A DNA stretch of 44,980 bases from Patescibacteria group bacterium (GTDB lineage Bacteria > Patescibacteriota > Minisyncoccia > Phycocordibacterales > 21-14-all-36-13), in contig JAHIHZ010000023.1 of the NCBI GenBank assembly GCA_018899555.1, forward strand, positions 1 through 44,980. The letters are read 5' to 3'. This document shows positions 1 to 44,980 of the stretch, one piece after another. Each line of letters opens with the position of its first letter. Positions within the stretch are counted from its first letter, which is position 1. The notes under the pieces are model-generated. The model was given only the letters and a program-made list of their open reading frames with translations. It was not told where the DNA came from and made no database searches. The translations under genes and the position numbers were made by a program.

Positions 1-1
1 A

Positions 2-1387
2 GGACTTCCAATCAATACATCTGCATCAGGAACATATACAATTAGATATAATGTTACAGACTCGGGAGGACTAATAGCGATTGAAGTAATCCGAACTGTT
101 ATAGTCCAAGACCCGGTTGTTCCTCCAGTCAATACTCGTCCAGTTATCACACTCACAGGAAGCGCGTCAATAACAATAACAAAAGGCGACGCATACACAG
201 ACGCGGGAGCTACCGCTGAAGACATTGAAGACGGAAATATAACTTCTAACATTGTTAAGACAGGAACGGTTGATACGAACACATCAGGAACATATACAAT
301 TAGATATAATGTTACAGACTCGGGAGGACTAATAGCGATTGAAGTCACAAGAACCGTCATAGTCCAAGACCCAGTTGTTCCTCCACCACCTCCACCTCCG
401 CCTCCAACCTGTGTTGGATGTGGCGGCGGGCCACTCGATATTAGGATAATTATATTTAATGAAAAAGTTACAAAGGTAAATGAAAATACGGCATTTGTAA
501 CATGGAGTACTAATTTACCGGCAACCAGTCGTGTAGCATATGGGTTAAATTCATTTAAAAACAAAACAATAGATATAAATAAAGAAGATTATGACTATGG
601 AAATACGACCGCAGAATTTACAGCATTAACAAAAACACATAGCATGTTAATAACAAATCTTGCATCTGGAGTAAAATATTATTTCAGGCCAAATTCTGAT
701 AATAGTAATTCTCCTAGAGTAATTGGTATAGAACTTGAATTACCAATAGCTCCGGTTAATGGGCAATGTAATTATTTGTTGGAGTTCTTAAAAATTGGGG
801 CAAACAATAATCCACAGGAGGTAATAAAACTCCAAAGATTTTTGAAAGATTATGAGGAGTTTGAAAATCTAGAAGTTACTGGATTCTTTGATCAAAAAAC
901 ATTTGATAATGTTTCAGAATTCCAAATTAGATATGGTTCAGATGTATTGTCTCCATGGAGACACGAAGAATCAACCGGGTTTGTTTATATAACTACAAAG
1001 AAAAAAATAAATGAAATTTATTGTCAAAGAGAATTCCCATTATCAGAGGCAGAAAAAGAGGAGATAGGAAGATTTACTGAAGAAAGAGAAAAAGTAATAC
1101 AAGAAGCTGAAAGGGAAGGACTTGAATTAGAGGATATAATTGGTAAAGCAGAAGAAAAGCCAGGAGAATCAATATTGGCCACAACTGAAGAGACAAGGGG
1201 GGTTACAGCAACACCATCTACTGTAATAACAGGAGCCAGAAACTTGGTTGCGGGGGTTGCAAAAGTATCAGGACAGGTGGTTGGTTCAATTGAGAAAGTA
1301 GCACAAGATACGGCAAGGGGTGTTTACAGGGGACTCTTAAACCTTTTTGGATTTTCTAGTAATTTCTACGAATGCGTAAATAAATAG
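2..1387 (+). CDS. 3' part of a large secreted/cell-surface protein (5' end lies outside the window): two Ig-like DUF5011-type repeats, a poly-Pro linker, an Fn3-like domain, and a PG_binding_1-like domain
   Basis: Frame 2 is open from nt 2 and continues in frame into the listed 644..1387 ORF. The translation gives GTYTIRYNVTDSGGLIAIEV.RTVIVQDPVVPP twice (86-aa period), then PPPPPPPPP, then TAFVTWSTNLPATSRVAYG...GVKYYFRP, then EVIKLQRFLKDYE..LEVTGFFDQKTFDNVSEFQIRYG. Confidence 0.75.
   Translation, partial: GLPINTSASGTYTIRYNVTDSGGLIAIEVIRTVIVQDPVVPPVNTRPVITLTGSASITITKGDAYTDAGATAEDIEDGNITSNIVKTGTVDTNTSGTYTIRYNVTDSGGLIAIEVTRTVIVQDPVVPPPPPPPPPTCVGCGGGPLDIRIIIFNEKVTKVNENTAFVTWSTNLPATSRVAYGLNSFKNKTIDINKEDYDYGNTTAEFTALTKTHSMLITNLASGVKYYFRPNSDNSNSPRVIGIELELPIAPVNGQCNYLLEFLKIGANNNPQEVIKLQRFLKDYEEFENLEVTGFFDQKTFDNVSEFQIRYGSDVLSPWRHEESTGFVYITTKKKINEIYCQREFPLSEAEKEEIGRFTEEREKVIQEAEREGLELEDIIGKAEEKPGESILATTEETRGVTATPSTVITGARNLVAGVAKVSGQVVGSIEKVAQDTARGVYRGLLNLFGFSSNFYECVNK
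24..385 (+). repeat. Intragenic direct DNA repeat: two about 104-bp copies (24-127 and 282-385), offset 258 bp = 86 codons
   Basis: catcaggaacatatacaattagatataatgttacagactcgggaggactaatagcgattgaagt ... gtccaagaccc.gttgttcctcca occurs twice with only a few substitutions. The copies encode the two Ig-like repeats. Confidence 0.9.
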
Positions 1388-1415
1388 ATTTTTCACTTAC
1401 TAATATAAAAAAAAT

Positions 1416-1449
1416 AAAAGCCAAAATCTCAATGAGATTTTGGCTTTTT
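1416..1449. terminator. Hairpin terminator between convergent genes
   Basis: The stem gccaaaatctc / gagattttggc (loop aat) is flanked by an A-run and a T-run. It sits between the stop at 1387 (+) and the stop at 1505 (-). Confidence 0.7.
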
Positions 1450-1504
1450 CGAAAACGAAAAGAACAGTTTAAAAAAGGGATGAAAAAACTCTAAATGAGT
1501 TTTT

Positions 1505-2893
1505 TCATTTGAGCAGAAGCATTTTCTGCCGGAGGAATTTATTTTCTGTTTGTAATGTATAAAAATAAATTCCACTTGGCAAACCAGTTGCATCAAAATT
1601 AATTTCATATCGGCCTATATTTTTGTATTCATTGACCAATGTAGAAACATTTTGACCAAGTGTATTGTAAACATCAATTTTGACATTACCAGCTTCCGGT
1701 AATTCATAATGAATTATAGTTGTCGGATTAAATGGATTCGGATAATTTGCCAGAAAATATTTTGTAGGCAAACTTTCATCATTAAATGATGTTATACCAA
1801 CTGTCATGAAGTTCCATGTAGGAGACCACTCACTCGCGCCGGCAGAGTTCCGCGCCCTCACACGCCAATAGTATGTTTTAGCATGTGAAAGACCAGACAC
1901 TACTACCCATCTCCAAGTTGTTGTTTTCTCGAAAACTAGTGAAGAGAAATCATCGGATGTACTTACTTGTACATCATACAGATTTTCCTCACTTGATTTG
2001 TACCACCATAATGTAACATTCAATTTTTGCCCGGTGGCATTATTTTTCGGGGACGAGAGTACGGGTGGTGCTGGAATACTTAATAAAGTCGTAAAACTCC
2101 AACTCTCGGACCACTTACCTGTTTTGATACTATCGCTAGCCACGACACGCCAGTAATATTTTGTGTTTTCATCAAGTTCTGATATCACCTGTGAGGTGGT
2201 ATCACTAACTCTGTCATGAACAAGTAGTCCATTAACCATCATTACTTGAAGACGGTAGGTTACATGTCTCCCAATAGAAGGCACGGCTTCCCATAAAAAT
2301 TTAGTCGGTATCCCGACATTCATTTTGTTATTTGTCGGCGAAACCAATGTCGGAGGATGTAGGATTGTATCAATTGTGAATAATCCAGTCGCTAATAGTT
2401 TTCCCAAATCAAAAGCGACCAAATCACCTTCAATGGGCCCGTCGTACAAGAATTTTAATTTTGCGTTGCCAGAATAAATGGACAGGTTTAAAACAATCGT
2501 GCGCCATTTCCAATTTGTAGAACCGGTAGATGTAGCTTTCCACAACTCGGTCCAACTTGTTCCACCATTAGTTGTTATTGAAATATTATATTTCATATAA
2601 GAAATGTAATATTCATTATAAGCAACATCAACTGACAAATTGGTAACACTGGTTAATGAGAATTGACTCGTTATAACCGACCCAACTTTATTTTTGTTCC
2701 ATTCTCCAAATCCAATTTTCTGTTGCTCACGAGGGAGCAAATTATTTGGATTGGTTTGATTGACTGATGGGATTTTTGTAGCATCCCATCCGCCAGTGAT
2801 TTCCCAACCCGCGGGAAATCCTTTTGTTTGCGCTTGCACACCTTGTGCAAGGAGAAACAAAACAAAAACGATAAAAGGAATTATTTTTTTCAT
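1505..2893 (-). CDS. Secreted protein with signal peptide, two Fn3-like repeats and a T9SS type-A (Por) C-terminal sorting domain
   Basis: The N-terminus MKKIIPFIVFVLFLLAQGVQA|Q is a signal peptide. Two repeats end in YYWRV..A....G.WS..W.F.T. The C-terminus NYPNPFNPTTIIHYELPEAGNVKIDVYNTLGQNVSTLVNEYKNIGRYEINFDATGLPSGIYFYTLQ matches the TIGR04183-type sorting domain. An AGGAGG RBS lies upstream. Confidence 0.8.
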   Translation of the reverse strand: MKKIIPFIVFVLFLLAQGVQAQTKGFPAGWEITGGWDATKIPSVNQTNPNNLLPREQQKIGFGEWNKNKVGSVITSQFSLTSVTNLSVDVAYNEYYISYMKYNISITTNGGTSWTELWKATSTGSTNWKWRTIVLNLSIYSGNAKLKFLYDGPIEGDLVAFDLGKLLATGLFTIDTILHPPTLVSPTNNKMNVGIPTKFLWEAVPSIGRHVTYRLQVMMVNGLLVHDRVSDTTSQVISELDENTKYYWRVVASDSIKTGKWSESWSFTTLLSIPAPPVLSSPKNNATGQKLNVTLWWYKSSEENLYDVQVSTSDDFSSLVFEKTTTWRWVVVSGLSHAKTYYWRVRARNSAGASEWSPTWNFMTVGITSFNDESLPTKYFLANYPNPFNPTTIIHYELPEAGNVKIDVYNTLGQNVSTLVNEYKNIGRYEINFDATGLPSGIYFYTLQTENKFLRQKMLLLK

Positions 2894-3045
2894 TTCACGC
2901 CTCCTGCGTATTGTTATTGATTATTTATTTATTAAAATTTCAAATATCTAAATTCAATCTTATAATATCATACTTATATAAATAGTCAACTATAAAAATA
3001 CCCCAACTAAAATCGGTAAAAAGTAATTCACATTCAATTTTATGC

Positions 3046-3188
3046 TGTGGATAACTTTTTATGATTTCCATCAAATCCCTTTATTAGAGCCATTTAAATA
3101 TGTGGATAACTATATGTGACAATGTGGGATAGAGCGGTATATACTTATAGACAAGTGGGATAAAGTGGATAAGTGGATAAGTAGATAA
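3046..3188 (+). promoter_or_regulatory. Cluster of GTGGATAA-type boxes upstream of mraZ (candidate MraZ operator and/or DnaA boxes)
   Basis: TGTGGATAA occurs at 3046-3054 and 3101-3109 (a perfect DnaA-box complement), and TGTGGGATA at 3123. The direct run GTGGGATAAAGTGGATAAGTGGATAAGTAGATAA spans 3154-3188, ending 76 nt before the mraZ ATG. Confidence 0.45.
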
Positions 3189-3263
3189 TCACTTTTATTC
3201 TTCAACTTTAAAACCTCTCAACGAGGTTTTAAAGAGGAGTGATAGATTTTAATCTCTTAAACT

Positions 3264-3698
3264 ATGCTGATAGGAGAATATACACACACAATAGATCCTA
3301 AAAAAAGACTTTCACTTCCAACAAAGTTTCGCAAAGAGTTGGGGAAGAAAGTCGTCCTTACTCATGGGTTAGATAATTGTATTTTTATTTATACCACATC
3401 CAATTGGAAAAATTTTACAAAAAAATTATCAGAACTTTCAATGGGGCAATCTGATTCCAGAAGTTTTAATAGGTTTATGCTCGCGGGGGCGAGAGAGGCA
3501 GAAATAGATGGAGCCGGAAGAATATTAATTCCAGATTTTTTGAAAGATTTTGCTAATTTGAAAAACAAAGTCGTATTGATAGGTGTCCGCGATAGGGTTG
3601 AAATTTGGAATGATAAAGCATGGGCAGAATACAAAAAAGTAATTGAAAAACAGGCAGATACATTTGCAGAGAAATTGGGAGATATAGGAATGATCTGA
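3264..3698 (+). CDS. mraZ: Transcriptional regulator MraZ
   Basis: The 144-aa product MLIGEYTHTIDPKKRLSLPTKFRKEL...RILIPDFLKDFANL has the duplicated SpoVT/AbrB-like MraZ halves. The gene is the first of the dcw-type run mraZ-rsmH-ftsL-ftsI. Confidence 0.95.
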   Translation: MLIGEYTHTIDPKKRLSLPTKFRKELGKKVVLTHGLDNCIFIYTTSNWKNFTKKLSELSMGQSDSRSFNRFMLAGAREAEIDGAGRILIPDFLKDFANLKNKVVLIGVRDRVEIWNDKAWAEYKKVIEKQADTFAEKLGDIGMI

Positions 3699-3706
3699 CA
3701 CTTCGT

Positions 3707-3746
3707 CGCAGATAAACGCAGATTCAAAACGCAGATTTACGCAGAT
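3707..3746 (+). repeat. Four phased direct CGCAGAT repeats immediately after the mraZ stop
   Basis: CGCAGAT occurs at 3707, 3717, 3730 and 3740 (spacings 10, 13 and 10 bp). Confidence 0.8.
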
Positions 3747-3789
3747 GAAAACAATGAAACAATTGAAAAATGATAAAAAATAGTAAAGA

Positions 3790-3925
3790 AAATTACAAAT
3801 CACAAGCACCAAATCACAAACAAATCATAATGAACAAAACACAAAGCACAAAACAAAAAAGTTTAGAATTTAGAAATTGTAATTTAGATATTGTTTGGAA
3901 TTTGTGATTTGATATTTGGAATTTT
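3790..3925. repeat. Imperfect long palindrome of the CACAAAT/ATTTGTG intergenic family (mraZ|rsmH spacer)
   Basis: The left arm is aaattacaaatcacaagcaccaaatcacaaacaaatc (3790-3826). The right arm, gtttagaatttagaaattgtaatttagatattgtttggaatttgtgatttgatatttggaatttt (3861-3925), abuts the rsmH ATG. Confidence 0.8.
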
Positions 3926-4834
3926 ATGACAAGACACATCCCAGTTCTTTTAAAAGAAACAATAGAAAATTTAAATTTAAAAAAAGGAGATATATTTCTT
4001 GATGCGACATTAGGTGAAGGTGGTCATTCATTTGAGATATGTAAAAAATTAGATGGAGATATCAAAATCATCGGGATAGAAGCCGATATTGACGCAATAG
4101 AAAAAGCAAAAGAAAAATTTTTGACAGATAAATACATTAAAAATTCGGATTTTGTTTTTGTAGAAGAAAATTTTAGAAATCTTGATAAGGTTTTGGATAA
4201 TTTGAAAATTGAAAATGTTGACGGAGTTTTGTTTGATTTAGGGGTTAGGTCAGGAAACTTTGAAGAATCAAACAGGGGTTTTACATTTCAGAAGGATGAA
4301 CCTCTTTTAATGACATTTTCAAAAAAGGCAGAGTCAGTTCCTTTCACAGCCGAAGAAATAATAAACGAGTGGGAAGAAAAAAATATAAAAGATGTTTTAT
4401 ACGGATATGGGGAAGAAATATTTGCAAAACAAATAGCAAAAAACATTGTTTTAAAAAGAAAAATTAAACCAATAAAAACAACTTTTGAATTAATAGAAAT
4501 AATTTCTTCTTCAGTACTTGAAAAATACAAAAATAGAAAAATACATTTTGCGACAAAGACATTTCAAGCCCTGAGAATAGCTGTAAACGATGAAGTTGGA
4601 GCATTGAAGGGTGGAATAAAAAAAGCATTTGATAGGGTAAAAAAAGGAGGAAGGATAGTGGTTATTTCATTTCATAGTATAGAAGATAGGGTCGTGAAAA
4701 TATTTTTTAAAGAAAAAGCGTTAGAGAAAAAGGGAATTTTAATAACAAAAAAACCAATTACGCCAAGTGCCGAAGAAATATCACAAAATCCTCGTTCACG
4801 AAGTGGAAAATTAAGAATTATTCAAAAAATATGA
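3926..4834 (+). CDS. rsmH: 16S rRNA (cytosine1402-N4)-methyltransferase RsmH (MraW)
   Basis: HIPVLLKETIENL, DATLGEGGHS and ISFHSIEDRVVK are present. The gene sits directly after mraZ. Confidence 0.95.
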   Translation: MTRHIPVLLKETIENLNLKKGDIFLDATLGEGGHSFEICKKLDGDIKIIGIEADIDAIEKAKEKFLTDKYIKNSDFVFVEENFRNLDKVLDNLKIENVDGVLFDLGVRSGNFEESNRGFTFQKDEPLLMTFSKKAESVPFTAEEIINEWEEKNIKDVLYGYGEEIFAKQIAKNIVLKRKIKPIKTTFELIEIISSSVLEKYKNRKIHFATKTFQALRIAVNDEVGALKGGIKKAFDRVKKGGRIVVISFHSIEDRVVKIFFKEKALEKKGILITKKPITPSAEEISQNPRSRSGKLRIIQKI

Positions 4835-5208
4835 GACAAATAGCACAAAATATAAATATGAGTTTTGGTCTCATTAATTCTATTTTAGATAAAAAATTAG
4901 TGACCAAAATTAGTAAAACAGAAAAAAGAATTTTTTGTATTGCGGTATTCCTTTTTATATTTGTGTCAATATTTTATGCATATTTTGTAAATCAAACCAT
5001 AAGAAATGTTGCTAAAAGAGAAAATATTGAAAATGAGATTAAAATGACTACTTCTAATATGGCTGAATTGGAATCGCAGTATCTTTCAGGAAAAAATAAT
5101 CTAACTTTAGATTACGCGTATTCTATTGGTTTTAAAAAAGTAAATAAAATAAACTATATATCTAAAGGAACAGGAACTAATGCTATAACATTGCATGGAG
5201 GAATCTAA
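4831..5208 (+). CDS. ftsL: FtsL-like small bitopic division protein
   Basis: The 125-aa product has one TM helix (IFCIAVFLFIFVSIFYAYFV) followed by a coiled-coil-like segment. The call rests on its position between rsmH and ftsI (ATGA overlap with rsmH) rather than on sequence motifs. Confidence 0.6.
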   Translation: MRQIAQNINMSFGLINSILDKKLVTKISKTEKRIFCIAVFLFIFVSIFYAYFVNQTIRNVAKRENIENEIKMTTSNMAELESQYLSGKNNLTLDYAYSIGFKKVNKINYISKGTGTNAITLHGGI

Positions 5209-6916
5209 TAGTTTGTTTAGAATAAGAATAATCTCCTTTTTTATTTTGGGGTTTTTTCTTGTTCTGGTTATAAGTTTATACTTTATTCAAATTGTTAATG
5301 GAGATGATTATTCTATAAAAGCAGACAAACAATATTTGCGCCCCAATGAAAATGTTTTTGATAGGGGCTCTATTTTTTTCCAAGATAAAAATGGAATTAA
5401 TGTGTCTGCCGCAACCTTAAAATTAGGTTTCATTCTTGCAATAAATCCCAAGTTAATAGACCCTTCTAAAGAACAAGAGGTCTATGAAAAATTATCTAAA
5501 TTAGTTGAAATAGATAAGGGTGATTATTTTAAAAAAGTAGTCAAAAAAACCGACCCCTATGAAGAAATAGGACAACATTTAACACCAGAAATTGCTCAAA
5601 AAATAACTGAATTAAAATTAATCGGGGTGAATGTTTATAAGGAAAGATGGAGGTTTTATCCTGGGGATAATCTGGCAAGTAATGTGATAGGTTTTATAGG
5701 ATTTCAAGGTGACGATTTAGCCGGTAGATATGGAATAGAAAATTATTACGAAAATATTTTATCTCGTAAAGATAAAAATGTTTATGTTAATTTTTTTGCA
5801 GAAATTTTTTCAGATGTGAGCGCAACGCTTGGTGATGATAACCAAAAAAGGGAAGGGAATATAGTTACGACGATAGAGCCGATGGTAGAAGGGTTTTTTG
5901 AAAAAAAACTAGAAGAAATAAATGAAAAATGGAATTCAAGAAAAACACTCGGTGTGATAATGAATCCGAAAAATGGAGAAATTTATGCAATGGGTATTTA
6001 CCCAAATTTTAATTTGAATGATTTTTCTAATGAAAAAGATGTATCAATTTTTTCAAATCCAATTGTTGAAAATGTTTTTGAAATGGGCTCTATAATGAAA
6101 CCACTTACTATGGCGTCTGGGCTAGACGCTGGTGTTGTAACGGTGGATACGGAATATGATGATAAAGGATTTTTGGTTTTGAATGGAGCAAAGATTTCAA
6201 ATTATGACGGAAAAGGTAGGGGGAAGGTTAATATGCAAGAAGTTTTAAATCAATCTTTAAACACGGGGGCTTCTTTTGTTGTAAGTAAATTGGGAAATAA
6301 AAAATTTGCAGAGTATATGAAAAATTTTGGTCTCGGTGAAGAAACGGGGATTGATTTACCGAATGAATCTGTTGGGATTATAGACAACCTGAACAGCCCG
6401 AGAGATTTGGAATATGCAACGGCATCTTTCGGACAAGGAATAGCTATAAGCCCCATAACAACAGTGAGGGCACTTTCTGCTTTATCTAATGGAGGATTAT
6501 TGGTAATGCCCCACATTGTTAAAAAGATAGAATATAAAAATGGGCTTACAAAAACAGTTCGTGGGGAAACAGAAAAAAGAGTAATAAAAAAAGAAACATC
6601 CGACGAAATTACAAGGATGCTTGTAGAAGTAGTTGATTCGGCGCTTTTGGGAGGGACGGTTAAATTAGAAAGATATAGTATCGCGGCAAAAACAGGTACG
6701 GCGCAAATACCTGATTCTGAAAATGGTGGATATTATAAAGATAGATACCTGCACTCATTTTTTGGGTATTTTCCGGCTTATGACCCAAAATTTATTATAT
6801 TCTTAATGACGATAGAACCAAAAGAAATTGGGTTTGCTTCGCATACTTTAACACAGCCATTTATTGATACTGTTAAATTTTTAATAAATTATTATGAGAT
6901 TCCCCCGGACCGATAA
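5195..6916 (+). CDS. ftsI: Class B penicillin-binding protein / peptidoglycan D,D-transpeptidase FtsI
   Basis: There is an N-terminal TM helix, SxxK (SIMK), SxN (SLN) and KTG (AKTGTA). The gene is in the dcw position after ftsL. Confidence 0.9.
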   Translation: MEESNSLFRIRIISFFILGFFLVLVISLYFIQIVNGDDYSIKADKQYLRPNENVFDRGSIFFQDKNGINVSAATLKLGFILAINPKLIDPSKEQEVYEKLSKLVEIDKGDYFKKVVKKTDPYEEIGQHLTPEIAQKITELKLIGVNVYKERWRFYPGDNLASNVIGFIGFQGDDLAGRYGIENYYENILSRKDKNVYVNFFAEIFSDVSATLGDDNQKREGNIVTTIEPMVEGFFEKKLEEINEKWNSRKTLGVIMNPKNGEIYAMGIYPNFNLNDFSNEKDVSIFSNPIVENVFEMGSIMKPLTMASGLDAGVVTVDTEYDDKGFLVLNGAKISNYDGKGRGKVNMQEVLNQSLNTGASFVVSKLGNKKFAEYMKNFGLGEETGIDLPNESVGIIDNLNSPRDLEYATASFGQGIAISPITTVRALSALSNGGLLVMPHIVKKIEYKNGLTKTVRGETEKRVIKKETSDEITRMLVEVVDSALLGGTVKLERYSIAAKTGTAQIPDSENGGYYKDRYLHSFFGYFPAYDPKFIIFLMTIEPKEIGFASHTLTQPFIDTVKFLINYYEIPPDR

Positions 6917-7000
6917 AAGCAATAAGGCGATAAAGCAAGAAAACAAAAAATCAAGAAAGTAAAATAATAATTTAAAATTAGGAAATTAAAATTCTTTTTG

Positions 7001-7120
7001 TTCTCTTTGTTGTACCGTTCGTACGAACCGCCCACTAGAAAAGTGAAGCAGTTCACTTTTTATTTTTTTTTATTTTCTCTCTATTCTCTTTGTTGTACCG
7101 TTCGTACGAACCGCCCACTA
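7001..7120. repeat. Perfect 37-bp direct repeat (7001-7037 and 7084-7120)
   Basis: ttctctttgttgtaccgttcgtacgaaccgcccacta occurs twice, 83 bp apart. It contains the 12-bp palindrome gttcgtacgaac. Confidence 0.9.
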
Positions 7121-7374
7121 AAAAATAAATAAATTTACTTTTTCTTAACGCTTTCTTTTTAAAAACTTTGTTTTTAAAAAACCCGGGGTTTTAAATTACT
7201 TCGCAATATATAAAACCCTCACAAAGCTAAAAAAGTAAATAAATTTACTTTTTCTTAACGCTTTCTTTTTAAAAACTTTGTTTTTAAAAAACCCGGGGTT
7301 TTAAATTACTTCGCAATATATAAAACCCTCACAAAGCTAAAAAAGTAAATAAATTTACTTTTTCTTAACGCTTT
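7119..7374. repeat. 110-bp tandem repeat, about 2.3 copies, abutting the 3' end of tRNA-Glu
   Basis: The unit aaaaaagtaaataaatttactttttcttaacgctttctttttaaaaactttgtttttaaaaaacccggggttttaaattacttcgcaatatataaaaccctcacaaagct starts at about 7119 and 7229, with a partial copy at 7339-7374. Each unit carries the hairpin aaaaagtaaa/tttacttttt. Confidence 0.9.
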
Positions 7375-7375
7375 G

Positions 7376-7447
7376 TGACCCCACAGAGAATTGAACTCTG
7401 ATTTCCGCCTTGAGAAGGCGATGTCCTAACCGTTAGACGATAGGGCC
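7376..7447 (-). tRNA. tRNA-Glu (anticodon CUC), no encoded CCA
   Basis: The minus strand reads GGCCCTA TC GTCT AACGGTT AGGAC A TCGCC TTCTCAA GGCGG AAAT CAGAG TTCAATT CTCTG TGGGGTC A. This is a full cloverleaf with GG in the D-loop and a TTCAA T-loop. Its architecture closely parallels E. coli tRNA-Glu. Confidence 0.85.
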
Positions 7448-7683
7448 AATAATTTTTCTATAGCCGATCTACTTTTCCATTTTTTTATTTGACTTTCACG
7501 CTTTCGAGCTTCTGATAATGTGTCATATTTTTCAATATGCATCAGTGTCCATGGTCTGCTATTTTTAGTACTTTTTACTTTGCCAGAATTATGATAATTA
7601 ATTCTACTTATTATGCTATTCGTTGCTCCTATATAGTATTTACCATTTTTTACAGATTTTAATATGTAAATATAAAACATCAT
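7426..7683 (-). CDS. Small GIY-YIG nuclease family protein (COG2827/UPF0213-like)
   Basis: MMFYIYILKSVKNGKYYIGATNSIISRINYHNSGKVKSTKNSRPWTLMHIEKY.....ARKRESQIKKWKSR carries the GIY..YIG, R..H and E motifs. The last 7 codons and the TAG stop lie inside the tRNA-Glu 5' region. Confidence 0.85.
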   Translation of the reverse strand: MMFYIYILKSVKNGKYYIGATNSIISRINYHNSGKVKSTKNSRPWTLMHIEKYDTLSEARKRESQIKKWKSRSAIEKLLALSSNG

Positions 7684-7781
7684 TTAAGCGTTAGTCCCGA
7701 TTTTGATTCATCAAAATCGAGGATCCTCGATTTTCTAGTTCAAATTGAATTTGGAATTAGAAAATCGGGAACGATGGGGCC
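7437..7781 (-). mobile_element. About 334-bp GIY-YIG insertion bounded by an 11-bp direct repeat of the tRNA-Glu 5' end
   Basis: On the minus strand, GGCCCCATCGT (7781-7771) and GGCCCTATCGT (7447-7437) match at 10 of 11 positions. The upstream copy pairs better with the acceptor 3' strand TGGGGTC. Between them lie a multi-palindrome leader and the GIY-YIG ORF. Confidence 0.6.
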
Positions 7782-7996
7782 GTAGTAAAAACAAAAAAGC
7801 AAGAAAGCAAGAAAACAACCAACAAAAACAATAAAATTATACATTTTTTAAGTTTTTTATAAAGTAAAAATAAAACTTCGTTTTGTAAGATTTTAGCATA
7901 GCTTAAAGAATTTTAAGAAAAGTAACAATTTCCTCAAACGACACGAAAATTGAAGATTTTTGCGTCTTCTTGTTTATTTTTTAAAAATCCTGTAAA

Positions 7997-8335
7997 ATGT
8001 TATCTAATATGAATGAATTCGCGGTTATAAAAACAGGCGGGAAGCAGTATAAGGTCTCTAAAGGAGACATTATTAATATTGAAAAAATAAAGAGCGAAAA
8101 AGAGCCAAAAATTGGTGACAAAATAATGTTTGATAAGGTTCTAATAGTTGATAATGGTAAAGATACAACCTTGGGCAACCCTTACATAGATGGGGCAAAG
8201 GTAGTGGGTATCTTAACAGATGAAGGGAGGGGGAAAAAAATAACAGTCATAAGATATAAGGCAAAAAGTAGATATTTTAAAAAGAAAGGGCACAGGCAGC
8301 CATTTTTTAAAGTAAAAATAGAATCTATTAAATAA
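7997..8335 (+). CDS. rplU: 50S ribosomal protein L21 (the start may be the in-frame ATG at 8009)
   Basis: The N-terminus FAVIKTGGKQYKVSKGDIINIEKI and the C-terminus GHRQPFFKVKIESI are typical of L21. Confidence 0.95.
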   Translation: MLSNMNEFAVIKTGGKQYKVSKGDIINIEKIKSEKEPKIGDKIMFDKVLIVDNGKDTTLGNPYIDGAKVVGILTDEGRGKKITVIRYKAKSRYFKKKGHRQPFFKVKIESIK

Positions 8336-8520
8336 AAACCTGGCCCAAGCCAGGTTTTTATAGTAGTGAATAGAATTTTTTAAAATTCCTATAACCTGGC
8401 CCAAGCCAGATTGTTGTGGATTAAAAACTAACACTACTCTTTAAAAGCCCATCAAGGGCTTTTAAAGTTATAGTAGTGAATAGAATTTTTTAAAATTCCT
8501 ATAACCTGGCCCAAGCCAGG
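8336..8520. repeat. Terminator-hairpin repeat block after rplU: three copies of cctggcccaagccagg, plus a 51-bp direct repeat (8359-8409 and 8469-8519)
   Basis: aaacctggcccaagccaggttttt follows the rplU stop directly. tatagtagtgaatagaattttttaaaattcctataacctggcccaagccag is repeated 110 bp downstream. Confidence 0.85.
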
Positions 8521-8618
8521 TTTTTTTATTTACAATTTTTTTTGAAAATTATCTTTTACACCAAATGTATCTATCGAGCTATTTTGTGTAAAATAAGAAA
8601 AGTAATATAATAAATATA

Positions 8619-9173
8619 ATGTTAGCAGAAGATAAACAAAAAATAATAAATATATCAAAGTTAATTTTAAAAAGTCTTTTTTCTATCTCTGTTAGTATTG
8701 CATTAATCTCTCTACCCAAGTTGGCACAGGTCATAAAATTATTTGAAACTGATAAAAAATACCGAAATAAATTTAATCGTGAAATTTATAGATTAAAAAA
8801 ATATGGTTATATAAAAACATACAAAAAAGGTGGAGAGATAGTCATAGATATAACCAAAAAGGGAATAAAATTAGTTAAAAAATATAATCTTGAAGATTTA
8901 GAATTAAAAAAAGAACCTAGATGGGACAAAAACTGGAGAATGGTTTTATTTGATATTCCAGAAAATAAAAAATCTGCAAGAGCATCTTTAAGAAGAAAAC
9001 TCGAACAACTCGGCTTTTTGAGGTATCAAAAATCTGTTTTTATATATCCATATTCTTGCAGGGATGAAATTAATTTTATATCAAACTATTTCGGTGTTGA
9101 GAATTTTATCAACTATATAATCGTTAAAAGAATAAATAATGACAAAAAGTTTAAAAAACATTTTGATTTATAA
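8619..9173 (+). CDS. Hypothetical protein with an N-terminal hydrophobic segment and a PaaX-C/Cas2-fold-like domain
   Basis: The motif WDKNWRMVLFDIPENKKSARASLRRKLEQLGFLRYQKSVFIYP matches the W.G.W..V.FDIPE..R......L...GF...Q.SV...P pattern of PaaX-like regulators. The assignment is by motif only. Confidence 0.45.
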   Translation: MLAEDKQKIINISKLILKSLFSISVSIALISLPKLAQVIKLFETDKKYRNKFNREIYRLKKYGYIKTYKKGGEIVIDITKKGIKLVKKYNLEDLELKKEPRWDKNWRMVLFDIPENKKSARASLRRKLEQLGFLRYQKSVFIYPYSCRDEINFISNYFGVENFINYIIVKRINNDKKFKKHFDL

Positions 9174-9184
9174 GATCGGTCTAT

Positions 9185-9227
9185 TTTTACACTTCCAGTC
9201 GCTATAGCGACTGGAAGTGTAAAAATA
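9185..9227. terminator. Strong hairpin (19-bp stem) between convergent genes; member of the TACACTT..GCTATAGC..AAGTGTA family
   Basis: The sequence is tttttacacttccagtcgc tata gcgactggaagtgtaaaaa. Confidence 0.8.
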
Positions 9228-9305
9228 TAAAATCGAATAAAATAGAACAAAACAAAACGAAATAATTAAAAAGATTCTTAATATCTATTAAATTTGGATT
9301 TTTGT

Positions 9306-9923
9306 TTATTGTCTATTTTGAAGAGCATTTTTTATTGTTTCAGTATCTACATATTCAAGTTCGGTTCCAGTTGAAAGTCCTCGTCCCAAAACAGAAACCT
9401 TTAGAGAATATTTTTTTACAATTGGTGCTAAAATTTTATTTACAAATTCCATTGTGTTTTCTCCTTCTGTATTCAAACTTGTCGCTATTATAATTTCTTT
9501 CAGGCCATTTTTTATTGATTCATTTATTTTTTTTATTAATTCTTTTGCTCTTATTTTTTCTTCAGGATTTTTTTCGAAAATAGAAATATTCCCACCTAAC
9601 ACAAAATAATATCCCTTGTAAACTCCACTTTTTTCTAAATTTTCCAAGTCCGTATCTTTTTCTACTAACATTATTATAGAAGAATTTCTATTTTTGTCTG
9701 AACAAGTATTGCAGGTTTTCTTTTCTTTTGAATTAGTAGGGAAAAAGCGATAGCAGGAATTACACATTGAAATTTCGTTTTTTAATTTATTTAATAATTC
9801 AATAAATTCATCCAAAAAATCATTTCCTTTTGTCAACAAAAAAAAGACAAATCTTTTTGACTGTCTAGGGCCTATGCCCGGAAATTTTGAAAAAATTTTT
9901 GTCGTTTTTTCTATTGCATTCAT
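9306..9923 (-). CDS. recR: Recombination protein RecR (the track's TTG start at 9959 is less likely than the ATG at 9923)
   Basis: MNAIEKTTKIFSKFPGIGPRQSKRFVFFLL is the helix-hairpin-helix, CNSC....CNTC is the C4 zinc finger, and a Toprim-like C-terminal half follows. Confidence 0.9.
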   Translation of the reverse strand: MNAIEKTTKIFSKFPGIGPRQSKRFVFFLLTKGNDFLDEFIELLNKLKNEISMCNSCYRFFPTNSKEKKTCNTCSDKNRNSSIIMLVEKDTDLENLEKSGVYKGYYFVLGGNISIFEKNPEEKIRAKELIKKINESIKNGLKEIIIATSLNTEGENTMEFVNKILAPIVKKYSLKVSVLGRGLSTGTELEYVDTETIKNALQNRQ

Positions 9924-10062
9924 ATTTACCCTATTAAATAAAATTTGAGAATTTTTCAAATTTTAATTTTAAATTTTGACTATTAATATATTTACCCACA
10001 TATTAAACAACTATAAACAATTTCCTATAAATTTTACTTCGTTTAAAATTATTTAACAGGGT

Positions 10063-11475
10063 TTAAAAATTGTCAACTATGTCTTGGTCTTGTATTGAAC
10101 TATCATCAAATCCCTTCTTTTCTACACTTAAAAATGTAGCTCTTCTGTCATCAAAATACAGTTCAACTTTACCAGTCGGACCATTTCTGTGTTTTTCTAT
10201 TAATAATTCGGCAATATTAGGTTTATCCGAATCTTCTTTATATTTATCCTCCCTATGTATAAATATAACAACATCGGCATCTTGTTCAATGGAACCAGAA
10301 TCTCTCAGGTCAGACAATCTTGGTCTTCCGCCTCTTTGTTCAACTGCTCTTGATAATTGGGAGAGGGCCATAATAGGAGTGTCCAACTCCCTTGCCAGTG
10401 TTTTCAAAGAGCGCGATATTTCTGTAACTTGATTTACCATTGAATCTGAATTTCTCATCCTTCCGCTCGGAATCATCAATTGCAGATAGTCAACTATAAT
10501 GAGTTTTATGTCTCTTTCGCTCTTTAATCTTCTTGCTACGGAGCGCATCTTTGTAATTGTATTTCCGGGCTGGTCATCAATAAAGATAGGCGCCTTTGAT
10601 AACAGGTCTAGAGAATCTCTCAAGCGTCCAAAATCATCTTCTGCTGTTATCTTACCCGTTCTTAGTTTCCATGCGTCAACTCTTGATTCTGCCGATAGCA
10701 TTCTATCAACAAGCTGTTGTGAACTCATTTCAAGAGAAAAAATGCATACCGCATTATTATGATTTACAGCCGTTTTTCTTGCGATATCCAATGCTAAAGA
10801 AGTTTTTCCCATCGATGGACGAGCTGCAAGAATTACTAAATCAGATTTTTGAAAACCAGATAATTTATTGTCTAATTCTTGAAAACCACTAGATATACCT
10901 CTCAGGTCAGTTCCAGATTTATGTAACCTATCCATTCTGTCCCATGCTTCACCGAGCTCATCTTTAAGATGAACATAGGGTCTAATTTTTGAGAGATTAG
11001 TTACATTGAATATTTTTTTCTCCGCTCTATCTAAAAGTTCATCAATTTCTTCTTCATCACCACCTTCATCATAGCCCATAGATGAAATATGGCCCGCAGC
11101 TTCTATCAAATTTCGCATTTTGTATTTGTTGTAAATAATTTTTGTGTAGTATAAAGCATTTGCCGCGCTGGGGACTATTGATACAAGGTCTGTCAGATAA
11201 CCTCTTCCTCCAACTCGTTCAAGTTTTTTTCTTTCATTTAACTTTGAAGAAACGGAGAGTAAATCAATCGGGTCTCCCTTTGAAAGTAGGTCCAACATTA
11301 TTCCATAAATTATTTTATGTTTTTCAGAATAAAAACACTCCGGAATTAGTATATCCGCAATTTCATGAATGATTTCCGGTTTCAACATAATAGAACCGAG
11401 AAGCGCTTTTTCCGCCTCAATATTTTGAGGCGGTAGTCTAAGTTCATCGATTGATCGGTTAGATATATTTGCCAT
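10063..11475 (-). CDS. dnaB: Replicative DNA helicase DnaB
   Basis: LPPQNIEAEKALLGSIMLKPE is at the N-terminus. The Walker A motif ARPSMGKTSLAL and LIIVDYLQLM are present. The product is 470 aa. Confidence 0.97.
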   Translation of the reverse strand: MANISNRSIDELRLPPQNIEAEKALLGSIMLKPEIIHEIADILIPECFYSEKHKIIYGIMLDLLSKGDPIDLLSVSSKLNERKKLERVGGRGYLTDLVSIVPSAANALYYTKIIYNKYKMRNLIEAAGHISSMGYDEGGDEEEIDELLDRAEKKIFNVTNLSKIRPYVHLKDELGEAWDRMDRLHKSGTDLRGISSGFQELDNKLSGFQKSDLVILAARPSMGKTSLALDIARKTAVNHNNAVCIFSLEMSSQQLVDRMLSAESRVDAWKLRTGKITAEDDFGRLRDSLDLLSKAPIFIDDQPGNTITKMRSVARRLKSERDIKLIIVDYLQLMIPSGRMRNSDSMVNQVTEISRSLKTLARELDTPIMALSQLSRAVEQRGGRPRLSDLRDSGSIEQDADVVIFIHREDKYKEDSDKPNIAELLIEKHRNGPTGKVELYFDDRRATFLSVEKKGFDDSSIQDQDIVDNF

Positions 11476-11540
11476 TAGTGAGATTCTAACATAGTGATAT
11501 TTAACAGGGAATAGACGGAAGACCTAAAAAGTTGAAAGAG

Positions 11541-11559
11541 TGTGGATGGGTGTGGATAA
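11541..11559 (-). promoter_or_regulatory. DnaA-box-like pair upstream of dnaB
   Basis: In dnaB sense the sequence reads TTATCCACA CCCATCCACA (one perfect consensus box plus one degenerate box). It begins 66 nt upstream of the dnaB ATG. Confidence 0.35.
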
Positions 11560-11884
11560 ATTCAAAACGTCCCAAAGGACGTTTTGAATCCACAATGTTT
11601 TTTGTTATATTTAAAAAACTTTTAACCCACACTTATGAAATTAATAAAGGGCTTGCCCCGTTAGAAATTCAAATGCTCTAAATGAGCATTTGAATCCAAA
11701 ATATTTTTTATCTAACGGGGTTGACAAATTATGATGGATTGTGGTAGTGTTTATTCTTATTGTGTTTGCTGTGTATTATTTTTTTCTACAATAAAATTAG
11801 GCGCTCCACCTTTTTATGGCCCCATCAGTTCTGTGGGGCTTTATTATATAGATAATAAAAAACAAATATTATAGATTGAAAAGC

Positions 11885-13243
11885 TTATTTAACGCTTTTC
11901 AATTCAAACCCGTTTTTTGTATCTTTTAATTCATAACCCAGAATTTCAATTTTTTTGCGAATCTGGTCTGCCTTTTCCCATTCTTTATTTTTTCTTGCTA
12001 ACTCGCGTTCACTCGCGAGTTTTCTTATTTCCTGTGGAATTTCTTCTTTTTTTAATTTATCTAAACCAAACGCAAAAATTTTATCAAATTCAAGTAATGT
12101 GGCTTTTTTGTCTTCATTTTCAACAGAATCGTCTTTTACTAATTTCCACACTAAAGCTACCGCTTCGGGCATAGCCAAGTCATCTTCTAATAATTTTTTA
12201 AATTCACTAACATATTTTTTGTCAGCTTTCCCGATATTTTTCCCAAACTCATTATAAAAATCAAAAAGTTTTTCTAAAGCGCTTTGCGCGCCGATTAATG
12301 CCTCCCAAGAAAAATTCATTTCAGAACGATAATGAGAAGTGAGAGTTAAATAACGATAGGCGAGGGGATTAATGTTTTTTTCTTTCAACGAATCAAGTGT
12401 GATTACATTTCCAATTGATTTAGACATTTTTTCTGCTTCTGCAGACGGATTTTCTTTTATATTTAAAAACCCTCCATGAACCCAATATTTAACAAAACGC
12501 TCACCAGAAACCGCTTCACTTTGAGCTATTTCATTTGTATGATGAGGAAATATCAAATCAGTCCCACCTGTGTGAATATCAAAACTTTCACCGAGACATT
12601 TTGTGGACATAGCTGAACACTCAATATGCCAACCCGGACGTCCTTTCCCAATCTCTGTATCCCAATAAATTTGGCCATCTTCTTTATCATAGAATTTCCA
12701 AAGAGCAAAATCCTGTGGATTGTCCTTTTCGTACTTATCATTTTTAATTCTTATTTTTGTTCCAGAAACATTTTTTAAACCTGCCAACTCTCCATAATTT
12801 TTTGATTTTTGAATAGAAAAATAAATTCCATCTTCTGTTTTATACGCATATCCTTTTTGAACCATGTTTTTTATCATATCAACCATCTTTTGTATGTTTT
12901 CTGTTGCCCTTGGCGTCTTTTCAGGCATTTCAATATTTAACTCTTTCAAATCATCAAAAAACAATTTTTCATATTTTTGTGTGATTTCTTTTTGTTTGTT
13001 TTTTTCTCCCTTACTTTCTTTAATAATTTTGTCATCAACATCGGTTATATTCATCACATGACTTACTTTATATCCTAAAAAATTAAGTATTCTTTTTAAA
13101 ATATCTGTAGAAACGAATGTGCGGAGATTTCCTATGTGCGCGCGGGAATAAACAGTCGGACCACAAGTATAAATACCCACACTCGGCGGATTTATTGGTT
13201 CAAATTTTTCAACTTTTCGCGATAGAGTATTAAAGATTTTCAT
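11885..13243 (-). CDS. cysS: Cysteine--tRNA ligase
   Basis: CGPTVYSRAHIGNLR carries the HIGH motif and KMSKSIGN the KMSKS motif. The product is 452 aa. Confidence 0.97.
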   Translation of the reverse strand: MKIFNTLSRKVEKFEPINPPSVGIYTCGPTVYSRAHIGNLRTFVSTDILKRILNFLGYKVSHVMNITDVDDKIIKESKGEKNKQKEITQKYEKLFFDDLKELNIEMPEKTPRATENIQKMVDMIKNMVQKGYAYKTEDGIYFSIQKSKNYGELAGLKNVSGTKIRIKNDKYEKDNPQDFALWKFYDKEDGQIYWDTEIGKGRPGWHIECSAMSTKCLGESFDIHTGGTDLIFPHHTNEIAQSEAVSGERFVKYWVHGGFLNIKENPSAEAEKMSKSIGNVITLDSLKEKNINPLAYRYLTLTSHYRSEMNFSWEALIGAQSALEKLFDFYNEFGKNIGKADKKYVSEFKKLLEDDLAMPEAVALVWKLVKDDSVENEDKKATLLEFDKIFAFGLDKLKKEEIPQEIRKLASERELARKNKEWEKADQIRKKIEILGYELKDTKNGFELKSVK

Positions 13244-13353
13244 AAATTTACCTCGTGGAATAAAAACCTTATTTACATAACGCGAGGTTTTTTTATTTTG
13301 ATTTTATGAGAAAAAATATTATGGATTCAAAACCTCTCCCAGAGGTTTTGAAT

Positions 13354-14268
13354 TTAGAGCCACTTCTTATACTTAAAGAACACAAAGAATATTGAGGCCA
13401 AAACTGACATTGAGCCAATTACTATCCAAAAATCGTTTTGCAACCCCAAAATAGGATTATACACAGTATTCATCCCGAACAGGGAAGCTAAAAGTGTGAG
13501 GGGGAATGTAATAAATGCCATGATTGTGAGTGTCTTCATTATTTCATTTTGTTTTGTTGAAAGGAGGGAGTTATTTGTCTCGCGCAGTTCCTCGAGAACC
13601 TCCTTATTTTTTTCTATATTTTTTATTATTTTGTATTGTTCTGACATTATTGATTTTGCGGGGTATGTAAAATTTTTACCAAAAAAATTTAGGGCAATCC
13701 CCTCAAAAGATTTTAGTATTTCACCATGTGGTATCATTGCTTGTTTAAAATCAAGAAGAACTCGTCCTGTCTCAGAAATTTCTCTAACCATTTCTTTTTC
13801 CTTGCCTTTAAAAATATCTTCCTCAATTTTTTTTAATTTTGCAGAATTATATTCAATTTCATCTGATATAAATCTATAAATTCTATTTATCATATGATAA
13901 AAAAGAAAACCGGCATGCTCTCCCATCTCTCCTTTCTCAAGAACGGAATTTACTTCAAATGTTTTGGAAAAATTATGAATAGGGTCAATCATGTCGTATC
14001 TAGCTGTTATTATAAATTTTTTCCCTACTATAAAATCAACTTCCTGCATTATACTTTTTGAATGAGAATGTTTTGTAACGGGGAAGTGTAATATTAGATA
14101 AATATAATCGTTAAATAATTCAACACGAGGTTTTATTGTTGGGAGGAGCAGTTCTTCAGCAACAAAAAGATGTATGGAATATTCCTCCATTAATTTTCTA
14201 ATTTCGTCTTGAGTTGGTGATTCTATATCAACCCAAATTAGGTCTCTGTATTCATATCTAGTTACCAT
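13354..14268 (-). CDS. corA: Magnesium/cobalt transporter CorA
   Basis: The C-terminus has two TM helices and the GMN motif (LFGMNTV). The product is 304 aa. Confidence 0.9.
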   Translation of the reverse strand: MVTRYEYRDLIWVDIESPTQDEIRKLMEEYSIHLFVAEELLLPTIKPRVELFNDYIYLILHFPVTKHSHSKSIMQEVDFIVGKKFIITARYDMIDPIHNFSKTFEVNSVLEKGEMGEHAGFLFYHMINRIYRFISDEIEYNSAKLKKIEEDIFKGKEKEMVREISETGRVLLDFKQAMIPHGEILKSFEGIALNFFGKNFTYPAKSIMSEQYKIIKNIEKNKEVLEELRETNNSLLSTKQNEIMKTLTIMAFITFPLTLLASLFGMNTVYNPILGLQNDFWIVIGSMSVLASIFFVFFKYKKWL

Positions 14269-14339
14269 GTATAAATAATATCATAAAATCGCAAAACCAT
14301 AAAAACAACTCCTAAAAAAATCGCCCGGGTTTTTTTTAA

Positions 14340-14510
14340 TTATGACCATGGGCGAGGAAAATTTTTAAATCTCTGGACGAGAGGCATTATTAATATCATT
14401 TTTGATTCTAAAAACAATAAAAACCAAGTTATACTTCCATCCAAAAACATTTTTGTTTCACATCCAAGTATGAATGCAAGAATAAAATTTAAAAAAAGTT
14501 TTTTTCTCAT
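14340..14510 (-). CDS. Small (56 aa) hypothetical membrane/lipoprotein-like ORF, below the ORF-track size cutoff
   Basis: The product is MRKKLFLNFILAFILGCETKMFLDGSITWFLLFLESKMILIMPLVQRFKNFPRPWS. It is preceded by AGGAG 6 nt upstream of the ATG (ctttaggagaaataATG). Confidence 0.45.
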   Translation of the reverse strand: MRKKLFLNFILAFILGCETKMFLDGSITWFLLFLESKMILIMPLVQRFKNFPRPWS

Positions 14511-14607
14511 TATTTCTCCTAAAGAACTAACATTAAAATAATATCATTTTTTACATATTTTTTCAACCATTTGCTTCATTCTTTATATTTTGAGATAATC
14601 ATTGTTG

Positions 14608-15873
14608 ATGAAAAGAACAATAGATAACAAAGTTGTATTGGCCTTTTGTATATTAGCGATCTCAGCCACTGTTTTTTTTGTTGGTTTTTATGTCGGGAAC
14701 AATAATATTCCCGAAGTAGATAAAATAGATATTATAGTAAACAAAACGGGGGAGGTACCAAAAAAGGAGGAAGTATCAAAAGGGAATGTGGAAAGTATTG
14801 ATTTGTCAGAATTCTGGGCCGTGTGGAATATTTTAAATGATAAATTTGTTTCTTCAACAACAACGGAAGTAACAAATCAGGAAAAAATCTGGGGTGCCAT
14901 AGGGGGTCTAACCGATTCATTCGGTGACCCATATACGGTATTTTTTCCGCCGAAGGAAGCAGAAATATTTCAGACAAGTATAAACGGTAATTTTTCTGGT
15001 GTTGGGATGGAAATAGGTATAAAAGATGATCAACTAACGGTAATAACACCACTGAAGGGAACGCCCGCTGAAAGGGCGGGTATGCTTTCTGGTGATAAAA
15101 TTATTGCAATAAATGATAAAAATACAGCAGGTATTGCAATAGATGAAGCGGTTCAATTAATAAGGGGAGAGAAGGGAACAAGGGTAAAATTAACCGTCAT
15201 AAGAAAAGGCTTAAATAAATCATTTGATGTGGAAATTATTCGTGACACAATAGTAATACCAACGATAGATACAGAATTAAGAAGTGATGGGATCTTTGTT
15301 TTAAGTTTATATAATTTTTCATCAGTTTCTCCAAATCTATTTAAAGATGCATTAAAAAAGTTTGTGGATTCAAAATCTAATAAATTAATTTTAGATCTTA
15401 GAGGAAATGCAGGCGGTTATTTAGGAGCAGCGGTTGATATGGCAAGCTGGTTTTTGCCAGAGGGCAAGGTTGTTGTAACCGAAGATTTTGGGGAAAAAAA
15501 TAAAGAACAAAATAATATTCATAGAAGTAGGGGATACAACATATTTGATAAAAATTTGAAATTTATAATACTTATTGATAATGGTTCTGCTTCCGCGTCC
15601 GAAATATTAGCTGGCGCATTGAGTGAACACGGTGTTGCAAAATTAGTTGGAACAAATACATTCGGCAAAGGATCAGTCCAAGAACTTGTTAATATAGGAA
15701 AAGATAGGGCTTCTTTAAAGATTACAGTTGCAAGGTGGTTAACTCCAAACGGAAAATCAATATCAAATGGTGGTTTGGTTCCTGATTATAAAGTTGAATA
15801 TACTGCAAAAGACAGGGAAAATGGCATAGATCCTCAAATGGATAAAGCTGTTGAATTACTTCTGAAGAAGTAG
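14608..15873 (+). CDS. ctpA: S41 family carboxy-terminal processing peptidase (the track's TTG start is at 14602)
   Basis: There is an N-terminal TM helix, a PDZ region (GMEIG...GTPAERAGMLSGDKIIAIN), LRGNAGGYL, GSASASEILAGAL and TFGKGSVQ. Confidence 0.9.
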   Translation: MKRTIDNKVVLAFCILAISATVFFVGFYVGNNNIPEVDKIDIIVNKTGEVPKKEEVSKGNVESIDLSEFWAVWNILNDKFVSSTTTEVTNQEKIWGAIGGLTDSFGDPYTVFFPPKEAEIFQTSINGNFSGVGMEIGIKDDQLTVITPLKGTPAERAGMLSGDKIIAINDKNTAGIAIDEAVQLIRGEKGTRVKLTVIRKGLNKSFDVEIIRDTIVIPTIDTELRSDGIFVLSLYNFSSVSPNLFKDALKKFVDSKSNKLILDLRGNAGGYLGAAVDMASWFLPEGKVVVTEDFGEKNKEQNNIHRSRGYNIFDKNLKFIILIDNGSASASEILAGALSEHGVAKLVGTNTFGKGSVQELVNIGKDRASLKITVARWLTPNGKSISNGGLVPDYKVEYTAKDRENGIDPQMDKAVELLLKK

Positions 15874-16116
15874 AAATCACAAATCACAAATTACAAATCA
15901 CAAATAATATCAAAATGCAAAATTGATGAATAAATTTTTGTAAAAAATTTATAAACAAAATAAATCATTTGCCGAAGACAAATGCAACACCCCTTGAGTT
16001 TTGATTTTTTAGTTGTGGTTTCTTGCCCTGTTAAATAATTTTGTCGTAAACAAAATTCCTGCAGGGCAGGATTTAACAGGGTGAATTTTTAGTTTTAAGT
16101 TTTGAATTTAAAATAT

Positions 16117-16554
16117 ATGCGTATAATTTTTCTAAAAGATGTTCCAAGGGTTGGACGCAAAAATGATATTAAAAATGTTGCCGATGGGTATGCGCAGAAT
16201 TTTTTAATTCCTCGTGGCTTGGCAAGGATTGCCACAGATATAATTGTAAAAGAAGCAGAACTAATCAAAAAAAGAGAGAATGAAGAAAATAAAATAAAAG
16301 AAGATCTTTTTAACAAAAATTCAAATAAATTAAGTGGTGTAATCTTAGAAATTAAATCAAAATTAAATGAAAAAGGGCATTTATTTGCGGGGATTCATAG
16401 GGAAGAAATCTCAAAAGAGTTAGAAAGAAAATTTAAAATAAAAATAAACCCTGAGTTTATTCAATTAAAAACCCCAATAAAAGAAGCGGGGGAACATGCT
16501 ATAAAAATAAAAATGGGGGAGAAAGAGGCAGAATTTAAAGTTTTAATAATTTAG
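16117..16554 (+). CDS. rplI: 50S ribosomal protein L9 (ATG at 16117; the track's TTG start is at 16102)
   Basis: MRIIFLKDVPRVGRKNDIKNVADGYAQNFLIPRGLA is a typical L9 N-domain. Confidence 0.93.
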   Translation: MRIIFLKDVPRVGRKNDIKNVADGYAQNFLIPRGLARIATDIIVKEAELIKKRENEENKIKEDLFNKNSNKLSGVILEIKSKLNEKGHLFAGIHREEISKELERKFKIKINPEFIQLKTPIKEAGEHAIKIKMGEKEAEFKVLII

Positions 16555-16573
16555 TTATTAAAATACAAATAAA

Positions 16574-16601
16574 CAAAAAAACCTCTTAAGAGGTTTTTTT
16601 G
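16574..16601. terminator. Bidirectional hairpin terminator between rplI and rpmA
   Basis: The sequence is aaaaaaacctcttaagaggttttttt. It overlaps the rpmA stop. Confidence 0.75.
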
Positions 16602-16984
16602 TTTAGTGTAGCTTTTTTGGTTTTTTTTATCCCAGTACCACTAACTTTTGGTTGGGCTACGGAGTAGGCCTTTTTAACTTTTTCTGTCTTTATTTTTTTA
16701 ACAGGTTCATCTCCAATTATATTTATAATTTTTTTTATTAAAACCTTTCCGTTAAATTTTATTTTTCTTTTATTTTTGAATTCAACTTTTCCATTAGTTA
16801 GTGCAAATAGTGTATGGTCCTTACCAACCCCAACATTTTTGCCAGCAAGATATTTAGTTCCTCTTTGTCTTATTATTATATTGCCAGTATTTACTTTTTC
16901 TCCATCTTGCAATTTAACACCCAAATATTTTGGTTGCGAATCTCTTAAGTTTTTAGCCGAACCTCCGGCTTTACGATGGGCCAT
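16586..16984 (-). CDS. rpmA: 50S ribosomal protein L27 with a Lys-rich C-terminal extension of about 45-50 aa (start taken at the ATG of MAHRKAGGS)
   Basis: [62 protein letters not shown] is the L27 core. The track ORF begins 13 codons upstream at a TTG. Confidence 0.9.
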
Positions 16985-17057
16985 AGAAATGTAAAATGCA
17001 AAAGTCAAAGTGAAAAATGACAATGCAAAATTTAAAAATTTATATTAAAATAATAGG

Positions 17058-17465
17058 ATGAGTATATATGAAACAGGGAACAAAATCAAGAGGTTTTTAG
17101 ACAAAATAGCAAATTCTTTAAGCAACGAAATTTTCGTCATTTCTATGATAATTTTAATAGGGTTTGCCGGATTTGGGTTAGGGAGATTATCTATTTTAGA
17201 AGGCCAAAAATTACCCATAAGCGTGGAAAATATTAAAAACGATAAAATGCTCGCGGATGTTTCAAGTTCTGTTAAAAATATTATAGATGAAAATCAAAAC
17301 AGCGGGGGATTGGTAGTTGCTTCAAAAAATGGAACAAAGTATCATTATCCGTGGTGTTCTGGGGCAAAGCGTATAAATGAGGCAAATAAAATTTACTTCA
17401 GCTCAATAGAAGAAGCCAAAAAGGCCGGATATACTCCGGCATCAAATTGTAAAGGACTAAAGTAA
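17058..17465 (+). CDS. Membrane-anchored protein with a C-terminal Ada-like Zn-binding ('sunset'-type) motif
   Basis: There is an N-terminal TM helix (IFVISMIILIGFAGFGL). The C-terminus reads KYHYPWCSGAKRINEANKIYFSSIEEAKKAGYTPASNC. Confidence 0.5.
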   Translation: MSIYETGNKIKRFLDKIANSLSNEIFVISMIILIGFAGFGLGRLSILEGQKLPISVENIKNDKMLADVSSSVKNIIDENQNSGGLVVASKNGTKYHYPWCSGAKRINEANKIYFSSIEEAKKAGYTPASNCKGLK

Positions 17466-17488
17466 GACGCGGATCTGGCGCAGACCAA

Positions 17489-18175
17489 ATGTGGGCTGAA
17501 CGCGGACAAAACAATATGGAATTTGAAGAATTACAAATTACACCAACACCAAAAGAAGAAAAAGTATTACATGCAAAATATGGTCACACTAGCATTAAAA
17601 TGGTAAGAGGCGCTGGAAAATTGTGTTGCCCCAAGATAATGCTTATTTTTATGAATCCAACCGCTCGTAATGTATCAGCGGGATCAGAGTGGAAAGGAAT
17701 AAGAGCACCATGGATAGGCACCAAACAAGTTTGGCAGATGCTTGCTAGACTTGGACTTGTTGATAAATCTTTTATATCAAAGATATGCAATTTACACCCA
17801 GAAGAATGGAATGAAGAAAATGCACTACAATTATATAAACACATCGCTGATTGTAATATTTACATAACAAATATGGCGAGCTGTACGCAACCAGACGCGA
17901 GATCTCTCCCAAACACGCTTTTTAAAGAATACTTGTCTATAATATTTAAAGAGATAGAAATCATAAACCCGACAAAAATTATAACCTTTGGAAATCAGGT
18001 GAGCTCTATTTTATTACAGAAAAATATATCCGTATCAAATTATTCCCAAAAAGAGTTTGAGACCCTAAATGTTAAAAATAAACTTTTCAACATTTATCCA
18101 ACTTACTATCCAGTCGGACAGGGACAAAGGAATATGCCAAAAGCTATAAAGCGAATAAGACTTTTAATAAGGTAA
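17489..18175 (+). CDS. Uracil-DNA glycosylase superfamily protein (MUG/family-4-like; an alternative ATG lies at 17516)
   Basis: IMLIFMNPTARNVS...WIGTKQVWQMLARLGLV...NIYITNMASCTQP...IITFGNQV resembles the G.NPG / FW..L / TN..R pattern of UDG-fold enzymes. The match is by motif only. Confidence 0.55.
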   Translation: MWAERGQNNMEFEELQITPTPKEEKVLHAKYGHTSIKMVRGAGKLCCPKIMLIFMNPTARNVSAGSEWKGIRAPWIGTKQVWQMLARLGLVDKSFISKICNLHPEEWNEENALQLYKHIADCNIYITNMASCTQPDARSLPNTLFKEYLSIIFKEIEIINPTKIITFGNQVSSILLQKNISVSNYSQKEFETLNVKNKLFNIYPTYYPVGQGQRNMPKAIKRIRLLIR

Positions 18176-18227
18176 AACATAGGAATTGAGAAAATTAATA
18201 AAAGATATAAATAAATTTATAAAAAAC

Positions 18228-18422
18228 ATGCAAAAGAAAAAAATATATTTGTCTAATGCAGACAAAAAAATAGCGGGAGTTTGTGGGGGGATAGGGGAGA
18301 CCTTTGATATTGACTCAACTCTTATTCGTTTAGTTTGGATTTTAATAACAGTTGTAACCGGGATTGTCCCGGGGGTTCTTGGGTACATCGTTTCTTGGGT
18401 TGTTATACCCAAAAAACAATAA
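18228..18422 (+). CDS. PspC domain-containing small membrane protein (ATG at 18228; the track's TTG start is at 18186)
   Basis: KKIYLSNADKKIAGVCGGIGETFDIDSTLIRLVWILITVVTGIVPGVLGYIVSWVVIPK is a typical PspC domain. Confidence 0.85.
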   Translation: MQKKKIYLSNADKKIAGVCGGIGETFDIDSTLIRLVWILITVVTGIVPGVLGYIVSWVVIPKKQ

Positions 18423-18607
18423 AGCAAGAAAACAAAAAAGCAATGATGAATAATTAAGGGGAAGTAGACCAAAAGAAATATATATAGGGTCGCACAATAT
18501 ACCTTTTGCGCGGGTATCTTATGCGACATATGTCGTATTCTATGTAGGTCTATTAAGATTACACAAAAACACCTATTCCATTGAATGTTGAGATTTATTG
18601 GGTTCCT

Positions 18608-19270
18608 TTATTTGATAAAATGTTTTCTACTTTTACAAAATTGTACAAAAGTATTCCAACTCATAAGGCATTGCCCTTCTAACAGTTTTCTCTTTTTATT
18701 TTTTACAATATTATCCAAAATGTTTTGATCAATATCTGAATTCATCTGTAAAAAAATTACAGGATATTGTCTCATATACACCTCTTTATATTTACTAAGT
18801 TTATTATTTAAACATCCTAGTAGGTTTCTTTTGTCGCTTGGGTAAAATATATCTATACAAAATCCGTTTTTTGAGTCATATACAAAGAAATCCGCTCTTG
18901 TGCGTCTATCGTCCATAAAAAGATATTCTCTATGTACAAAAAGTTTATCATAATGCTCAACCAAAAACTCGTAAACTTTTTTTTCTAATAGATTGTTTCT
19001 TTTATTTATATATAAGGCTCTTTCCGAACTATGTTTTCCTTTTCTAAAGTCATAATCATTTTCTAAATTTAATTTCTTTCTTATTGTAATGAGTCCTCCA
19101 AAACTCCTTTGTATTGATTTAGATGATGGTAAATATCCGTATTTATCTATTTCTGTAGATGTTGGGTACCTTTGATTTTCTTCAAAAAAATGTTTCAACC
19201 CAGTTTCAACCTCTTCTATCTTCCAAGGCTTTTGATTACCATATTTTTGTAATCGAAGATCATTTTTCAT
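18608..19270 (-). CDS. Hypothetical protein: N-terminal homing-endonuclease-associated (HNH_repeat-like) motif plus a Vsr/DUF559-like PD-(D/E)xK-type C-terminal region
   Basis: The N-terminal motif is WKIEEVETGLKHFFEENQRYPTSTEIDKYGYLPSSKSIQRSFGGL. It is followed by EKKVYEFLVEHYDKLFVHREYLF..RRTRADFFVYDSKNGFCIDIFYP. The assignment is by motif only. Confidence 0.4.
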   Translation of the reverse strand: MKNDLRLQKYGNQKPWKIEEVETGLKHFFEENQRYPTSTEIDKYGYLPSSKSIQRSFGGLITIRKKLNLENDYDFRKGKHSSERALYINKRNNLLEKKVYEFLVEHYDKLFVHREYLFMDDRRTRADFFVYDSKNGFCIDIFYPSDKRNLLGCLNNKLSKYKEVYMRQYPVIFLQMNSDIDQNILDNIVKNKKRKLLEGQCLMSWNTFVQFCKSRKHFIK

Positions 19271-19390
19271 CACCTTATTATTATATTTTATTATTTAATG
19301 TCGCACAAAGTTGTTAATGTGCATAAACTCATGCGTTATATAACAAAATTCCCCCCCTAATTGGAGCAAAAAGCGCCCAATGGGGCGCTT

Positions 19391-19480
19391 TTATTTGTTT
19401 TTAAATCTATTCCTATGCTTTAGTTTATTTCTCCTTCTCCGCTTAACAGATTTTCTTTTGTTTTTTAATTTTGTTCCCAT
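19391..19480 (-). CDS. Candidate 29-aa highly basic micro-protein
   Basis: The product is MGTKLKNKRKSVKRRRRNKLKHRNRFKNK. Its stop is embedded in the terminator hairpin aaaagcgccccattgggcgcttttt. TATAAT-like boxes lie just upstream, and there is no SD. Confidence 0.3.
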   Translation of the reverse strand: MGTKLKNKRKSVKRRRRNKLKHRNRFKNK

Positions 19481-19570
19481 AATAAAATTATATAATATTA
19501 TAAATGCCGTATTTTAAAAAGCTCTTACAAAAAATATTGTGGATTCAAACGCTCGTTAAGAGCGTTTGAA

Positions 19571-19918
19571 TTATGGATTAAAAATGTCTTTGGAGACATT
19601 TTTAATTCCCACAGATGCATTCAATTCTAGATCAGTAGGTTCTCCTGATTTAATTTTCTCCATATTGCCGGTAAAAGATTCCCAAATAAGTTTAATAAAG
19701 ATTTCATCCCACAGATATGTAAGAGGCCTCTTTAGATAATTTTGCCACACATTAACCGCAAATCCCCAAACATATTTAAGATTTCCCTGCGTTTGGTCTG
19801 ATTCTATAAATGTTTTTAAATCAAAACCAAAATAGCTCAAAGCAAGAATCACAATCACTATTAAAATAACTAATTTTATCAGTCCCCCATTCATTTGTTT
19901 TTTTGAAAAATATTTCAT
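19571..19918 (-). CDS. Hypothetical membrane protein (115 aa)
   Basis: There is one N-terminal TM helix (LIKLVILIVIVILALSYFGF). The 3' end overlaps a hairpin repeat. No recognisable motif was found. Confidence 0.5.
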   Translation of the reverse strand: MKYFSKKQMNGGLIKLVILIVIVILALSYFGFDLKTFIESDQTQGNLKYVWGFAVNVWQNYLKRPLTYLWDEIFIKLIWESFTGNMEKIKSGEPTDLELNASVGIKNVSKDIFNP

Positions 19919-19953
19919 TTTATTTATATATTATATTTTAGTTTAAATGCAAA

Positions 19954-21246
19954 TTATTGCAAATAATTTAGTGGATTAAGATATGCATTTAGTGGAGCAA
20001 CAGGCATTTTAATATTACCACAATTCGTTATCTTTTTTATATCTCCTAACCTAACGATTTTAACACCCTGCGTCGCATAAACTGTTAAATGCAAATGCGG
20101 GCCGGTTGAATATCCAGTATTTCCGGAATATCCTATTATATCTCCGGTATTGACCGTTTCACCAGTATTAACTTTTATTAAAGAGAGGTGCGCATATAGG
20201 GTTGATAAGCCGTTTTCATGTTTTATTAAAATCCACTTGCCGTAAGAATAACATCCGGGAGATTCGTCTGTATTCCCTGTTCCAGTAACAACTCCTCCGA
20301 GAGACGCTTTAATTTTTGTACCGACCGAAGCTCTAAAATCTATTCCGTTATGCCCTTTCCCGCTATAAGCTCCCGACCTTGAAAAAGGGGTATCTCCAAA
20401 ATATTGAGTTATAAAAATAGAATCCAATGGCCAATCTAAAATACCTGCCCTAGCTTTTGGGATACTGTTCGGGTCTATTGTTATTTGCAGTTCTGACTCA
20501 AGGTCTAAAAGTTCTTTTTCAAACTGTTCTTTTAACCTAAGTTTTTCTGCTACCATATTTTTATAGTTTGATTCTTTATTTTTTGTTTCTTTTAACAAAT
20601 TAGATTGTTCTATCTTGTTGTAATCAACAATTTTTTTCTGGTCAGATAATTGTGCTCTTAAATTTGCCAATTCCCTTCTTTTTTGCTCCTCGTTCAATTT
20701 TTTATTTGTGTATTCTTCTTTAAGCAAGCGAAGTTTGTCCAAATTATTTTTTATGCCAGATTGAAATTTTTCCAAATTTTCAATTATATTCCAAAAATCA
20801 GACATTTTTTCATACACGATGACAATCTCAACCAAAGAGCTTGAATCAAATTCGTGCATTCTCTTTATTGATTCAGAAAGGGCTCTATCACTTTGTGTTA
20901 TTTCCTGTTTTTTATCAGATATTTCTGTACTTAGTTTACCTATATTTGAATCGGCTAAACCTATTTTCCCTTCTGTAATTTTCATATCTGCTGATAATTT
21001 TTTTCCGGATATTTCAAGAATTTGAATAGCATTTTGAAGCGTGTCTTTTTCTTTCCCAATGGATTCTAATATTTTTTGATACCCAACGATTTCTTTTTCC
21101 AATTCTTGAATTTTTGTATTTCTATCATCAATTTCAGATCGCAATTCGCTAATAGATGATGCGTTAGCAGAATGTATTACGAAAGGTGTATATAAAAAAA
21201 ATGATAACAAAAAAATTAGATATATTGTTTTTTGATAGAATTTCAT
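19954..21246 (-). CDS. M23 family metallopeptidase with an N-terminal coiled coil (EnvC-like)
   Basis: There is a signal/TM segment and a long coiled coil. HNGIDFRA (HxxxD) and GPHLHLTVY (HxH) are present. Confidence 0.9.
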   Translation of the reverse strand: MKFYQKTIYLIFLLSFFLYTPFVIHSANASSISELRSEIDDRNTKIQELEKEIVGYQKILESIGKEKDTLQNAIQILEISGKKLSADMKITEGKIGLADSNIGKLSTEISDKKQEITQSDRALSESIKRMHEFDSSSLVEIVIVYEKMSDFWNIIENLEKFQSGIKNNLDKLRLLKEEYTNKKLNEEQKRRELANLRAQLSDQKKIVDYNKIEQSNLLKETKNKESNYKNMVAEKLRLKEQFEKELLDLESELQITIDPNSIPKARAGILDWPLDSIFITQYFGDTPFSRSGAYSGKGHNGIDFRASVGTKIKASLGGVVTGTGNTDESPGCYSYGKWILIKHENGLSTLYAHLSLIKVNTGETVNTGDIIGYSGNTGYSTGPHLHLTVYATQGVKIVRLGDIKKITNCGNIKMPVAPLNAYLNPLNYLQ

Positions 21247-21278
21247 TTGTGAAAATTATAAAAACAAAAAAATATTAT

Positions 21279-21368
21279 GAATTCAAATGCTCAATATTAT
21301 AAATAAAAAACCTGGCACCACTCTTGAAAACCTCTCCCAGAGGTTTTCAAGTAAGAGCATTTGAATTC
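21279..21368. repeat. Nested double hairpin of the GGATTCAAA-type intergenic family
   Basis: The outer stem is gaattcaaatgctc ... gagcatttgaattc. The inner stem is cttgaaaacctct ccc agaggttttcaag. The element lies immediately after the gltX stop. Confidence 0.85.
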
Positions 21369-22731
21369 ATTCCATGAGATCAATTTTTTTAATTGCTGTT
21401 TTTATTCTGTTGCTGGTCTCTTCTTTACCAAGCAACACAGCGAGAATAAATGGATCTGGTGATTTTTCTAAACCAGATAAGGCATATCTCATTGGCCAAA
21501 GAACATTTCCCCTTCCCTTTTCTGACGCATAGTTCCAGATGGCATCTTTTATTGACACAGAATTAAAATTATTGTCTTGCATTTTTTCTAACAGATTTAA
21601 GGTTTTTTCCAAATGTTTTTTTGTATCTTGAATATTTTTTTCATCTCTCCACATTAATGATTTAATTTCGTATTCTGGTTGTTCAAAAAAATATTTAAGC
21701 TCTCCCCTTTCGTGCATGTCTTTTATGTCTACAAACTTTTCAATCCTTTCTTTTATAATTGGAATAATTTTGTTTATTTTTTTGTTGTAATCTGGGAATT
21801 TTTTTATTTCTTCTGGCATAAATTCATTCACAAATTCTTCAAACTTTTTATCGGATAACATTTGTATATATTTTTTGTTGAACCAATTTAATTTTTCAAT
21901 ATTAAATACGGCTCCTCCTTTTTGGACTTTCTCCATCTTAAATTCTTTTAATAATTCCTCTCGAGTTAAAATTTCTCTTTCATCTCCCGGGTTCCATCCT
22001 AAAAATGCCAAAAAATTTATAATGGCATCAGACAAATATCCTGAGTTTTTATATTCAACAACATTAACAGCACCGTGGCGTTTTGAAAGTTTTGATTTGT
22101 CTGGAGCTAAAATAAGTGGTATGTGAGCATATACCGGTCTCTGCGCCCCAATTGCTTCCTGTATAAGGACTTGTCTTGGAGTGTTTGAAATATGGTCTTG
22201 CCCTCTTATTATATGAGTTACTCCCATCTCGTGGTCATCTATGACATTTGTTAAATGAAAAATGGGTGTCTCCAAATCTTTAGCAATAACAAAATCCCCA
22301 AGATCGGTTGTATCAACTTCAATATCTCCCGTAATTAAATCATTAAAAATGACTTTTTTGTTTGGATTTTTGAATCTTATAACTTCATCTCTGCCACCAC
22401 CTTTCTCTGGTTTTTCTTTTGAAACATATGCACTTCCGTCGTCTATCATTTTTTTTAAATATTTTTTATATATTTCGGTTCTTTCTGATTGTCTGTAAAT
22501 TTCATCATAATCAAGCTCAAGCCAATCCATCGTGTCCACTATGCTTTTTTCATATTCTTTTGTAGACCTTTCCCTGTCTGTATCTTCAATTCTTAATATA
22601 AGTTTCCCATTATTTTGTCTTGCAAAAATATAATTAAATAAAGCAGTTCTTGCTCCTCCAATATGCAAATAACCCGTCGGCGACGGAGCAAAACGAACAA
22701 CCACATTATTTTTTACATTTTTATTTTTCAT
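21367..22731 (-). CDS. gltX: Glutamate--tRNA ligase
   Basis: VVRFAPSPTGYLHIGGARTALFNY and KLSKRHG are present. The product is 454 aa. Confidence 0.96.
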   Translation of the reverse strand: MKNKNVKNNVVVRFAPSPTGYLHIGGARTALFNYIFARQNNGKLILRIEDTDRERSTKEYEKSIVDTMDWLELDYDEIYRQSERTEIYKKYLKKMIDDGSAYVSKEKPEKGGGRDEVIRFKNPNKKVIFNDLITGDIEVDTTDLGDFVIAKDLETPIFHLTNVIDDHEMGVTHIIRGQDHISNTPRQVLIQEAIGAQRPVYAHIPLILAPDKSKLSKRHGAVNVVEYKNSGYLSDAIINFLAFLGWNPGDEREILTREELLKEFKMEKVQKGGAVFNIEKLNWFNKKYIQMLSDKKFEEFVNEFMPEEIKKFPDYNKKINKIIPIIKERIEKFVDIKDMHERGELKYFFEQPEYEIKSLMWRDEKNIQDTKKHLEKTLNLLEKMQDNNFNSVSIKDAIWNYASEKGRGNVLWPMRYALSGLEKSPDPFILAVLLGKEETSNRIKTAIKKIDLME

Positions 22732-23302
22732 TTGGATTCAAAAATTTCATTATTTCTGAATTTCTGATAAGAATTGTTTTATTACTATTATAAGAAATTC
22801 CTTTGTTTTGATTTTCTTCAAAACCAAGATAAACGACTATAGTATTTCTTTTCTTAACATTACTTATTGCAGGTTGTAAATCTGAATCAGAACTGCCTAA
22901 AATTATTTGATCAAATAATCTGTCGCAAGAAAAACTTACCATATCTACTCCTATTCTAACATCCACACCTTTTTCTTTAAAAATCAAAGATTTTTTACCA
23001 AGAAACCTAATTTCTTGAAAACCTCTAACCCTGCCGGAAAAAATGACTTCAAAATCTTGTTTTTCTAAGTGAGTTTTTAATAGTCTTTGTTTTTCTATGA
23101 GTTCCTTAGATTTTTCTTTTGTGTCCCTATGTTCTTTAAGTTTCGCAAAATAAAAAATAACTTTGTTTATGTTATAACCATTTAATACTAAATTAAATAA
23201 ACCATTGAAATCAAACTGGTGCCAAATTATGCCTTTTTTATTTAAAGAGTTTTCTGCTTTTTTTATAAAATTTTCTCCATCTATTAATATTACTGTTTTC
23301 AT
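22721..23302 (-). CDS. NYN (LabA/DUF88-like, PIN-fold) domain protein
   Basis: MKTVILIDGENF...VDVRIGVDMV...IILGSSDSDLQPAI is present. The gene overlaps the gltX start by 11 nt. Confidence 0.7.
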   Translation of the reverse strand: MKTVILIDGENFIKKAENSLNKKGIIWHQFDFNGLFNLVLNGYNINKVIFYFAKLKEHRDTKEKSKELIEKQRLLKTHLEKQDFEVIFSGRVRGFQEIRFLGKKSLIFKEKGVDVRIGVDMVSFSCDRLFDQIILGSSDSDLQPAISNVKKRNTIVVYLGFEENQNKGISYNSNKTILIRNSEIMKFLNPNEK

Positions 23303-23486
23303 ACAAAAAATTATATCACAAAAAAAACTCCCGCGGACCTTTCGGCTGGCGGGAGCGTTTATGTGATTAAATATACACTAATATAATAAAAAAACAAGAA
23401 ACTTATCAACTTCGATTTTCTGTCCATGTTTCTTGATAATTTTATTTTTAAAATAGGTTTATTTTTAGGCATGTTTTAGAAAAAGC

Positions 23487-23516
23487 TTGACAAAATACAA
23501 TTTAATATGCTATAAT
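23487..23516 (+). promoter_or_regulatory. Near-consensus sigma70-type promoter with extended -10
   Basis: TTGACA is at 23487-23492, followed by an 18-nt spacer ending in TGc, then TATAAT at 23511-23516. The promoter lies about 150 nt upstream of the 23670 ORF. Confidence 0.65.
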
Positions 23517-23669
23517 ACATACAGATAATAAAGTGTAAATTCTGGGGTGAAATACAACATGTTTAAATGTTTTTCTCATATTTTAATCTTATATATGAGT
23601 TGCATTTCAAACAAGAATTTTCAAAGATAGTTTTTTAACAAAAAAATCACAAAAATAAAGGAGTAAAAA

Positions 23670-24026
23670 ATGAAAAAGTTGTTTTTTGTTTTTTCAATTC
23701 TATTAATTTCTACCTCTCTTTTCTCACAAGAAGAGGGAGAAAAAGTTTTGAAAAATACAACCACGGAAATATCGTGGTTGCGAGCTCAAAAACTTGGTCC
23801 CCTCCAAGTTTTTGAAGAAGATGGAAATCTGTATGTTCTCGTGACTGCAAAGTCGCGCGATATGCAGATGGCCACTGATAAGGCGGCCTTTGAGGGTCGT
23901 GTTATCCTCGCCAAGTATCTTGGCGAAGACATCCTGAGATTCTCTCTTGTAGTTAAGAGAGAATTGGTGATAAATCAACACGACTATGTTGCAACGGTTT
24001 TGGTAAAAGTGCCAAAGCCAGAATAA
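23670..24026 (+). CDS. Secreted hypothetical protein (118 aa)
   Basis: An AAGGAG RBS is present, and the signal peptide is MKKLFFVFSILLISTSLFS. The central part is visibly GC-richer than the surroundings. A terminator follows. Confidence 0.65.
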   Translation: MKKLFFVFSILLISTSLFSQEEGEKVLKNTTTEISWLRAQKLGPLQVFEEDGNLYVLVTAKSRDMQMATDKAAFEGRVILAKYLGEDILRFSLVVKRELVINQHDYVATVLVKVPKPE

Positions 24027-24040
24027 AGTTTTACTCCAAT

Positions 24041-24064
24041 GCCCCGCTTGTCGGGGCTTTTTTA
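24041..24064 (+). terminator. Rho-independent terminator
   Basis: The stem-loop gccccg cttg tcggggc is followed by ttttttatttttt. Confidence 0.85.
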
Positions 24065-24070
24065 TTTTTT

Positions 24071-24443
24071 ACAAACCTACACTTTATTACTGCTATCGCA
24101 GAATTAAGTGTAGGTTTGTTTTTAAAACTTTTTTTATTGGTTTTGTTCATGTGGTCCATTTTAACATACTTTTACTTAATTTTTGAAAGATGTCGTAAAT
24201 CTGCTATCGCAGATTTACGACATCTTTTTATAATTCAAACTCGTCTTTTAAAGAATCTTCATTATTAATTTTTCTTGTTTCAAGAAAAATTATATGTTTT
24301 GAGATACCAAAATACTCTCCAATAAATTTTAAAATGTTTTTAGTTAGTTCTCCTCTACTATATTTTTTCATATAAGTAAGTTGAAGTTAAAAAACATTAT
24401 ATTCCCTCTACACTTAACTCTGCTATAGCAGAGTTAAGTGTAG
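24071..24443. repeat. Three related long hairpins (24071-24119, 24189-24224, 24408-24443) sharing the core CTGCTAT(C/A)GCAG
   Basis: The first is acaaacctacactt..ctgctatcgcag..aagtgtaggtttgt. The second is gatgtcgtaaatctgc tatc gcagatttacgacatc (16-bp perfect stem). The third is ctacacttaactctgc tata gcagagttaagtgtag (16-bp perfect stem). Confidence 0.9.
24228..24371 (-). CDS. Possible 47-aa micro-ORF bracketed by two family hairpins
   Basis: The product would be MKKYSRGELTKNILKFIGEYFGISKHIIFLETRKINNEDSLKDEFEL. It has no SD, and hairpin 24189-24224 would act as its terminator. Support is weak. Confidence 0.2.
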   Translation of the reverse strand: MKKYSRGELTKNILKFIGEYFGISKHIIFLETRKINNEDSLKDEFEL

Positions 24444-24489
24444 AAAAGATTTTTTCGTTTTGTTTTAAAAAACACAAAAAATGTGAATT

Positions 24490-24595
24490 AAAATCTGACA
24501 CTACTCTTGAAAACCTCTCCCAGAGGTTTCCAAGTAGGGATGAAAACCTGACACTACTCTTGAAAACCTCTCCCAGAGGTTTCCAAGTATGGATG
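24490..24595. repeat. 2 x 53-bp tandem repeat containing the cttgaaaacctctcccagaggtttccaag hairpin
   Basis: aaaa(t/c)ctgacactactcttgaaaacctctcccagaggtttccaagta(g/t)ggatg occurs twice. A related copy lies at 21310-21352. Confidence 0.9.
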
Positions 24596-24618
24596 AAAAA
24601 TGTCCCTGGGGACATTTT

Positions 24619-25746
24619 TCATTTTTCATGTTCTAGGGCAATACTAAGAAGTTCTCTGGCAATTATTTTTGCTGAATCAGTTTTGGCAAATAATTTTGTC
24701 GCACTAATCATATTATTTCTTTTTATCTCATTATTCATAATTTCTTCTATTTGGGAGATTAGAATATCGTCCGAAAGGTTATTTTCTTCTATAACTACAC
24801 AAGCCCCAGTAGAAGCATAGTTAAAGGCATTTCTTCTCTGATGATTTCCATTGGATTCTGTAATCGGGATTATTATACTTGGGAGGCCCCAAACTGCTAT
24901 TTGAAAAATTGTTGAACCGGCTCTTGAAATAATTAAATCAGCGACTCCCACAGACATTTTCATTGCGACTGTATTCAAATAAGAGAAAGGTTTGTATCTA
25001 TTTTTATACTTACTATTTTTTAATTCTATATCTGCCAAATTTTTTGTTTCCTCAAAATTTTTTTCTCCTGTTTGGTGGATAATTTGATATTTTTCTACAA
25101 GTTTTGATAGTGAGTCAATGATTACATTATTTATTGTTTGAGACCCCAATGACCCGCCTATTATAAAAATTACGGGAACATCTTTTTCTAATTTCAGAAA
25201 TTCTGCCGCGCCTGTTTCTGATGACCTCAATAATTCTTTTTTTATAGGATTACCAGTCAGAGCTATTTTTTCTTCAGGAAAATAATTTGATGCTTCTGGA
25301 TAGGAAATAGCAATTTTACGAGCAAATTTTCCAGCCCATTTATTAACTTTCCCGGGGATGCTATCTGATTCGTGGATTATTAATGGAATTTTAAAAATTT
25401 TAGACGCTAAAACAACCGGGAAACTTCCATAACCTCCTTTTGAAAAAATTACATCCGGGAAAATATTAAACACTACAAAAATACTTTTTACTATTCCCCA
25501 CCCCGTTTTAAATAAATCAAAGAAATTCATTAAAGAAAAATATCTTCTTAATTTTCCCGCAGATATTTTTCTATACTCTATACCAAGTTCAAAAAGCGCC
25601 CTTTTATCATAAGGGTCGGGCGCCAAAAAAAATAGGTCTGGTTCTAATAGATTTTCATCTTTAACTATTTCTCTAATTTCTTCAGCAACGGCAATAATTG
25701 GATCAAAATGTCCACCCGTGCCCCCGCCTGTAAATACGATTTTCAT
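24619..25746 (-). CDS. murG: UDP-N-acetylglucosamine--N-acetylmuramyl-(pentapeptide) pyrophosphoryl-undecaprenol GlcNAc transferase MurG
   Basis: MKIVFTGGGTGGHFDPIIAVAEEI is at the N-terminus. The product has the GT28 architecture and lies downstream of ftsW. Confidence 0.95.
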   Translation of the reverse strand: MKIVFTGGGTGGHFDPIIAVAEEIREIVKDENLLEPDLFFLAPDPYDKRALFELGIEYRKISAGKLRRYFSLMNFFDLFKTGWGIVKSIFVVFNIFPDVIFSKGGYGSFPVVLASKIFKIPLIIHESDSIPGKVNKWAGKFARKIAISYPEASNYFPEEKIALTGNPIKKELLRSSETGAAEFLKLEKDVPVIFIIGGSLGSQTINNVIIDSLSKLVEKYQIIHQTGEKNFEETKNLADIELKNSKYKNRYKPFSYLNTVAMKMSVGVADLIISRAGSTIFQIAVWGLPSIIIPITESNGNHQRRNAFNYASTGACVVIEENNLSDDILISQIEEIMNNEIKRNNMISATKLFAKTDSAKIIARELLSIALEHEK

Positions 25747-25843
25747 CTTATTTATTATATAATAAAGTTATCTCAAAACAAACGAAGTAAATTTGTGATA
25801 TTTAATTTAAAATTAAAAAATCAACCCGCCTGTCGGCAGGCAG

Positions 25844-25960
25844 GTAAAATGACAATGTAAAATGTTAAAATTACTAAACAAATTTTATGAAAGAAAATTT
25901 GCATTTAATTGATTGTTCGCCTGCCTCCGCAGGCAGGCCTTCGGCGAACTCCACAACTTT
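25844..25960. repeat. Left copy of the about 100-bp inverted repeat flanking ftsW (AAAATGACAATGTAAAAT family)
   Basis: gtaaaatgacaatgtaaaatgttaaaat (25844-25871) is the exact reverse complement of 27309-27336. The similarity continues through gaaagaaaatttgcatttaatt and the gccttcggc hairpin. Confidence 0.85.
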
Positions 25961-26097
25961 ACATTCCCGCCTGCCATCACCTGAAGCCATATAAGTTTTG
26001 TTTGTCATTAATAGTGGTTATTGATTGTTAAGGATTGTGTGTCCACGAAAGGTTGGCTCTGGGCTTTGGCGGGCAGGTTGAGATTTACATTTTGCAT

Positions 26098-27204
26098 TTA
26101 TACCGCTTTGCGGTATTTAGACACATTTAGCACAATTCCAACAGATGCAAGGGCAAAAAATAAAGCGGTTCCGCCCTTACTTACAAATATCAGCGGCATT
26201 CCCGTTATTGGGCTCACCCCTAACATTGACGCGATATTTATACTTGATTGAGTTATTATCAACAATATAATTCCAACAACAAGCAATCTACCAAAATTTG
26301 TCGGGGCTCTTGAAGCAATTTTAAAACCACGAAATGTAAAGACAAGAAATAAAATAAATAAAACAATACTTCCAACAAACCCCCACTCTTCTGCGAAAAC
26401 TGCGAATATTGAATCCCCTATGGGTTCAGGAAGAGAACTAAATTTTTGTATACTTTGTCCAAAACCCCTACCAAACATCCCTCCAGAACCAATTGCAATG
26501 AGAGATTGTTGTATTTGATATCCCGACCCAGTAGGATCTCGCCCCGGGTCAAAATATGTTAAAACCCTATCTTTTAAGTAGGAATACTGTTCAAAAGAAG
26601 TGAGTATTATAAATCCTATTGATATAACTACAATTAAACCAAGTATGTGTTTCCACTTTCCTCCGCTAACCAAAAACATACCCATCCCTGTTATCACTAT
26701 TACAATTAAGGTTCCTGTGTCTGGTTGCCCGAGTAGAATTCCTGCAATAATTCCAATCATTATACAAAAAGGGATAATCCCATATTTTAAAGATAAAATT
26801 TTTGTTTTTACACCGGCAAGCCATGCTGAAAAATAAATCACAAATCCTATTTTTAATAATTCTGCTGGTTGAAATGAGAATGGACCGAGTGATAACCACC
26901 TTGTTGCTCCACCGTGTTTAATACCTACATCGGGAATAAAAACTAGGGCTGTTAATATCAAAGACCCCAAAAATATATAAAAAGCATATTTATTCCAAAC
27001 TTTATAATTTATTTTTGAAAATAAAATGAGCGCCAATGAACCAAGAAAAACACCCAAGAAAATTTGATTGAAAGCAACCGAAGAAAAACTTGCTCCATCT
27101 CTTGCCAATAAACCAAGTGATGCCGATGTAAAAATAAAAAGCCCCCCCAAAACCATAATAGCCGTTGTCAATAGAAATATTTTATCTATTTTGTGTTCGC
27201 GCAT
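26098..27204 (-). CDS. ftsW: SEDS-family peptidoglycan glycosyltransferase FtsW
   Basis: The product is a 368-aa polytopic membrane protein of the FtsW/RodA type (PDTGT, GGMFGRGFGQS, LPEPIGDSIFAVFAEEWGF). Its position between mraY and murG supports the FtsW call. Confidence 0.88.
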   Translation of the reverse strand: MREHKIDKIFLLTTAIMVLGGLFIFTSASLGLLARDGASFSSVAFNQIFLGVFLGSLALILFSKINYKVWNKYAFYIFLGSLILTALVFIPDVGIKHGGATRWLSLGPFSFQPAELLKIGFVIYFSAWLAGVKTKILSLKYGIIPFCIMIGIIAGILLGQPDTGTLIVIVITGMGMFLVSGGKWKHILGLIVVISIGFIILTSFEQYSYLKDRVLTYFDPGRDPTGSGYQIQQSLIAIGSGGMFGRGFGQSIQKFSSLPEPIGDSIFAVFAEEWGFVGSIVLFILFLVFTFRGFKIASRAPTNFGRLLVVGIILLIITQSSINIASMLGVSPITGMPLIFVSKGGTALFFALASVGIVLNVSKYRKAV

Positions 27205-27240
27205 GATATAAAGTTAAAAATGTAAAAATCAAAATGTAAA

Positions 27241-27342
27241 ATTGTGGGATTTGCCTTCGGCAAATAAATAATTAGATGCAAATTTTCTTCCAGAAAATTT
27301 GCTCAACGATTTTAACATTTTACATTGTCATTTTACACTTTG
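27241..27342. repeat. Right (inverted) copy of the repeat flanking ftsW
   Basis: attttaacattttacattgtcattttacactttg lies at 27309-27342. Upstream of it are gatgcaaattttcttcca and the atttgccttcggcaaat hairpin. Confidence 0.85.
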
Positions 27343-27366
27343 AAATTTGCACTTTAAATTTTTGCG

Positions 27367-28419
27367 TTACTTTAGTAACGCAATTATGACTCCAACAAAC
27401 GCAAAGACCATACTTATTACCCAATAACGCATCGCAACCTTATGTCCGGGCCACCCTTTCGCTTCAAAATGATGATGTAGTGGTGCTACTAAAAAAACTT
27501 TTTTCCCCCGTATTTTTTTTGAGAGGACCTGAATTATAACTGAGAGTGTAGTTATGATTAAAGGAAACGCTATTATTGGAAGCAGTAAAACTTCTTTTGT
27601 AAGAAATGCCACAACCGCCAGGGTCATTGTTAGCGCCATACTACCTGTTTCTGACATGTAAAATCTCGCTGGAGGAATATTGAACCAAAGAAAAGCCAAA
27701 AGACCCCCAACTATAACAAAACAGAAAGTTGCAAGGTCAATTTGATTTTGGGCGAATGCTAAAATTCCGTATGCAGCAAATATTGAAGAAAAAACTCCGC
27801 CAGAAAGACCGTCTATCCCATCTATAACCCCCCCAGAATATATCCCCAACATTACGATTATAAAAAAAGGTAAGAACAAAAATCCTATATTTAAATCTCC
27901 CACGAGAGGTATCGCGATAGATGTCATTTCAAGTTTTGAATAAAACCACCAAGCTCCTATTAGTGAAACGACAAATACTACCAATAATCTTTTTTTCAAC
28001 GATAACCCACCTGCTAAATAATCTTTTTTTCCTTTAACTTCAAAATAATCGTCAATCAAACCAATCAGGGCTCCTACTAATAAAGTAAATAAAGGCAACC
28101 ATGTCTGGTTTCTACTAAAGAAATTTAATTTTGAGGTTATTTCAAAATTAAAAATATAAGGCAATATTAAAAAAAATAAAGTTGTTAAAATTACACTACC
28201 CCAAACCACAATTCCACCCATTTTAGGAGTCCCAACCTCTTTTCCTTTGTGTAATTCATCAAATATAGGAGTGTCACCACCACCAATAGCTTTTTTACCG
28301 GTACTCTTTTTCCACATTTTGTGCTTATACAAATAGTTTATTATGATAGGCGCGAAACCAATACCTATAAAAAAGGCAACGGCGGATGGTGTAAATACTT
28401 TTATTATGTTTAAAATCAT
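27367..28419 (-). CDS. mraY: Phospho-N-acetylmuramoyl-pentapeptide-transferase MraY
   Basis: The product is a 350-aa polytopic protein with GTPKMGG, LIGLIDDYFEV, DGIDGLSGG and APLHHHFE. Confidence 0.95.
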   Translation of the reverse strand: MILNIIKVFTPSAVAFFIGIGFAPIIINYLYKHKMWKKSTGKKAIGGGDTPIFDELHKGKEVGTPKMGGIVVWGSVILTTLFFLILPYIFNFEITSKLNFFSRNQTWLPLFTLLVGALIGLIDDYFEVKGKKDYLAGGLSLKKRLLVVFVVSLIGAWWFYSKLEMTSIAIPLVGDLNIGFLFLPFFIIVMLGIYSGGVIDGIDGLSGGVFSSIFAAYGILAFAQNQIDLATFCFVIVGGLLAFLWFNIPPARFYMSETGSMALTMTLAVVAFLTKEVLLLPIIAFPLIITTLSVIIQVLSKKIRGKKVFLVAPLHHHFEAKGWPGHKVAMRYWVISMVFAFVGVIIALLK

Positions 28420-28537
28420 AAAATCATTAAATCACTAAATCATAAAATCAATAAATTCAAAATCTCTTAATGAGATTTTGAATCCACCCCACTGAAATAT
28501 CCTCTGGATTTCACGGGGTAAGTAATATTTTTTTACC

Positions 28538-28565
28538 TTGACAATATTTTAGGGTTTGCTATAAT
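28538..28565 (+). promoter_or_regulatory. Near-consensus sigma70-type promoter with extended -10 and no ORF downstream
   Basis: TTGACA is at 28538-28543, followed by a 16-nt spacer ending in TGc, then TATAAT at 28560-28565. Confidence 0.6.
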
Positions 28566-28571
28566 ATACAA

Positions 28572-28698
28572 AGACCTGATAATACGATGATTTATGCTCA
28601 AGATTTTTGTTCAACTTTTTGAGATGAAGAATAGAAATCTTGATAAATGACCATTGGCCACCCCCGTTAAAATAAACAGCAGTTGGGGTGGCTTTTTT
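28572..28698 (+). ncRNA. Candidate about 125-nt small RNA (promoter-to-terminator unit without a credible ORF)
   Basis: The unit starts about 7 nt after the -10 box. It ends at the stem gccacccc (28657-28664) / ggggtggc (28685-28692) plus TTTTTT (28693-28698). An internal 9-bp stem tcaagattt/aaatcttga is present. It lies antisense to the flanking minus-strand genes' spacer. Confidence 0.4.
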
Positions 28699-29716
28699 AT
28701 TCCTCTATATTTTTATATGTGAAAACAGCATCTACTATTTTTTTTATGTCTTCAAATCTTCCCTCTTTTGATGACCCGAGAATAGAGACAATAACCGGTC
28801 TCATCATCCCATTATCAAAAGCCACAACAAGATTTCCTCCAGCTAAATCTGTATATCCAGTTTTTGAAGCTATTATCCATGGGATATTGTCTATTATTTC
28901 ATTTGTATTCTCTGTATTGTGAACCTTATCTTCGGATTTTAAACTTAAGTTTTTATAAGAGGTTGCCTCAAGTATCCATGGTTTATTCTTAATAATATGG
29001 TCAAAAAGCATTGTGATATCTCGAGCCGACCCATATGATCCACTTAAATAATTTTCATCAATATCTAATCCCGATTCATTCAAAAAGTATGTTTGTTTTA
29101 AATTTAACTCTTTTGCTTTTTTGTTCATTTTTTCCGCAAAAGACATAATCTCGTTTTCAGATTCTTTTTTTGAGATGGATTGAACGGCAGTAGCAACGGC
29201 GCTGGCACCGTCATTTGAAGAAGAAATCAAAGTAAAATCAAGCAAATTTTTTAGATTCCATCTCTCATTATCTATAAGACCATTATTACCATCATGTTTT
29301 AAATTTTCTTTATCTATTTTGACTATTATATTTTTATCATCATAATCGCTTGCAACCAACGCTGTCATAACTTTTGATAAAGAGGCCAAAGGTAATTGCG
29401 TTTCTGAATTTTTTGAAAAAATTTCTCTTTGATTATAAACATCCCAAACAAACACTGCTGTTGCTTCTAGAGGAACTTGTTCCAGTTTTAATATGAGAAT
29501 TTTATTCGGTAAAATTTCTTGTTTAGAAATATTATTTATTCCATTTTCATTAAAAGAAAAAAAAGATAAATAAACAACAATAGAAAAAAATAAAACCACC
29601 AAAATAGAGGGGATAATTTTTATTGGATTTTTTTGAGAATCTAAAATATTTTTTTCTTCTTCAATCATAATTATTTTATAATATTTACCCTGTGGAATAT
29701 AATACTTTGGTACCAT
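28697..29716 (-). CDS. Serine-type D-Ala-D-Ala carboxypeptidase (S11, PBP5/DacA-like)
   Basis: SxxK (ASLSKVMT), SxN (SSSND) and KTG (SKTGYT) are present, with an N-terminal TM helix. Confidence 0.88.
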   Translation of the reverse strand: MVPKYYIPQGKYYKIIMIEEEKNILDSQKNPIKIIPSILVVLFFSIVVYLSFFSFNENGINNISKQEILPNKILILKLEQVPLEATAVFVWDVYNQREIFSKNSETQLPLASLSKVMTALVASDYDDKNIIVKIDKENLKHDGNNGLIDNERWNLKNLLDFTLISSSNDGASAVATAVQSISKKESENEIMSFAEKMNKKAKELNLKQTYFLNESGLDIDENYLSGSYGSARDITMLFDHIIKNKPWILEATSYKNLSLKSEDKVHNTENTNEIIDNIPWIIASKTGYTDLAGGNLVVAFDNGMMRPVIVSILGSSKEGRFEDIKKIVDAVFTYKNIEE

Positions 29717-29764
29717 AAAACCTAAAAGTTTTCATTCCACAGAGTAGATATTATCATTTTATCC

Positions 29765-30394
29765 TTATTTTCCAAAACTTTTCTTTTCCCCACCGATTTC
29801 ATCAGATTGTTCAAAACTGTCATCATTCTCATTTTTAAACATTTCTTTGAATTCATCAATTGATTGTGTTATTTTTTCATATTCTGGCAGTTCTTCTATT
29901 TTTTTAAGGCCGAGAAAAGAAATTAAATCAATTGTGGGACCATATAAGTAGGTTCTTTTATCTTTCTTATTTTCCTCCTTTTTTATGAGCCCGCGGACAA
30001 GTAAGCTTCTTAATATTGTGGCTGAATTAACACCTCTTATATAATCAATGTCGGGTTTTGATATGGGCCCTTTATATAAAACAATTGTTAAAGTCTCCAA
30101 ACTCGCCTTCCCAAGATTTCTTGTTAATTCTTCTTTTCTCATCTTTTCTATAATTTCAGACATCTCTTTTGTCGTTCCTAACATTACTTTATCTTCAAGG
30201 GAAATTAATTTGATTCCTCTATCCTGAAGTTTTTCTTCAAGTATTTTTAAATTTTTTCTTATTTCAAAAATACCTACATCAAAAATATCTGCCAGTTCTT
30301 TTACAGACATCGGTTCTCCTTTATAAAAAAGTATTGATTCTATTTTTGCATCCAAATTTATTTGATTCATTGCTTCATTGTTTTCTTGTTTCAT
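29765..30394 (-). CDS. scpB: Segregation and condensation protein B
   Basis: ESILFYKGEPMSVKELADIF...TLTIVLYKGPISKPDIDYIRGVNSATILRSLLVRGLI is present. The gene lies directly downstream of scpA. Confidence 0.92.
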   Translation of the reverse strand: MKQENNEAMNQINLDAKIESILFYKGEPMSVKELADIFDVGIFEIRKNLKILEEKLQDRGIKLISLEDKVMLGTTKEMSEIIEKMRKEELTRNLGKASLETLTIVLYKGPISKPDIDYIRGVNSATILRSLLVRGLIKKEENKKDKRTYLYGPTIDLISFLGLKKIEELPEYEKITQSIDEFKEMFKNENDDSFEQSDEIGGEKKSFGK

Positions 30395-30408
30395 TGTTTT
30401 ATTGTTTT

Positions 30409-31164
30409 TTAGTATTTTGGCACTGTCGGTTTATTATTTTCTAACTCTATATCTTCAAAATGATTTTCTTGTTTAGCCAAAATAATTTCCTGCTTCACAA
30501 GTTCTAAAAGTGCCAAAAAACTAATAATCACATTAATTTTTTCTGATTTTCCCTTTTTTGAAAATTCATTAAAACTCAATTTAAAACTTCCTTGAACCCT
30601 ATCTCTTAAATTATCTATAATTTCCTCCAATTTTACCACCTTTTTTACTTTTGTTGATGGAATTTTTTCTTTCTTTGGCAATCTGTCAATAAGCTTTTTT
30701 ATTGCAGAAAATAAATTTTCTATTGATATATCTCCGCTCGGAGAAAAGACGGGCTCTATATCAACAAAATATTCTCTTTCAAATATCTTATCTCCCGAGG
30801 CAAGTTCATTAACATACTGGCTCAAACTTCTCATTTGTTGATATAGTTTTAATCTCGTTTCTAAGTATTCAATATTTAATTCCTCCTCTTCTGTAAGGTC
30901 GAGGTTTGGTAATAATGATTTAGATTTTATTAACAGAAGGGTTGATGCTATCAGAAGAAAATCTGCTACATGGGGGACATCAAAATTTTCCAAGTTATTA
31001 ACATATTTAATATAATCGTCTGTGACCTGAGCAAGGGAAATATCATTTACGAACAGTTTTCGTTTTTCTATGAGCTCTAAAAGTAGATCTAAAGGGCCTT
31101 CAAAAACATTTGTTTTGGTTATAAATGTTTTTGAAGTGGTCTGGTTAATTATTTCTTTCATCAT
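30409..31164 (-). CDS. scpA: Segregation and condensation protein A
   Basis: FEGPLDLLLELIEKRKLFVNDISLAQVTDDY is present. The product is 251 aa. Confidence 0.92.
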   Translation of the reverse strand: MMKEIINQTTSKTFITKTNVFEGPLDLLLELIEKRKLFVNDISLAQVTDDYIKYVNNLENFDVPHVADFLLIASTLLLIKSKSLLPNLDLTEEEELNIEYLETRLKLYQQMRSLSQYVNELASGDKIFEREYFVDIEPVFSPSGDISIENLFSAIKKLIDRLPKKEKIPSTKVKKVVKLEEIIDNLRDRVQGSFKLSFNEFSKKGKSEKINVIISFLALLELVKQEIILAKQENHFEDIELENNKPTVPKY

Positions 31165-31246
31165 TGACTTTTTATTGAAGTTATTATATATTTAAAACTG
31201 AACGATCTTTAAAATCTAATAAATTATAACATAAAAAGGAGAATCT

Positions 31247-31643
31247 ATGGATTTTTATAATTCCGAAGAAGAAAAAGAGCCAGCATATATAACTGCCAAA
31301 GCAAGAATATCTCCTCTGGTAACCCTGTTAAATAGGTCTTCCCCAGACGGGGAAAGAAAAGAAATATTTTCGGACGGAGAAAAAAAAAGAAATATTCAAT
31401 CGTCTTATAAATTTGGGAAAAAATGTTTCAAAAAAACTTGAAATTGTTTTCAACAAACTTAAAGACGAAGATGAGATGGAAGTAATTGCCTTTGATATAG
31501 GCAGAATTCAAAAACTTACTAAAAAAATTAAAGATAACCCAGATGATATTGTTTTTTTTAAGCAGGCCCTTGAATATATTGGAATAGTCAATCAGGCCAT
31601 GGAGGAAACATATTCTGAATATCTAGAACAAAAAATAAAATAA
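31247..31643 (+). pseudogene. Hypothetical about 131-aa ORF split by a 1-nt frame change in an A9 run (listed as 31247..31441 and 31413..31643)
   Basis: An AGGAG RBS precedes 31247. The second frame is open from 31332 but has no ATG or RBS of its own. The A9 run at 31380-31388 sits in the overlap, and removing one A joins ...FSDGEKK to EIFNRLINLGKNV... Confidence 0.5.
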
Positions 31644-31658
31644 ATATTAGGAGGAATT

Positions 31659-31784
31659 ATGCATTTTTTAGTTGAAGGACTTTTATCAAATATTGATTTA
31701 TTTTCTTCAAACAAAACAAATCAAAAACTAATTAAATGCAGGGATTACAAGTGCAGAAAAGGAAAAGAATACTCTCCGTATTGA
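31659..31784 (+). CDS. 41-aa micro-ORF, below the track cutoff
   Basis: AGGAGG lies 5 nt upstream of the ATG (taggaggaattATG). The product is MHFLVEGLLSNIDLFSSNKTNQKLIKCRDYKCRKGKEYSPY. A strong terminator follows. Confidence 0.5.
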   Translation: MHFLVEGLLSNIDLFSSNKTNQKLIKCRDYKCRKGKEYSPY

Positions 31785-31793
31785 TAACCACAT

Positions 31794-31836
31794 TAAAATC
31801 ACGACACCTTAATTAAGGTGTCGTGATTATTTTTTT
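31794..31836. terminator. Strong bidirectional hairpin terminator
   Basis: aaaatcacgacacc ttaatt aaggtgtcgtgatt atttttttg lies between the + micro-ORF and the aspS stop. Confidence 0.85.
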
Positions 31837-31854
31837 GTCTGCATAAGTCCGCGT

Positions 31855-33270
31855 TCAGTTCGCATTTTTAGTCCGCGTTTTCTTGATTTCTATTCCCAAC
31901 TCGTCCAACTGCGTTTTTGAAATTTCAGCCGGCGAGTCCATAAGCAAATCCCTGCCGTCGCCTGTTTTTGGAAATGCAATTACTTCGCGAATACTTAGTT
32001 CATTTTGCAAGAGCATCATTAACCTATCTATTCCCCACGCAATTCCTCCATGAGGAGGTGTCCCCGAAGAAAATGTCCTCATCATATGCCCAAAATTTTT
32101 TTCAATGTCTTCTTCTTTGTGCCCCATTATTTCAAAAACTTTCCTAAGAGCCTCTGGTCTGTGATTTCTTATGCTTCCACCCCCTATTTCATTACCATTC
32201 AAAACAATGTCATATTGGTCTGTTAAAATTTCTCCAATGTTTTTCTTATTCATCAAATCATCATAAAATTCATTTTTTGGTGCAGAAAATGGATTGTGTG
32301 TAAATGTCCACTTTTTACTTTTTTCATCCTTTTCAAAAAATGGAAAATCAATAATCCAACAAAACGCCAACAAATTAGAATCATCTGCGTTTTTTCTTAG
32401 ATCAGGACTATCCTTTTTATATTTTTCCATAGCTTCTTTGTATGTGAGTCGTGGAAATGGAATTTCTTGAATCTTTTTCTTCGGATAATTTTTTTGTATG
32501 ACTTCTATAAGTGCTTTTTCATTTATATTCATTACATCTTTTTTTTCAACAAAACTCATTTCCAAGTCCATTTGTGTAAATTCCGGTTGTCTATCTCCCC
32601 TGCTATCTTCATCTCTCATACATCTTGCGATTTGAAAATATTTTTCCATACCAGAGGCCATTAGGAGTTGTTTATATTGTTGTGGTGCCTGTGGAAGAGC
32701 ATAAAATTTTCCGTTTTGGGTTCTTGAAGGGACAACAAAATCGCGCGCTCCTTCCGGAGTTGATTTCGTGAGAATTGGAGTCTCAATCTCTATAAATCCT
32801 TCTTTATCAAAGAAATCTCTTATTGATTTAATTACATTATGCCTATTTCTTATGTTCTTTTGCATTCTATCTCTGCGTAAATCCAAATATCTATATTTCA
32901 TTCTTATTTCTTCATTAATATCCTTTCCATCTGAATTTATTTCAAAAGCGGGAGTTTCGGCCTCGTTTAAAATTTTAATTTCTTTGATTTCAATTTCTAT
33001 ATCACCGTTTTCTTGGTCTTTATTTACCATCTTTTCGGGTCTTTTGTTTACCAACCCGGAAATTTCTAAAACCCATTCATTACGAACCGTGTTTGCAATT
33101 TTATGAGCACTCTCGTGATTAGGCAATGCAACCATTTGGACAATTCCACTTTTATCTCGCAGGTCAATAAAGATAAGTTTTCCATGGTCGCGACGAACAT
33201 TAACCCAACCAGCAAGAACCACCTCAGAGTCAATATGTTTTTTTAGATCTTTAATATATATACGATTCAT
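31855..33270 (-). CDS. aspS: Aspartate--tRNA ligase, bacterial-type core but lacking the GAD insertion domain (ATG at 33270; the track's TTG start is at 33294)
   Basis: FQIARCMRDEDSRGDRQPEFTQMDLEMSF is class II motif 2 of the bacterial type, and HNPFSAP and GGGSIR are present. Only about 95 aa separate motif 2 from HNPF. The product is 471 aa. Confidence 0.93.
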   Translation of the reverse strand: MNRIYIKDLKKHIDSEVVLAGWVNVRRDHGKLIFIDLRDKSGIVQMVALPNHESAHKIANTVRNEWVLEISGLVNKRPEKMVNKDQENGDIEIEIKEIKILNEAETPAFEINSDGKDINEEIRMKYRYLDLRRDRMQKNIRNRHNVIKSIRDFFDKEGFIEIETPILTKSTPEGARDFVVPSRTQNGKFYALPQAPQQYKQLLMASGMEKYFQIARCMRDEDSRGDRQPEFTQMDLEMSFVEKKDVMNINEKALIEVIQKNYPKKKIQEIPFPRLTYKEAMEKYKKDSPDLRKNADDSNLLAFCWIIDFPFFEKDEKSKKWTFTHNPFSAPKNEFYDDLMNKKNIGEILTDQYDIVLNGNEIGGGSIRNHRPEALRKVFEIMGHKEEDIEKNFGHMMRTFSSGTPPHGGIAWGIDRLMMLLQNELSIREVIAFPKTGDGRDLLMDSPAEISKTQLDELGIEIKKTRTKNAN

Positions 33271-33290
33271 AATAATTATAATTTTAAATT

Positions 33291-33488
33291 CCAAACCACA
33301 AATCCCAAATTACAAATAATATCTAAATTCTAATTTCTAATTTCTAATGCTTCAAACTTTTTTGAATTCCTGCCTGCCTGCCGGCAGGCAGGCAGGTTGT
33401 ATTTTGATAATTTGAATTTGTCCCATACCATTCGCTTCGCGAAGCTACGGGATAAATTTGTGATTTGGTGCTTGTAATTTGTGATTTC
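33291..33488. repeat. CACAAAT/ATTTGTG-family palindromic spacer with a central perfect 28-bp GC palindrome
   Basis: The left arm is ccaaaccacaaatcccaaattacaaata... The centre is cctgcctgcctgccggcaggcaggcagg (33369-33396). The right arm is aaatttgtgatttggtgcttgtaatttgtgatttc (33454-33488). Confidence 0.85.
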
Positions 33489-33505
33489 AAAAAATTGGTT
33501 TATGA

Positions 33506-34516
33506 TTATTTTAAACTCAAACCAATTTTGGTTCTAACTTCTTCCATTTTTTCTGAAATCTTTTTTTCTGCTTTCTTCCCACCGTTTTCAAGTACATCCA
33601 AAATATATTCTCTATTCTTTTGTATTTTTTCTCTCTCTTCTCTTATTGGTTTTATAAAATCTACCACATTTTTTAATAAAACTTCTTTTGATTCTTTGTA
33701 TCCTATTTTTCCATTCACATATCTATCTCTCAGGTCCTTTAATTCCTCGTCGGGACTGAAAAGTTTATGCAAATTAAATATATTACATTTTTCAGGTTCC
33801 TTTTTATCCTTTACATCTTTTGAATCCGTTACAATCCCCATTATTGCTTTATTCAATTCTTCATCTGTCGCAAATAATTCTATTGTATTTTGATAACTTT
33901 TGCTCATTTTTTGGCCGTCTGTTCCAATAATTGTTCCTATATTTTCAAAAATCATCGGCTCCGGCAATTTAAATGTTTTTCCAAAAATGTTATTAAATTT
34001 TTGAGCTATGTCTCGAGCAAATTCAACATGCTGTTTTTGGTCATTTCCGACCGGCACGACATCTGCACCCGGAAGCAAGATATCTGCGGCCATAAGTATT
34101 GGATAGCCAAATACCCCGACATTTATTTCTTTATTTTTTGCTTCAGCGTCTTTGAACGCGTGGGCTCTCATAAGAAATGGCATTGTGGTTATACAATTAA
34201 ATATCCACGCCATTTCAGAAACTTGAGGAATATCTGATTGTTTGTACAAAACTACTTTTTCGGGATTGAGCCCGATGGCCAAATAATCAACGGCTATATT
34301 ATATATATAATTATTCATTTGCTCCTTATTTTGAACAATTGTCAGCGCGTGCAAATCAGCAATAAAAATATATGATTCATAATCATCTTGAAGAGCCACA
34401 AATTGTTTCATTGCTCCAAAATAATTACCTATATGTGGATGACCAGAGGGCTTTACACCCGAAAGAAGTATTTTTCTTGTCTCGAGCTTGTCGAGAGATT
34501 TGTTTTCTTTATCCAT
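33506..34516 (-). CDS. trpS: Tryptophan--tRNA ligase
   Basis: SGVKPSGHPHIGNYFGA carries the HIGH motif and GQKMSKSYQN the KMSKS motif. The product is 336 aa. Confidence 0.96.
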   Translation of the reverse strand: MDKENKSLDKLETRKILLSGVKPSGHPHIGNYFGAMKQFVALQDDYESYIFIADLHALTIVQNKEQMNNYIYNIAVDYLAIGLNPEKVVLYKQSDIPQVSEMAWIFNCITTMPFLMRAHAFKDAEAKNKEINVGVFGYPILMAADILLPGADVVPVGNDQKQHVEFARDIAQKFNNIFGKTFKLPEPMIFENIGTIIGTDGQKMSKSYQNTIELFATDEELNKAIMGIVTDSKDVKDKKEPEKCNIFNLHKLFSPDEELKDLRDRYVNGKIGYKESKEVLLKNVVDFIKPIREEREKIQKNREYILDVLENGGKKAEKKISEKMEEVRTKIGLSLK

Positions 34517-34539
34517 ATTTTTTTAAAAAATTCACTAAA

Positions 34540-34782
34540 TTCCAAACCACAAATTCCAAATTACAAACAATTTCTAAATTCTAATTTCAAATGTTCTAAC
34601 TTTGAAACTTCTAACTTTAAAAGCTCTAAATGAGCTTTTAAAGAATCGTGCTAGATTTTTAATTCATAATATCGAAGTTTCAAAGAGTCGTGCCAGTTTT
34701 TGAATCTGTTTTCTTTTTTTTGAATTTTGTATTTTGGTTATTCTAATTTGTTTGTAATTCGGTGCTTGTAATTTGGTATTTT
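34540..34782. repeat. CACAAAT/ATTTGTG-family palindromic spacer (trpS|glyQS)
   Basis: The left arm ttccaaaccacaaattccaaattacaaacaatttctaaattctaatttc is about 90 percent identical to 33291-33340. The central hairpin is ttaaaagctc taaat gagcttttaa. The right arm is tctaatttgtttgtaattcggtgcttgtaatttggtatttt. Confidence 0.85.
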
Positions 34783-36082
34783 ACAATTTCTGATTGAAGT
34801 ATTCTTTCAAATCAGAAATTGGTATCCTATCTTGTTTCATACTATCTCTCTCTCTCACCGTCACCTTTTTATCATTAACAGATTCAAAATCTATTGTGAC
34901 GCAATAAGGAGTTCCTATCTCATCCTGTCTTCTGTATCTTTTCCCTATTGACTGTGTTTCATCATACATACAAATCCATTTGTTTTTTAAATTTTCAAAT
35001 ATTTTTTTAGAGATCTTCTGCAGTTCTGATTTTTTTGAAAGTGGCAATACGGCAATTTTTATCGGCGCAATTTCCTTCTTAAATTTAAACAATGCTCTTA
35101 CTTCACCATTCACATCTTCTTCTGTGTAAGAATCACAAAGCAGGGCTAATATAGTTCTATCAACCCCCAAACTTGGCTCTATAACATGAGGAACAATCTT
35201 TTCATTTTTCTCTTGGTCATAATATTCAAGTGGAACATTGCTATTTGCGGTATGGTTTTTTAAATCAAAATCTGTCCTGTACGCAAGACCGTATAATTCA
35301 CTTCTCCCAAACGGATAGTCATATTCAAAATCAATAGTTCTTTTGGAATAATGAGCCAATTCTTCTTTAGGAACTTCATGTTCGTGAACATTTTTTTTAT
35401 TTAAACCTATTTCATTTATCCACTCGCGCATCTCTTTTACCCACTCTTCAAAACTCTTCTTCCATTTTTTTTCATAAACAAAATATTCTATTTCCATTTG
35501 TTCAAACTCGCGAGTTCTAAATATAAAATCACGAGGCGCGATTTCGTTTCTAAATGCTTTTCCTATCTGCGCAATGCCAAAAGGAAGTTGTGGATGGAAT
35601 GAATCAATTATATTTTTAAAATTAACAAAAATCCCCTGCGCTGTTTCAGGGCGTAAATAGGATATTGAATTTTTATTTTCAACTGCGCCGACATTTGTTT
35701 TAAACATCATGTTAAATTGTTTTTCTTCACCTAATTCTCCCCCACATTCCGGACATTTTTTTTCTTTTAATTCATCTATTTTGTAACGTTTCTTACACTT
35801 CCCACATTCGGCAAGAGGGTCGGAAAAACCATCTGTATGACCGCTTGCTTCCCATACGCCCTGATTCATTAAAATGGCGGCATCCAAGCCGAAAATATCG
35901 CCTCTATTTCGCACAAAACGGCTCCACCAAAGGTTTTTTATGTTATTTTTGAGTTCTACCCCTAATGGGCCATAATCCCATGTTCCCGCAAGCCCACCAT
36001 ATATTTCTGAACCTTGATATATAAAACCGCGCCTCTTTGCGAGAGATATTATTTTGTCTAATTTAGAACCGCTATTTTCCAT
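34781..36082 (-). CDS. glyQS: Glycine--tRNA ligase, homodimeric (GlyQS) type
   Basis: RRGFIYQGSEIYGGLAGTWDYGPLGVELKNNIK is present, with class II motifs. The product is 433 aa. Confidence 0.95.
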   Translation of the reverse strand: MENSGSKLDKIISLAKRRGFIYQGSEIYGGLAGTWDYGPLGVELKNNIKNLWWSRFVRNRGDIFGLDAAILMNQGVWEASGHTDGFSDPLAECGKCKKRYKIDELKEKKCPECGGELGEEKQFNMMFKTNVGAVENKNSISYLRPETAQGIFVNFKNIIDSFHPQLPFGIAQIGKAFRNEIAPRDFIFRTREFEQMEIEYFVYEKKWKKSFEEWVKEMREWINEIGLNKKNVHEHEVPKEELAHYSKRTIDFEYDYPFGRSELYGLAYRTDFDLKNHTANSNVPLEYYDQEKNEKIVPHVIEPSLGVDRTILALLCDSYTEEDVNGEVRALFKFKKEIAPIKIAVLPLSKKSELQKISKKIFENLKNKWICMYDETQSIGKRYRRQDEIGTPYCVTIDFESVNDKKVTVRERDSMKQDRIPISDLKEYFNQKL

Positions 36083-36227
36083 ATAATTTTATATTCTAAT
36101 TATTTTACATCTATTTAAAACTACCACTTCTCGCCCTGTGAGATGTTTTAATAGCATATTCTATGAGATAAATAATAACAAAAGATTCAACTGTTGTATA
36201 TAACATTATATGGAAAATTTAAATTAC

Positions 36228-36255
36228 TTGACATCTCTATAAAAAGGTTTATTAT
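36228..36255 (+). promoter_or_regulatory. Sigma70-type promoter for the 36314 ORF
   Basis: TTGACA is at 36228-36233, followed by a 16-nt spacer and TATTAT at 36250-36255. Confidence 0.5.
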
Positions 36256-36313
36256 CCAAGACAAGACAAAGTTCTTTTAGAAAATAAATTTTTAAAATAA
36301 AAAAGGAGAAGAA

Positions 36314-36574
36314 ATGAAAATAAAAGAAGCAATACGGATGGGAAGAAAACTTCGTAGATTACTTTGGGAAAAATGGAATAATTTTCCTGAAGTTATTCAA
36401 AAAAAGGGTCGAGCATCCCGCGAAACTCGTATTAAGGTATTGAGAGATTTAACTCCGGATTGGGCAAAAGAGATTGCCTTATTGACATACAAGGATTTTC
36501 GGAAAAAGAGAGTTTTTTGGACCAGAAATTTGGGATATCTTATTGGGTTGGAATTTACTAGACCCATTCTCTAA
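36314..36574 (+). CDS. Hypothetical basic protein (86 aa)
   Basis: An AAGGAG RBS is present, and a terminator-like hairpin and T-run follow at about 36594-36630. No recognisable motif was found. Confidence 0.55.
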   Translation: MKIKEAIRMGRKLRRLLWEKWNNFPEVIQKKGRASRETRIKVLRDLTPDWAKEIALLTYKDFRKKRVFWTRNLGYLIGLEFTRPIL

Positions 36575-36954
36575 AACTTTAATTTTTTATTTTCAACCCC
36601 CCCCTGCTAGCAAGGAGGGGTTTTTATTTTTTTCATATCCTATTCTGTCATTCCGCAGAATACCAGAATAGGATATAAGTGATTTAATTTTTTGAAAAAA
36701 GTGAGTTTAATCATTTGGCAAACGCTATATGTCTTAGCCTATATACACTACAATTAATTTAATTATTAGATAATTTTTATCAAATAAGCCCGCCTGTGGC
36801 AAACCTTATAGAGAAACATACATTTTTGAAAAATATTTTCAAATTACCTCTCAACATTTTTGTTCGCATCATAAAATGATACCCCCATTTTAAAAGAGGC
36901 GTGTAATGCGCCTCTTTTTATTTTAGTGATATAATAATACTGTATATTTTAATC

Positions 36955-37233
36955 ATGGCCATAAAAGAAAAAACAAAAATAAGAAACCCAGTTTGCGCGA
37001 TTCTTTGGATGGATGCCACTTACACAACAGAAAAGGAATTGCCAAAAGAACTCCCACAGGCACAACTCACGGTTGGTTTTATCATTTCCACAAACAAGAA
37101 ATTCACAAATATTGCGATGAATGTAAAATATGATCCTGTTACAAGGCGTCTTTGGCCAGTTGATGGTTTAATTATTCCGCGAAAGGCAAAAATAAAATTT
37201 ATAAAACTCGCCTATCTTAATGGAAAAATATAA
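36955..37233 (+). CDS. Hypothetical protein (92 aa), first of a tandem paralogue pair
   Basis: It shares W.DA...KYDPV...IP...I..I.K with the next ORF. A TATAAT box lies 21 nt upstream, and there is no SD. Confidence 0.5.
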   Translation: MAIKEKTKIRNPVCAILWMDATYTTEKELPKELPQAQLTVGFIISTNKKFTNIAMNVKYDPVTRRLWPVDGLIIPRKAKIKFIKLAYLNGKI

Positions 37234-37510
37234 AAAAGGAGATAATATTGTTGTTTATTGGAATGATGCCGTGATTTATGGTAAAGAGAATTTTGCTTAT
37301 TCAAAAAAATTAAAACCCGCAAAAATTACTACCAAAGGGAACCTTGTTGAAAAAAACAAAGAATTTGTAATTATAGAATCACCAAAAATTTTTAAATATG
37401 ATCCAGTTCAATAAAAAAATATACCCAGATTATTAGCGTCGGGAGAGAAGATAACTTTTTACTTTATTCCCATAGGGATGATTGAGAAAATAGAAAAGAA
37501 ATCATTATAA
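37220..37510 (+). pseudogene. Second paralogue, interrupted by an in-frame TAA at 37412-37414 (the listed ORF is 37220..37414)
   Basis: Reading through the TAA gives ...KIFKYDPVQ*KNIPRLLASGEKITFYFIPIGMIEKIEKKSL. This restores the paralogue's length (96 vs 92 aa) and its C-terminal IP...I..I.K pattern. Confidence 0.45.
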
Positions 37511-37577
37511 GACTTGCAAACTTTATTAAGGGTTTTATTTTCTGGGAAATAGAGAACCCCACTATTTTATTATTTCA

Positions 37578-37625
37578 AAAAAGCTATTCTAATGTTCTTA
37601 AGAACATTAGAATAGCTTTTTTTGT
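37578..37625 (+). terminator. Strong rho-independent terminator
   Basis: The sequence is aaaaaagctattctaatgttc ttaa gaacattagaatagcttttttt. Confidence 0.85.
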
Positions 37626-37744
37626 TATTTATGGATTCAAAACGGGGGATTAAAAAGCCCATTAGGAGGTTAAGAAAAAAGACATTATGAATTGAAAACC
37701 TCATTTAGAGCTTAGGAAAAAGACATTATGGATTGAAAACCTCA

Positions 37745-39367
37745 TTAAGAGGTTTTCAATTCCACATAAAACTCTGCGCCTTTGCCTTCCCCGTCTGATT
37801 CCGCCCACACCCTGCCTCCATGCGCCTCCATAAATTTTTTAACTATATATAATCCAAGTCCCGTTCCTTTCACATTAACTTTATTTGCGTTGCCAGCTCT
37901 TTTAAATAATGTAAATAATCCGGATAATTCTTTTTTGGGTATTCCAACCCCGCTATCGGAAAGTTTAAATAGTATTTTATTTTCATTTACCCTTTTTAGC
38001 TCCAACTTGAGCCAGCCATATTTTGTATATTTTAGTCCGTTGTCTATTAGGTTTGTTATTACTTGTTTAAATTTGCCCACATCAACTTTTGCGTTGTATT
38101 CTGCCGATTTATCATAATTGAAAGAAAATTCTAAACACGACTCATCTATTGACGGTTTCATTTCGTTTATAACATGAAACACAAGTTCATCTATCTTTGC
38201 TATTTCAAATTTATACTCCATTCTTCCCTGCTCTATCCGCGACACATCTAAAAAATTCTCAACTATCAACGCAAGGCTGTTTGTAGAATCAAACATATTC
38301 TTGATTGGTTGCTTTATTTTCTCCTCCATTTTTCCATAAGAGCCCTCTATTATTAATGAGGCGTATCCTTTTATAGCGGAAAGCGGACTTCTAAATTGGT
38401 GGGAAGCTATAGACAAAAACTCCGACTTTTGCCTATCCAACTCTTTCAATTTTACATTTGCGTCTTCCAATTTTACATTTGTATTCTCTAAATCCTTTGC
38501 AAGTATTTCTATTTTTTCTCTTGTTTCAACCTCCTTTATAACGCTTCTTATTAACAGAATTCCTGCAACTATAACAACCAACAATATAATTCCATTTATG
38601 ATTTGGTCTTCAAGACTTGTAGCCAATATTGTTCTTAAAAGAATAAATATCCAGAGAGCAAATGTTAATATTTCCGTTGCAATAACTTTTACATTGAATA
38701 AGTGATGTTTTATTATTGCGTACCCTAGTGATACAACTAAAATTAAAGTGAAAGGTGGTCCTAACCAGATTAAACTATAGTCTTTCCAAGGCAGAAATAA
38801 ATTGAATACCATTCCTAAAACATAAGAAATCGTTGTGCCAAAAAATATAAACTTGAATTGAAGTTTTGCTAATTTCTCACCAGCTTTTTTATAAGAATTG
38901 ATTAAATTATAGTAGGCCAAAAAAACAAAAAATAGGAAATATGCTACATACCCCAAATACATCTCCTTATTTAAAATTACTCCTTTTGTTCCGTCTTCAA
39001 AAAAGAAAATTTCTTTTAAAAGAAGATTTTTATCAAATAAAAAAGCCCCGATTATTACAATCATTGGAATTAATGATATTAGGATTTTTTTTGAAAATTC
39101 CTTACTCGAATTGAAGTATATGGTAAATAAAAAAAATAGCGTTGGAATTATGGCGGCAGATATATAATAAATGTCCGCATATATTAGTGCATCACCTAAA
39201 TCTTTTGTAGATATAAAAAATCCTAAAAAAAGAGCCCAAGAGGCAACAGATAATATTATCAACGAAAACAAAACATTTGTTTTTGTTTTGCCTCTCCCCA
39301 AAATAAAATAACTAAAAAAAGCATTTAAAACAGCAATTATAAATAACAAAACAATTTGATAATTCAT
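37745..39367 (-). CDS. Sensor histidine kinase with a multi-TM N-terminal domain
   Basis: The N-terminal half has several TM helices (about 6-7). The H-box is SHQFRSPLSAIKGY. The N (DNGLKYT), G1 (SDSGVGI) and G2 (GTGLGLYI) boxes are present. Confidence 0.9.
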   Translation of the reverse strand: MNYQIVLLFIIAVLNAFFSYFILGRGKTKTNVLFSLIILSVASWALFLGFFISTKDLGDALIYADIYYISAAIIPTLFFLFTIYFNSSKEFSKKILISLIPMIVIIGAFLFDKNLLLKEIFFFEDGTKGVILNKEMYLGYVAYFLFFVFLAYYNLINSYKKAGEKLAKLQFKFIFFGTTISYVLGMVFNLFLPWKDYSLIWLGPPFTLILVVSLGYAIIKHHLFNVKVIATEILTFALWIFILLRTILATSLEDQIINGIILLVVIVAGILLIRSVIKEVETREKIEILAKDLENTNVKLEDANVKLKELDRQKSEFLSIASHQFRSPLSAIKGYASLIIEGSYGKMEEKIKQPIKNMFDSTNSLALIVENFLDVSRIEQGRMEYKFEIAKIDELVFHVINEMKPSIDESCLEFSFNYDKSAEYNAKVDVGKFKQVITNLIDNGLKYTKYGWLKLELKRVNENKILFKLSDSGVGIPKKELSGLFTLFKRAGNANKVNVKGTGLGLYIVKKFMEAHGGRVWAESDGEGKGAEFYVELKTS

Positions 39368-39368
39368 A

Positions 39369-40244
39369 TTATTTTTTAACTATCATAACGAGGTGAATTT
39401 TTAATGGCTCAAAAAATATTTTTATGTTTTCTTCTTTAAAACCAGCCCTTTTTGCTAATTCCCAAATAACTTCAGGTTCCCTATAAATCATTTTCCAACC
39501 AACGACATTTGTAACAAATTTTCTCTCATTATTATCAACTATATTAGCGGTTATAAAAGTTCCACCAGTTTGCATATTATCATATATTATTTTAAATATA
39601 TCTTGAACCTTTTCATCATTAAAATAATCTAATAAACCAACCATTTCTATTATATTCGGCTTGTTTTCATCGTGAAAATATTTTGGAAAATTACTTGCCG
39701 TATCCTCAAGCCATCTTGTAAAAAACTTATTCGGCAAAGAAATCGCTAATTTTTTACTATATTCTAGTGCCTCTTTGCTTTTATCTAAAAATGATATTGA
39801 TACATCAACTGATTCCGGAACATTAATTTGTGCGAATGATTCTACAATCGCTCGGGCAGAACCTGAAGCTATACTTAATAAATTTATATTTTCACTTTTT
39901 TCAATTAAATTATTAACCGTTTTTCTTAATTCATTTTCTACTATCATTAATCTGTTTCTTACGGCCTTGGCATTATTTCTTGTCAGCCAAATCCATCTAA
40001 AAAATGCCTGTAATAAATTTTTAGACCTATACATTTTCCCATGTCCATATAAAATTTCTAGGGCATTATAACTTGTTGCTGTTTCTATAATTTTATCTGC
40101 TGCCTTATGTGTTTTTTTAATACCAGGTTGAAAAGATTTGGGTAAATTATTCAATATAGGTATGAAAAAAGAATCAAAAACTATTTTTGGAAAGTTGTTT
40201 GTTTCAAACTTTATATTTTTATCCTTATATATCTCGGCTATCAT
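39369..40244 (-). CDS. Class I SAM-dependent methyltransferase-like protein
   Basis: LLSIASGSARAIVE is a motif I-like G-rich loop. ...IEMVGLLDYF...GGTFITANIV follows. The stop is 1 nt from the kinase start. Confidence 0.6.
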   Translation of the reverse strand: MIAEIYKDKNIKFETNNFPKIVFDSFFIPILNNLPKSFQPGIKKTHKAADKIIETATSYNALEILYGHGKMYRSKNLLQAFFRWIWLTRNNAKAVRNRLMIVENELRKTVNNLIEKSENINLLSIASGSARAIVESFAQINVPESVDVSISFLDKSKEALEYSKKLAISLPNKFFTRWLEDTASNFPKYFHDENKPNIIEMVGLLDYFNDEKVQDIFKIIYDNMQTGGTFITANIVDNNERKFVTNVVGWKMIYREPEVIWELAKRAGFKEENIKIFFEPLKIHLVMIVKK

Positions 40245-40258
40245 TTTTTATTTATTTT

Positions 40259-40325
40259 AATTATACCAAAAAATGAGATGGTTTGGAAAGAAAAATTGAA
40301 AAAATTGACATGGTTTCAAATTGGT
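40259..40325 (+). repeat. Promoter-bearing direct repeat, copy A
   Basis: aattataccaaaaaatgagatggtttggaaagaaaaattgaaaaaattgacatggtttcaaa is about 90 percent identical to 41627-41720, which carries a 24-bp insertion. It contains TTGACA (40305-40310) and, 16 nt on, TATTAT (40327-40332). Confidence 0.85.
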
Positions 40326-40403
40326 ATATTATGTAATTAAACATTAGTTCATTAAGCCACACCTTAAAATGTGGAAAACCAAAACAAATAGAAGAGGCAC
40401 AAA

Positions 40404-40472
40404 ATGGGCAAAAAACCAAGACCGAGGCCGGTACCGTGGCCATATCCAAAACCCCATCCACCGGGTGGATGA
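40404..40472 (+). CDS. 22-codon proline-rich micro-ORF (MGKKPRPRPVPWPYPKPHPPGG)
   Basis: It has its own promoter (40305-40332). AGAGG lies 6 nt upstream of the ATG. Nine of 22 codons are CCN, which explains a sharp local GC spike. A plus-strand terminator follows (ataactcg..cgggttat + TTTTTT, about 40483-40520). Confidence 0.4.
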   Translation: MGKKPRPRPVPWPYPKPHPPGG

Positions 40473-40522
40473 AAAATCAAAATAACTCGTGTTATCAAAA
40501 ATCCGCGGGTTATTTTTTATAT

Positions 40523-41464
40523 TTAAGAAGTAATTGCACTAACAACAATTTCAAAATAATTTTTGTCTATGGTTTTATTATTTTTTATATAGTTTTGTAA
40601 TGTTGGGGCAAGCGCCATACCAACTTTTTTTCTTAAATGTTCAAATTCTATTACATCTGTTTTTGTCGGCAATTTACCAAAATATTTTCTATAAAAATAA
40701 CCCTCTGGGGTAATACTTGTAATAATCATTTCTTCTATTAAGTCAATTTTTGTTAGTTCATATTTTGTGATAATTTTGTTTAAAGATTTATTACTTTTTA
40801 AATTATCACAAAATTTCTTGAAGTCAGTATATATAGGAGATTTTTTAAAAAGATCGTGGCTTATTTCGTGTAATAAAATCCCACCAAAAATATATTTTAA
40901 ATTTTTAATTGGGCAATCAGATATTTCCAACGAAATATTGTTATCTCCCCAATACCAGCCAGCACAGTCGTCCAGAGATTTGTTATTTAAAGAAAGAAAT
41001 ACTTTGTATGAATTTTCTTTGATATTTTCTTTATTTTCTAAATTAAAAAGATTTAACAAAATTTTTTTATATTTTTTCTCTTTAGATATATATTCCAATT
41101 TTTTCTTTCTCTCTACTAACTTTAATCTTTCCTTTTTATATATTTCTTCAAAAACAGGTTTAAGGTTGGCTAATATTTGATTAATCTGCTGAAATTCTTG
41201 CGCAGTTAAAAGTTTTTTTAATTCTTTTTGCAGATTTTCCCCAGAATTTTCAAAATAAAAAATATATGATAAATCAGGATAATATTTTATATAAATTTTA
41301 GAAAAAATTTTTAATAAATTTTTTTGTTGATTTGTAAGAATATCAATCTTTTTTAAAAAATTATTTTTTCTATTATGAAAATATAAAGACGAACCCTGCC
41401 CAGAGATGTCAGTTAGAAAAGAAAATAGTAGAGCCGTGTGATTAAAGAAAAATTTATAATTCAT
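40523..41464 (-). CDS. Hypothetical protein with an HExxH zinc-metallopeptidase motif
   Basis: The 313-aa product carries GGILLHEISHDLF. There is no signal peptide. The family was not recognised beyond the motif. Confidence 0.5.
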   Translation of the reverse strand: MNYKFFFNHTALLFSFLTDISGQGSSLYFHNRKNNFLKKIDILTNQQKNLLKIFSKIYIKYYPDLSYIFYFENSGENLQKELKKLLTAQEFQQINQILANLKPVFEEIYKKERLKLVERKKKLEYISKEKKYKKILLNLFNLENKENIKENSYKVFLSLNNKSLDDCAGWYWGDNNISLEISDCPIKNLKYIFGGILLHEISHDLFKKSPIYTDFKKFCDNLKSNKSLNKIITKYELTKIDLIEEMIITSITPEGYFYRKYFGKLPTKTDVIEFEHLRKKVGMALAPTLQNYIKNNKTIDKNYFEIVVSAITS

Positions 41465-41626
41465 AGGAATTTAAGAAATGGAAATTTTTTTAGAGTATCT
41501 GAATTATCCCTTGGATGGACCAACCACACAAAATCTACTGGTTTAATAAAATACTTAACAAATTTCTTCGGAATAAATTTGATAAGTAAATCCCTAAAAA
41601 TCCTCAAAATCGATTTCATACATTGC

Positions 41627-41720
41627 AATTATACCAAAAAATAAGATGATTTGAAAAGAAAAATTGAAAATAGAAAACAAAAAACTACACAATAAAATTG
41701 ACATAGTTTCAAACAGTCGT
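41627..41720 (+). repeat. Promoter-bearing direct repeat, copy B
   Basis: The sequence is aattataccaaaaaataagatgatttgaaaagaaaaattgaaaa[24-bp insert]aaattgacatagtttcaaa. TTGACA is at 41698-41703, followed by a 16-nt spacer and TACTAT at 41720-41725, upstream of the 41777 operon. Confidence 0.85.
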
Positions 41721-41776
41721 ACTATTTATTGTACGGGCAGAGAATTTTTTCTAGAAATATGATATAATATAAAAAT

Positions 41777-42043
41777 ATGATTCCAGAATTTGTGCGCCCT
41801 TTTTTATGGTCTTATGATATATCTAAGATGAATTTAAAGAGAGACAAAAAAAGAATTATTACTAACATTTTGAATTTTGGAACAACCAAAGCAACAGATT
41901 GGCTTTTTAGTATTTATGACAAAAATGATATAAAGGAAAATGTAAAAAACCCAATGCCGGGCGAGTGGAGTGAAAAATCTCTAAATTTTTGGAGTATTGT
42001 TCTTAATGTGGAGTCGAAGATTGAAGGAAGAAAAATAAAATGA
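41777..42043 (+). CDS. Small protein upstream of the AbiEii-like gene (putative antitoxin partner)
   Basis: The 88-aa ORF has an ATGA overlap with the downstream nucleotidyltransferase ORF. FLWSYDISKMNLKRDKKRIITNILNFGTTKATDWLFSIY is present. The role is inferred from position only. Confidence 0.4.
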   Translation: MIPEFVRPFLWSYDISKMNLKRDKKRIITNILNFGTTKATDWLFSIYDKNDIKENVKNPMPGEWSEKSLNFWSIVLNVESKIEGRKIK

Positions 42044-42672
42044 TTATGTTTTATAATATATTGGACAAAAAAAGGGCTGATATACTTCCTTTTTTTAAAC
42101 AATTTAAAGAAAAATTTTATTTAGCGGGCGGAACCGCGCTGGCTTTGCAAATTGGACACAGAGATAGTGTTGATTTTGATTTTTTTTCAAACGAAAAATT
42201 TAATACACAGAAATTATTTGAAGAAATGAGAGATGTTTTTTTAGGACACAAAGTGTTCAAGATCCAAGAGGAAAGAAATACACTTTCTATTTTGGTTGAT
42301 GAAAATATAAAGATAAGTTTTTTCTATTATCCATACCAACTCATTGATAATCTAATAGAAGAAGAAAATTTTAAATTGGCTTCTCTGGTGGATATTGGAT
42401 GCATGAAGCTCTCGGCTATAACAGGAAGGGCAAGTATAAAAGATTATATTGATTTATATTATATACTTCAAGATATTAAATTGGAGGGCTTAATAGAAAA
42501 ATGTTTGGGGAAGTTTCCAAACATAGATAAAAATTTAATTCTCAAGAGCTTGGTATACTTTGAAGATGTAATAGATGAAAAAATAATTTTCAAAAACGAT
42601 AATTATATAGAACAAAAAGATATTGAGATTTTTTTGAAAAAAAAGATAAAAAATATTCTAATTAATAAATAA
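42040..42672 (+). CDS. Nucleotidyltransferase AbiEii/AbiGii toxin family (DUF1814-like) protein
   Basis: FYLAGGTALALQIGHRDSVDFDFF matches the GGTAL.L..G.HR.S.D.DF signature. The product is 210 aa. Confidence 0.7.
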   Translation: MIMFYNILDKKRADILPFFKQFKEKFYLAGGTALALQIGHRDSVDFDFFSNEKFNTQKLFEEMRDVFLGHKVFKIQEERNTLSILVDENIKISFFYYPYQLIDNLIEEENFKLASLVDIGCMKLSAITGRASIKDYIDLYYILQDIKLEGLIEKCLGKFPNIDKNLILKSLVYFEDVIDEKIIFKNDNYIEQKDIEIFLKKKIKNILINK

Positions 42673-42684
42673 AAAACACCGCAA

Positions 42685-42963
42685 TCATGGGACTGCGGTG
42701 GTTTTTTTCTCTTTGTCCGGAAAACAAAAAGAATAAAAAGTTATAACGAACATACTTAAGAAATATAGGGCAATCAGGGAAGAAATAATGAAAATCCAGA
42801 GCGAAAAATTACTTTCCAAAAAACCAGTGGCAACTGAGCCCCCGATTATTAATATCCCCCCCGGCTTCCCTATTTCTTCAAATGTTGTGAAACTTATATT
42901 TGCGAATATAAGCCCTACAAACAACAAGAACAACGAAAAAAGAACCAAAAATATCTTTTTCAT
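42685..42963 (-). CDS. Small hypothetical membrane protein (92 aa)
   Basis: An AGGAG RBS is present, and three hydrophobic helices are predicted by eye. Confidence 0.55.
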   Translation of the reverse strand: MKKIFLVLFSLFLLFVGLIFANISFTTFEEIGKPGGILIIGGSVATGFLESNFSLWIFIISSLIALYFLSMFVITFYSFCFPDKEKKTTAVP

Positions 42964-43173
42964 TTGAATTACTCCTTTTTTTTATTTATTTAAACAACTT
43001 TTCAATTATAATAGTACCACAAAACTAATTTAAAGTAAACAAAAAATTAAACCACTTTCTAATTTCCTCCCGAGGCGGATAGGCGCGCAAAATGGATTCA
43101 AATGCTCATTCAGAGCATTTGAATTTAGTGATTTGGTGATTTTACTTGTTCCGTAGTGAGCTTTGCTCTACTA

Positions 43174-43863
43174 CTAGGATGTCTCTTTATATAGTTCTTT
43201 TATCTCATCCATTATCTTATTCGCGCCGAATTTATAATCATTTATTGTGATTTCTTTTTTATCTCCCAAAATTTTTTTTGGATATATTGGTTTACCTATA
43301 TTCAATACAACTTTTCTTTTTCGCGAAAAAAAACTTCCCCAAGATATTTTATAAGTACTATTTATTCCAATTGGCACTACAGGTAAATTAGTTTTATGCG
43401 CGAGAAACGCCACCCCTCCTTTTGCTTCCTGAAAGTTTCCATCTTTTGTTGTTCTTCCTTCTGGGAAAATAAATAAACTATGTTTATCATTCAAAATGTT
43501 TATGTGGTCTTTTAAAGATTCTTCATAATTATGTATCCCTATTCCAACTGCGTACGAACCCCACGCCTTAAAAAACAAACCTAATGAAAAAAATATCTGC
43601 ATCCACTTTCTTTCATAAAAAGTATTTTCGCGAGATGTATAAAACATCGGTATAAATTTTGACAAAAAAGGTAAACTTGCAGGCAAAAGTATTGGGTCAA
43701 GAGCGTTTGCGTGATTTGATGCAAAAATAACTCCCCTTTCCAGTCCTTTTAAGTTTCCAGTTCCGCGAACTTTAAGACCAATAAAAAAAATTAAAATTAA
43801 TCTGACAGGTATCCAAAATAATGTTTGTAAAAGTAATGGAGGTATAAAATAAAGCTTTTTCAT
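43174..43863 (-). CDS. plsC: 1-acyl-sn-glycerol-3-phosphate acyltransferase (LPLAT family)
   Basis: SNHANALDP is the HX4D motif, and FPEGRTTKDG is present. Confidence 0.88.
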   Translation of the reverse strand: MKKLYFIPPLLLQTLFWIPVRLILIFFIGLKVRGTGNLKGLERGVIFASNHANALDPILLPASLPFLSKFIPMFYTSRENTFYERKWMQIFFSLGLFFKAWGSYAVGIGIHNYEESLKDHINILNDKHSLFIFPEGRTTKDGNFQEAKGGVAFLAHKTNLPVVPIGINSTYKISWGSFFSRKRKVVLNIGKPIYPKKILGDKKEITINDYKFGANKIMDEIKELYKETS

Positions 43864-43940
43864 ATAATTTCCCTAATTATACCACTAATTTCTCAAAAAT
43901 TATCCAGTTGTCCAATCGTCCAACCATGCAACCATTTAAT

Positions 43941-44205
43941 TTTACCCCGCCCGCCTACCGCAAACAGGTAGCCCAGCCCCGGGCTGGTGATACTGGGGTG
44001 AATAAGAGAATGGAAAACCGGACATTTTCCTATACAACCATTCAATTGAATAAGAGAATGGAAAACCGGACATTTTCCTATACAACCATTCAATTGAATA
44101 AGAGAATGGAATTTTGTAAAAGACTATCCTCCTATTCGCTACAATTAGAGAATGGATAAAAAAAAACAAAACTATCCCCTTATTCGCTACAATTAGAGAA
44201 TAGAA
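43941..44205. repeat. Composite repeat module 1: 56-nt GC-rich three-stem element (43944-43999) plus a 48-bp-period tandem array (2.3 A-type and 2 B-type units)
   Basis: The GC-rich element is ACCCC..CTACC gcaaaca GGTAG..CCAGCC ccg GGCTGG..GGGGT. The A-unit gaataagagaatggaaaaccggacattttcctatacaaccattcaatt starts at 44000 and 44048, with 44096 partial. The B-unit actatcc.c.tattcgctacaattagagaat.ga starts at 44123 and 44171. Confidence 0.9.
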
Positions 44206-44299
44206 AATTAGTTGTTTTGAAATTGTTTTGAGAATGAGTTTTTGGTAAAAAATTTAATCACTCGGGAGTTTCGCTTTCAAAAAGATTTAAAAAACGCCC

Positions 44300-44629
44300 T
44301 TATTCAAGGGCGCTCCAAATTTTGGTTTTGATGGTCTTGGCGTCATCTCCTGTTTTGACGACAATTGCCGGAACATTGGGAAATTTTTTCCAATGGTTCA
44401 GAACGCTGGTCTGAGAACTTTTTACCTGTAAGGGTATCTTTTCACCACTTATTTTGATGACGAAAAAATCAATCCCCTGAAATTTGTCTGCATGGCGACC
44501 AGTTTTGTAAAAACTTACAATTTCACCATCTCTTGCCATTTCATCAAGAGCTATACCAACCGCTACTTCGGCCCCTCGACCTCGCTGACGCTCAATTTTT
44601 TTAATGAGATTGACAACGGTTCTGCTCAT
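44300..44629 (-). CDS. 109-aa stand-alone Hjc/Mrr-like PD-(D/E)xK mini-nuclease (putative)
   Basis: The promoter is TTGAAA-17-TATAAT (44694-44666), with an AGGAGG RBS and a terminator cgccctt gaat aagggcg + T-run. RGRGAEVAVGIALDEMARDGEIVSF...QGIDFFVIKISGEKIPLQVKSS follows the G..E...L...G / D / (E/Q)VKS pattern of Holliday-junction-resolvase-like nucleases. The gene is GC-richer than its surroundings. Confidence 0.5.
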   Translation of the reverse strand: MSRTVVNLIKKIERQRGRGAEVAVGIALDEMARDGEIVSFYKTGRHADKFQGIDFFVIKISGEKIPLQVKSSQTSVLNHWKKFPNVPAIVVKTGDDAKTIKTKIWSALE

Positions 44630-44791
44630 CTATATCACCTCCTTTAATTACTGTATCTATATTGCATTATACCCCACCCTTAATTATTTTTCAACATTAT
44701 CCAAATAAGGAATTTTTGTCTACTTGAGTTTTTGTGTAAGCTATACGGTATCGCTTTCAAAACGAACATTAATCTTAGTTTGTCCATCCTC

Positions 44792-44980
44792 TTTACCCCG
44801 CCCGCCTACCGCAAACAGGTAGCCCAGCCCCAGGCTGGTGATACTGGGGTGAATAAGAGAATGGAAAACCGGACATTTTCCTATACAACCATTCAATTGA
44901 ATAAGAGAATGGAAAACCGGACATTTTCCTATACAACCATTCAATTGAATAAGAGAATGGAAAACCGGACATTTTCCTAT
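44792..44980. repeat. Composite repeat module 2 (truncated by the window end): same GC-rich element plus at least 2.7 A-type 48-bp units
   Basis: It is identical to 43941-44110 at an offset of 851 bp, apart from one substitution (g to a at 44832) that falls in the 3-nt loop of the CCAGCC/GGCTGG hairpin. The third unit remains A-type here, whereas it diverges in module 1. Confidence 0.9.

What the first reader, a model, noticed from the sequence alone, without database searches (positions are those of the whole stretch)
7376..7781. Mini GIY-YIG element inserted after nt 11 of tRNA-Glu(CUC), carrying its own replacement copy of the tRNA 5' end
On the minus strand a complete tRNA-Glu cloverleaf spans 7447-7376. 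Upstream by 334 nt there is an orphan copy of the first 11 nt of that tRNA: GGCCCCATCGT at 7781-7771, against GGCCCTATCGT at 7447-7437. The orphan copy pairs better with the acceptor 3' strand TGGGGTC (one G-U pair rather than two). It therefore looks like the original 5' end, displaced by an insertion that regenerates a functional tRNA.

The insert has two parts:
- A about 75-nt leader made of four CGATTTT/AAAATCG arms in alternating orientation. This gives mutually exclusive hairpins, including the perfect 22-bp palindrome aaaatcgaggatcctcgatttt.
- An 85-aa GIY-YIG ORF whose last 7 codons and TAG stop are encoded by tRNA nucleotides 1-22.

Bacterial tRNA introns sit in the anticodon loop, and integrases usually duplicate tRNA 3' ends. 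A 5'-end-replacing GIY-YIG cassette is neither of these. It suggests that this small COG2827-type nuclease is a tRNA-gene-targeting mobile element.
Basis: partly seen in the sequence, partly recalled or inferred. Interest (0 to 1): 0.7.

Follow-up and report, generated by a model that had tools for sequence, protein, structure and literature searches.

The report
tRNA-invading mini nuclease mobile element
A tiny nuclease gene sits inside what used to be a tRNA-Glu gene and is followed by a working tRNA-Glu copy, and it belongs to a widespread, apparently undescribed family of selfish elements that break into tRNA genes and bring a spare tRNA with them.

Summary
On the minus strand lie a tRNA-type promoter, an 11-nt tRNA-Glu stub (7781-7771), a 76-nt two-hairpin module (7770-7695), stub nt 12-21 (7694-7685), an 85-aa GIY-YIG ORF (7683-7426) and a complete tRNA-Glu(CTC) (7447-7376) that supplies the ORF's tail and stop codon.

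This is one case of a family rule. Of 80 relatives, 65 abut a same-strand tRNA of many identities, about 50 times background. Most carry stubs of that tRNA, cut precisely by hairpin modules built as TCCCGA...TCGAGGA|TCCTCGA...TCGGGA.

Complete copies (L019, L011) show the design. A resident tRNA-Glu is split at nt 22|23 by a roughly 400-nt hairpin-bounded unit carrying the nuclease ORF and a whole, sequence-distinct tRNA-Glu of the same anticodon. Deleting the unit restores a valid tRNA.

A close relative (L085) has the same promoter followed by an uninterrupted tRNA, while L082 has the filled site.

The nuclease is SLX1/UPF0213-like, which are structure-specific enzymes, and not I-TevI-like.

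The window copy is a streamlined derivative with no right end and no 3' stub. Its ORF is still under purifying selection (dN/dS 0.16).

How the element moves is inferred, not shown. No description was found in the searchable literature.

The parts
7836..7863 (-). Promoter-like site: TTTATA, 16 nt, TATAAT, preceded by TG. It probably drives stub, ORF and tRNA as one transcript.
   Evidence: The consensus scan matches 10 of 12 positions. The same promoter sequence precedes the filled site in L082 and the uninterrupted tRNA-Glu in L085 (alignment A4).
7782..7835 (-). 54-nt T-rich spacer between the -10 box and the tRNA stub. It is absent from L082 and L085.
   Evidence: Alignment A4 and sequence. 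It resembles the A-rich stretch after the PBP gene at 6914-6969 (repeat D1).
7771..7781 (-). Stub of the resident tRNA-Glu, nt 1-11 (GGCCCCATCGT).
   Evidence: In L082 it sits at the same distance from the promoter as nt 1 of the uninterrupted tRNA in L085.
7695..7770 (-). ORF-less two-hairpin module: TCCCGA-stem/loop-TCGAGGA | TCCTCGA-stem/loop-TCGGGA. Hairpin 1 is 7770-7724 and hairpin 2 is 7723-7695. It is inserted precisely between stub nt 11 and 12.
   Evidence: Fold dG -21.2, z = -5.3. The junction test matches contiguous tRNA sequence. Hairpin 2 recurs with at most 1 change in L002, L005, L007, L011, L071 and L082. Inner stems covary.
7685..7694 (-). Continuation of the stub: tRNA nt 12-21 (CTAACGCTTA, 9 of 10 matching). 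One base and the ATG follow.
   Evidence: L082 has the same layout.
7426..7683 (-). GIY-YIG nuclease ORF of 85 aa, probably starting at the second ATG (7680), which gives 84 aa. It is a catalytic domain only. Its last codons and TAG stop lie in tRNA nt 1-22.
   Evidence: - Pfam PF01541, E=2.8e-17.
- Invariant Y6, Y17, G19, R27, H31, N32 and E63 in 50 homologs.
- AlphaFold pLDDT 92.7.
- Best structural matches are UPF0213 BH0048 and SLX1.
- dN/dS is 0.16 against L082.
7376..7447 (-). Complete tRNA-Glu(CTC). By analogy with complete relatives it is the element-borne replacement ('cargo') tRNA, or a cargo/host chimera.
   Evidence: ARAGORN and Rfam at 58.8 bits. Cargo tRNAs in L019 and L011 directly follow or overlap the ORF in the same way.

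Best explanation
What it is:
The locus is a streamlined copy of a selfish genetic element that invades tRNA genes.

The complete form of the element:
- It is a hairpin-bounded unit of about 380-410 nt, with ends TCCCGA...TCGGGA and a central palindrome TCGAGGA|TCCTCGA.
- It carries a minimal SLX1/UPF0213-type GIY-YIG nuclease gene of about 80 aa and a whole spare tRNA gene.
- It sits precisely, without target duplication, inside a resident tRNA gene of the same anticodon. In tRNA-Glu the sites are nt 22|23 or 11|12.
- The resident gene is split and dead. The spare tRNA keeps the cell viable and makes the element hard to lose.

What remains in the window:
- the host promoter;
- a 21-nt stub of the resident tRNA-Glu, itself hit by an ORF-less module at 11|12;
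- the nuclease ORF;
- the functional tRNA-Glu(CTC).
The element's right end and the resident 3' half are gone. All parts are probably transcribed from the old tRNA promoter.

Steps shown by comparative anatomy:
- the family-wide link to tRNA genes;
- split resident tRNAs whose halves fit each other;
- cargo tRNAs that differ in sequence from the resident tRNA;
- nested invasions and ORF-less derivatives;
- a filled and an empty allele.

Steps inferred:
- The nuclease recognises hairpin or branched DNA, meaning the conserved TCC(N)CGA/TCGGGA hairpin bases and stem-loops of the tRNA gene, and breaks a naive tRNA gene.
- The break is repaired by copying the element from a filled allele. The two tRNA halves serve as homology arms that are conserved across species, as exons do in intron homing. 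The difference is that function is restored by a spare gene instead of by splicing.
- Loss of the right end in the window type arose by deletion or recombination between the cargo tRNA and the resident 3' half.
- The stop codon lies inside the tRNA, so RNase P cleavage and full-length translation of one transcript exclude each other. This would keep nuclease expression low.
For: Link to tRNA genes:
- 65 of 80 family loci have a same-strand tRNA abutting the ORF. In 51 it lies downstream, often overlapping the ORF, and in 14 it ends 0-70 nt before the ATG. The background in the same loci is 0.017 tRNA per 300 bp.
- The tRNA identities are diverse: Glu, Ser, Ala, Gly, Gln, Arg, Tyr, Cys, Val, Ile and Leu.

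Stubs:
- 39 of 51 loci have a 5' stub of the downstream tRNA, with z up to 33.
- 13-16 loci also have the matching 3' half.

Complete elements:
- In L019 the host halves 2948-2969 and 3376-3425 flank a 406-nt unit that contains the ORF and the cargo tRNA at 3234-3305.
- Host and cargo are 55 of 72 identical, with compensatory stem differences and the same CTC anticodon.
- Removing the unit in L019 or L011 gives an ARAGORN-valid tRNA-Glu.
- L034 is a nested 'Russian doll' of such units.
- The junctions are precise in 17 strict tests.

Other contexts:
- The same unit occurs at non-tRNA sites in L003 and L013.
- ORF-less versions exist with or without a cargo tRNA, in L013, L020 and L027.

Hairpin modules:
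- The central palindrome has 54 hits in 445 kb of family loci, 50 of them within 400 nt of the ORF. Control loci have 2 weak hits in 311 kb.
- 41 of 52 distinct inner stems are fully paired, across 32 distinct sequences.

Empty site:
- L085 has the same upstream gene, terminator and promoter as L082 but an uninterrupted tRNA-Glu.
- The window's closest relatives, L083-L085, have no GIY-YIG gene.

Nuclease:
- The catalytic residues are conserved.
- The predicted fold matches SLX1/UPF0213 with TM 0.61-0.67 and probability 1.0. I-TevI reaches probability about 0.4.
- dN/dS is 0.16.
Against: - No biochemical evidence exists that the 85-aa protein cuts anything. It has no DNA-binding domain, and no consensus target sequence emerges beyond G|S at the junctions.
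- The window copy lacks the right end and a 3' stub. That it descends from a complete element is an inference from relatives.
- The filled/empty pair L082/L085 comes from diverged genomes, not from one population.
- The cargo tRNA should itself be a target. Nested copies fit this, but how a carrier cell avoids self-cutting is unknown.
- The architecture seen in Bacteroidota and Ignavibacteria is only partly explained. There an intact tRNA comes first, then the ORF, then a 3' stub whose anticodon arm is replaced by a hairpin.
- In two of those loci, L015 and L030, the duplication extends beyond the tRNA.
- Novelty rests on negative literature searches in an incomplete library.
Confidence: 0.6

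Rival explanations
1. The element is the same, but it moves as a hairpin-ended transposon rather than by homing. The GIY-YIG nuclease acts as the element's own excision and insertion enzyme at the bases of the TCCCGA/TCGGGA hairpins. This would be formally like IS200/IS605 or REP/RAYT systems, but with a different enzyme. It picks stem-loop DNA, such as tRNA genes, as targets without needing homology.
For: - The ends are defined and conserved, the junctions are precise and there is no target duplication.
- Copies with the same ends occur at non-tRNA sites in L003 and L013, and in the apex of another long hairpin in L003.
- ORF-less MITE-like derivatives are nested in one another in L063, L045 and L034.
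- Hairpin 2 is nearly identical across lineages whose ORFs are only about 55-65% identical.
- The nuclease fold is that of a structure-specific enzyme.
Against: - No GIY-YIG enzyme is known to catalyse strand transfer, so host repair would still be needed.
- Host and cargo tRNA have the same anticodon in all seven loci checked. That fits homology-guided homing better than structure-only targeting.
- Only one module is present in the 45-kb window, so this genome shows no MITE-like burst.
Confidence: 0.2
2. A 334-nt cassette, made of leader, ORF and tRNA nt 1-11, inserted after nt 11 of tRNA-Glu. Only the 5' end of the present tRNA comes from the element, and nt 12-72 are the original gene.
For: - The orphan GGCCCCA gives one more Watson-Crick pair with the 3' strand TGGGGTC than the resident GGCCCTA does.
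- The filled/empty alignment is formally compatible with an insertion after nt 11.
Against: - The stub continues for nt 12-21 beyond the module, which this model leaves unexplained.
- In 16 of 17 loci the orphan fits the intact tRNA's 3' strand worse. These include L163 and L075, which have the same architecture.
- Complete relatives carry whole cargo tRNAs and have resident 3' halves.
- The 'leader' is a separable module found at many positions.
Confidence: 0.1
3. Not mobile. The small nuclease is a host gene co-transcribed with tRNAs, for example with a tRNA- or repair-related role. The stubs are leftovers of local tandem duplications.
For: - The ORF is under purifying selection.
- It is fixed in one context in 23 contigs read from many samples for P0012.
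- It shares the tRNA promoter.
Against: - The gene is absent from the window's closest relatives at the same tRNA.
- The linked tRNAs have many different identities.
- Resident and intact tRNAs differ by compensatory changes, so they are not recent local duplicates.
- There are nested copies, non-tRNA insertions and ORF-less derivatives.
Confidence: 0.04
4. Intron-like reading. The hairpin modules, with or without the ORF, are removed from precursor tRNA at the RNA level, so interrupted tRNA genes remain functional.
For: - The modules are precisely inserted and strongly structured.
- L027 has a full-length tRNA-Glu(TTC) interrupted only by a 64-nt module at 22|23.
Against: - Rfam finds no group I or other intron in the region, and a 76-nt module is too small for a known ribozyme.
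- Bacteria lack the bulge-helix-bulge splicing endonuclease (general knowledge).
- Every interrupted tRNA examined has an intact copy of the same isoacceptor next to it. That copy would be unnecessary if the interruption were harmless.
- Most stubs are truncated and cannot give a tRNA.
Confidence: 0.03

Closest known systems
Free-standing GIY-YIG homing endonuclease genes of T4-like phages, especially SegB in the T4 tRNA gene cluster (PMC2330249)
   Same: - A GIY-YIG nuclease gene is embedded among tRNA genes.
- It is selfish.
- It is inherited by break-induced copying together with flanking sequence.
- It shows presence/absence polymorphism between relatives.
   Different: - By my recollection, not checked here, Seg proteins are about 200 aa or more and have a DNA-binding domain. 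They lie between genes.
- They do not split a tRNA gene, carry no spare copy of the target and have no hairpin scaffold.
- The protein here is a bare catalytic domain of about 80 aa. It is structurally closer to SLX1/UPF0213 than to I-TevI-type enzymes.
Group I introns in bacterial tRNA genes that carry homing endonuclease ORFs (I-TevI-type systems; PMC3984707)
   Same: - A structured non-coding scaffold holds a nuclease ORF in a loop.
- It is inserted precisely inside a conserved RNA gene.
- The flanking gene halves can serve as homology arms.
- The host keeps gene function.
   Different: - Function here is restored by a second, complete tRNA gene carried as cargo, not by RNA self-splicing.
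- No ribozyme was detected.
- Insertion sites include the D arm (11|12, 22|23), not only the anticodon loop.
Integrase-driven prophages and genomic islands that integrate into tRNA genes
   Same: They target tRNA genes and carry a piece of tRNA sequence that regenerates an intact gene after insertion.
   Different: - Those use tyrosine or serine recombinases, usually duplicate the tRNA 3' part, and are kilobases long.
- Here no recombinase ORF was noted among the ORFs listed near the locus, though these ORFs were not searched against protein families. The unit is about 0.4 kb, a whole tRNA is carried, and the resident gene is left as two dead halves.
Hairpin-ended elements and their miniature derivatives (IS200/IS605, REP/RAYT, MITEs)
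   Same: - The ends are palindromic hairpins.
- Insertion is precise, without target-site duplication.
- ORF-less derivatives exist and elements nest in one another.
   Different: - Those use HUH (Y1) transposases.
- Here the only protein is a GIY-YIG nuclease.
- The target is a tRNA gene, not a short motif.
- The element carries a tRNA.
UPF0213 proteins (BH0048, PDB 1ZG2; EF2693, PDB 1YWL) and SLX1 structure-specific endonuclease
   Same: - They have the same fold and catalytic motifs. The profile E-value to 1ZG2 is 2.5e-14, and Foldseek TM to SLX1 is 0.61-0.67.
- SLX1 cuts branched and flap DNA, which fits an enzyme that acts at hairpin bases.
   Different: - SLX1 has an extra RING domain and a partner (SLX4), and it is a repair enzyme.
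- UPF0213 proteins have no assigned role, and as far as I know no tRNA linkage has been reported for them.

Membership tests
GIY-YIG nuclease superfamily (Pfam PF01541) | Profile match above the curated cut-off | tested here: met
   63.2 bits against a cut-off of 22.6, E=2.8e-17, residues 2-72.
GIY-YIG nuclease superfamily (Pfam PF01541) | Catalytic residues: the two Tyr of the GIY and YIG motifs, Arg, His/Asn and Glu | tested here: met
   Y6, Y17, G19, R27, H31, N32 and E63 are invariant in 50 homologs.
SLX1/UPF0213 clade of GIY-YIG (structure-specific nucleases) | Closest sequence and fold relatives are UPF0213 and SLX1, not I-TevI or UvrC | tested here: met
   - Profile against PDB: 1ZG2 at 2.5e-14, 1YWL at 1.6e-13, SLX1 at 4e-07.
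- Foldseek: 1ZG2 and SLX1 at probability 1.0, I-TevI about 0.4, UvrC 0.15.
- Model pLDDT is 92.7.
SLX1/UPF0213 clade of GIY-YIG (structure-specific nucleases) | Cleavage of branched or hairpin DNA | not testable with these tools
   Needs biochemistry.
Homing endonuclease gene (free-standing, Seg-like) | Presence/absence polymorphism at a conserved target between relatives | tested here: met
   L082 is filled and L085 is empty in the same upstream context. L083 and L084 are also empty.
Homing endonuclease gene (free-standing, Seg-like) | Nuclease with a sequence-specific DNA-binding domain | tested here: not met
   The protein is 85 aa, and the Pfam domain covers residues 2-72. There is no further domain.
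Homing endonuclease gene (free-standing, Seg-like) | Site-specific cleavage of the empty allele and recombination-dependent copying | not testable with these tools
   Needs a cleavage and mobility assay.
Group I intron in a tRNA gene | Ribozyme core detectable by covariance model | tested here: not met
   The Rfam E-value scan of 6900-8100 lists only tRNA above threshold and no intron family.
Group I intron in a tRNA gene | The interrupted gene is the only copy, and the exons join to give the tRNA | tested here: not met
   The downstream tRNA is complete on its own, and the upstream stub is only 21 nt.
Integrase-type tRNA-targeting island | Tyrosine or serine recombinase gene, and duplication of the tRNA 3' part | tested here: not met
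   No recombinase-like ORF was noted in the ORF list near the locus, but those ORFs were not searched against protein families. The duplicated part in the window is the 5' end, and no 3' duplicate was found.
MITE / classical IS | Terminal inverted repeats | tested here: met
   TCCCGA...TCGGGA ends recur in dozens of modules.
MITE / classical IS | Target-site duplication and a DDE or HUH transposase in the autonomous partner | tested here: not met
   The junctions rejoin contiguous tRNA sequence with no duplicated bases. The only ORF in complete units is GIY-YIG.

The most novel reading that the evidence does not exclude
This is a previously unrecognised class of mobile element, widespread in Patescibacteria (CPR) and in Bacteroidota and Ignavibacteria. 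A bare 80-aa SLX1-like GIY-YIG nuclease works on hairpin or cruciform DNA to insert a palindromic scaffold into tRNA genes. The scaffold carries a spare tRNA, which both rescues the host and makes it dependent on the element. The element also leaves behind many of the pseudo-tRNA fragments and mini-palindromes seen around tRNA genes in these genomes.
Probability: 0.35. Interest if true: 0.92.

Novelty: new variant of a known kind. Interest (0 to 1): 0.82.

Why it matters
If correct, this is a third way for a selfish nuclease element to live inside an essential, conserved gene. Introns repair the RNA and inteins repair the protein. This element replaces the gene by bringing a spare copy.

Because the resident tRNA is destroyed, the host then depends on the element's tRNA. 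This is an addiction-like property, and it should be especially strong in CPR bacteria, which are thought to have minimal tRNA sets.

It would also explain four other things:
- the unannotated pseudo-tRNA pieces and palindromes next to tRNA genes in many uncultured lineages;
- a concrete biological context for the orphan UPF0213-like GIY-YIG proteins;
- a route for horizontal exchange of tRNA genes;
- a very small nuclease with structure-defined targets that could be tested directly.

Tried and rejected
- Group I or other intron: rejected. The Rfam E-value scan gives only the tRNA.
- Chance 11-mer: rejected on arithmetic, on the nt 12-21 continuation, and on the family pattern.
- 3' stub or right end in the window: searched by local alignment (z = -0.3) and Rfam. 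None was found.
- Orphan pairing as a general test of origin: it fails. The orphan pairs worse in 16 of 17 loci.
- Other copies in the window: none. tblastn finds only the ORF itself, and the central palindrome is unique. TCCCGATTT with 1 mismatch occurs at the chance level.
- Fine mapping of element ends by all-against-all blastn of the 80 loci: the loci are too diverged.
- P0012, seen on 27 contigs, fetched to look for recent jumps: all contigs share one genomic context, so it was not informative for mobility.
- L081 is the same organism as the window (GCA_018900715.1), identical over the aligned region, so it is not informative.
- Phage collection: only four weak hits at about 40% identity.
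- NCBIfam: no family.
- Unknown hairpin around the L003 module: no credible Rfam family.
- Literature: eight searches found no description of small GIY-YIG elements linked to or splitting tRNA genes.
- Technical failures: the repeat finder on the minus strand. The 50-sequence alignment was too diverse for the search for related loci, so a 12-sequence alignment was used instead.
Full report
**1. The observation**

On the minus strand ARAGORN finds one tRNA in the whole window, tRNA-Glu(CTC) at 7447..7375. Rfam's tRNA model scores it at 58.8 bits against a gathering score of 29.

An 85-aa ORF at 7683..7426 matches Pfam GIY-YIG, PF01541, at 63.2 bits. It ends with a TAG stop formed by tRNA nt 20-22. 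The ORF's last 22 nt are therefore tRNA nt 1-22.

GGCCCCATCGT at 7781-7771 copies tRNA nt 1-11 with one change, 334 nt upstream of the tRNA. Between this copy and the ORF lies a 76-nt stretch (7770-7695) with four CGATTTT/AAAATCG arms and the 22-nt palindrome at 7734-7713. It folds as two tandem hairpins, dG -21.2 kcal/mol, z = -5.3.

CTAACGCTTA at 7694-7685 is tRNA nt 12-21, with 9 of 10 matching. The ATG follows one base later. The orphan is thus a 21-nt stub, cut cleanly at 11|12 by a hairpin module.

**2. The family pattern**

The protein has 242 detectable relatives in the large protein collection, mostly 80-85 aa. Several end in ALSSNG or ALSSIG, which is the tRNA-encoded tail.

A scan of one genome per species found 584 relatives, and 80 loci were fetched. 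They come from many Patescibacteria (CPR) lineages and from Bacteroidota, Ignavibacteria and Melioribacteraceae, with a few from other groups.

- In 51 of the 80 loci a same-strand tRNA starts within 250 nt of the ORF end, often overlapping it.
- In 14 more a same-strand tRNA ends 0-70 nt before the ATG.
- The background tRNA density in the same loci is 0.017 per 300 bp.
- The tRNAs are Glu, Ser, Ala, Gly, Gln, Arg, Tyr, Cys, Val, Ile and Leu.
- In 39 of the 51 loci a copy of the 5' part of that tRNA (11-52 nt) lies just upstream of the ORF, with z up to 33 against shuffles.
- All 14 loci with the tRNA upstream have a copy of its 3' part after the ORF.

**3. The hairpin modules**

The stubs are usually interrupted, without loss or duplication of tRNA bases, by modules with a conserved frame: TCCCGA-stem/loop-TCGAGGA | TCCTCGA-stem/loop-TCGGGA.

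- The central palindrome occurs 54 times in 445 kb of family loci, 50 of them within 400 nt of the ORF. The other four lie at tRNAs or in another long hairpin. Control loci have two weak hits in 311 kb.
- The inner stems differ in sequence but stay complementary. 41 of 52 distinct hairpins pair at all six positions tested, with 32 different 5' hexamers. Mismatched partners pair at 3.4 of 6 positions.
- The window's hairpin 2 recurs with at most one change in six other loci, L002, L005, L007, L011, L071 and L082; the ORFs of the five GTDB loci among these are only 53-61% identical to the window's, whereas the L082 ORF is 88% identical.
- Modules can be nested inside one another, as in L063, L045 and L034.

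**4. Complete elements show the design**

In L019 a resident tRNA-Glu(CTC) is split after nt 22. The order is:
- host nt 1-22 (2948-2969);
- TCCCGATTTT, a leader, the ORF, a complete second tRNA-Glu(CTC) (3234-3305), a spacer, then AAAATCGAGGA|TCCGCGA...TCGGGA;
- host nt 23-72 (3376-3425).

The inserted unit is 406 nt. The host and the carried tRNA are 55 of 72 identical, with compensatory differences in the acceptor, anticodon and T stems. They are therefore two different genes with the same anticodon.

Deleting the unit in L019 or L011 restores a tRNA that ARAGORN accepts. The two host halves have complementary acceptor strands that differ from those of the carried tRNA, as seen in L011 and L005.

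Variants of the design:
- L034 is a nested case. The carried tRNA of one element has been invaded by another element with its own tRNA.
- In tRNA-Ala elements (L018, L020, L050) the ORF sits in the loop of hairpin 1 and the carried tRNA in the loop of hairpin 2. The unit is inserted at 34-36, in the anticodon.
- ORF-less units with a carried tRNA exist in L013 and L020.
- L027 has a full tRNA-Glu(TTC) split only by a 64-nt module, with an intact copy nearby.
- The ORF-bearing unit also occurs at non-tRNA sites with the same ends, in L003 and L013.

**5. Filled and empty alleles**

The window's closest relatives by the neighbouring L21 gene (84-87% identity) are L083, L084 and L085. All have an uninterrupted tRNA-Glu(CTC) and no GIY-YIG gene.

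L085 shares its upstream gene (106 aa), terminator and promoter (TGTATAAT) with L082. L082 holds the nearest relative of the window ORF, at 88% identity. In L085 the promoter is followed by GGCCTCATCGTCTAATGG.... In L082 it is followed by GGCCTCATCGT, the module, CTAACTGTTA, the ORF, and a tRNA that starts GGCCTTATCGT.

The stub therefore keeps the place and the sequence of the original 5' end. The window has the same promoter plus a 54-nt T-rich spacer.

**6. The protein**

- The catalytic residues are invariant across 50 homologs.
- The AlphaFold model is confident, with pLDDT 92.7.
- By sequence profile and by fold, the nearest solved structures are the UPF0213 proteins BH0048 and EF2693, followed by SLX1, a nuclease for branched DNA. 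I-TevI and UvrC match far more weakly.
- There is no room for a DNA-binding domain.
- Between the window and L082 the ORF has dS 0.35 and dN/dS 0.16. It has been kept by selection in this truncated arrangement.

**7. What the window holds, and how it probably works**

The window copy has the resident promoter and a 21-nt resident stub with an ORF-less module at 11|12. The ORF and a working tRNA follow. It has no right end and no 3' stub.

I read it as a derivative of a complete element. The right end and the resident 3' half were lost, by deletion or by recombination between the carried tRNA and the resident 3' half.

I cannot tell whether the present tRNA is wholly carried or a chimera. In 16 of 17 other loci the stub fits the intact tRNA's 3' strand worse, which favours a wholly carried tRNA as the general rule.

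The mechanism is inferred. The nuclease probably recognises the conserved hairpin bases and stem-loop DNA, breaks a naive tRNA gene, and the element is copied in by repair, with the tRNA halves as homology arms. A hairpin-end transposition mechanism is the main rival. It is supported by the non-tRNA insertions and the MITE-like derivatives.

Because the stop codon lies inside the tRNA, RNase P cutting and full-length translation of one transcript should exclude each other. This is also an inference.

**8. Comparison and novelty**

The nearest known systems are these:
- T4 SegB in the phage tRNA cluster (PMC2330249);
- group I introns with endonuclease ORFs in tRNA genes (PMC3984707);
- integrase islands that rebuild tRNA 3' ends;
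- hairpin-ended IS200/IS605 and REP elements.

None combines a bare GIY-YIG domain, a palindromic scaffold, a split tRNA gene and a carried replacement tRNA.

Eight full-text searches found no description. The library is incomplete, so prior description cannot be excluded.

I rate the finding as a new variant of a known kind, namely selfish nuclease elements in conserved genes. There is a substantial chance that it deserves to be called a new class of element.

Noticed in passing
window 7120-7374 (minus strand, directly 3' of the tRNA): A 110-nt unit is repeated 2.3 times in tandem (99-100% identical), starting 1-2 nt after the tRNA 3' end. Each unit holds two palindromes, AAAAAGTAAATTTATTTACTTTTT and AAAACCCCGGGTTTT (terminator-like). 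The related assembly contig L081 ends inside this array.
   Followed up: partly
window 6992-7042 and 7075-7125: A 51-nt direct repeat (92% identical) contains the palindrome GGTTCGTACGAACC. It lies between the PBP gene and the 110-nt array. Its function is unknown.
   Followed up: no
window 6914-6969 and 7786-7841; L083 1640-1790, L084 1480-1670: A-rich 56-nt stretches (77% alike) bracket the whole tRNA cassette in the window. In relatives L083 and L084 the tRNA-Glu lies next to the PBP gene in the opposite orientation. This points to an inversion or other rearrangement of this region between relatives.
   Followed up: partly
L084 1592-1788: The uninterrupted tRNA-Glu is followed by an insert of about 105 nt and then by a 19-nt duplicate of the tRNA 3' end (ATTCCCCGTGAGGTCACAT). 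This looks like the footprint of another element that targets the tRNA 3' end.
   Followed up: no
L003 250-560: An ORF-less module sits at the apex of a long imperfect inverted repeat (GATTGAAAACATTATTGCCT...AGGCAATAATGTTTTCAATC). This looks like an unknown structured RNA or another palindromic element. There is no credible Rfam match.
   Followed up: partly
L005 ~2977-2997, L030, L041, L029, L071 (upstream of the ORFs): A second family of mini-palindromes (CCTGCCTGCCGGCAGGCAGG and relatives) is inserted at the same tRNA positions, for example 11|12, in stubs from both CPR and Bacteroidota loci.
   Followed up: no
L027 4050-4330 (minus strand): A full-length tRNA-Glu(TTC) is split at nt 22|23 by a 64-nt module, with no ORF and no carried tRNA inside it. 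An intact tRNA-Glu(TTC) next to a GIY-YIG ORF lies about 800 nt away on the other strand.
   Followed up: partly
L085 239-559, L082 151-465, L083/L084 ~1850-2160; absent from window 7782-7996: A conserved gene of 104-106 aa with no Pfam domain lies between L21 and tRNA-Glu in relatives. It is missing from the window.
   Followed up: no
L048, L065, L067 (Bacteroidota-type loci): These loci hold tandem arrays of ORF plus pseudo-tRNA units. In the pseudo-tRNA the anticodon arm is replaced by a TCCCG...CGGGA hairpin, and in L067 and L052 the ORF's stop codon lies in the hairpin loop. In L015 and L030 the duplicated segment extends beyond the tRNA 3' end into the terminator and the ORF start codon.
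   Followed up: partly

Follow-up and report, generated by a model that had tools for sequence, protein, structure and literature searches.

A stand-alone micro-gene of 22 codons was found in the window (the whole stretch of DNA that was analysed, 44,980 nucleotides in length). It is a genuine coding gene with its own transcription signals, and neither an RNA element nor a chance ORF. Comparison with relatives shows that its proline-rich peptide is under purifying selection, and in every relative recovered the gene lies directly 3' of, and convergent with, a gene encoding an HExxH protein. We see about an even chance that the convergent HExxH enzyme uses the peptide as its substrate, the two forming a minimal, nearly leaderless RiPP-like pair. 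The features of the locus are the following:

40246-40335, both strands: bidirectional promoter cassette, copy 1
40289-40260, - strand: promoter TTTCCA-18-(TG)TATAAT of copy 1, facing the methyltransferase-kinase operon
40305-40332, + strand: promoter TTGACA-16-TATTAT of copy 1, which drives the micro-gene and matches 11 of 12 consensus positions
40339-40403, + strand: 5' leader of about 65 nt, its start site predicted from the position of the -10 element
40393-40397, + strand: Shine-Dalgarno (SD) sequence AGAGG, 6 nt before the ATG of the micro-gene
40404-40472, + strand: micro-gene ORF encoding the 22-aa peptide MGKKPRPRPVPWPYPKPHPPGG, with CCN in 9 of the 22 codons
40426-40441, + strand: palindrome (hairpin 1) GGCCGGTACCGTGGCC (GGCC-GGTACC-GTGGCC), -8.6 kcal/mol, formed from AGG-CCN and TGG-CCN codons
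40455-40471, + strand: hairpin 2 CATCCACCgGGTGGATG (CATCCACC-g-GGTGGATG), -9.3 kcal/mol, covering the His-Pro-Pro-Gly-Gly codons and the stop
40479-40519, both strands: bidirectional intrinsic terminator with T-runs on both strands, common to the micro-gene (+) and the HExxH gene (-)
40523-41464, - strand: gene of the 313-aa HExxH protein, with HEISH at residues 199-203, conserved Glu245 and a PEG motif
41614-41728, both strands: bidirectional promoter cassette, copy 2, with a 25-bp internal insertion
41657-41628, - strand: TATAAT promoter of copy 2, facing the HExxH gene
41698-41725, + strand: promoter TTGACA-16-TACTAT of copy 2, facing the DUF6922-AbiEii operon

The DNA surrounding the micro-gene contains about 25% GC. 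Between 40400 and 40479 the GC content rises to 0.51, versus 0.19-0.29 in the flanks, and this island is explained by the ORF, with which it coincides as originally predicted. Proline accounts for 41% of the micro-gene codons versus 3.2% in the long genes of the window, and the chance expectation for at least nine CCN codons in 22, anywhere in the window, is about 3e-4. The promoter, the SD sequence and the terminator are present in the positions which the original prediction had assigned to them, and both of the palindromes described there were located inside the ORF. TGA is a true stop codon in this genome: it terminates seven of the 36 genes, and conserved genes are not interrupted by it. 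Recoding of UGA as Gly (table 25) was excluded by this stop-codon usage and by the intactness of the conserved genes. In one relative the stop codon of the micro-ORF is TAG. An antisense Gly-rich ORF of 44 aa (40364-40498, - strand) was rejected as a real gene because it contains a stop in L023 and has no SD sequence.

Carriers of the micro-gene were sought by one strict DNA pattern, (Px)7-PPGG-stop, in which x was not P, T, A or S. In metagenomes the pattern matched Hainich contigs, one new relative (L023) and four unrelated sequences. The only match among GTDB genomes was an unrelated one in Desulfovibrionaceae, and viral contigs gave no match with the strict pattern; with the loose (Px)7-PPGG-stop pattern, all matches on viral contigs were poly-Pro tracts of GC-rich DNA. 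When two peptide variants were joined in tandem (54 aa) and searched against a protein database, no match was returned. A tblastn search of phages and plasmids with the peptide was likewise empty, probably owing to low-complexity masking. The micro-gene is annotated on none of its carrier contigs.

Apart from the window, the micro-gene was found in four lineages (L001/L018; L003-L008/L022/L024; L009; L023), all represented by low-GC metagenome contigs, most of which come from Hainich groundwater. On these comparative contigs it occupies the same position and has a 27-aa form, M(K/R)(W/L)V(I/R)FSK(K/N)PRPRP(R/V)PWP(Y/F/H)PKPHPPGG. The same + frame is open in the five lineages, i.e. the window and the four others. 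Variable columns are distributed over the three codon positions as 3/3/11 (binomial p = 0.008, five lineages), and synonymous codon differences outnumber non-synonymous ones in 10 of 10 pairs, with 3-8 synonymous changes per pair. Conservation extends over the whole 18-residue core, PRPRPxPWPxPKPHPPGG, and includes the non-proline residues W, Y/F, K and H. Thus the peptide gene that had been proposed from the window gained support from four other lineages in which the frame stays open and most substitutions are synonymous.

The translation signals are also found in the relatives. The SD sequence GGAGGTG is present in three of the four lineages, and the contig of the fourth ends just upstream of the start codon. 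L001, L005 and L023 have GGAGGTGAGAAAGATG, a strong SD sequence with an ATG at the right distance. The -35 and -10 elements of promoter copy 1 and their spacer are conserved in L023, L005 and L001, and the first ~25 nt of the leader (TAATTAAACATTAGTTCAYTAA) are kept in relatives. The rest of the leader of the window, including the SD sequence AGAGG, was remodelled relative to the ancestral GGAGGTGAGAAAGATG. In the window copy the N-terminal heptapeptide was lost via an indel and the core was kept in frame from a new ATG, leaving two residues before the proline-rich core instead of the seven found in relatives. The 22-aa form of the window is best described as a derived, N-terminally shortened version of the 27-aa peptide.

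In all relatives recovered, the micro-gene and the HExxH gene converge, so that the co-occurrence analysis suggested in the original prediction yielded linkage throughout. The neighbours on the far side of the micro-gene vary among relatives (methyltransferase-kinase, coaBC-like or others), and the content between the HExxH gene and a conserved acyltransferase gene varies as well; the micro-gene/HExxH pair stays together. The carriers are all closely related, and local synteny is conserved among them. They probably are ultra-small cells of the CPR/Patescibacteria type, to judge from 0.1-um filter fractions and a GC content of 25-31%. In the window the neighbours are those described before: the 313-aa HExxH protein, the AbiEii-type operon (DUF6922-AbiEii), and the methyltransferase-kinase genes (Methyltransf_20 and histidine kinase) were all confirmed.

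The two promoter cassettes are copies of a repeat, whose segment 40246-40302 aligns with 41614-41670 at 86% identity and segment 40301-40335 with 41694-41728 at 77%. The repeat core AAAATTGACATGGTTTCAAA occurs twice in the window versus 0.07 occurrences expected. The duplication noticed earlier is therefore real, with an insertion in copy 2 of 25 bp and not 24 bp. The relatives have one promoter copy per locus, copy 2 being absent, and share the same chromosomal synteny. The suggestion that the direct repeats flank a unit could not be maintained: a mobile or repeat-bounded unit was rejected on the grounds of this single copy and shared synteny. The repeat is a bidirectional promoter cassette which was duplicated only in the window genome and arrived with the AbiE module.

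The HExxH protein of the window has no match in Pfam or NCBIfam, and a PADLOC defence search with it gave no match. A profile search yielded a family of 157 cluster representatives of about 300-340 aa. Glu245 is the same in all of 60 family members, and conservation of His199, Glu200 and His203 is at least 90%. An AF2 model built with the 60-sequence alignment reached pLDDT 92.9, and a Foldseek search of the PDB with this model returned nothing better than E = 4.9. With respect to the zincin (gluzincin) metallopeptidases, the HExxH motif and the downstream Glu245 are present, and the only matches were weak ones, to DUF5700 (two of 60 members, E = 0.0014) and to Wss1p/SprT-like proteins (E = 0.025). 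None of the 60 members matched HExxH-type NCBIfam models at E <= 1, in a library which contains the partner model TIGR04269 (FxsB) and in which the presence of TIGR04267 is unconfirmed. The protein belongs to an undescribed family of putative metalloenzymes.

The distant members of this family reside in a RiPP context. Six of seven informative ones adjoin a gene for a cyclophane-type radical SAM (rSAM)/SPASM maturase, and in five of these six the maturase gene is convergent and immediately 3' of the HExxH gene, which is the slot taken by the micro-gene in the window. The remaining one is an operon consisting of a 54-aa ORF, the rSAM gene and the HExxH gene. The seventh member is located ~2 kb from an ATP-grasp gene of the MvdD type. 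One distant locus also carries YcaO and nitroreductase genes. The maturases score best against the cyclophane-forming models anSME, DynA, DarE and GrrM. Small precursor ORFs (...WGKGTGGPYPWRKSPK, ...WGKGPTGPYPWRKK, ...WDRGPWDKGHWANRK, ...EPWDKGHWANRG) precede four of the convergent maturase genes, and none was recognizable upstream of the fifth (L037). Among the six rSAM loci four have a Trp-rich ORF and a fifth has a Cys-rich one, and the leaders of the rSAM-linked precursors comprise 20-40 residues. Homology of the micro-gene peptide to the Trp-rich precursors cannot be shown, and no Pro-rich micro-ORF was found beside the distant HExxH homologues. The rSAM partnership, seen in these distant homologues, is absent from the window and from close relatives; genes for radical SAM, YcaO, ATP-grasp or transporter proteins were not found in the 45-kb window. 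HExxH enzymes that work as partners of cyclophane-forming radical SAM enzymes, or are fused to them, have been described as RiPP tailoring enzymes; published alpha-KG-HExxH enzymes target the core of RiPPs, and some of them cleave C-terminal residues oxidatively, preferring small ones such as Ala and Gly (PMC12636437).

On these grounds we favour the RiPP-like pair, in which the HExxH metalloenzyme would act on the micro-gene peptide as its substrate. As ancestor or model of the pair we propose a set of three genes, for a precursor, a cyclophane-type radical SAM/SPASM maturase and the HExxH enzyme, as seen around the distant family members. In the window clade the radical SAM gene would have gone and the leader would have shrunk to seven residues (two in the window), and therefore the core itself would be the target of the HExxH enzyme, which would trim it, process it oxidatively at the C-terminal Gly-Gly or hydroxylate it. 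A role for the mature peptide is discussed below in conditional terms. That the pairing outlasts changes of the flanks was counted in favour of such a pair. Against it count the virtual lack of a leader and the convergent arrangement with separate promoters in place of an operon. The lack of radical SAM and other RiPP-enzyme genes in the window, the lack of a match of the HExxH protein to a characterised family, and the lack of a Pro-rich micro-ORF beside the distant homologues and of demonstrable homology to the Trp-rich precursors count against it as well. The co-occurrence could, moreover, merely reflect inherited gene order, given the close relationship of all carriers and the conserved synteny around the locus. 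The possibility of a RiPP-like precursor had been mentioned in the original prediction as one of several alternatives; it is the one that gained most support, from the location of distant HExxH homologues in radical SAM peptide clusters.

The hairpins in and behind the ORF bear on two other explanations. The terminator consists of a 13-bp stem (40479-40491/40504-40516) followed by a T-run (-12.5 kcal/mol), starts 7 nt after the stop codon of the micro-gene, and was missed by a simple scan because its loop is 12 nt long; in relatives it shows two compensatory or wobble changes. On the - strand GGGGTTTTGG comes after hairpin 2, which thereby resembles a terminator for transcripts that read through from the HExxH gene, and a - strand scan called the hairpin at 40452-40474 terminator-like. 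Three hairpins thus fill the GC island, and the whole of it could be an RNA or DNA element, e.g. stacked hairpins serving as a bidirectional terminator or as a 3' stabilizer of the HExxH mRNA, with a fortuitous ORF and no peptide at all. The fold z-score is modest (-1.83). At gathering threshold Rfam detected in the whole window only tRNA-Glu at 7376-7447, and a permissive Rfam scan of 40200-40600 gave sub-threshold noise only. The no-peptide explanation is close to refuted, since third-position variation dominates while the amino acids are kept, the SD sequence and ATG are well spaced in relatives, the conserved promoter points into the ORF, and the ORF was re-established after the indel in the window. 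Loci that keep the palindromes and lose the frame had been named as evidence against a peptide. The opposite was found: the frame is kept, and in L009 hairpin 1 is disrupted (CGA for AGG) with the encoded peptide unchanged, for which reason this hairpin is probably a by-product of the codons. In hairpin 2 the stem either does not vary or covaries (A-U to G-C in L023 and L005), and the loop base is free (G/G/G/T/A). This conservation, the one covarying pair included, would also fit a cis-acting regulatory ORF, in which an EF-P- or prolyl-tRNA-dependent pause at Pro-Pro-Gly within the stop-codon hairpin tunes the shared terminator and antisense read-through into, or interference with, the HExxH gene. 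Ribosomes are known to pause at PPG in an EF-P-dependent manner (PMC4140641, PMC5021804), the terminator is close to the stop, and the convergent HExxH geometry is found in all relatives. We nevertheless consider regulation of this kind very unlikely. There is no co-directional gene downstream, which also weakens the EF-P stalling leader proposed earlier, and selection spans all 18 core residues, not PPG alone. PPGG codons are palindromic by nature, so that part of the hairpin comes free. Moreover, a ribosome at the stop codon would, assuming a standard footprint, extend as far as about 40482, leave most of the 5' arm of the terminator (40479-40491) uncovered, and should not block the hairpin.

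Other explanations accept the peptide and assign to it a function of its own. [quoted passage not shown] Proline makes up 41% of the window peptide and 33% of the 27-aa relatives, versus a PrAMP threshold of at least 25% (PMC7736402), and the other sequence elements of the PrAMP definition in that paper are also present, with a net charge of +5 to +8, no acidic residues in the window peptide or its relatives, and two to three overlapping PRP motifs. The segment PRPRPRPWPFPKPHP is identical at 12 of 15 positions with residues 11-25 of Bac7, PRPRPRPLPFPRPGP (Bac7 from PMC7736402). The strong promoter and SD sequence, and retention of the core despite loss of the N-terminus, point in the same direction. 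However, when the Pro positions were fixed the similarity to Bac7 was not significant (p = 0.03-0.2), and for other PrAMPs (apidaecin, oncocin, pyrrhocoricin, drosocin-type) p was above 0.03 and mostly above 0.2. The likeness to Bac7 is explained by alternating prolines and by composition, including the Arg content, not by homology, and the resemblance to drosocin, apidaecin and oncocin that had drawn attention to the peptide did not withstand this comparison. Neither a signal peptide nor genes for export or for an immunity transporter were found nearby, a cytoplasmic ribosome plug would poison the producer, and literature searches found no precedent for a bacterial PrAMP. We regard such an inhibitor as unlikely. 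Quite unlikely is also a composite scenario, in which a groundwater bacterium encodes a Bac7-like peptide that is matured by a new-fold HExxH enzyme, through C-terminal Gly removal leaving an amide or through hydroxylation, that plugs the exit tunnel of hosts or competitors, and that evolved from a radical SAM RiPP by loss of the maturase and the leader. Finally, strong expression signals, high positive charge and small size would suit a small basic protein which is specific to the lineage and which, independently of the HExxH protein, serves a structural or regulatory function, either associated with the ribosome or nucleic acid or modulating the histidine kinase. A histidine kinase gene is part of the neighbourhood in the window and in L023 (47% identity), as it is at the distant locus L035. 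The kinase gene is not adjacent in most relatives, though, the sole constant neighbour being the HExxH gene, and the distribution looks narrow, with one clade recovered; a role of this sort seems highly doubtful to us.

Genes of 22-27 codons are below the limits of gene callers, and this one shows that recognition from the raw sequence, followed by validation solely through comparative genomics, is feasible. The undescribed HExxH family, with about 157 representatives and no PDB neighbour, is a recurrent third component of cyclophane-type radical SAM peptide clusters. In the window clade nothing but the enzyme and a leaderless proline-rich peptide is left, which offers a natural minimal system for studying the function of the enzyme. 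Should the peptide target the ribosome or a chaperone, it would be the first bacterial analogue of the animal PrAMPs and possibly a tool of episymbiotic bacteria against their hosts.

Comparison with known systems shows partial likeness in each case. With EF-P pause sites and leader-peptide attenuators the micro-gene shares a terminal PPG and a hairpin and intrinsic terminator directly 3' (PMC4140641, PMC5021804); unlike in attenuators, the ORF is followed by the terminator and a convergent gene, and no regulated gene lies downstream. Like the animal PrAMPs (Bac7, apidaecins, oncocin, PR-39) the peptide is 22-27 residues long, its PRP motifs overlap and its PxPx tract contains aromatic residues. 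The peptide differs from them in being encoded by a bacterial stand-alone ORF without signal or pro-region, and it does not reproduce the N-terminal pharmacophore of Bac7 (RRIRPRPPRLPRPR) or the C-terminus of apidaecin (PRPPHPRL).

The RiPP clusters that contain rSAM and HExxH enzymes (ChlB-type fused rSAM/alpha-KG-HExxH, FxsB/FxsC-type, PflC/PosC, BpmH) resemble the locus in that a short peptide rich in aromatic, basic, Pro and Gly residues adjoins the HExxH gene, and in that the distant homologues lie near cyclophane-type rSAM/SPASM genes, most of them with precursors of the W-x-K/R type. In contrast to these clusters, the window has neither a radical SAM gene nor a leader (two to seven residues), its genes are convergent and transcribed from separate promoters, prolines alternate along the core in place of a W-x-K/R cyclophane motif set, and the HExxH protein matches none of their NCBIfam/Pfam models and, by Foldseek, nothing in the PDB. 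Examples of very short RiPP or cofactor precursors are PqqA (~23 aa), the MxYxH pentapeptides of the biarylitides and the heptapeptide of microcin C. Their dedicated enzymes (rSAM PqqE, a P450 and MccB) are usually encoded co-directionally, whereas the candidate enzyme described here is convergent and uncharacterised. The likeness to these systems is that a tiny, usually unannotated peptide gene with its own signals lies beside its enzyme, for which the HExxH protein is the candidate.

The original prediction had described a GC island explained by a short proline-rich ORF, with its own promoter, SD sequence, two palindromes and a + strand terminator, and all of these were found at the expected sites.

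40305-40332, + strand: promoter TTGACA-16-TATTAT of the micro-gene, matching 11 of 12 consensus positions
40393-40397, + strand: SD sequence AGAGG, 6 nt ahead of the micro-gene ATG
40404-40472, + strand: micro-ORF, product MGKKPRPRPVPWPYPKPHPPGG, nine CCN codons out of 22
40426-40441: palindrome, GGCC...GGCC hairpin
40455-40471: palindrome, hairpin over His-Pro-Pro-Gly-Gly-stop
40479-40491/40504-40516, + strand: terminator, 13-bp stem followed by a T-run

The GC content peaks at 0.51 (40400-40479) against 0.19-0.29 in the flanks, and the peak is accounted for by the micro-ORF, in which proline makes up 41% of the codons compared with 3.2% in the long genes of the window. At least nine CCN codons per 22 are expected about 3e-4 times across the entire window. 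The terminator was overlooked by a consensus scan solely because its loop is 12 nt long. The window genome uses the standard bacterial code; TGA terminates 7 of 36 window genes.

The Pfam scan agreed with the earlier description of the neighbouring genes (Methyltransf_20, 7TM histidine kinase, DUF6922, AbiEii, acyltransferase) and assigned no family to the convergent 313-aa HExxH protein. Elsewhere the window carries ordinary chromosomal genes (aminoacyl-tRNA synthetases, ScpAB, FtsW, MurG, PBP, DnaB, and ribosomal proteins L9 and L21). Two ORFs lie in housekeeping surroundings: 1505-2893 (- strand, 462 aa, Fn3-like repeats and a Por_Secre_tail domain for type IX secretion sorting) and 8619-9173 (+ strand, 184 aa, PaaX_M/Cas2-like domain). 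The strongest GC island (up to 0.67) is at 315-457, upstream of a peptidoglycan-binding-domain ORF (644-1387), and contains at least nine consecutive Pro codons in one frame (..DPVVPPPPPPPPPTCVGCGG). Several repeats were also noted. A 171-nt direct repeat (99% identical, 43941-44111 and 44792-44980) lies on either side of a 109-aa gene (44300-44629, - strand); both copies hold perfect tandem repeats of a 48-nt unit, TGAATAAGAGAATGGAAAACCGGACATTTTCCTATACAACCATTCAAT, present 2.4 times in one and at least 2.7 times in the other, and the second array continues past the window end. A 110-nt tandem repeat (2.3 copies, 99% identical, 7118-7374) abuts tRNA-Glu(CTC) (7375-7447, - strand). Intergenic tandem repeats occur at 24490-24599 (53-nt unit, 2.1 copies, 96% identical) and 37647-37751 (41-nt unit, 2.5 copies, 82%), the latter adjoining the 3' end of the histidine kinase gene and a GC-rich island (37747-37848).

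Only three close relatives of the HExxH protein were found among 5.8 billion proteins (85, 70 and 62% identity), mostly on short Hainich groundwater contigs. A GC content of 25-31% and recovery from 0.1-um groundwater fractions suggest that the carrier belongs to the CPR/Patescibacteria. On every relative contig a micro-ORF, in no case called by gene callers, lies on the other strand directly past the HExxH stop. A fifth lineage, the JGI contig L023, was gained by scanning metagenome contigs with a degenerate DNA pattern, and its micro-ORF sits immediately beyond the C-terminus of the HExxH gene. Scans of genomes and metagenomes for the micro-gene used one strict pattern. When the relatives were checked for co-occurrence of the two genes, the pair was adjacent in all those recovered. 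Their contigs encode the following peptides.

L001: MKLVRFSKKPRPRPRPWPYPKPHPPGG
L003-L008: MRWVIFSKNPRPRPRPWPFPKPHPPGG
L009: MKWVIFSKKPRPRPRPWPFPKPHPPGG
L023: MRWVIFSKNPRPRPVPWPHPKPHPPGG

It had been proposed that an RNA element would keep the palindromes and lose the reading frame. The outcome favours the peptide: the frame is conserved and the changes are mainly synonymous. Variable columns in the 19 shared codons are distributed 3/3/11 over the codon positions (p = 0.008), and synonymous codon differences (CCA/CCG/CCT, AGG/CGA, GGT/GGC) exceed non-synonymous ones in every pair. A strong SD plus start, GGAGGTGAGAAAGATG, is present in L001, L005 and L023; the L009 contig stops just upstream of the ATG. 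The region has no Rfam match. An antisense Gly-rich frame (44-aa ORF), open in the window, is stopped in L023 by a CCC>CCT change that is synonymous on the + strand. These comparisons show that the micro-gene is coding and predates the window genome. It represents a genuine micro-gene family, previously unannotated.

The window copy is derived. Its promoter and early leader align with those of the relatives. Between about 40362 and 40409 the sequence has been remodelled, and in place of the ancestral SD and ATG stands the degraded AGAAGAGG... A net 10-nt deletion puts an ATG, which we read from the aligned sequences as A|TG spanning ancestral codons 2-3, in frame with the proline-rich core, so that the hydrophobic heptapeptide MRWVIFS is gone and the core is retained. 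The closest relative, L023, whose HExxH protein is 95% identical to that of the window over the 85 residues present on the contig, keeps the 27-aa form; its core differs by five synonymous and one non-synonymous codons. We infer that the proline-rich core is the functional part of the peptide.

Folding of the alignment gave three conserved hairpins. The terminator carries compensatory changes in the relatives and is bidirectional, with a T-run on each strand. In the stop-codon hairpin all stem pairs are kept, with G-C replacing A-U at one of them in L023 and L005, and the loop base is variable (G/G/G/T/A), which suggests some selection on structure. However, CCN-CCN-GGN-GGN is inherently palindromic, and one event may account for the covariation. 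Read on the - strand, the stop-codon hairpin precedes GGGGTTTTGG and was scored as terminator-like, and it may act as a backup terminator for the HExxH gene. In L009 the GGCC...GGCC hairpin is disrupted with the peptide unchanged. A pure RNA element without a peptide is close to excluded.

The duplicated promoter of the original prediction is real (40246-40302 and 41614-41670, 86% identity; 40301-40335 and 41694-41728, 77%), although copy 2 carries 25 inserted bp, not 24. The core 20-mer of the repeat is present twice, where 0.07 occurrences would be expected. Both copies (~100 bp) contain a TTGACA promoter on the + strand and an extended -10 promoter on the - strand, indicating that the duplicated element is a divergent promoter pair.

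40260-40289, - strand: TG-TATAAT promoter of copy 1
41628-41657, - strand: TG-TATAAT promoter of copy 2

Copy 1 is predicted to serve the micro-gene and the methyltransferase-kinase operon, and copy 2 the DUF6922-AbiEii operon; copy 2 probably also supplies the HExxH gene promoter, with a 5' UTR of ~155 nt. In one respect copy 2 is nearer to the micro-gene promoter of the relatives, retaining ...ACACAAyrAAATTGACA. The relatives have a single promoter copy per locus. Contig L003 has the window's flanking 109-aa gene and acyltransferase in conserved order (85% and 84% identity, respectively), and has different genes at the AbiE position. The chromosomal neighbourhood of the pair is therefore stable, with local gene turnover, and the repeats do not mark a mobile unit. 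The duplication is particular to the window genome and linked to the AbiE module.

A profile built from four close sequences retrieved 157 cluster representatives of 300-340 aa (E <= 1e-3; 1.84 billion proteins). In an alignment of 60 members Glu245 and Tyr292 are invariant, and conservation is at least 90% at further positions including His199, Glu200, His203, Pro253 and Gly255. An AF2 model from the 60-member alignment (pLDDT 92.9, pTM 0.90) gave no Foldseek match in the PDB (best E = 4.9). DUF5700, 'putative zinc peptidase', matched faintly in 2 of the 60 members, and Wss1p/SprT-like matched faintly around the HExxH motif (E = 0.025); NCBIfam and PADLOC scans gave no relevant match.

The surroundings of seven informative distant members were compared; an eighth contig was too short and was left out.

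P0005 (L025/L026): convergent rSAM/SPASM, with YcaO and nitroreductase on the other side; small ORF 58 aa, ...KNWGKGTGGPYPWRKSPK
P0006 (L028): convergent rSAM/SPASM; small ORF 48 aa, ...REWGKGPTGPYPWRKK
P0008 (L033): operon of small ORF (54 aa, Cys-rich), rSAM and HExxH
P0009 (L035): convergent rSAM, two histidine kinases beyond; small ORF 50 aa, ...WDRGPWDKGHWANRK
P0010 (L037): convergent rSAM; no small ORF recognised upstream
P0013 (L038): convergent rSAM/SPASM; small ORF MKNTPKVLLAIKKNAKRKINKGAEPWDKGHWANRG
P0007 (L030): no rSAM, ATP-grasp MvdD-type gene ~2 kb off; no small ORF

The maturases scored best against anaerobic-sulfatase, dynobactin, darobactin and GrrM cyclophane-forming models, all below the curated NCBIfam cut-offs. 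Since a radical SAM (rSAM) partner is present in six of the seven cases, the HExxH family repeatedly accompanies cyclophane-type rSAM peptide maturation. In five of the six rSAM loci the precursor-maturase unit occupies the convergent position held by the micro-gene in the window. Precursor, cyclophane-type rSAM/SPASM maturase and HExxH protein constitute an apparently unnamed three-gene peptide-maturation cluster. Its precursor combines the leader motif (I/V)P(K/R/Q)VL(L/V)..K with a core rich in Trp (WGKG..GPYPWRK or WDKGHWANR); motifs of the WGK and WPR types are known cyclophane substrates (PMC11851443). Histidine kinases recur near HExxH loci, one in L023 (2779-3759, 47% identical to the window kinase) and two HisKA/HATPase genes beyond the rSAM-precursor unit in L035 (6543-8632), which may be coincidence or a sensing link.

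The micro-gene is a strongly signalled gene for a cationic alternating-proline peptide of 22-27 residues, under purifying selection and always paired with HExxH. We propose that this peptide is acted on by the HExxH enzyme, as part of a system that would have lost its radical SAM maturase and, as a consequence, the leader. Since in the window HExxH is intact and the N-terminal extension is almost nil, action on the core or the C-terminal Gly-Gly is likelier than a leader peptidase. To this composite explanation, with the peptide as HExxH substrate, we give an even chance. Against it, the window contains no rSAM, transporter or other RiPP genes, the pairing is known only from close relatives with conserved synteny, and no proline-rich micro-ORF was found beside the distant HExxH genes. 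Most plausibly the micro-gene supplies the peptide of a reduced RiPP-like pair whose other member is an HExxH protein of a new enzyme family.

With a Pro content of 33-41%, a charge between +5 and +8 and two to three PRP motifs, the peptide falls within the sequence limits of the published definition of proline-rich antimicrobial peptides (PrAMPs; at least 25% Pro, cationic; PMC7736402), and it is identical to Bac7(11-25) at 12 of 15 positions. However, the Bac7 score recurs in 2.5-22% of trials permuting non-Pro residues only, and the likeness is therefore architectural and no evidence of relationship, although it could still matter functionally. The similarity to apidaecin and oncocin claimed earlier, like that to pyrrhocoricin-type PrAMPs, is not significant, and a literature search found no report of a bacterial PrAMP. 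A regulatory ORF acting through a PPG pause (PMC4140641, PMC5021804) is conceivable, but there is no downstream gene to regulate and selection over the whole core would be left unexplained. The product may also be a generic small basic protein.

Membership of the window HExxH family among the published alpha-ketoglutarate/Fe(II) HExxH enzymes was not demonstrable. HExxH proteins of cyclophane clusters can be such oxygenases rather than proteases, and hydroxylate cyclophane-bearing cores (PMC12636437). PflC/PosC oxidatively remove a C-terminal tetrapeptide to leave an amide, cleavage being favoured by small residues (Ala, Gly) (PMC12636437).

Follow-up and report, generated by a model that had tools for sequence, protein, structure and literature searches.

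A variable gene slot between dnaJ and an acyltransferase gene in Patescibacteria, with a small nuclease-like gene flanked by composite hairpin repeats

We analyzed a 44,980-nt stretch of an AT-rich Patescibacteria chromosome (the window), near the right end of which a small gene lies between two copies of a complex repeat. We found that the gene occupies a hypervariable accessory-gene hotspot, in which the same flanking core genes enclose different cargo, or none, in related strains. Although real, the locus is not a new RNA-protein system but a variable island of a fairly ordinary kind. On balance, we favor the view that the island holds a cassette bracketed by terminator-like hairpin repeats that serve as substrates for recombination and slippage. 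An earlier note on this DNA, made without genomic context, had not recognized the combination of repeats and gene as any described system; the hotspot between dnaJ and the acyltransferase gene explains most of that picture.

The repeat is a composite module that consists of a 56-nt GC-rich three-stem element, identical 48-bp A units and two diverged B units. It is present twice, in direct orientation with a spacing of 851 bp, around a self-contained gene for a 109-aa protein (Table 1). As the earlier note had described, the two modules share a direct repeat, which is 171 nt long and 99% identical (43941-44111 and 44792-44962). Tandem arrays of 48 bp were found by TRF at 43999-44111 (2.4 copies) and at 44850-44980 (2.7 copies up to the window end, where the array is cut), with 100% matches in each. 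Module 1 has 2.3 A units followed by two B units, and module 2 has at least 2.7 A units, in line with the original count. For the sequence beyond module 2 in the window strain we relied on two related contigs, L002 and L022; in the independent contig L002 there are 3.3 A units and then a B unit again.

In each A unit, a 15-nt spacer separates an X arm (GAATAAGAGAATGG) from a second, diverged one in inverted orientation. The palindrome reported at the unit junctions is present, but it is 12 bp long (ATTCAATTGAAT) and not 10 bp. The A units are 100% identical throughout, including the 15-nt segment between the palindromes, and the absence of unique spacers upholds the view that this is not a CRISPR array. 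A 28-nt core is confined to the two arrays within the window (chance expectation there, 0.00). The B units of module 1 (44120-44159 and 44168-44207) are degenerate copies of a perfect palindrome in L022, with 81-92% similarity. To the left of module 1, the half-core ATGCAACCATTTAATT aligns with ACAACAATTCAATT at the same position in two relatives (L019 and L010), and it is the final sequence common to the other alleles before the variable region starts. The forward-strand frame through the module stays open because 48 bp is 16 codons; it is probably not coding, because it has no RBS and its substitutions are mostly non-synonymous. No tRNA or tmRNA remnant that could be an att site was found at the locus with ARAGORN.

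Table 1. Positions of the features of the dnaJ-acyltransferase spacer within the window
Feature	Position	Strand	Details
PlsC-type lysophospholipid acyltransferase gene	43174..43863	-	Pfam PF01553, E 9e-13; conserved left flank of spacer
Left half-core ATGCAACCATTTAATT	43926..43941	+	88% to A-unit half-core
GC element, copy 1	43944..43999	+	Outer stem ACCCCG/TGGGGT around two hairpins
A array, module 1	44000..44112	+	2.3 identical 48-bp units
B units, module 1	44113..44207	+	Two diverged units, 46-48 bp period
10-bp word TGAGTTTTTG, left copy	44235..44244	+	2 nt outside the block shared with L008
Intrinsic terminator of 109-aa gene	44289..44314	-	Hairpin CGCCCTT/AAGGGCG and U-run, z -2.8
109-aa gene, PD-(D/E)xK-type fold (E21...D54...Q68xK70)	44300..44629	-	ORF and AF2 model
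RBS and promoter of 109-aa gene	44638..44694	-	AGGAGG 44638-44643; TTGAAA-17-TATAAT 44666-44694
10-bp word TGAGTTTTTG, right copy	44725..44734	+	Repeat search
GC element, copy 2	44795..44850	+	Differs from copy 1 by a G-to-A change in a loop
A array, module 2	44851..44980	+	2.7 units visible before window end

Misassembly of the duplication or of the unit counts, which the earlier note had raised against its own reading, is hardly credible. The window does stop inside an array, and related contigs break at the repeats. However, the module-gene-module architecture is repeated in independent assemblies from three other samples, and the duplication is therefore not an artefact. The ENA contig L001 carries the acyltransferase gene, a module, the gene and a second module on one contig, with a SNP between its two copies, and the same architecture was found independently in L002 and in the JGI contigs L020 and L022. 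These four assemblies agree even though they come from different samples and pipelines. In addition, the two module copies carry SNP differences and have different flanks, and the array of module 1 (113 nt) is below the k-mer length of the assembly (141).

The locus is the dnaJ-acyltransferase spacer of a Paceibacteria-like chromosome, with dnaJ lying beyond the window end. Homologues of the acyltransferase are named lysophospholipid acyltransferase in Patescibacteria/Paceibacterota, and relatives keep the gene order rpoA-rplQ-rplM-rpsI-grpE-dnaK-dnaJ-[variable]-acyltransferase. In this variable interval we distinguished seven allele types. The spacer is as short as 26 bp in L018 and 128 bp in L011. 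It contains a type I restriction-modification (R-M) system (N6_Mtase and Methylase_S, with or without Bro-N) in L015 and L017, and a toxin-antitoxin (TA) pair (HTH-Panacea and a 124-aa gene) in L019 and L010. In L022 it holds a 266-aa gene, a LexA-S24-D12 (Dam) methylase, a 134-aa gene, the module and a single copy of the 109-aa gene; module 2 of this contig (GC element and two B units) diverges from module 1 right after the second B unit. L004, which has the 109-aa gene, and L019, which has the TA pair, come from the same groundwater sample, where the two alleles occur side by side. The identity between the two acyltransferase genes is 98.1%, and the contigs also have their first 55 nt, which lie within dnaJ, in common; between the last ~16 codons of dnaJ and the ATG of the acyltransferase gene, the alleles differ. 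Neither the 30 large ORFs of the window nor the related contigs encode a recombinase domain, which speaks neither for nor decisively against a site-specific route. An allele that has one module but lacks the gene, as predicted for an excision product or a pre-insertion site, was not found either, and this counts against the reading that we favor.

Palindromic building blocks also border the R-M and TA cargo in alleles that do not have the 109-aa gene. The boundary palindrome of L015 is AACAACCATTCaatcGAATGGTTGTT. L017 has two palindromes and an inverted B unit, L021 has a predicted 20-pair hairpin around a perfect palindrome with 14-bp arms (z -7.3), and the perfect palindrome of L022 has 20-bp arms (z -7.0). 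Only the half-core is found at the boundary in L019 and L010. The palindromes of L015, L017 and L021 sit just upstream of the cargo promoters.

The number of A units is 0.3, 2.3 or 3.3 across strains or copies, and in L001, L020 and L022 the A array is absent (0.3 unit). Comparison of the window with L001 revealed a single SNP in the gene block (44205-44790) and about 16% divergence in part of the acyltransferase gene. Both module copies share strain-specific changes in this comparison (AA/GG, two G/A, and 0.3 versus 2.3-3.3 units). Judging from these shared changes, the two flanking copies evolve in concert. In the lineage of L004, the two flanking cores are 97% alike while the gene is 11% diverged from that of the window, which suggests selection or ongoing conversion.

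The GC-rich element folds as an outer stem around two hairpins (-26.3 kcal/mol; z -1.8 and -2.5), and both this fold and the single loop-base difference between the copies are as previously described. A comparison with Rfam, one of the checks the earlier note had proposed, gave nothing relevant at gathering or permissive thresholds: only a tRNA-Glu elsewhere in the window was found, and the best scores in 43850-44980 were miRNA-type noise far below threshold. The suggestion that the element is a structured RNA finds no backing in compensatory covariation, in a small set of closely related sequences. In these six variants, all 17 pairs remain paired, with no compensatory change and one A-U to G-U change. 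The other five of the six variable positions are unpaired, and the stems are otherwise invariant. These invariant stems, with nearly all changes at unpaired positions, hint at a constraint on structure, at the RNA level, for which the hotspot model has no explanation.

The GC element is known only from this locus. The 45-kb window contains no further copy of the core or of the element, viral contigs (IMG/VR) contain neither, and ~150 kb of related loci, taken from outside the hotspot, have no repeat copies. In JGI metagenomes, the pattern of the element matched one contig, from this same locus. The only match in GTDB species representatives falls inside a Verrucomicrobia coding region and was rejected as chance. 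Other GC hairpins occur in intergenic regions of the window, and hairpins with ACCCCG..TAC(T)GGGGT termini are present in relatives. The termini of the element (ACCCCG...TACTGGGGT) resemble those of simpler GC hairpins downstream of dnaJ and elsewhere in relatives; by local alignment there is no homology between the element and the dnaJ-side hairpins, and the likeness is restricted to the termini. A classical terminator role is not evident because no U-run follows the element on either strand. Probably the element does not serve the nuclease as a partner RNA but is a stable RNA or DNA hairpin that blocks transcription.

The AF2 model of the 109-aa protein (pLDDT 84.6, pTM 0.74) has an alpha-beta-beta-beta-alpha-beta core; an earlier model, made from six sequences, was too weak. 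The order of DSSP elements is helix 2-33, strand 39-42, helix 45-51, strands 55-58 and 64-70, helix 73-82, strand 88-90 and helix 97-108. The top Foldseek matches were AvaII (prob 0.90), YaeQ, NucS, PA endonuclease, VRR_NUC, BstEII, ACE1/Cas4 and SfsA. All matches had E values of 0.037 or more, none of them significant, and the top ones are PD-(D/E)xK nucleases. Pfam matches of the query were below threshold (RE_MjaI, E 0.074; DUF4365, E 0.15). A few members of its family, which comprises about 480 clusters of ~110-aa proteins at 50% identity, reach E ~1e-5 for RE_MjaI, DUF4365 and NERD, and members also match Mrr_cat_2 weakly. There was no match to the protein in NCBIfam and no meaningful match in a PDB sequence search with profiles. 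Residues E21, D54, Q68 and K70 are near-invariant in 60 family members. Q68 stands where an acidic residue is usual, giving a QxK rather than a (D/E)xK motif; PD-(D/E)xK variants with Q are known.

The protein thus resembles the PD-(D/E)xK superfamily (RE_MjaI, DUF4365, NERD and Mrr_cat_2 profiles; AvaII, NucS and VRR_NUC structures) in its core fold and its E...D...QxK residues, and its weak profile and fold matches all fall within that superfamily. It differs in that no match reaches a curated threshold or Foldseek significance, in the Q at the acidic position, and in being a bare core domain. Of the earlier Hjc/Mrr-like PD-(D/E)xK assignment, the PD-(D/E)xK type is supported by the modeled core and the E...D...QxK residues. 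The Hjc part is not supported, as the matches in Pfam, PDB sequences and Foldseek include no Hjc family or structure. Overall, a generic PD-(D/E)xK fold that is not specifically Hjc has moderate support. Because of this fold and the alternation of the gene with R-M and TA cargo, we consider a small, dimeric DNA nuclease with a defence or selfish role the most likely identity of the protein.

The gene forms a self-contained cassette of ~590 bp with its own promoter, RBS and terminator, as had been proposed. The promoter is of the sigma-70 type with 11 of 12 matches, and the terminator overlaps the stop codon and was missed by a simple terminator scan. Short words were correctly reported on both sides of the gene: one is the 10-bp word TGAGTTTTTG, and an 18-nt word containing TCGCTTTCAAAA likewise occurs on each side. 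The 10-bp word is only at chance level, however, because the same 1.2 kb contains three 10-bp exact repeats. We rejected it as a target-site duplication: its position is suggestive, but it has chance frequency and is absent in L004.

The gene is also found at other loci (L008 and L009). That it is self-contained and occurs elsewhere fits the idea that the repeats are the ends of a mobile cassette, but the modules are absent at those loci, where the core was not found either. The homologues also speak against a conserved linkage of gene and module. The 85%-identical homologue, of the L004 lineage, has a single 34-bp core per side and no GC element, and homologues with 86% and 61% identity have no module. 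At the unrelated locus in L008, a B-like motif (TATCCGCTTATTCGCT) and GC-rich hairpins are on the same side of the gene (0/200 shuffles), and some repeat material may therefore travel with the gene. A 16-bp direct repeat around the gene in L008 is not a reliable target-site duplication, because its shorter core TTCTTGCCCC recurs by another GC-hairpin region of that contig. No relatives of the protein were found in IMG/VR, plasmids or phages.

In the explanation that we favor, the composite repeat is made of degenerate copies of one imperfect, locus-specific palindrome with arms CTATTCTCTTATTC and GAATAAGAGAATAG, and the GC element is a hairpin cluster inserted at the palindrome centre. The palindrome lies at the cargo boundaries in all hotspot alleles; its perfect form has an A-tract/hairpin/T-tract layout and would be an element of the terminator or insulator type. 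We infer a route in which strains would exchange whole cargo alleles by homologous recombination, the breakpoints falling within dnaJ and the acyltransferase gene, and in which the hairpin units in the spacer would recombine and would slip during replication. One crossover, or an unequal exchange, within a boundary palindrome could then place the gene between direct repeats, which are single 34-bp cores in the lineage of L004 and whole modules of 180-310 bp in that of the window. The 48-bp units would subsequently amplify and contract (0.3, 2.3 or 3.3 copies), and gene conversion would keep the two flanking copies alike.

The protein might instead drive these changes itself. A selfish nuclease that recognizes and cuts the core (centre CAATTG) or a cruciform, and so promotes its own insertion, duplication or maintenance by a homing-like process or as a recombinase-free analogue of attC exchange, would account for full cores on both sides of the gene in two lineages whose genes are 11% diverged. 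It would also fit the presence of the gene at other loci, so that it moves, the B-like motif alongside it in L008, and modules that change in concert and faster than the gene. Small dimeric PD-(D/E)xK enzymes typically read palindromes, as is known from type II restriction enzymes. We nevertheless consider a selfish nuclease unlikely. Cores and palindromes are found at the hotspot in gene-less alleles too, L008 and L009 have no core, and homing normally leaves split half-sites, not full duplicated ones. The motif is QxK, with no catalytic acidic residue at the usual (D/E) position, and there are no viral or plasmid relatives. A bolder version is improbable: that the repeats and the protein form an undescribed, integrase-free cassette-mobility system of Patescibacteria, in which the nuclease would cut palindromic or cruciform boundaries (centre CAATTG), repair would duplicate, amplify or move cassettes, and the GC-rich three-way junction would travel with the cassette as a structural cofactor or barrier. 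Also rather improbable is a regulatory or insulator array, in which palindromes and GC hairpins, as operators or transcription barriers, would control whether transcription of dnaJ and the cargo runs on into the acyltransferase gene, with tandem amplification tuning this control. Module 1 is directly upstream of the acyltransferase promoter, the palindromes of three relatives have the position by cargo promoters given above, and the perfect palindromes look like bidirectional terminators. Yet a 26-bp spacer suffices in relatives, the copy number differs between near-identical strains, and there is no linked regulator gene.

Schemes that borrow the machinery of known elements fit less well. An integrated mini-replicon or excisable circle of 851/899 bp, with the 48-bp units as iterons, origin-like GC hairpins and one small protein, integrated via a resident module copy, is very unlikely. 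The 1026-bp contig L002 has a 127-nt terminal overlap that would make an 899-bp loop, and module-gene-module is the product of Campbell-type integration, but a direct repeat of more than 141 bp is expected to give just such a loop in a de Bruijn graph. Moreover, at least three strains have the locus at one and the same chromosomal position, the protein is not of a known initiator type, and the L004 lineage has the gene without iterons or GC element. We give still less credence to an integron-like cassette array (CALIN) with attC-type hairpins used in trans by an integron integrase. Imperfect palindromes at cassette boundaries, small self-contained cassettes as cargo, and ATACAAC...GTTGTAT in the palindrome of L021, reminiscent of R''/R', are set against the lack of an integrase in 45 kb or in any related contig, cargo genes in mixed orientation with their own promoters, and window units without a GTT-type R' partner. 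Arm length and spacing (4, 6 or 12 nt) also differ from one palindrome to another, attC sites are longer than these palindromes, and the breakpoints of allele replacement are in dnaJ and the acyltransferase gene. On the strand of the gene, module 2 presents identical tandem repeats, then GC hairpins, then the gene, a layout superficially like ToxI-terminator-toxN. A type III TA-like system, in which tandem RNA repeats and a hairpin would lie upstream of a small nuclease toxin that processes the repeat RNA and is neutralized by it, is exceedingly unlikely all the same. A near-consensus promoter lies between hairpin and gene, an identical protein is found in strains with 0.3 A units, the 85-86% homologues have no tandem repeats, the fold is PD-(D/E)xK and not ToxN-like, and neither PADLOC nor Pfam gave a match to type III toxins.

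If the hotspot explanation is right, the locus is a compact and well-resolved case of ultra-small CPR genomes keeping a slot for swappable defence or selfish genes, with hairpin repeats at its borders that generate copy-number variation and concerted evolution. It also flags the uncharacterized ~110-aa PD-(D/E)xK family as a candidate single-gene defence or selfish module. No long-standing question is opened at present, and a surprise would come only from the less favored idea that the palindromes are a target of the nuclease.

Several known repeat families share features with this locus. Like attC sites and Acinetobacter pdif sites, its imperfect palindromes can form hairpins and bound small exchangeable modules, TA systems included. 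In contrast to those systems, it has no IntI or linked Xer gene and no conserved R''/R' or 11-6-11 architecture, the arm spacing is variable, and the cargo has its own promoters and mixed orientation. An attC site requires R'' (RYYYAAC) pairing with R' (GTTRRRY) in an imperfect hairpin of 57-141 nt; on manual inspection, the window units have ATACAAC and no GTT partner, and related perfect palindromes have directly abutting arms and 4-6-nt loops. REP and BIME sequences are likewise imperfect intergenic palindromes of ~35 nt that occur in clusters, and some are transcription barriers and recombination substrates. However, REPs are genome-wide families linked to RAYT transposases, whereas the palindromes here are limited to one spacer and no RAYT is present. 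BOX elements of Streptococcus consist of boxA, a variable number of tandem boxB units and boxC, with predicted stem-loops (PMC3049150). The module resembles them as a modular intergenic repeat with a structured head, tandem units of ~45-48 bp that vary by strain, and a different tail module. BOX elements are dispersed and MITE-like, with more than 100 copies per genome and terminal inverted repeats, whereas the module is known at one locus, in two direct copies without terminal inverted repeats. Of the properties of MITE, REP and BOX families, variable tandem units were thus seen and genome-wide dispersion was not (45-kb window, ~150 kb of related loci, JGI metagenomes).

The closest likeness is to hotspots and variable defence islands. 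Groundwater Patescibacteria are reported to carry genomic islands with R-M systems (PMC12455944). As in such islands, the place between two conserved housekeeping genes is fixed, sister strains have R-M, TA, a small nuclease or nothing, and no integrase is required, with breakpoints in the flanking genes. The locus differs from known hotspots in its very small scale (26 bp to about 4 kb), and in that a long composite direct repeat, specific to this locus and evolving in concert, encloses one of the cargoes.

We lean slightly towards reading the locus at the window end as a hotspot cassette that lies between copies of a composite hairpin repeat specific to this locus. In close relatives (acyltransferase 82-86% identical), the order rpoA-rplQ-rplM-rpsI-grpE-dnaK-dnaJ-variable spacer-acyltransferase is conserved. 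Among related loci from other assemblies (L numbers), the spacer is 26 bp in L018 and 128 bp in L011, where it holds a GC hairpin and a duplicated dnaJ 3' end. Elsewhere it carries HsdM/HsdS-type genes with or without Bro-N (L015, L017), HTH-Panacea and a 124-aa gene (L019, L010), or the 109-aa gene (L004-L007). In L022 it contains, in order, a 266-aa gene, a LexA-S24-Dam methylase fusion, a 134-aa membrane protein, a perfect palindrome, module 2 and the 109-aa gene. Because this spacer is variable, the window ends inside a small accessory-gene hotspot. Homologues of the acyltransferase carry names from Paceibacterota and Campbellbacteria. The window is ordinary Patescibacteria chromosome (~28% GC) with aminoacyl-tRNA synthetases, dnaB, mraZ/mraW, ftsW, murG, scpAB and the AbiEii/DUF6922 pair.

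L004 and L019, from one groundwater sample, have acyltransferase genes that are 98.1% identical. Their contigs begin alike, with 55 shared nt inside dnaJ; the sequences then differ, starting ~16 codons before the end of dnaJ and continuing as far as the acyltransferase start. Here one allele has replaced another, with the breakpoints lying within the genes on either side, and for this reason the spacer-allele contigs all break at one base.

Several features of the spacer and its surroundings were also recorded (see table). Every allele has, shortly after the end of dnaJ, several copies of the short words (A/G)TCTGCG and TCCGCG, which often surround a long hairpin of AT-rich sequence (CACCCTGTTAAATAATT...). 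The last ~12 dnaJ codons are duplicated in L011 and L015 (KELLDKLKEEGI plus stop, beside the functional ...ELKNEGI plus stop), with a GC hairpin separating the two ends; the arrangement resembles a scar left by an insertion that brought along a replacement 3' end. The fusion in L022 is unusual; its neighbour within the hotspot is the 266-aa gene, which has no annotation. The DUF6922/AbiEii pair is 1.2 kb from the locus, so another defence-type module lies close to the hotspot.

Positions of features in the window and in related loci
Sequence	Position	Strand	Feature
Window	7118-7374		110-bp tandem repeat, 2.3 copies, 99% matches; internal 15-bp duplication and CCCGGGG motif; abuts tRNA-Glu
Window	7375-7447	-	tRNA-Glu, only tRNA gene in window
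Window	8619-9173	+	184-aa protein, PaaX central / Cas2-like domain (PF20803 E 2e-21; CRISPR_Cas2 E 8e-5); no CRISPR array or other cas gene in window
Window	23326-23360, 25914-25954, 33364-33401		GC-rich hairpins, perfect or nearly so, between genes in AT-rich DNA, e.g. CCTGCCTGCCTGCCGGCAGGCAGGCAGG
Window	24490-24599		intergenic tandem repeat, 53-bp period, 2.1 copies, 96% matches, GAAAACCTCTCCCAGAGGTTTCC hairpin
Window	37647-37751		intergenic tandem repeat, 41-bp period, 2.5 copies, 82% matches; just upstream of histidine-kinase gene
Window	41777-42672	+	DUF6922 and AbiEii nucleotidyltransferase pair (type IV TA / Abi-like)
Window	43104-43109		site of 54-bp insertion with hairpin AAACCTCATTTAAGAGGTTT in L001/L020, within intergenic hairpin downstream of acyltransferase gene
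Window	43174-43863	-	PlsC-type acyltransferase gene
Window	~43220		GAATAAGATAATGG (ANKIMDE), 3' region of acyltransferase gene
L001; L010; L015	1601; 6688; 6642		GAATAAGATAATGG resemblance in relatives
Window	43372-43810		central acyltransferase gene, ~16% divergent from L001
Window	43908-44159, 44700-44980	+	open frame through modules 1 and 2
Window	43941-44111, 44792-44962		171-nt direct repeat
Window	43944-43999, 44795-44850		56-nt GC element
Window	43999-44111		48-bp array, 2.4 copies
Window	44850-44980		48-bp array, 2.7 copies, cut by window end
Window	44205-44790		gene block, one SNP relative to L001
Window	44300-44629	-	109-aa gene
L011; L015	5880-5990; 1850-1960		duplicated dnaJ end
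L004; L017; L021; L022	100-150; 1-60; 5130-5230; 1360-1450		TCTGCG/TCCGCG words
L022	2292-3830	-	512-aa fusion: LexA DNA-binding domain, S24 peptidase, D12-class N6-adenine DNA methyltransferase

The earlier note described a duplicated module around a small gene, and this description held. The direct repeat has 99% identity and its copies are 851 bp apart, TRF recovered the 48-bp arrays with 100% matches, and two diverged (B) units follow module 1. The palindrome at the unit junction is indeed perfect; its length is 12 bp (ATTCAATTGAAT), not the 10 bp first given. In each regular (A) unit, an arm (GAATAAGAGAATGG) is followed after 15 nt by its diverged inverted counterpart, which ends in ACAACCATTCAATT; the GC element of the window lineage occupies the core centre, between atgcaaccatttaatt and gaataagagaatgg. 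The perfect palindrome of L022 (20-bp arms, AAAATCTATTCTCTTATTCG tg CGAATAAGAGAATAGATTTT, z -7.0) is an A-tract/hairpin/T-tract element of terminator type, to which B units are 81-92% similar. The 28-nt core (chance expectation 0.00) was found in the arrays only. Short words said to flank the gene are present, and 10-bp repeats occur at chance frequency in the AT-rich DNA here. The repeats are locus-specific: neither the rest of the window nor ~150 kb of related loci beyond the spacer has another copy. The acyltransferase coding sequence GAATAAGATAATGG matches the repeat arm at 13/14 positions in all relatives, a likeness that is probably coincidence. A plus-strand reading frame crosses the GC element and each A or B unit without a stop, in all strains and copies (repeat peptide NKRMENRTFSYTTIQL), because 48 bp is 16 codons. 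It is probably non-coding, since it has no RBS and its substitutions are mostly non-synonymous.

The number of A units was 0.3 in L001, L020 and L022, 2.3 in module 1 of the window and 3.3 in module 2 as completed by L002, where a B unit follows again. Strain-specific changes between the window and L001 are identical in both module copies. Together with the single SNP in the gene block and the divergent tract in the adjacent acyltransferase gene, this sequence pattern indicates mosaic recombination, and the two flanking modules evolve in concert. In the L004 lineage, the gene has one 34-bp core per side (cores 97% identical), and no GC element lies beside it.

The GC element folds as first drawn (-26.3 kcal/mol), with moderate z-scores (-1.8 and -2.5). 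All 17 of 17 pairs of the three-stem fold are kept in six variants, which show one A-U to G-U change and five other variable positions, all unpaired. Compensatory changes numbered zero among these closely related variants, too few for covariation. Such variation would fit a constraint on structure, which might act on plus-strand RNA. Variants of the L001 type have a different hairpin (GCCTGC/GCAGGC) that competes with stem 2 and resembles the window hairpins at 25914 and 33364; the motif of the intergenic hairpins is GCCTGCC..GGCAGGC. Less elaborate GC hairpins sharing its termini, ACCCCG(T/G)AG...CTAC(T)GGGGT, are present in relatives, where they follow dnaJ and occur three times in L008; local alignment gives no extended homology to the element. 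Pattern searches matched this locus only in JGI metagenomes, one chance coding sequence in GTDB representatives and nothing in viral contigs. The element has no Rfam match, and on neither strand does a U-run follow it. In our view the element is a lineage-typical GC hairpin cluster lodged in a palindrome, and it may act as a barrier or stability element.

The 109-aa gene has the signals attributed to it: a promoter matching at 11/12 positions, an AGGAGG site and a hairpin and U-run terminator. Only six close homologues of the protein were found among 5.8 billion proteins. A profile search recovered ~479 family representatives of ~110-150 aa, with G17, E21, D54, Q68, K70 and S72 near-invariant. 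Pfam matches of the query (RE_MjaI, DUF4365) were sub-threshold, although some family members reached E ~1e-5 to RE_MjaI, DUF4365 or NERD; PADLOC gave weak REase_II and PDC-S01 matches, and NCBIfam none. The AF2 model (alignment of 60 sequences; pLDDT 84.6) has the predicted order H2-33, E39-42, H45-51, E55-58, E64-70, H73-82, E88-90, H97-108, which fits an alpha-beta-beta-beta-alpha-beta core. The top Foldseek matches, none significant, were all PD-(D/E)xK nucleases: AvaII (prob 0.90, E 0.037), YaeQ, NucS, PA endonuclease, VRR_NUC, BstEII, ACE1 and SfsA. The profile, AF2 and Foldseek results give moderate support to the PD-(D/E)xK fold proposed earlier, and none to the Hjc specificity.

One rival reading is a selfish nuclease acting on the palindromes. 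Gene and modules are not consistently linked: homologues sit at unrelated loci that lack modules, in L008 (86% identical, adjoining a 48-aa membrane peptide) and L009 (61% identical, adjoining a cold-shock gene). Related palindromes also stand at cargo borders of alleles without the gene, in L015 (AACAACCATTCaatcGAATGGTTGTT), L021 (perfect, 14-bp arms, z -7.3), L017 (two palindromes and an inverted B unit) and L019/L010 (a half-core exactly at the end of the shared acyltransferase-proximal flank). We consider nuclease-driven cassette mobility at hairpin sites quite improbable. The main loose end is in L008, where a B-like motif (TATCCGCTTATTCGCT) and GC-rich hairpins lie on the promoter side of the gene (0/200 shuffles). 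Another rival is a regulatory or insulator array.

The remaining rivals are an integrated mini-replicon, an integron-like CALIN, a type III TA-like system and an assembly artefact. The locus fails the attC/integron test, and no recombinase is present in the window. It also fails the test for type III TA and, separately, that for Rfam families. The 127-nt overlap of the L002 termini is the graph loop that a direct repeat >k = 141 would give. L001 carries acyltransferase, module, gene and module on a single contig with a SNP between the copies, and L002 and the JGI contigs L020 and L022 have the same architecture from other samples. The duplicated structure is not an assembly artefact.

For a hotspot cassette bracketed by the composite repeat, whole alleles would be exchanged by homologous recombination within the two flanking genes, dnaJ and that for the acyltransferase, as shown for L004/L019. 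A crossover at a boundary palindrome could give the direct duplication around the gene, and slippage or unequal exchange could make the number of 48-bp units grow and shrink. Gene conversion would make the two module copies alike, as the window/L001 differences and the core comparison suggest.

The locus is mostly explained and adds a further example to known kinds; two items stand out, a small nuclease family that is uncharacterised and a GC-rich hairpin cluster that is unexplained. It fails the CRISPR test, in agreement with the earlier note. The closest architecture to the module is that of streptococcal BOX elements, with a head, n tandem ~48-bp units and a tail (PMC3049150); the module fails on the dispersal that defines BOX elements. 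Genomic islands with R-M systems are on record in groundwater Patescibacteria (PMC12455944), and the behaviour of this locus is like that of defence islands and hotspots flanked by core genes in other bacteria.
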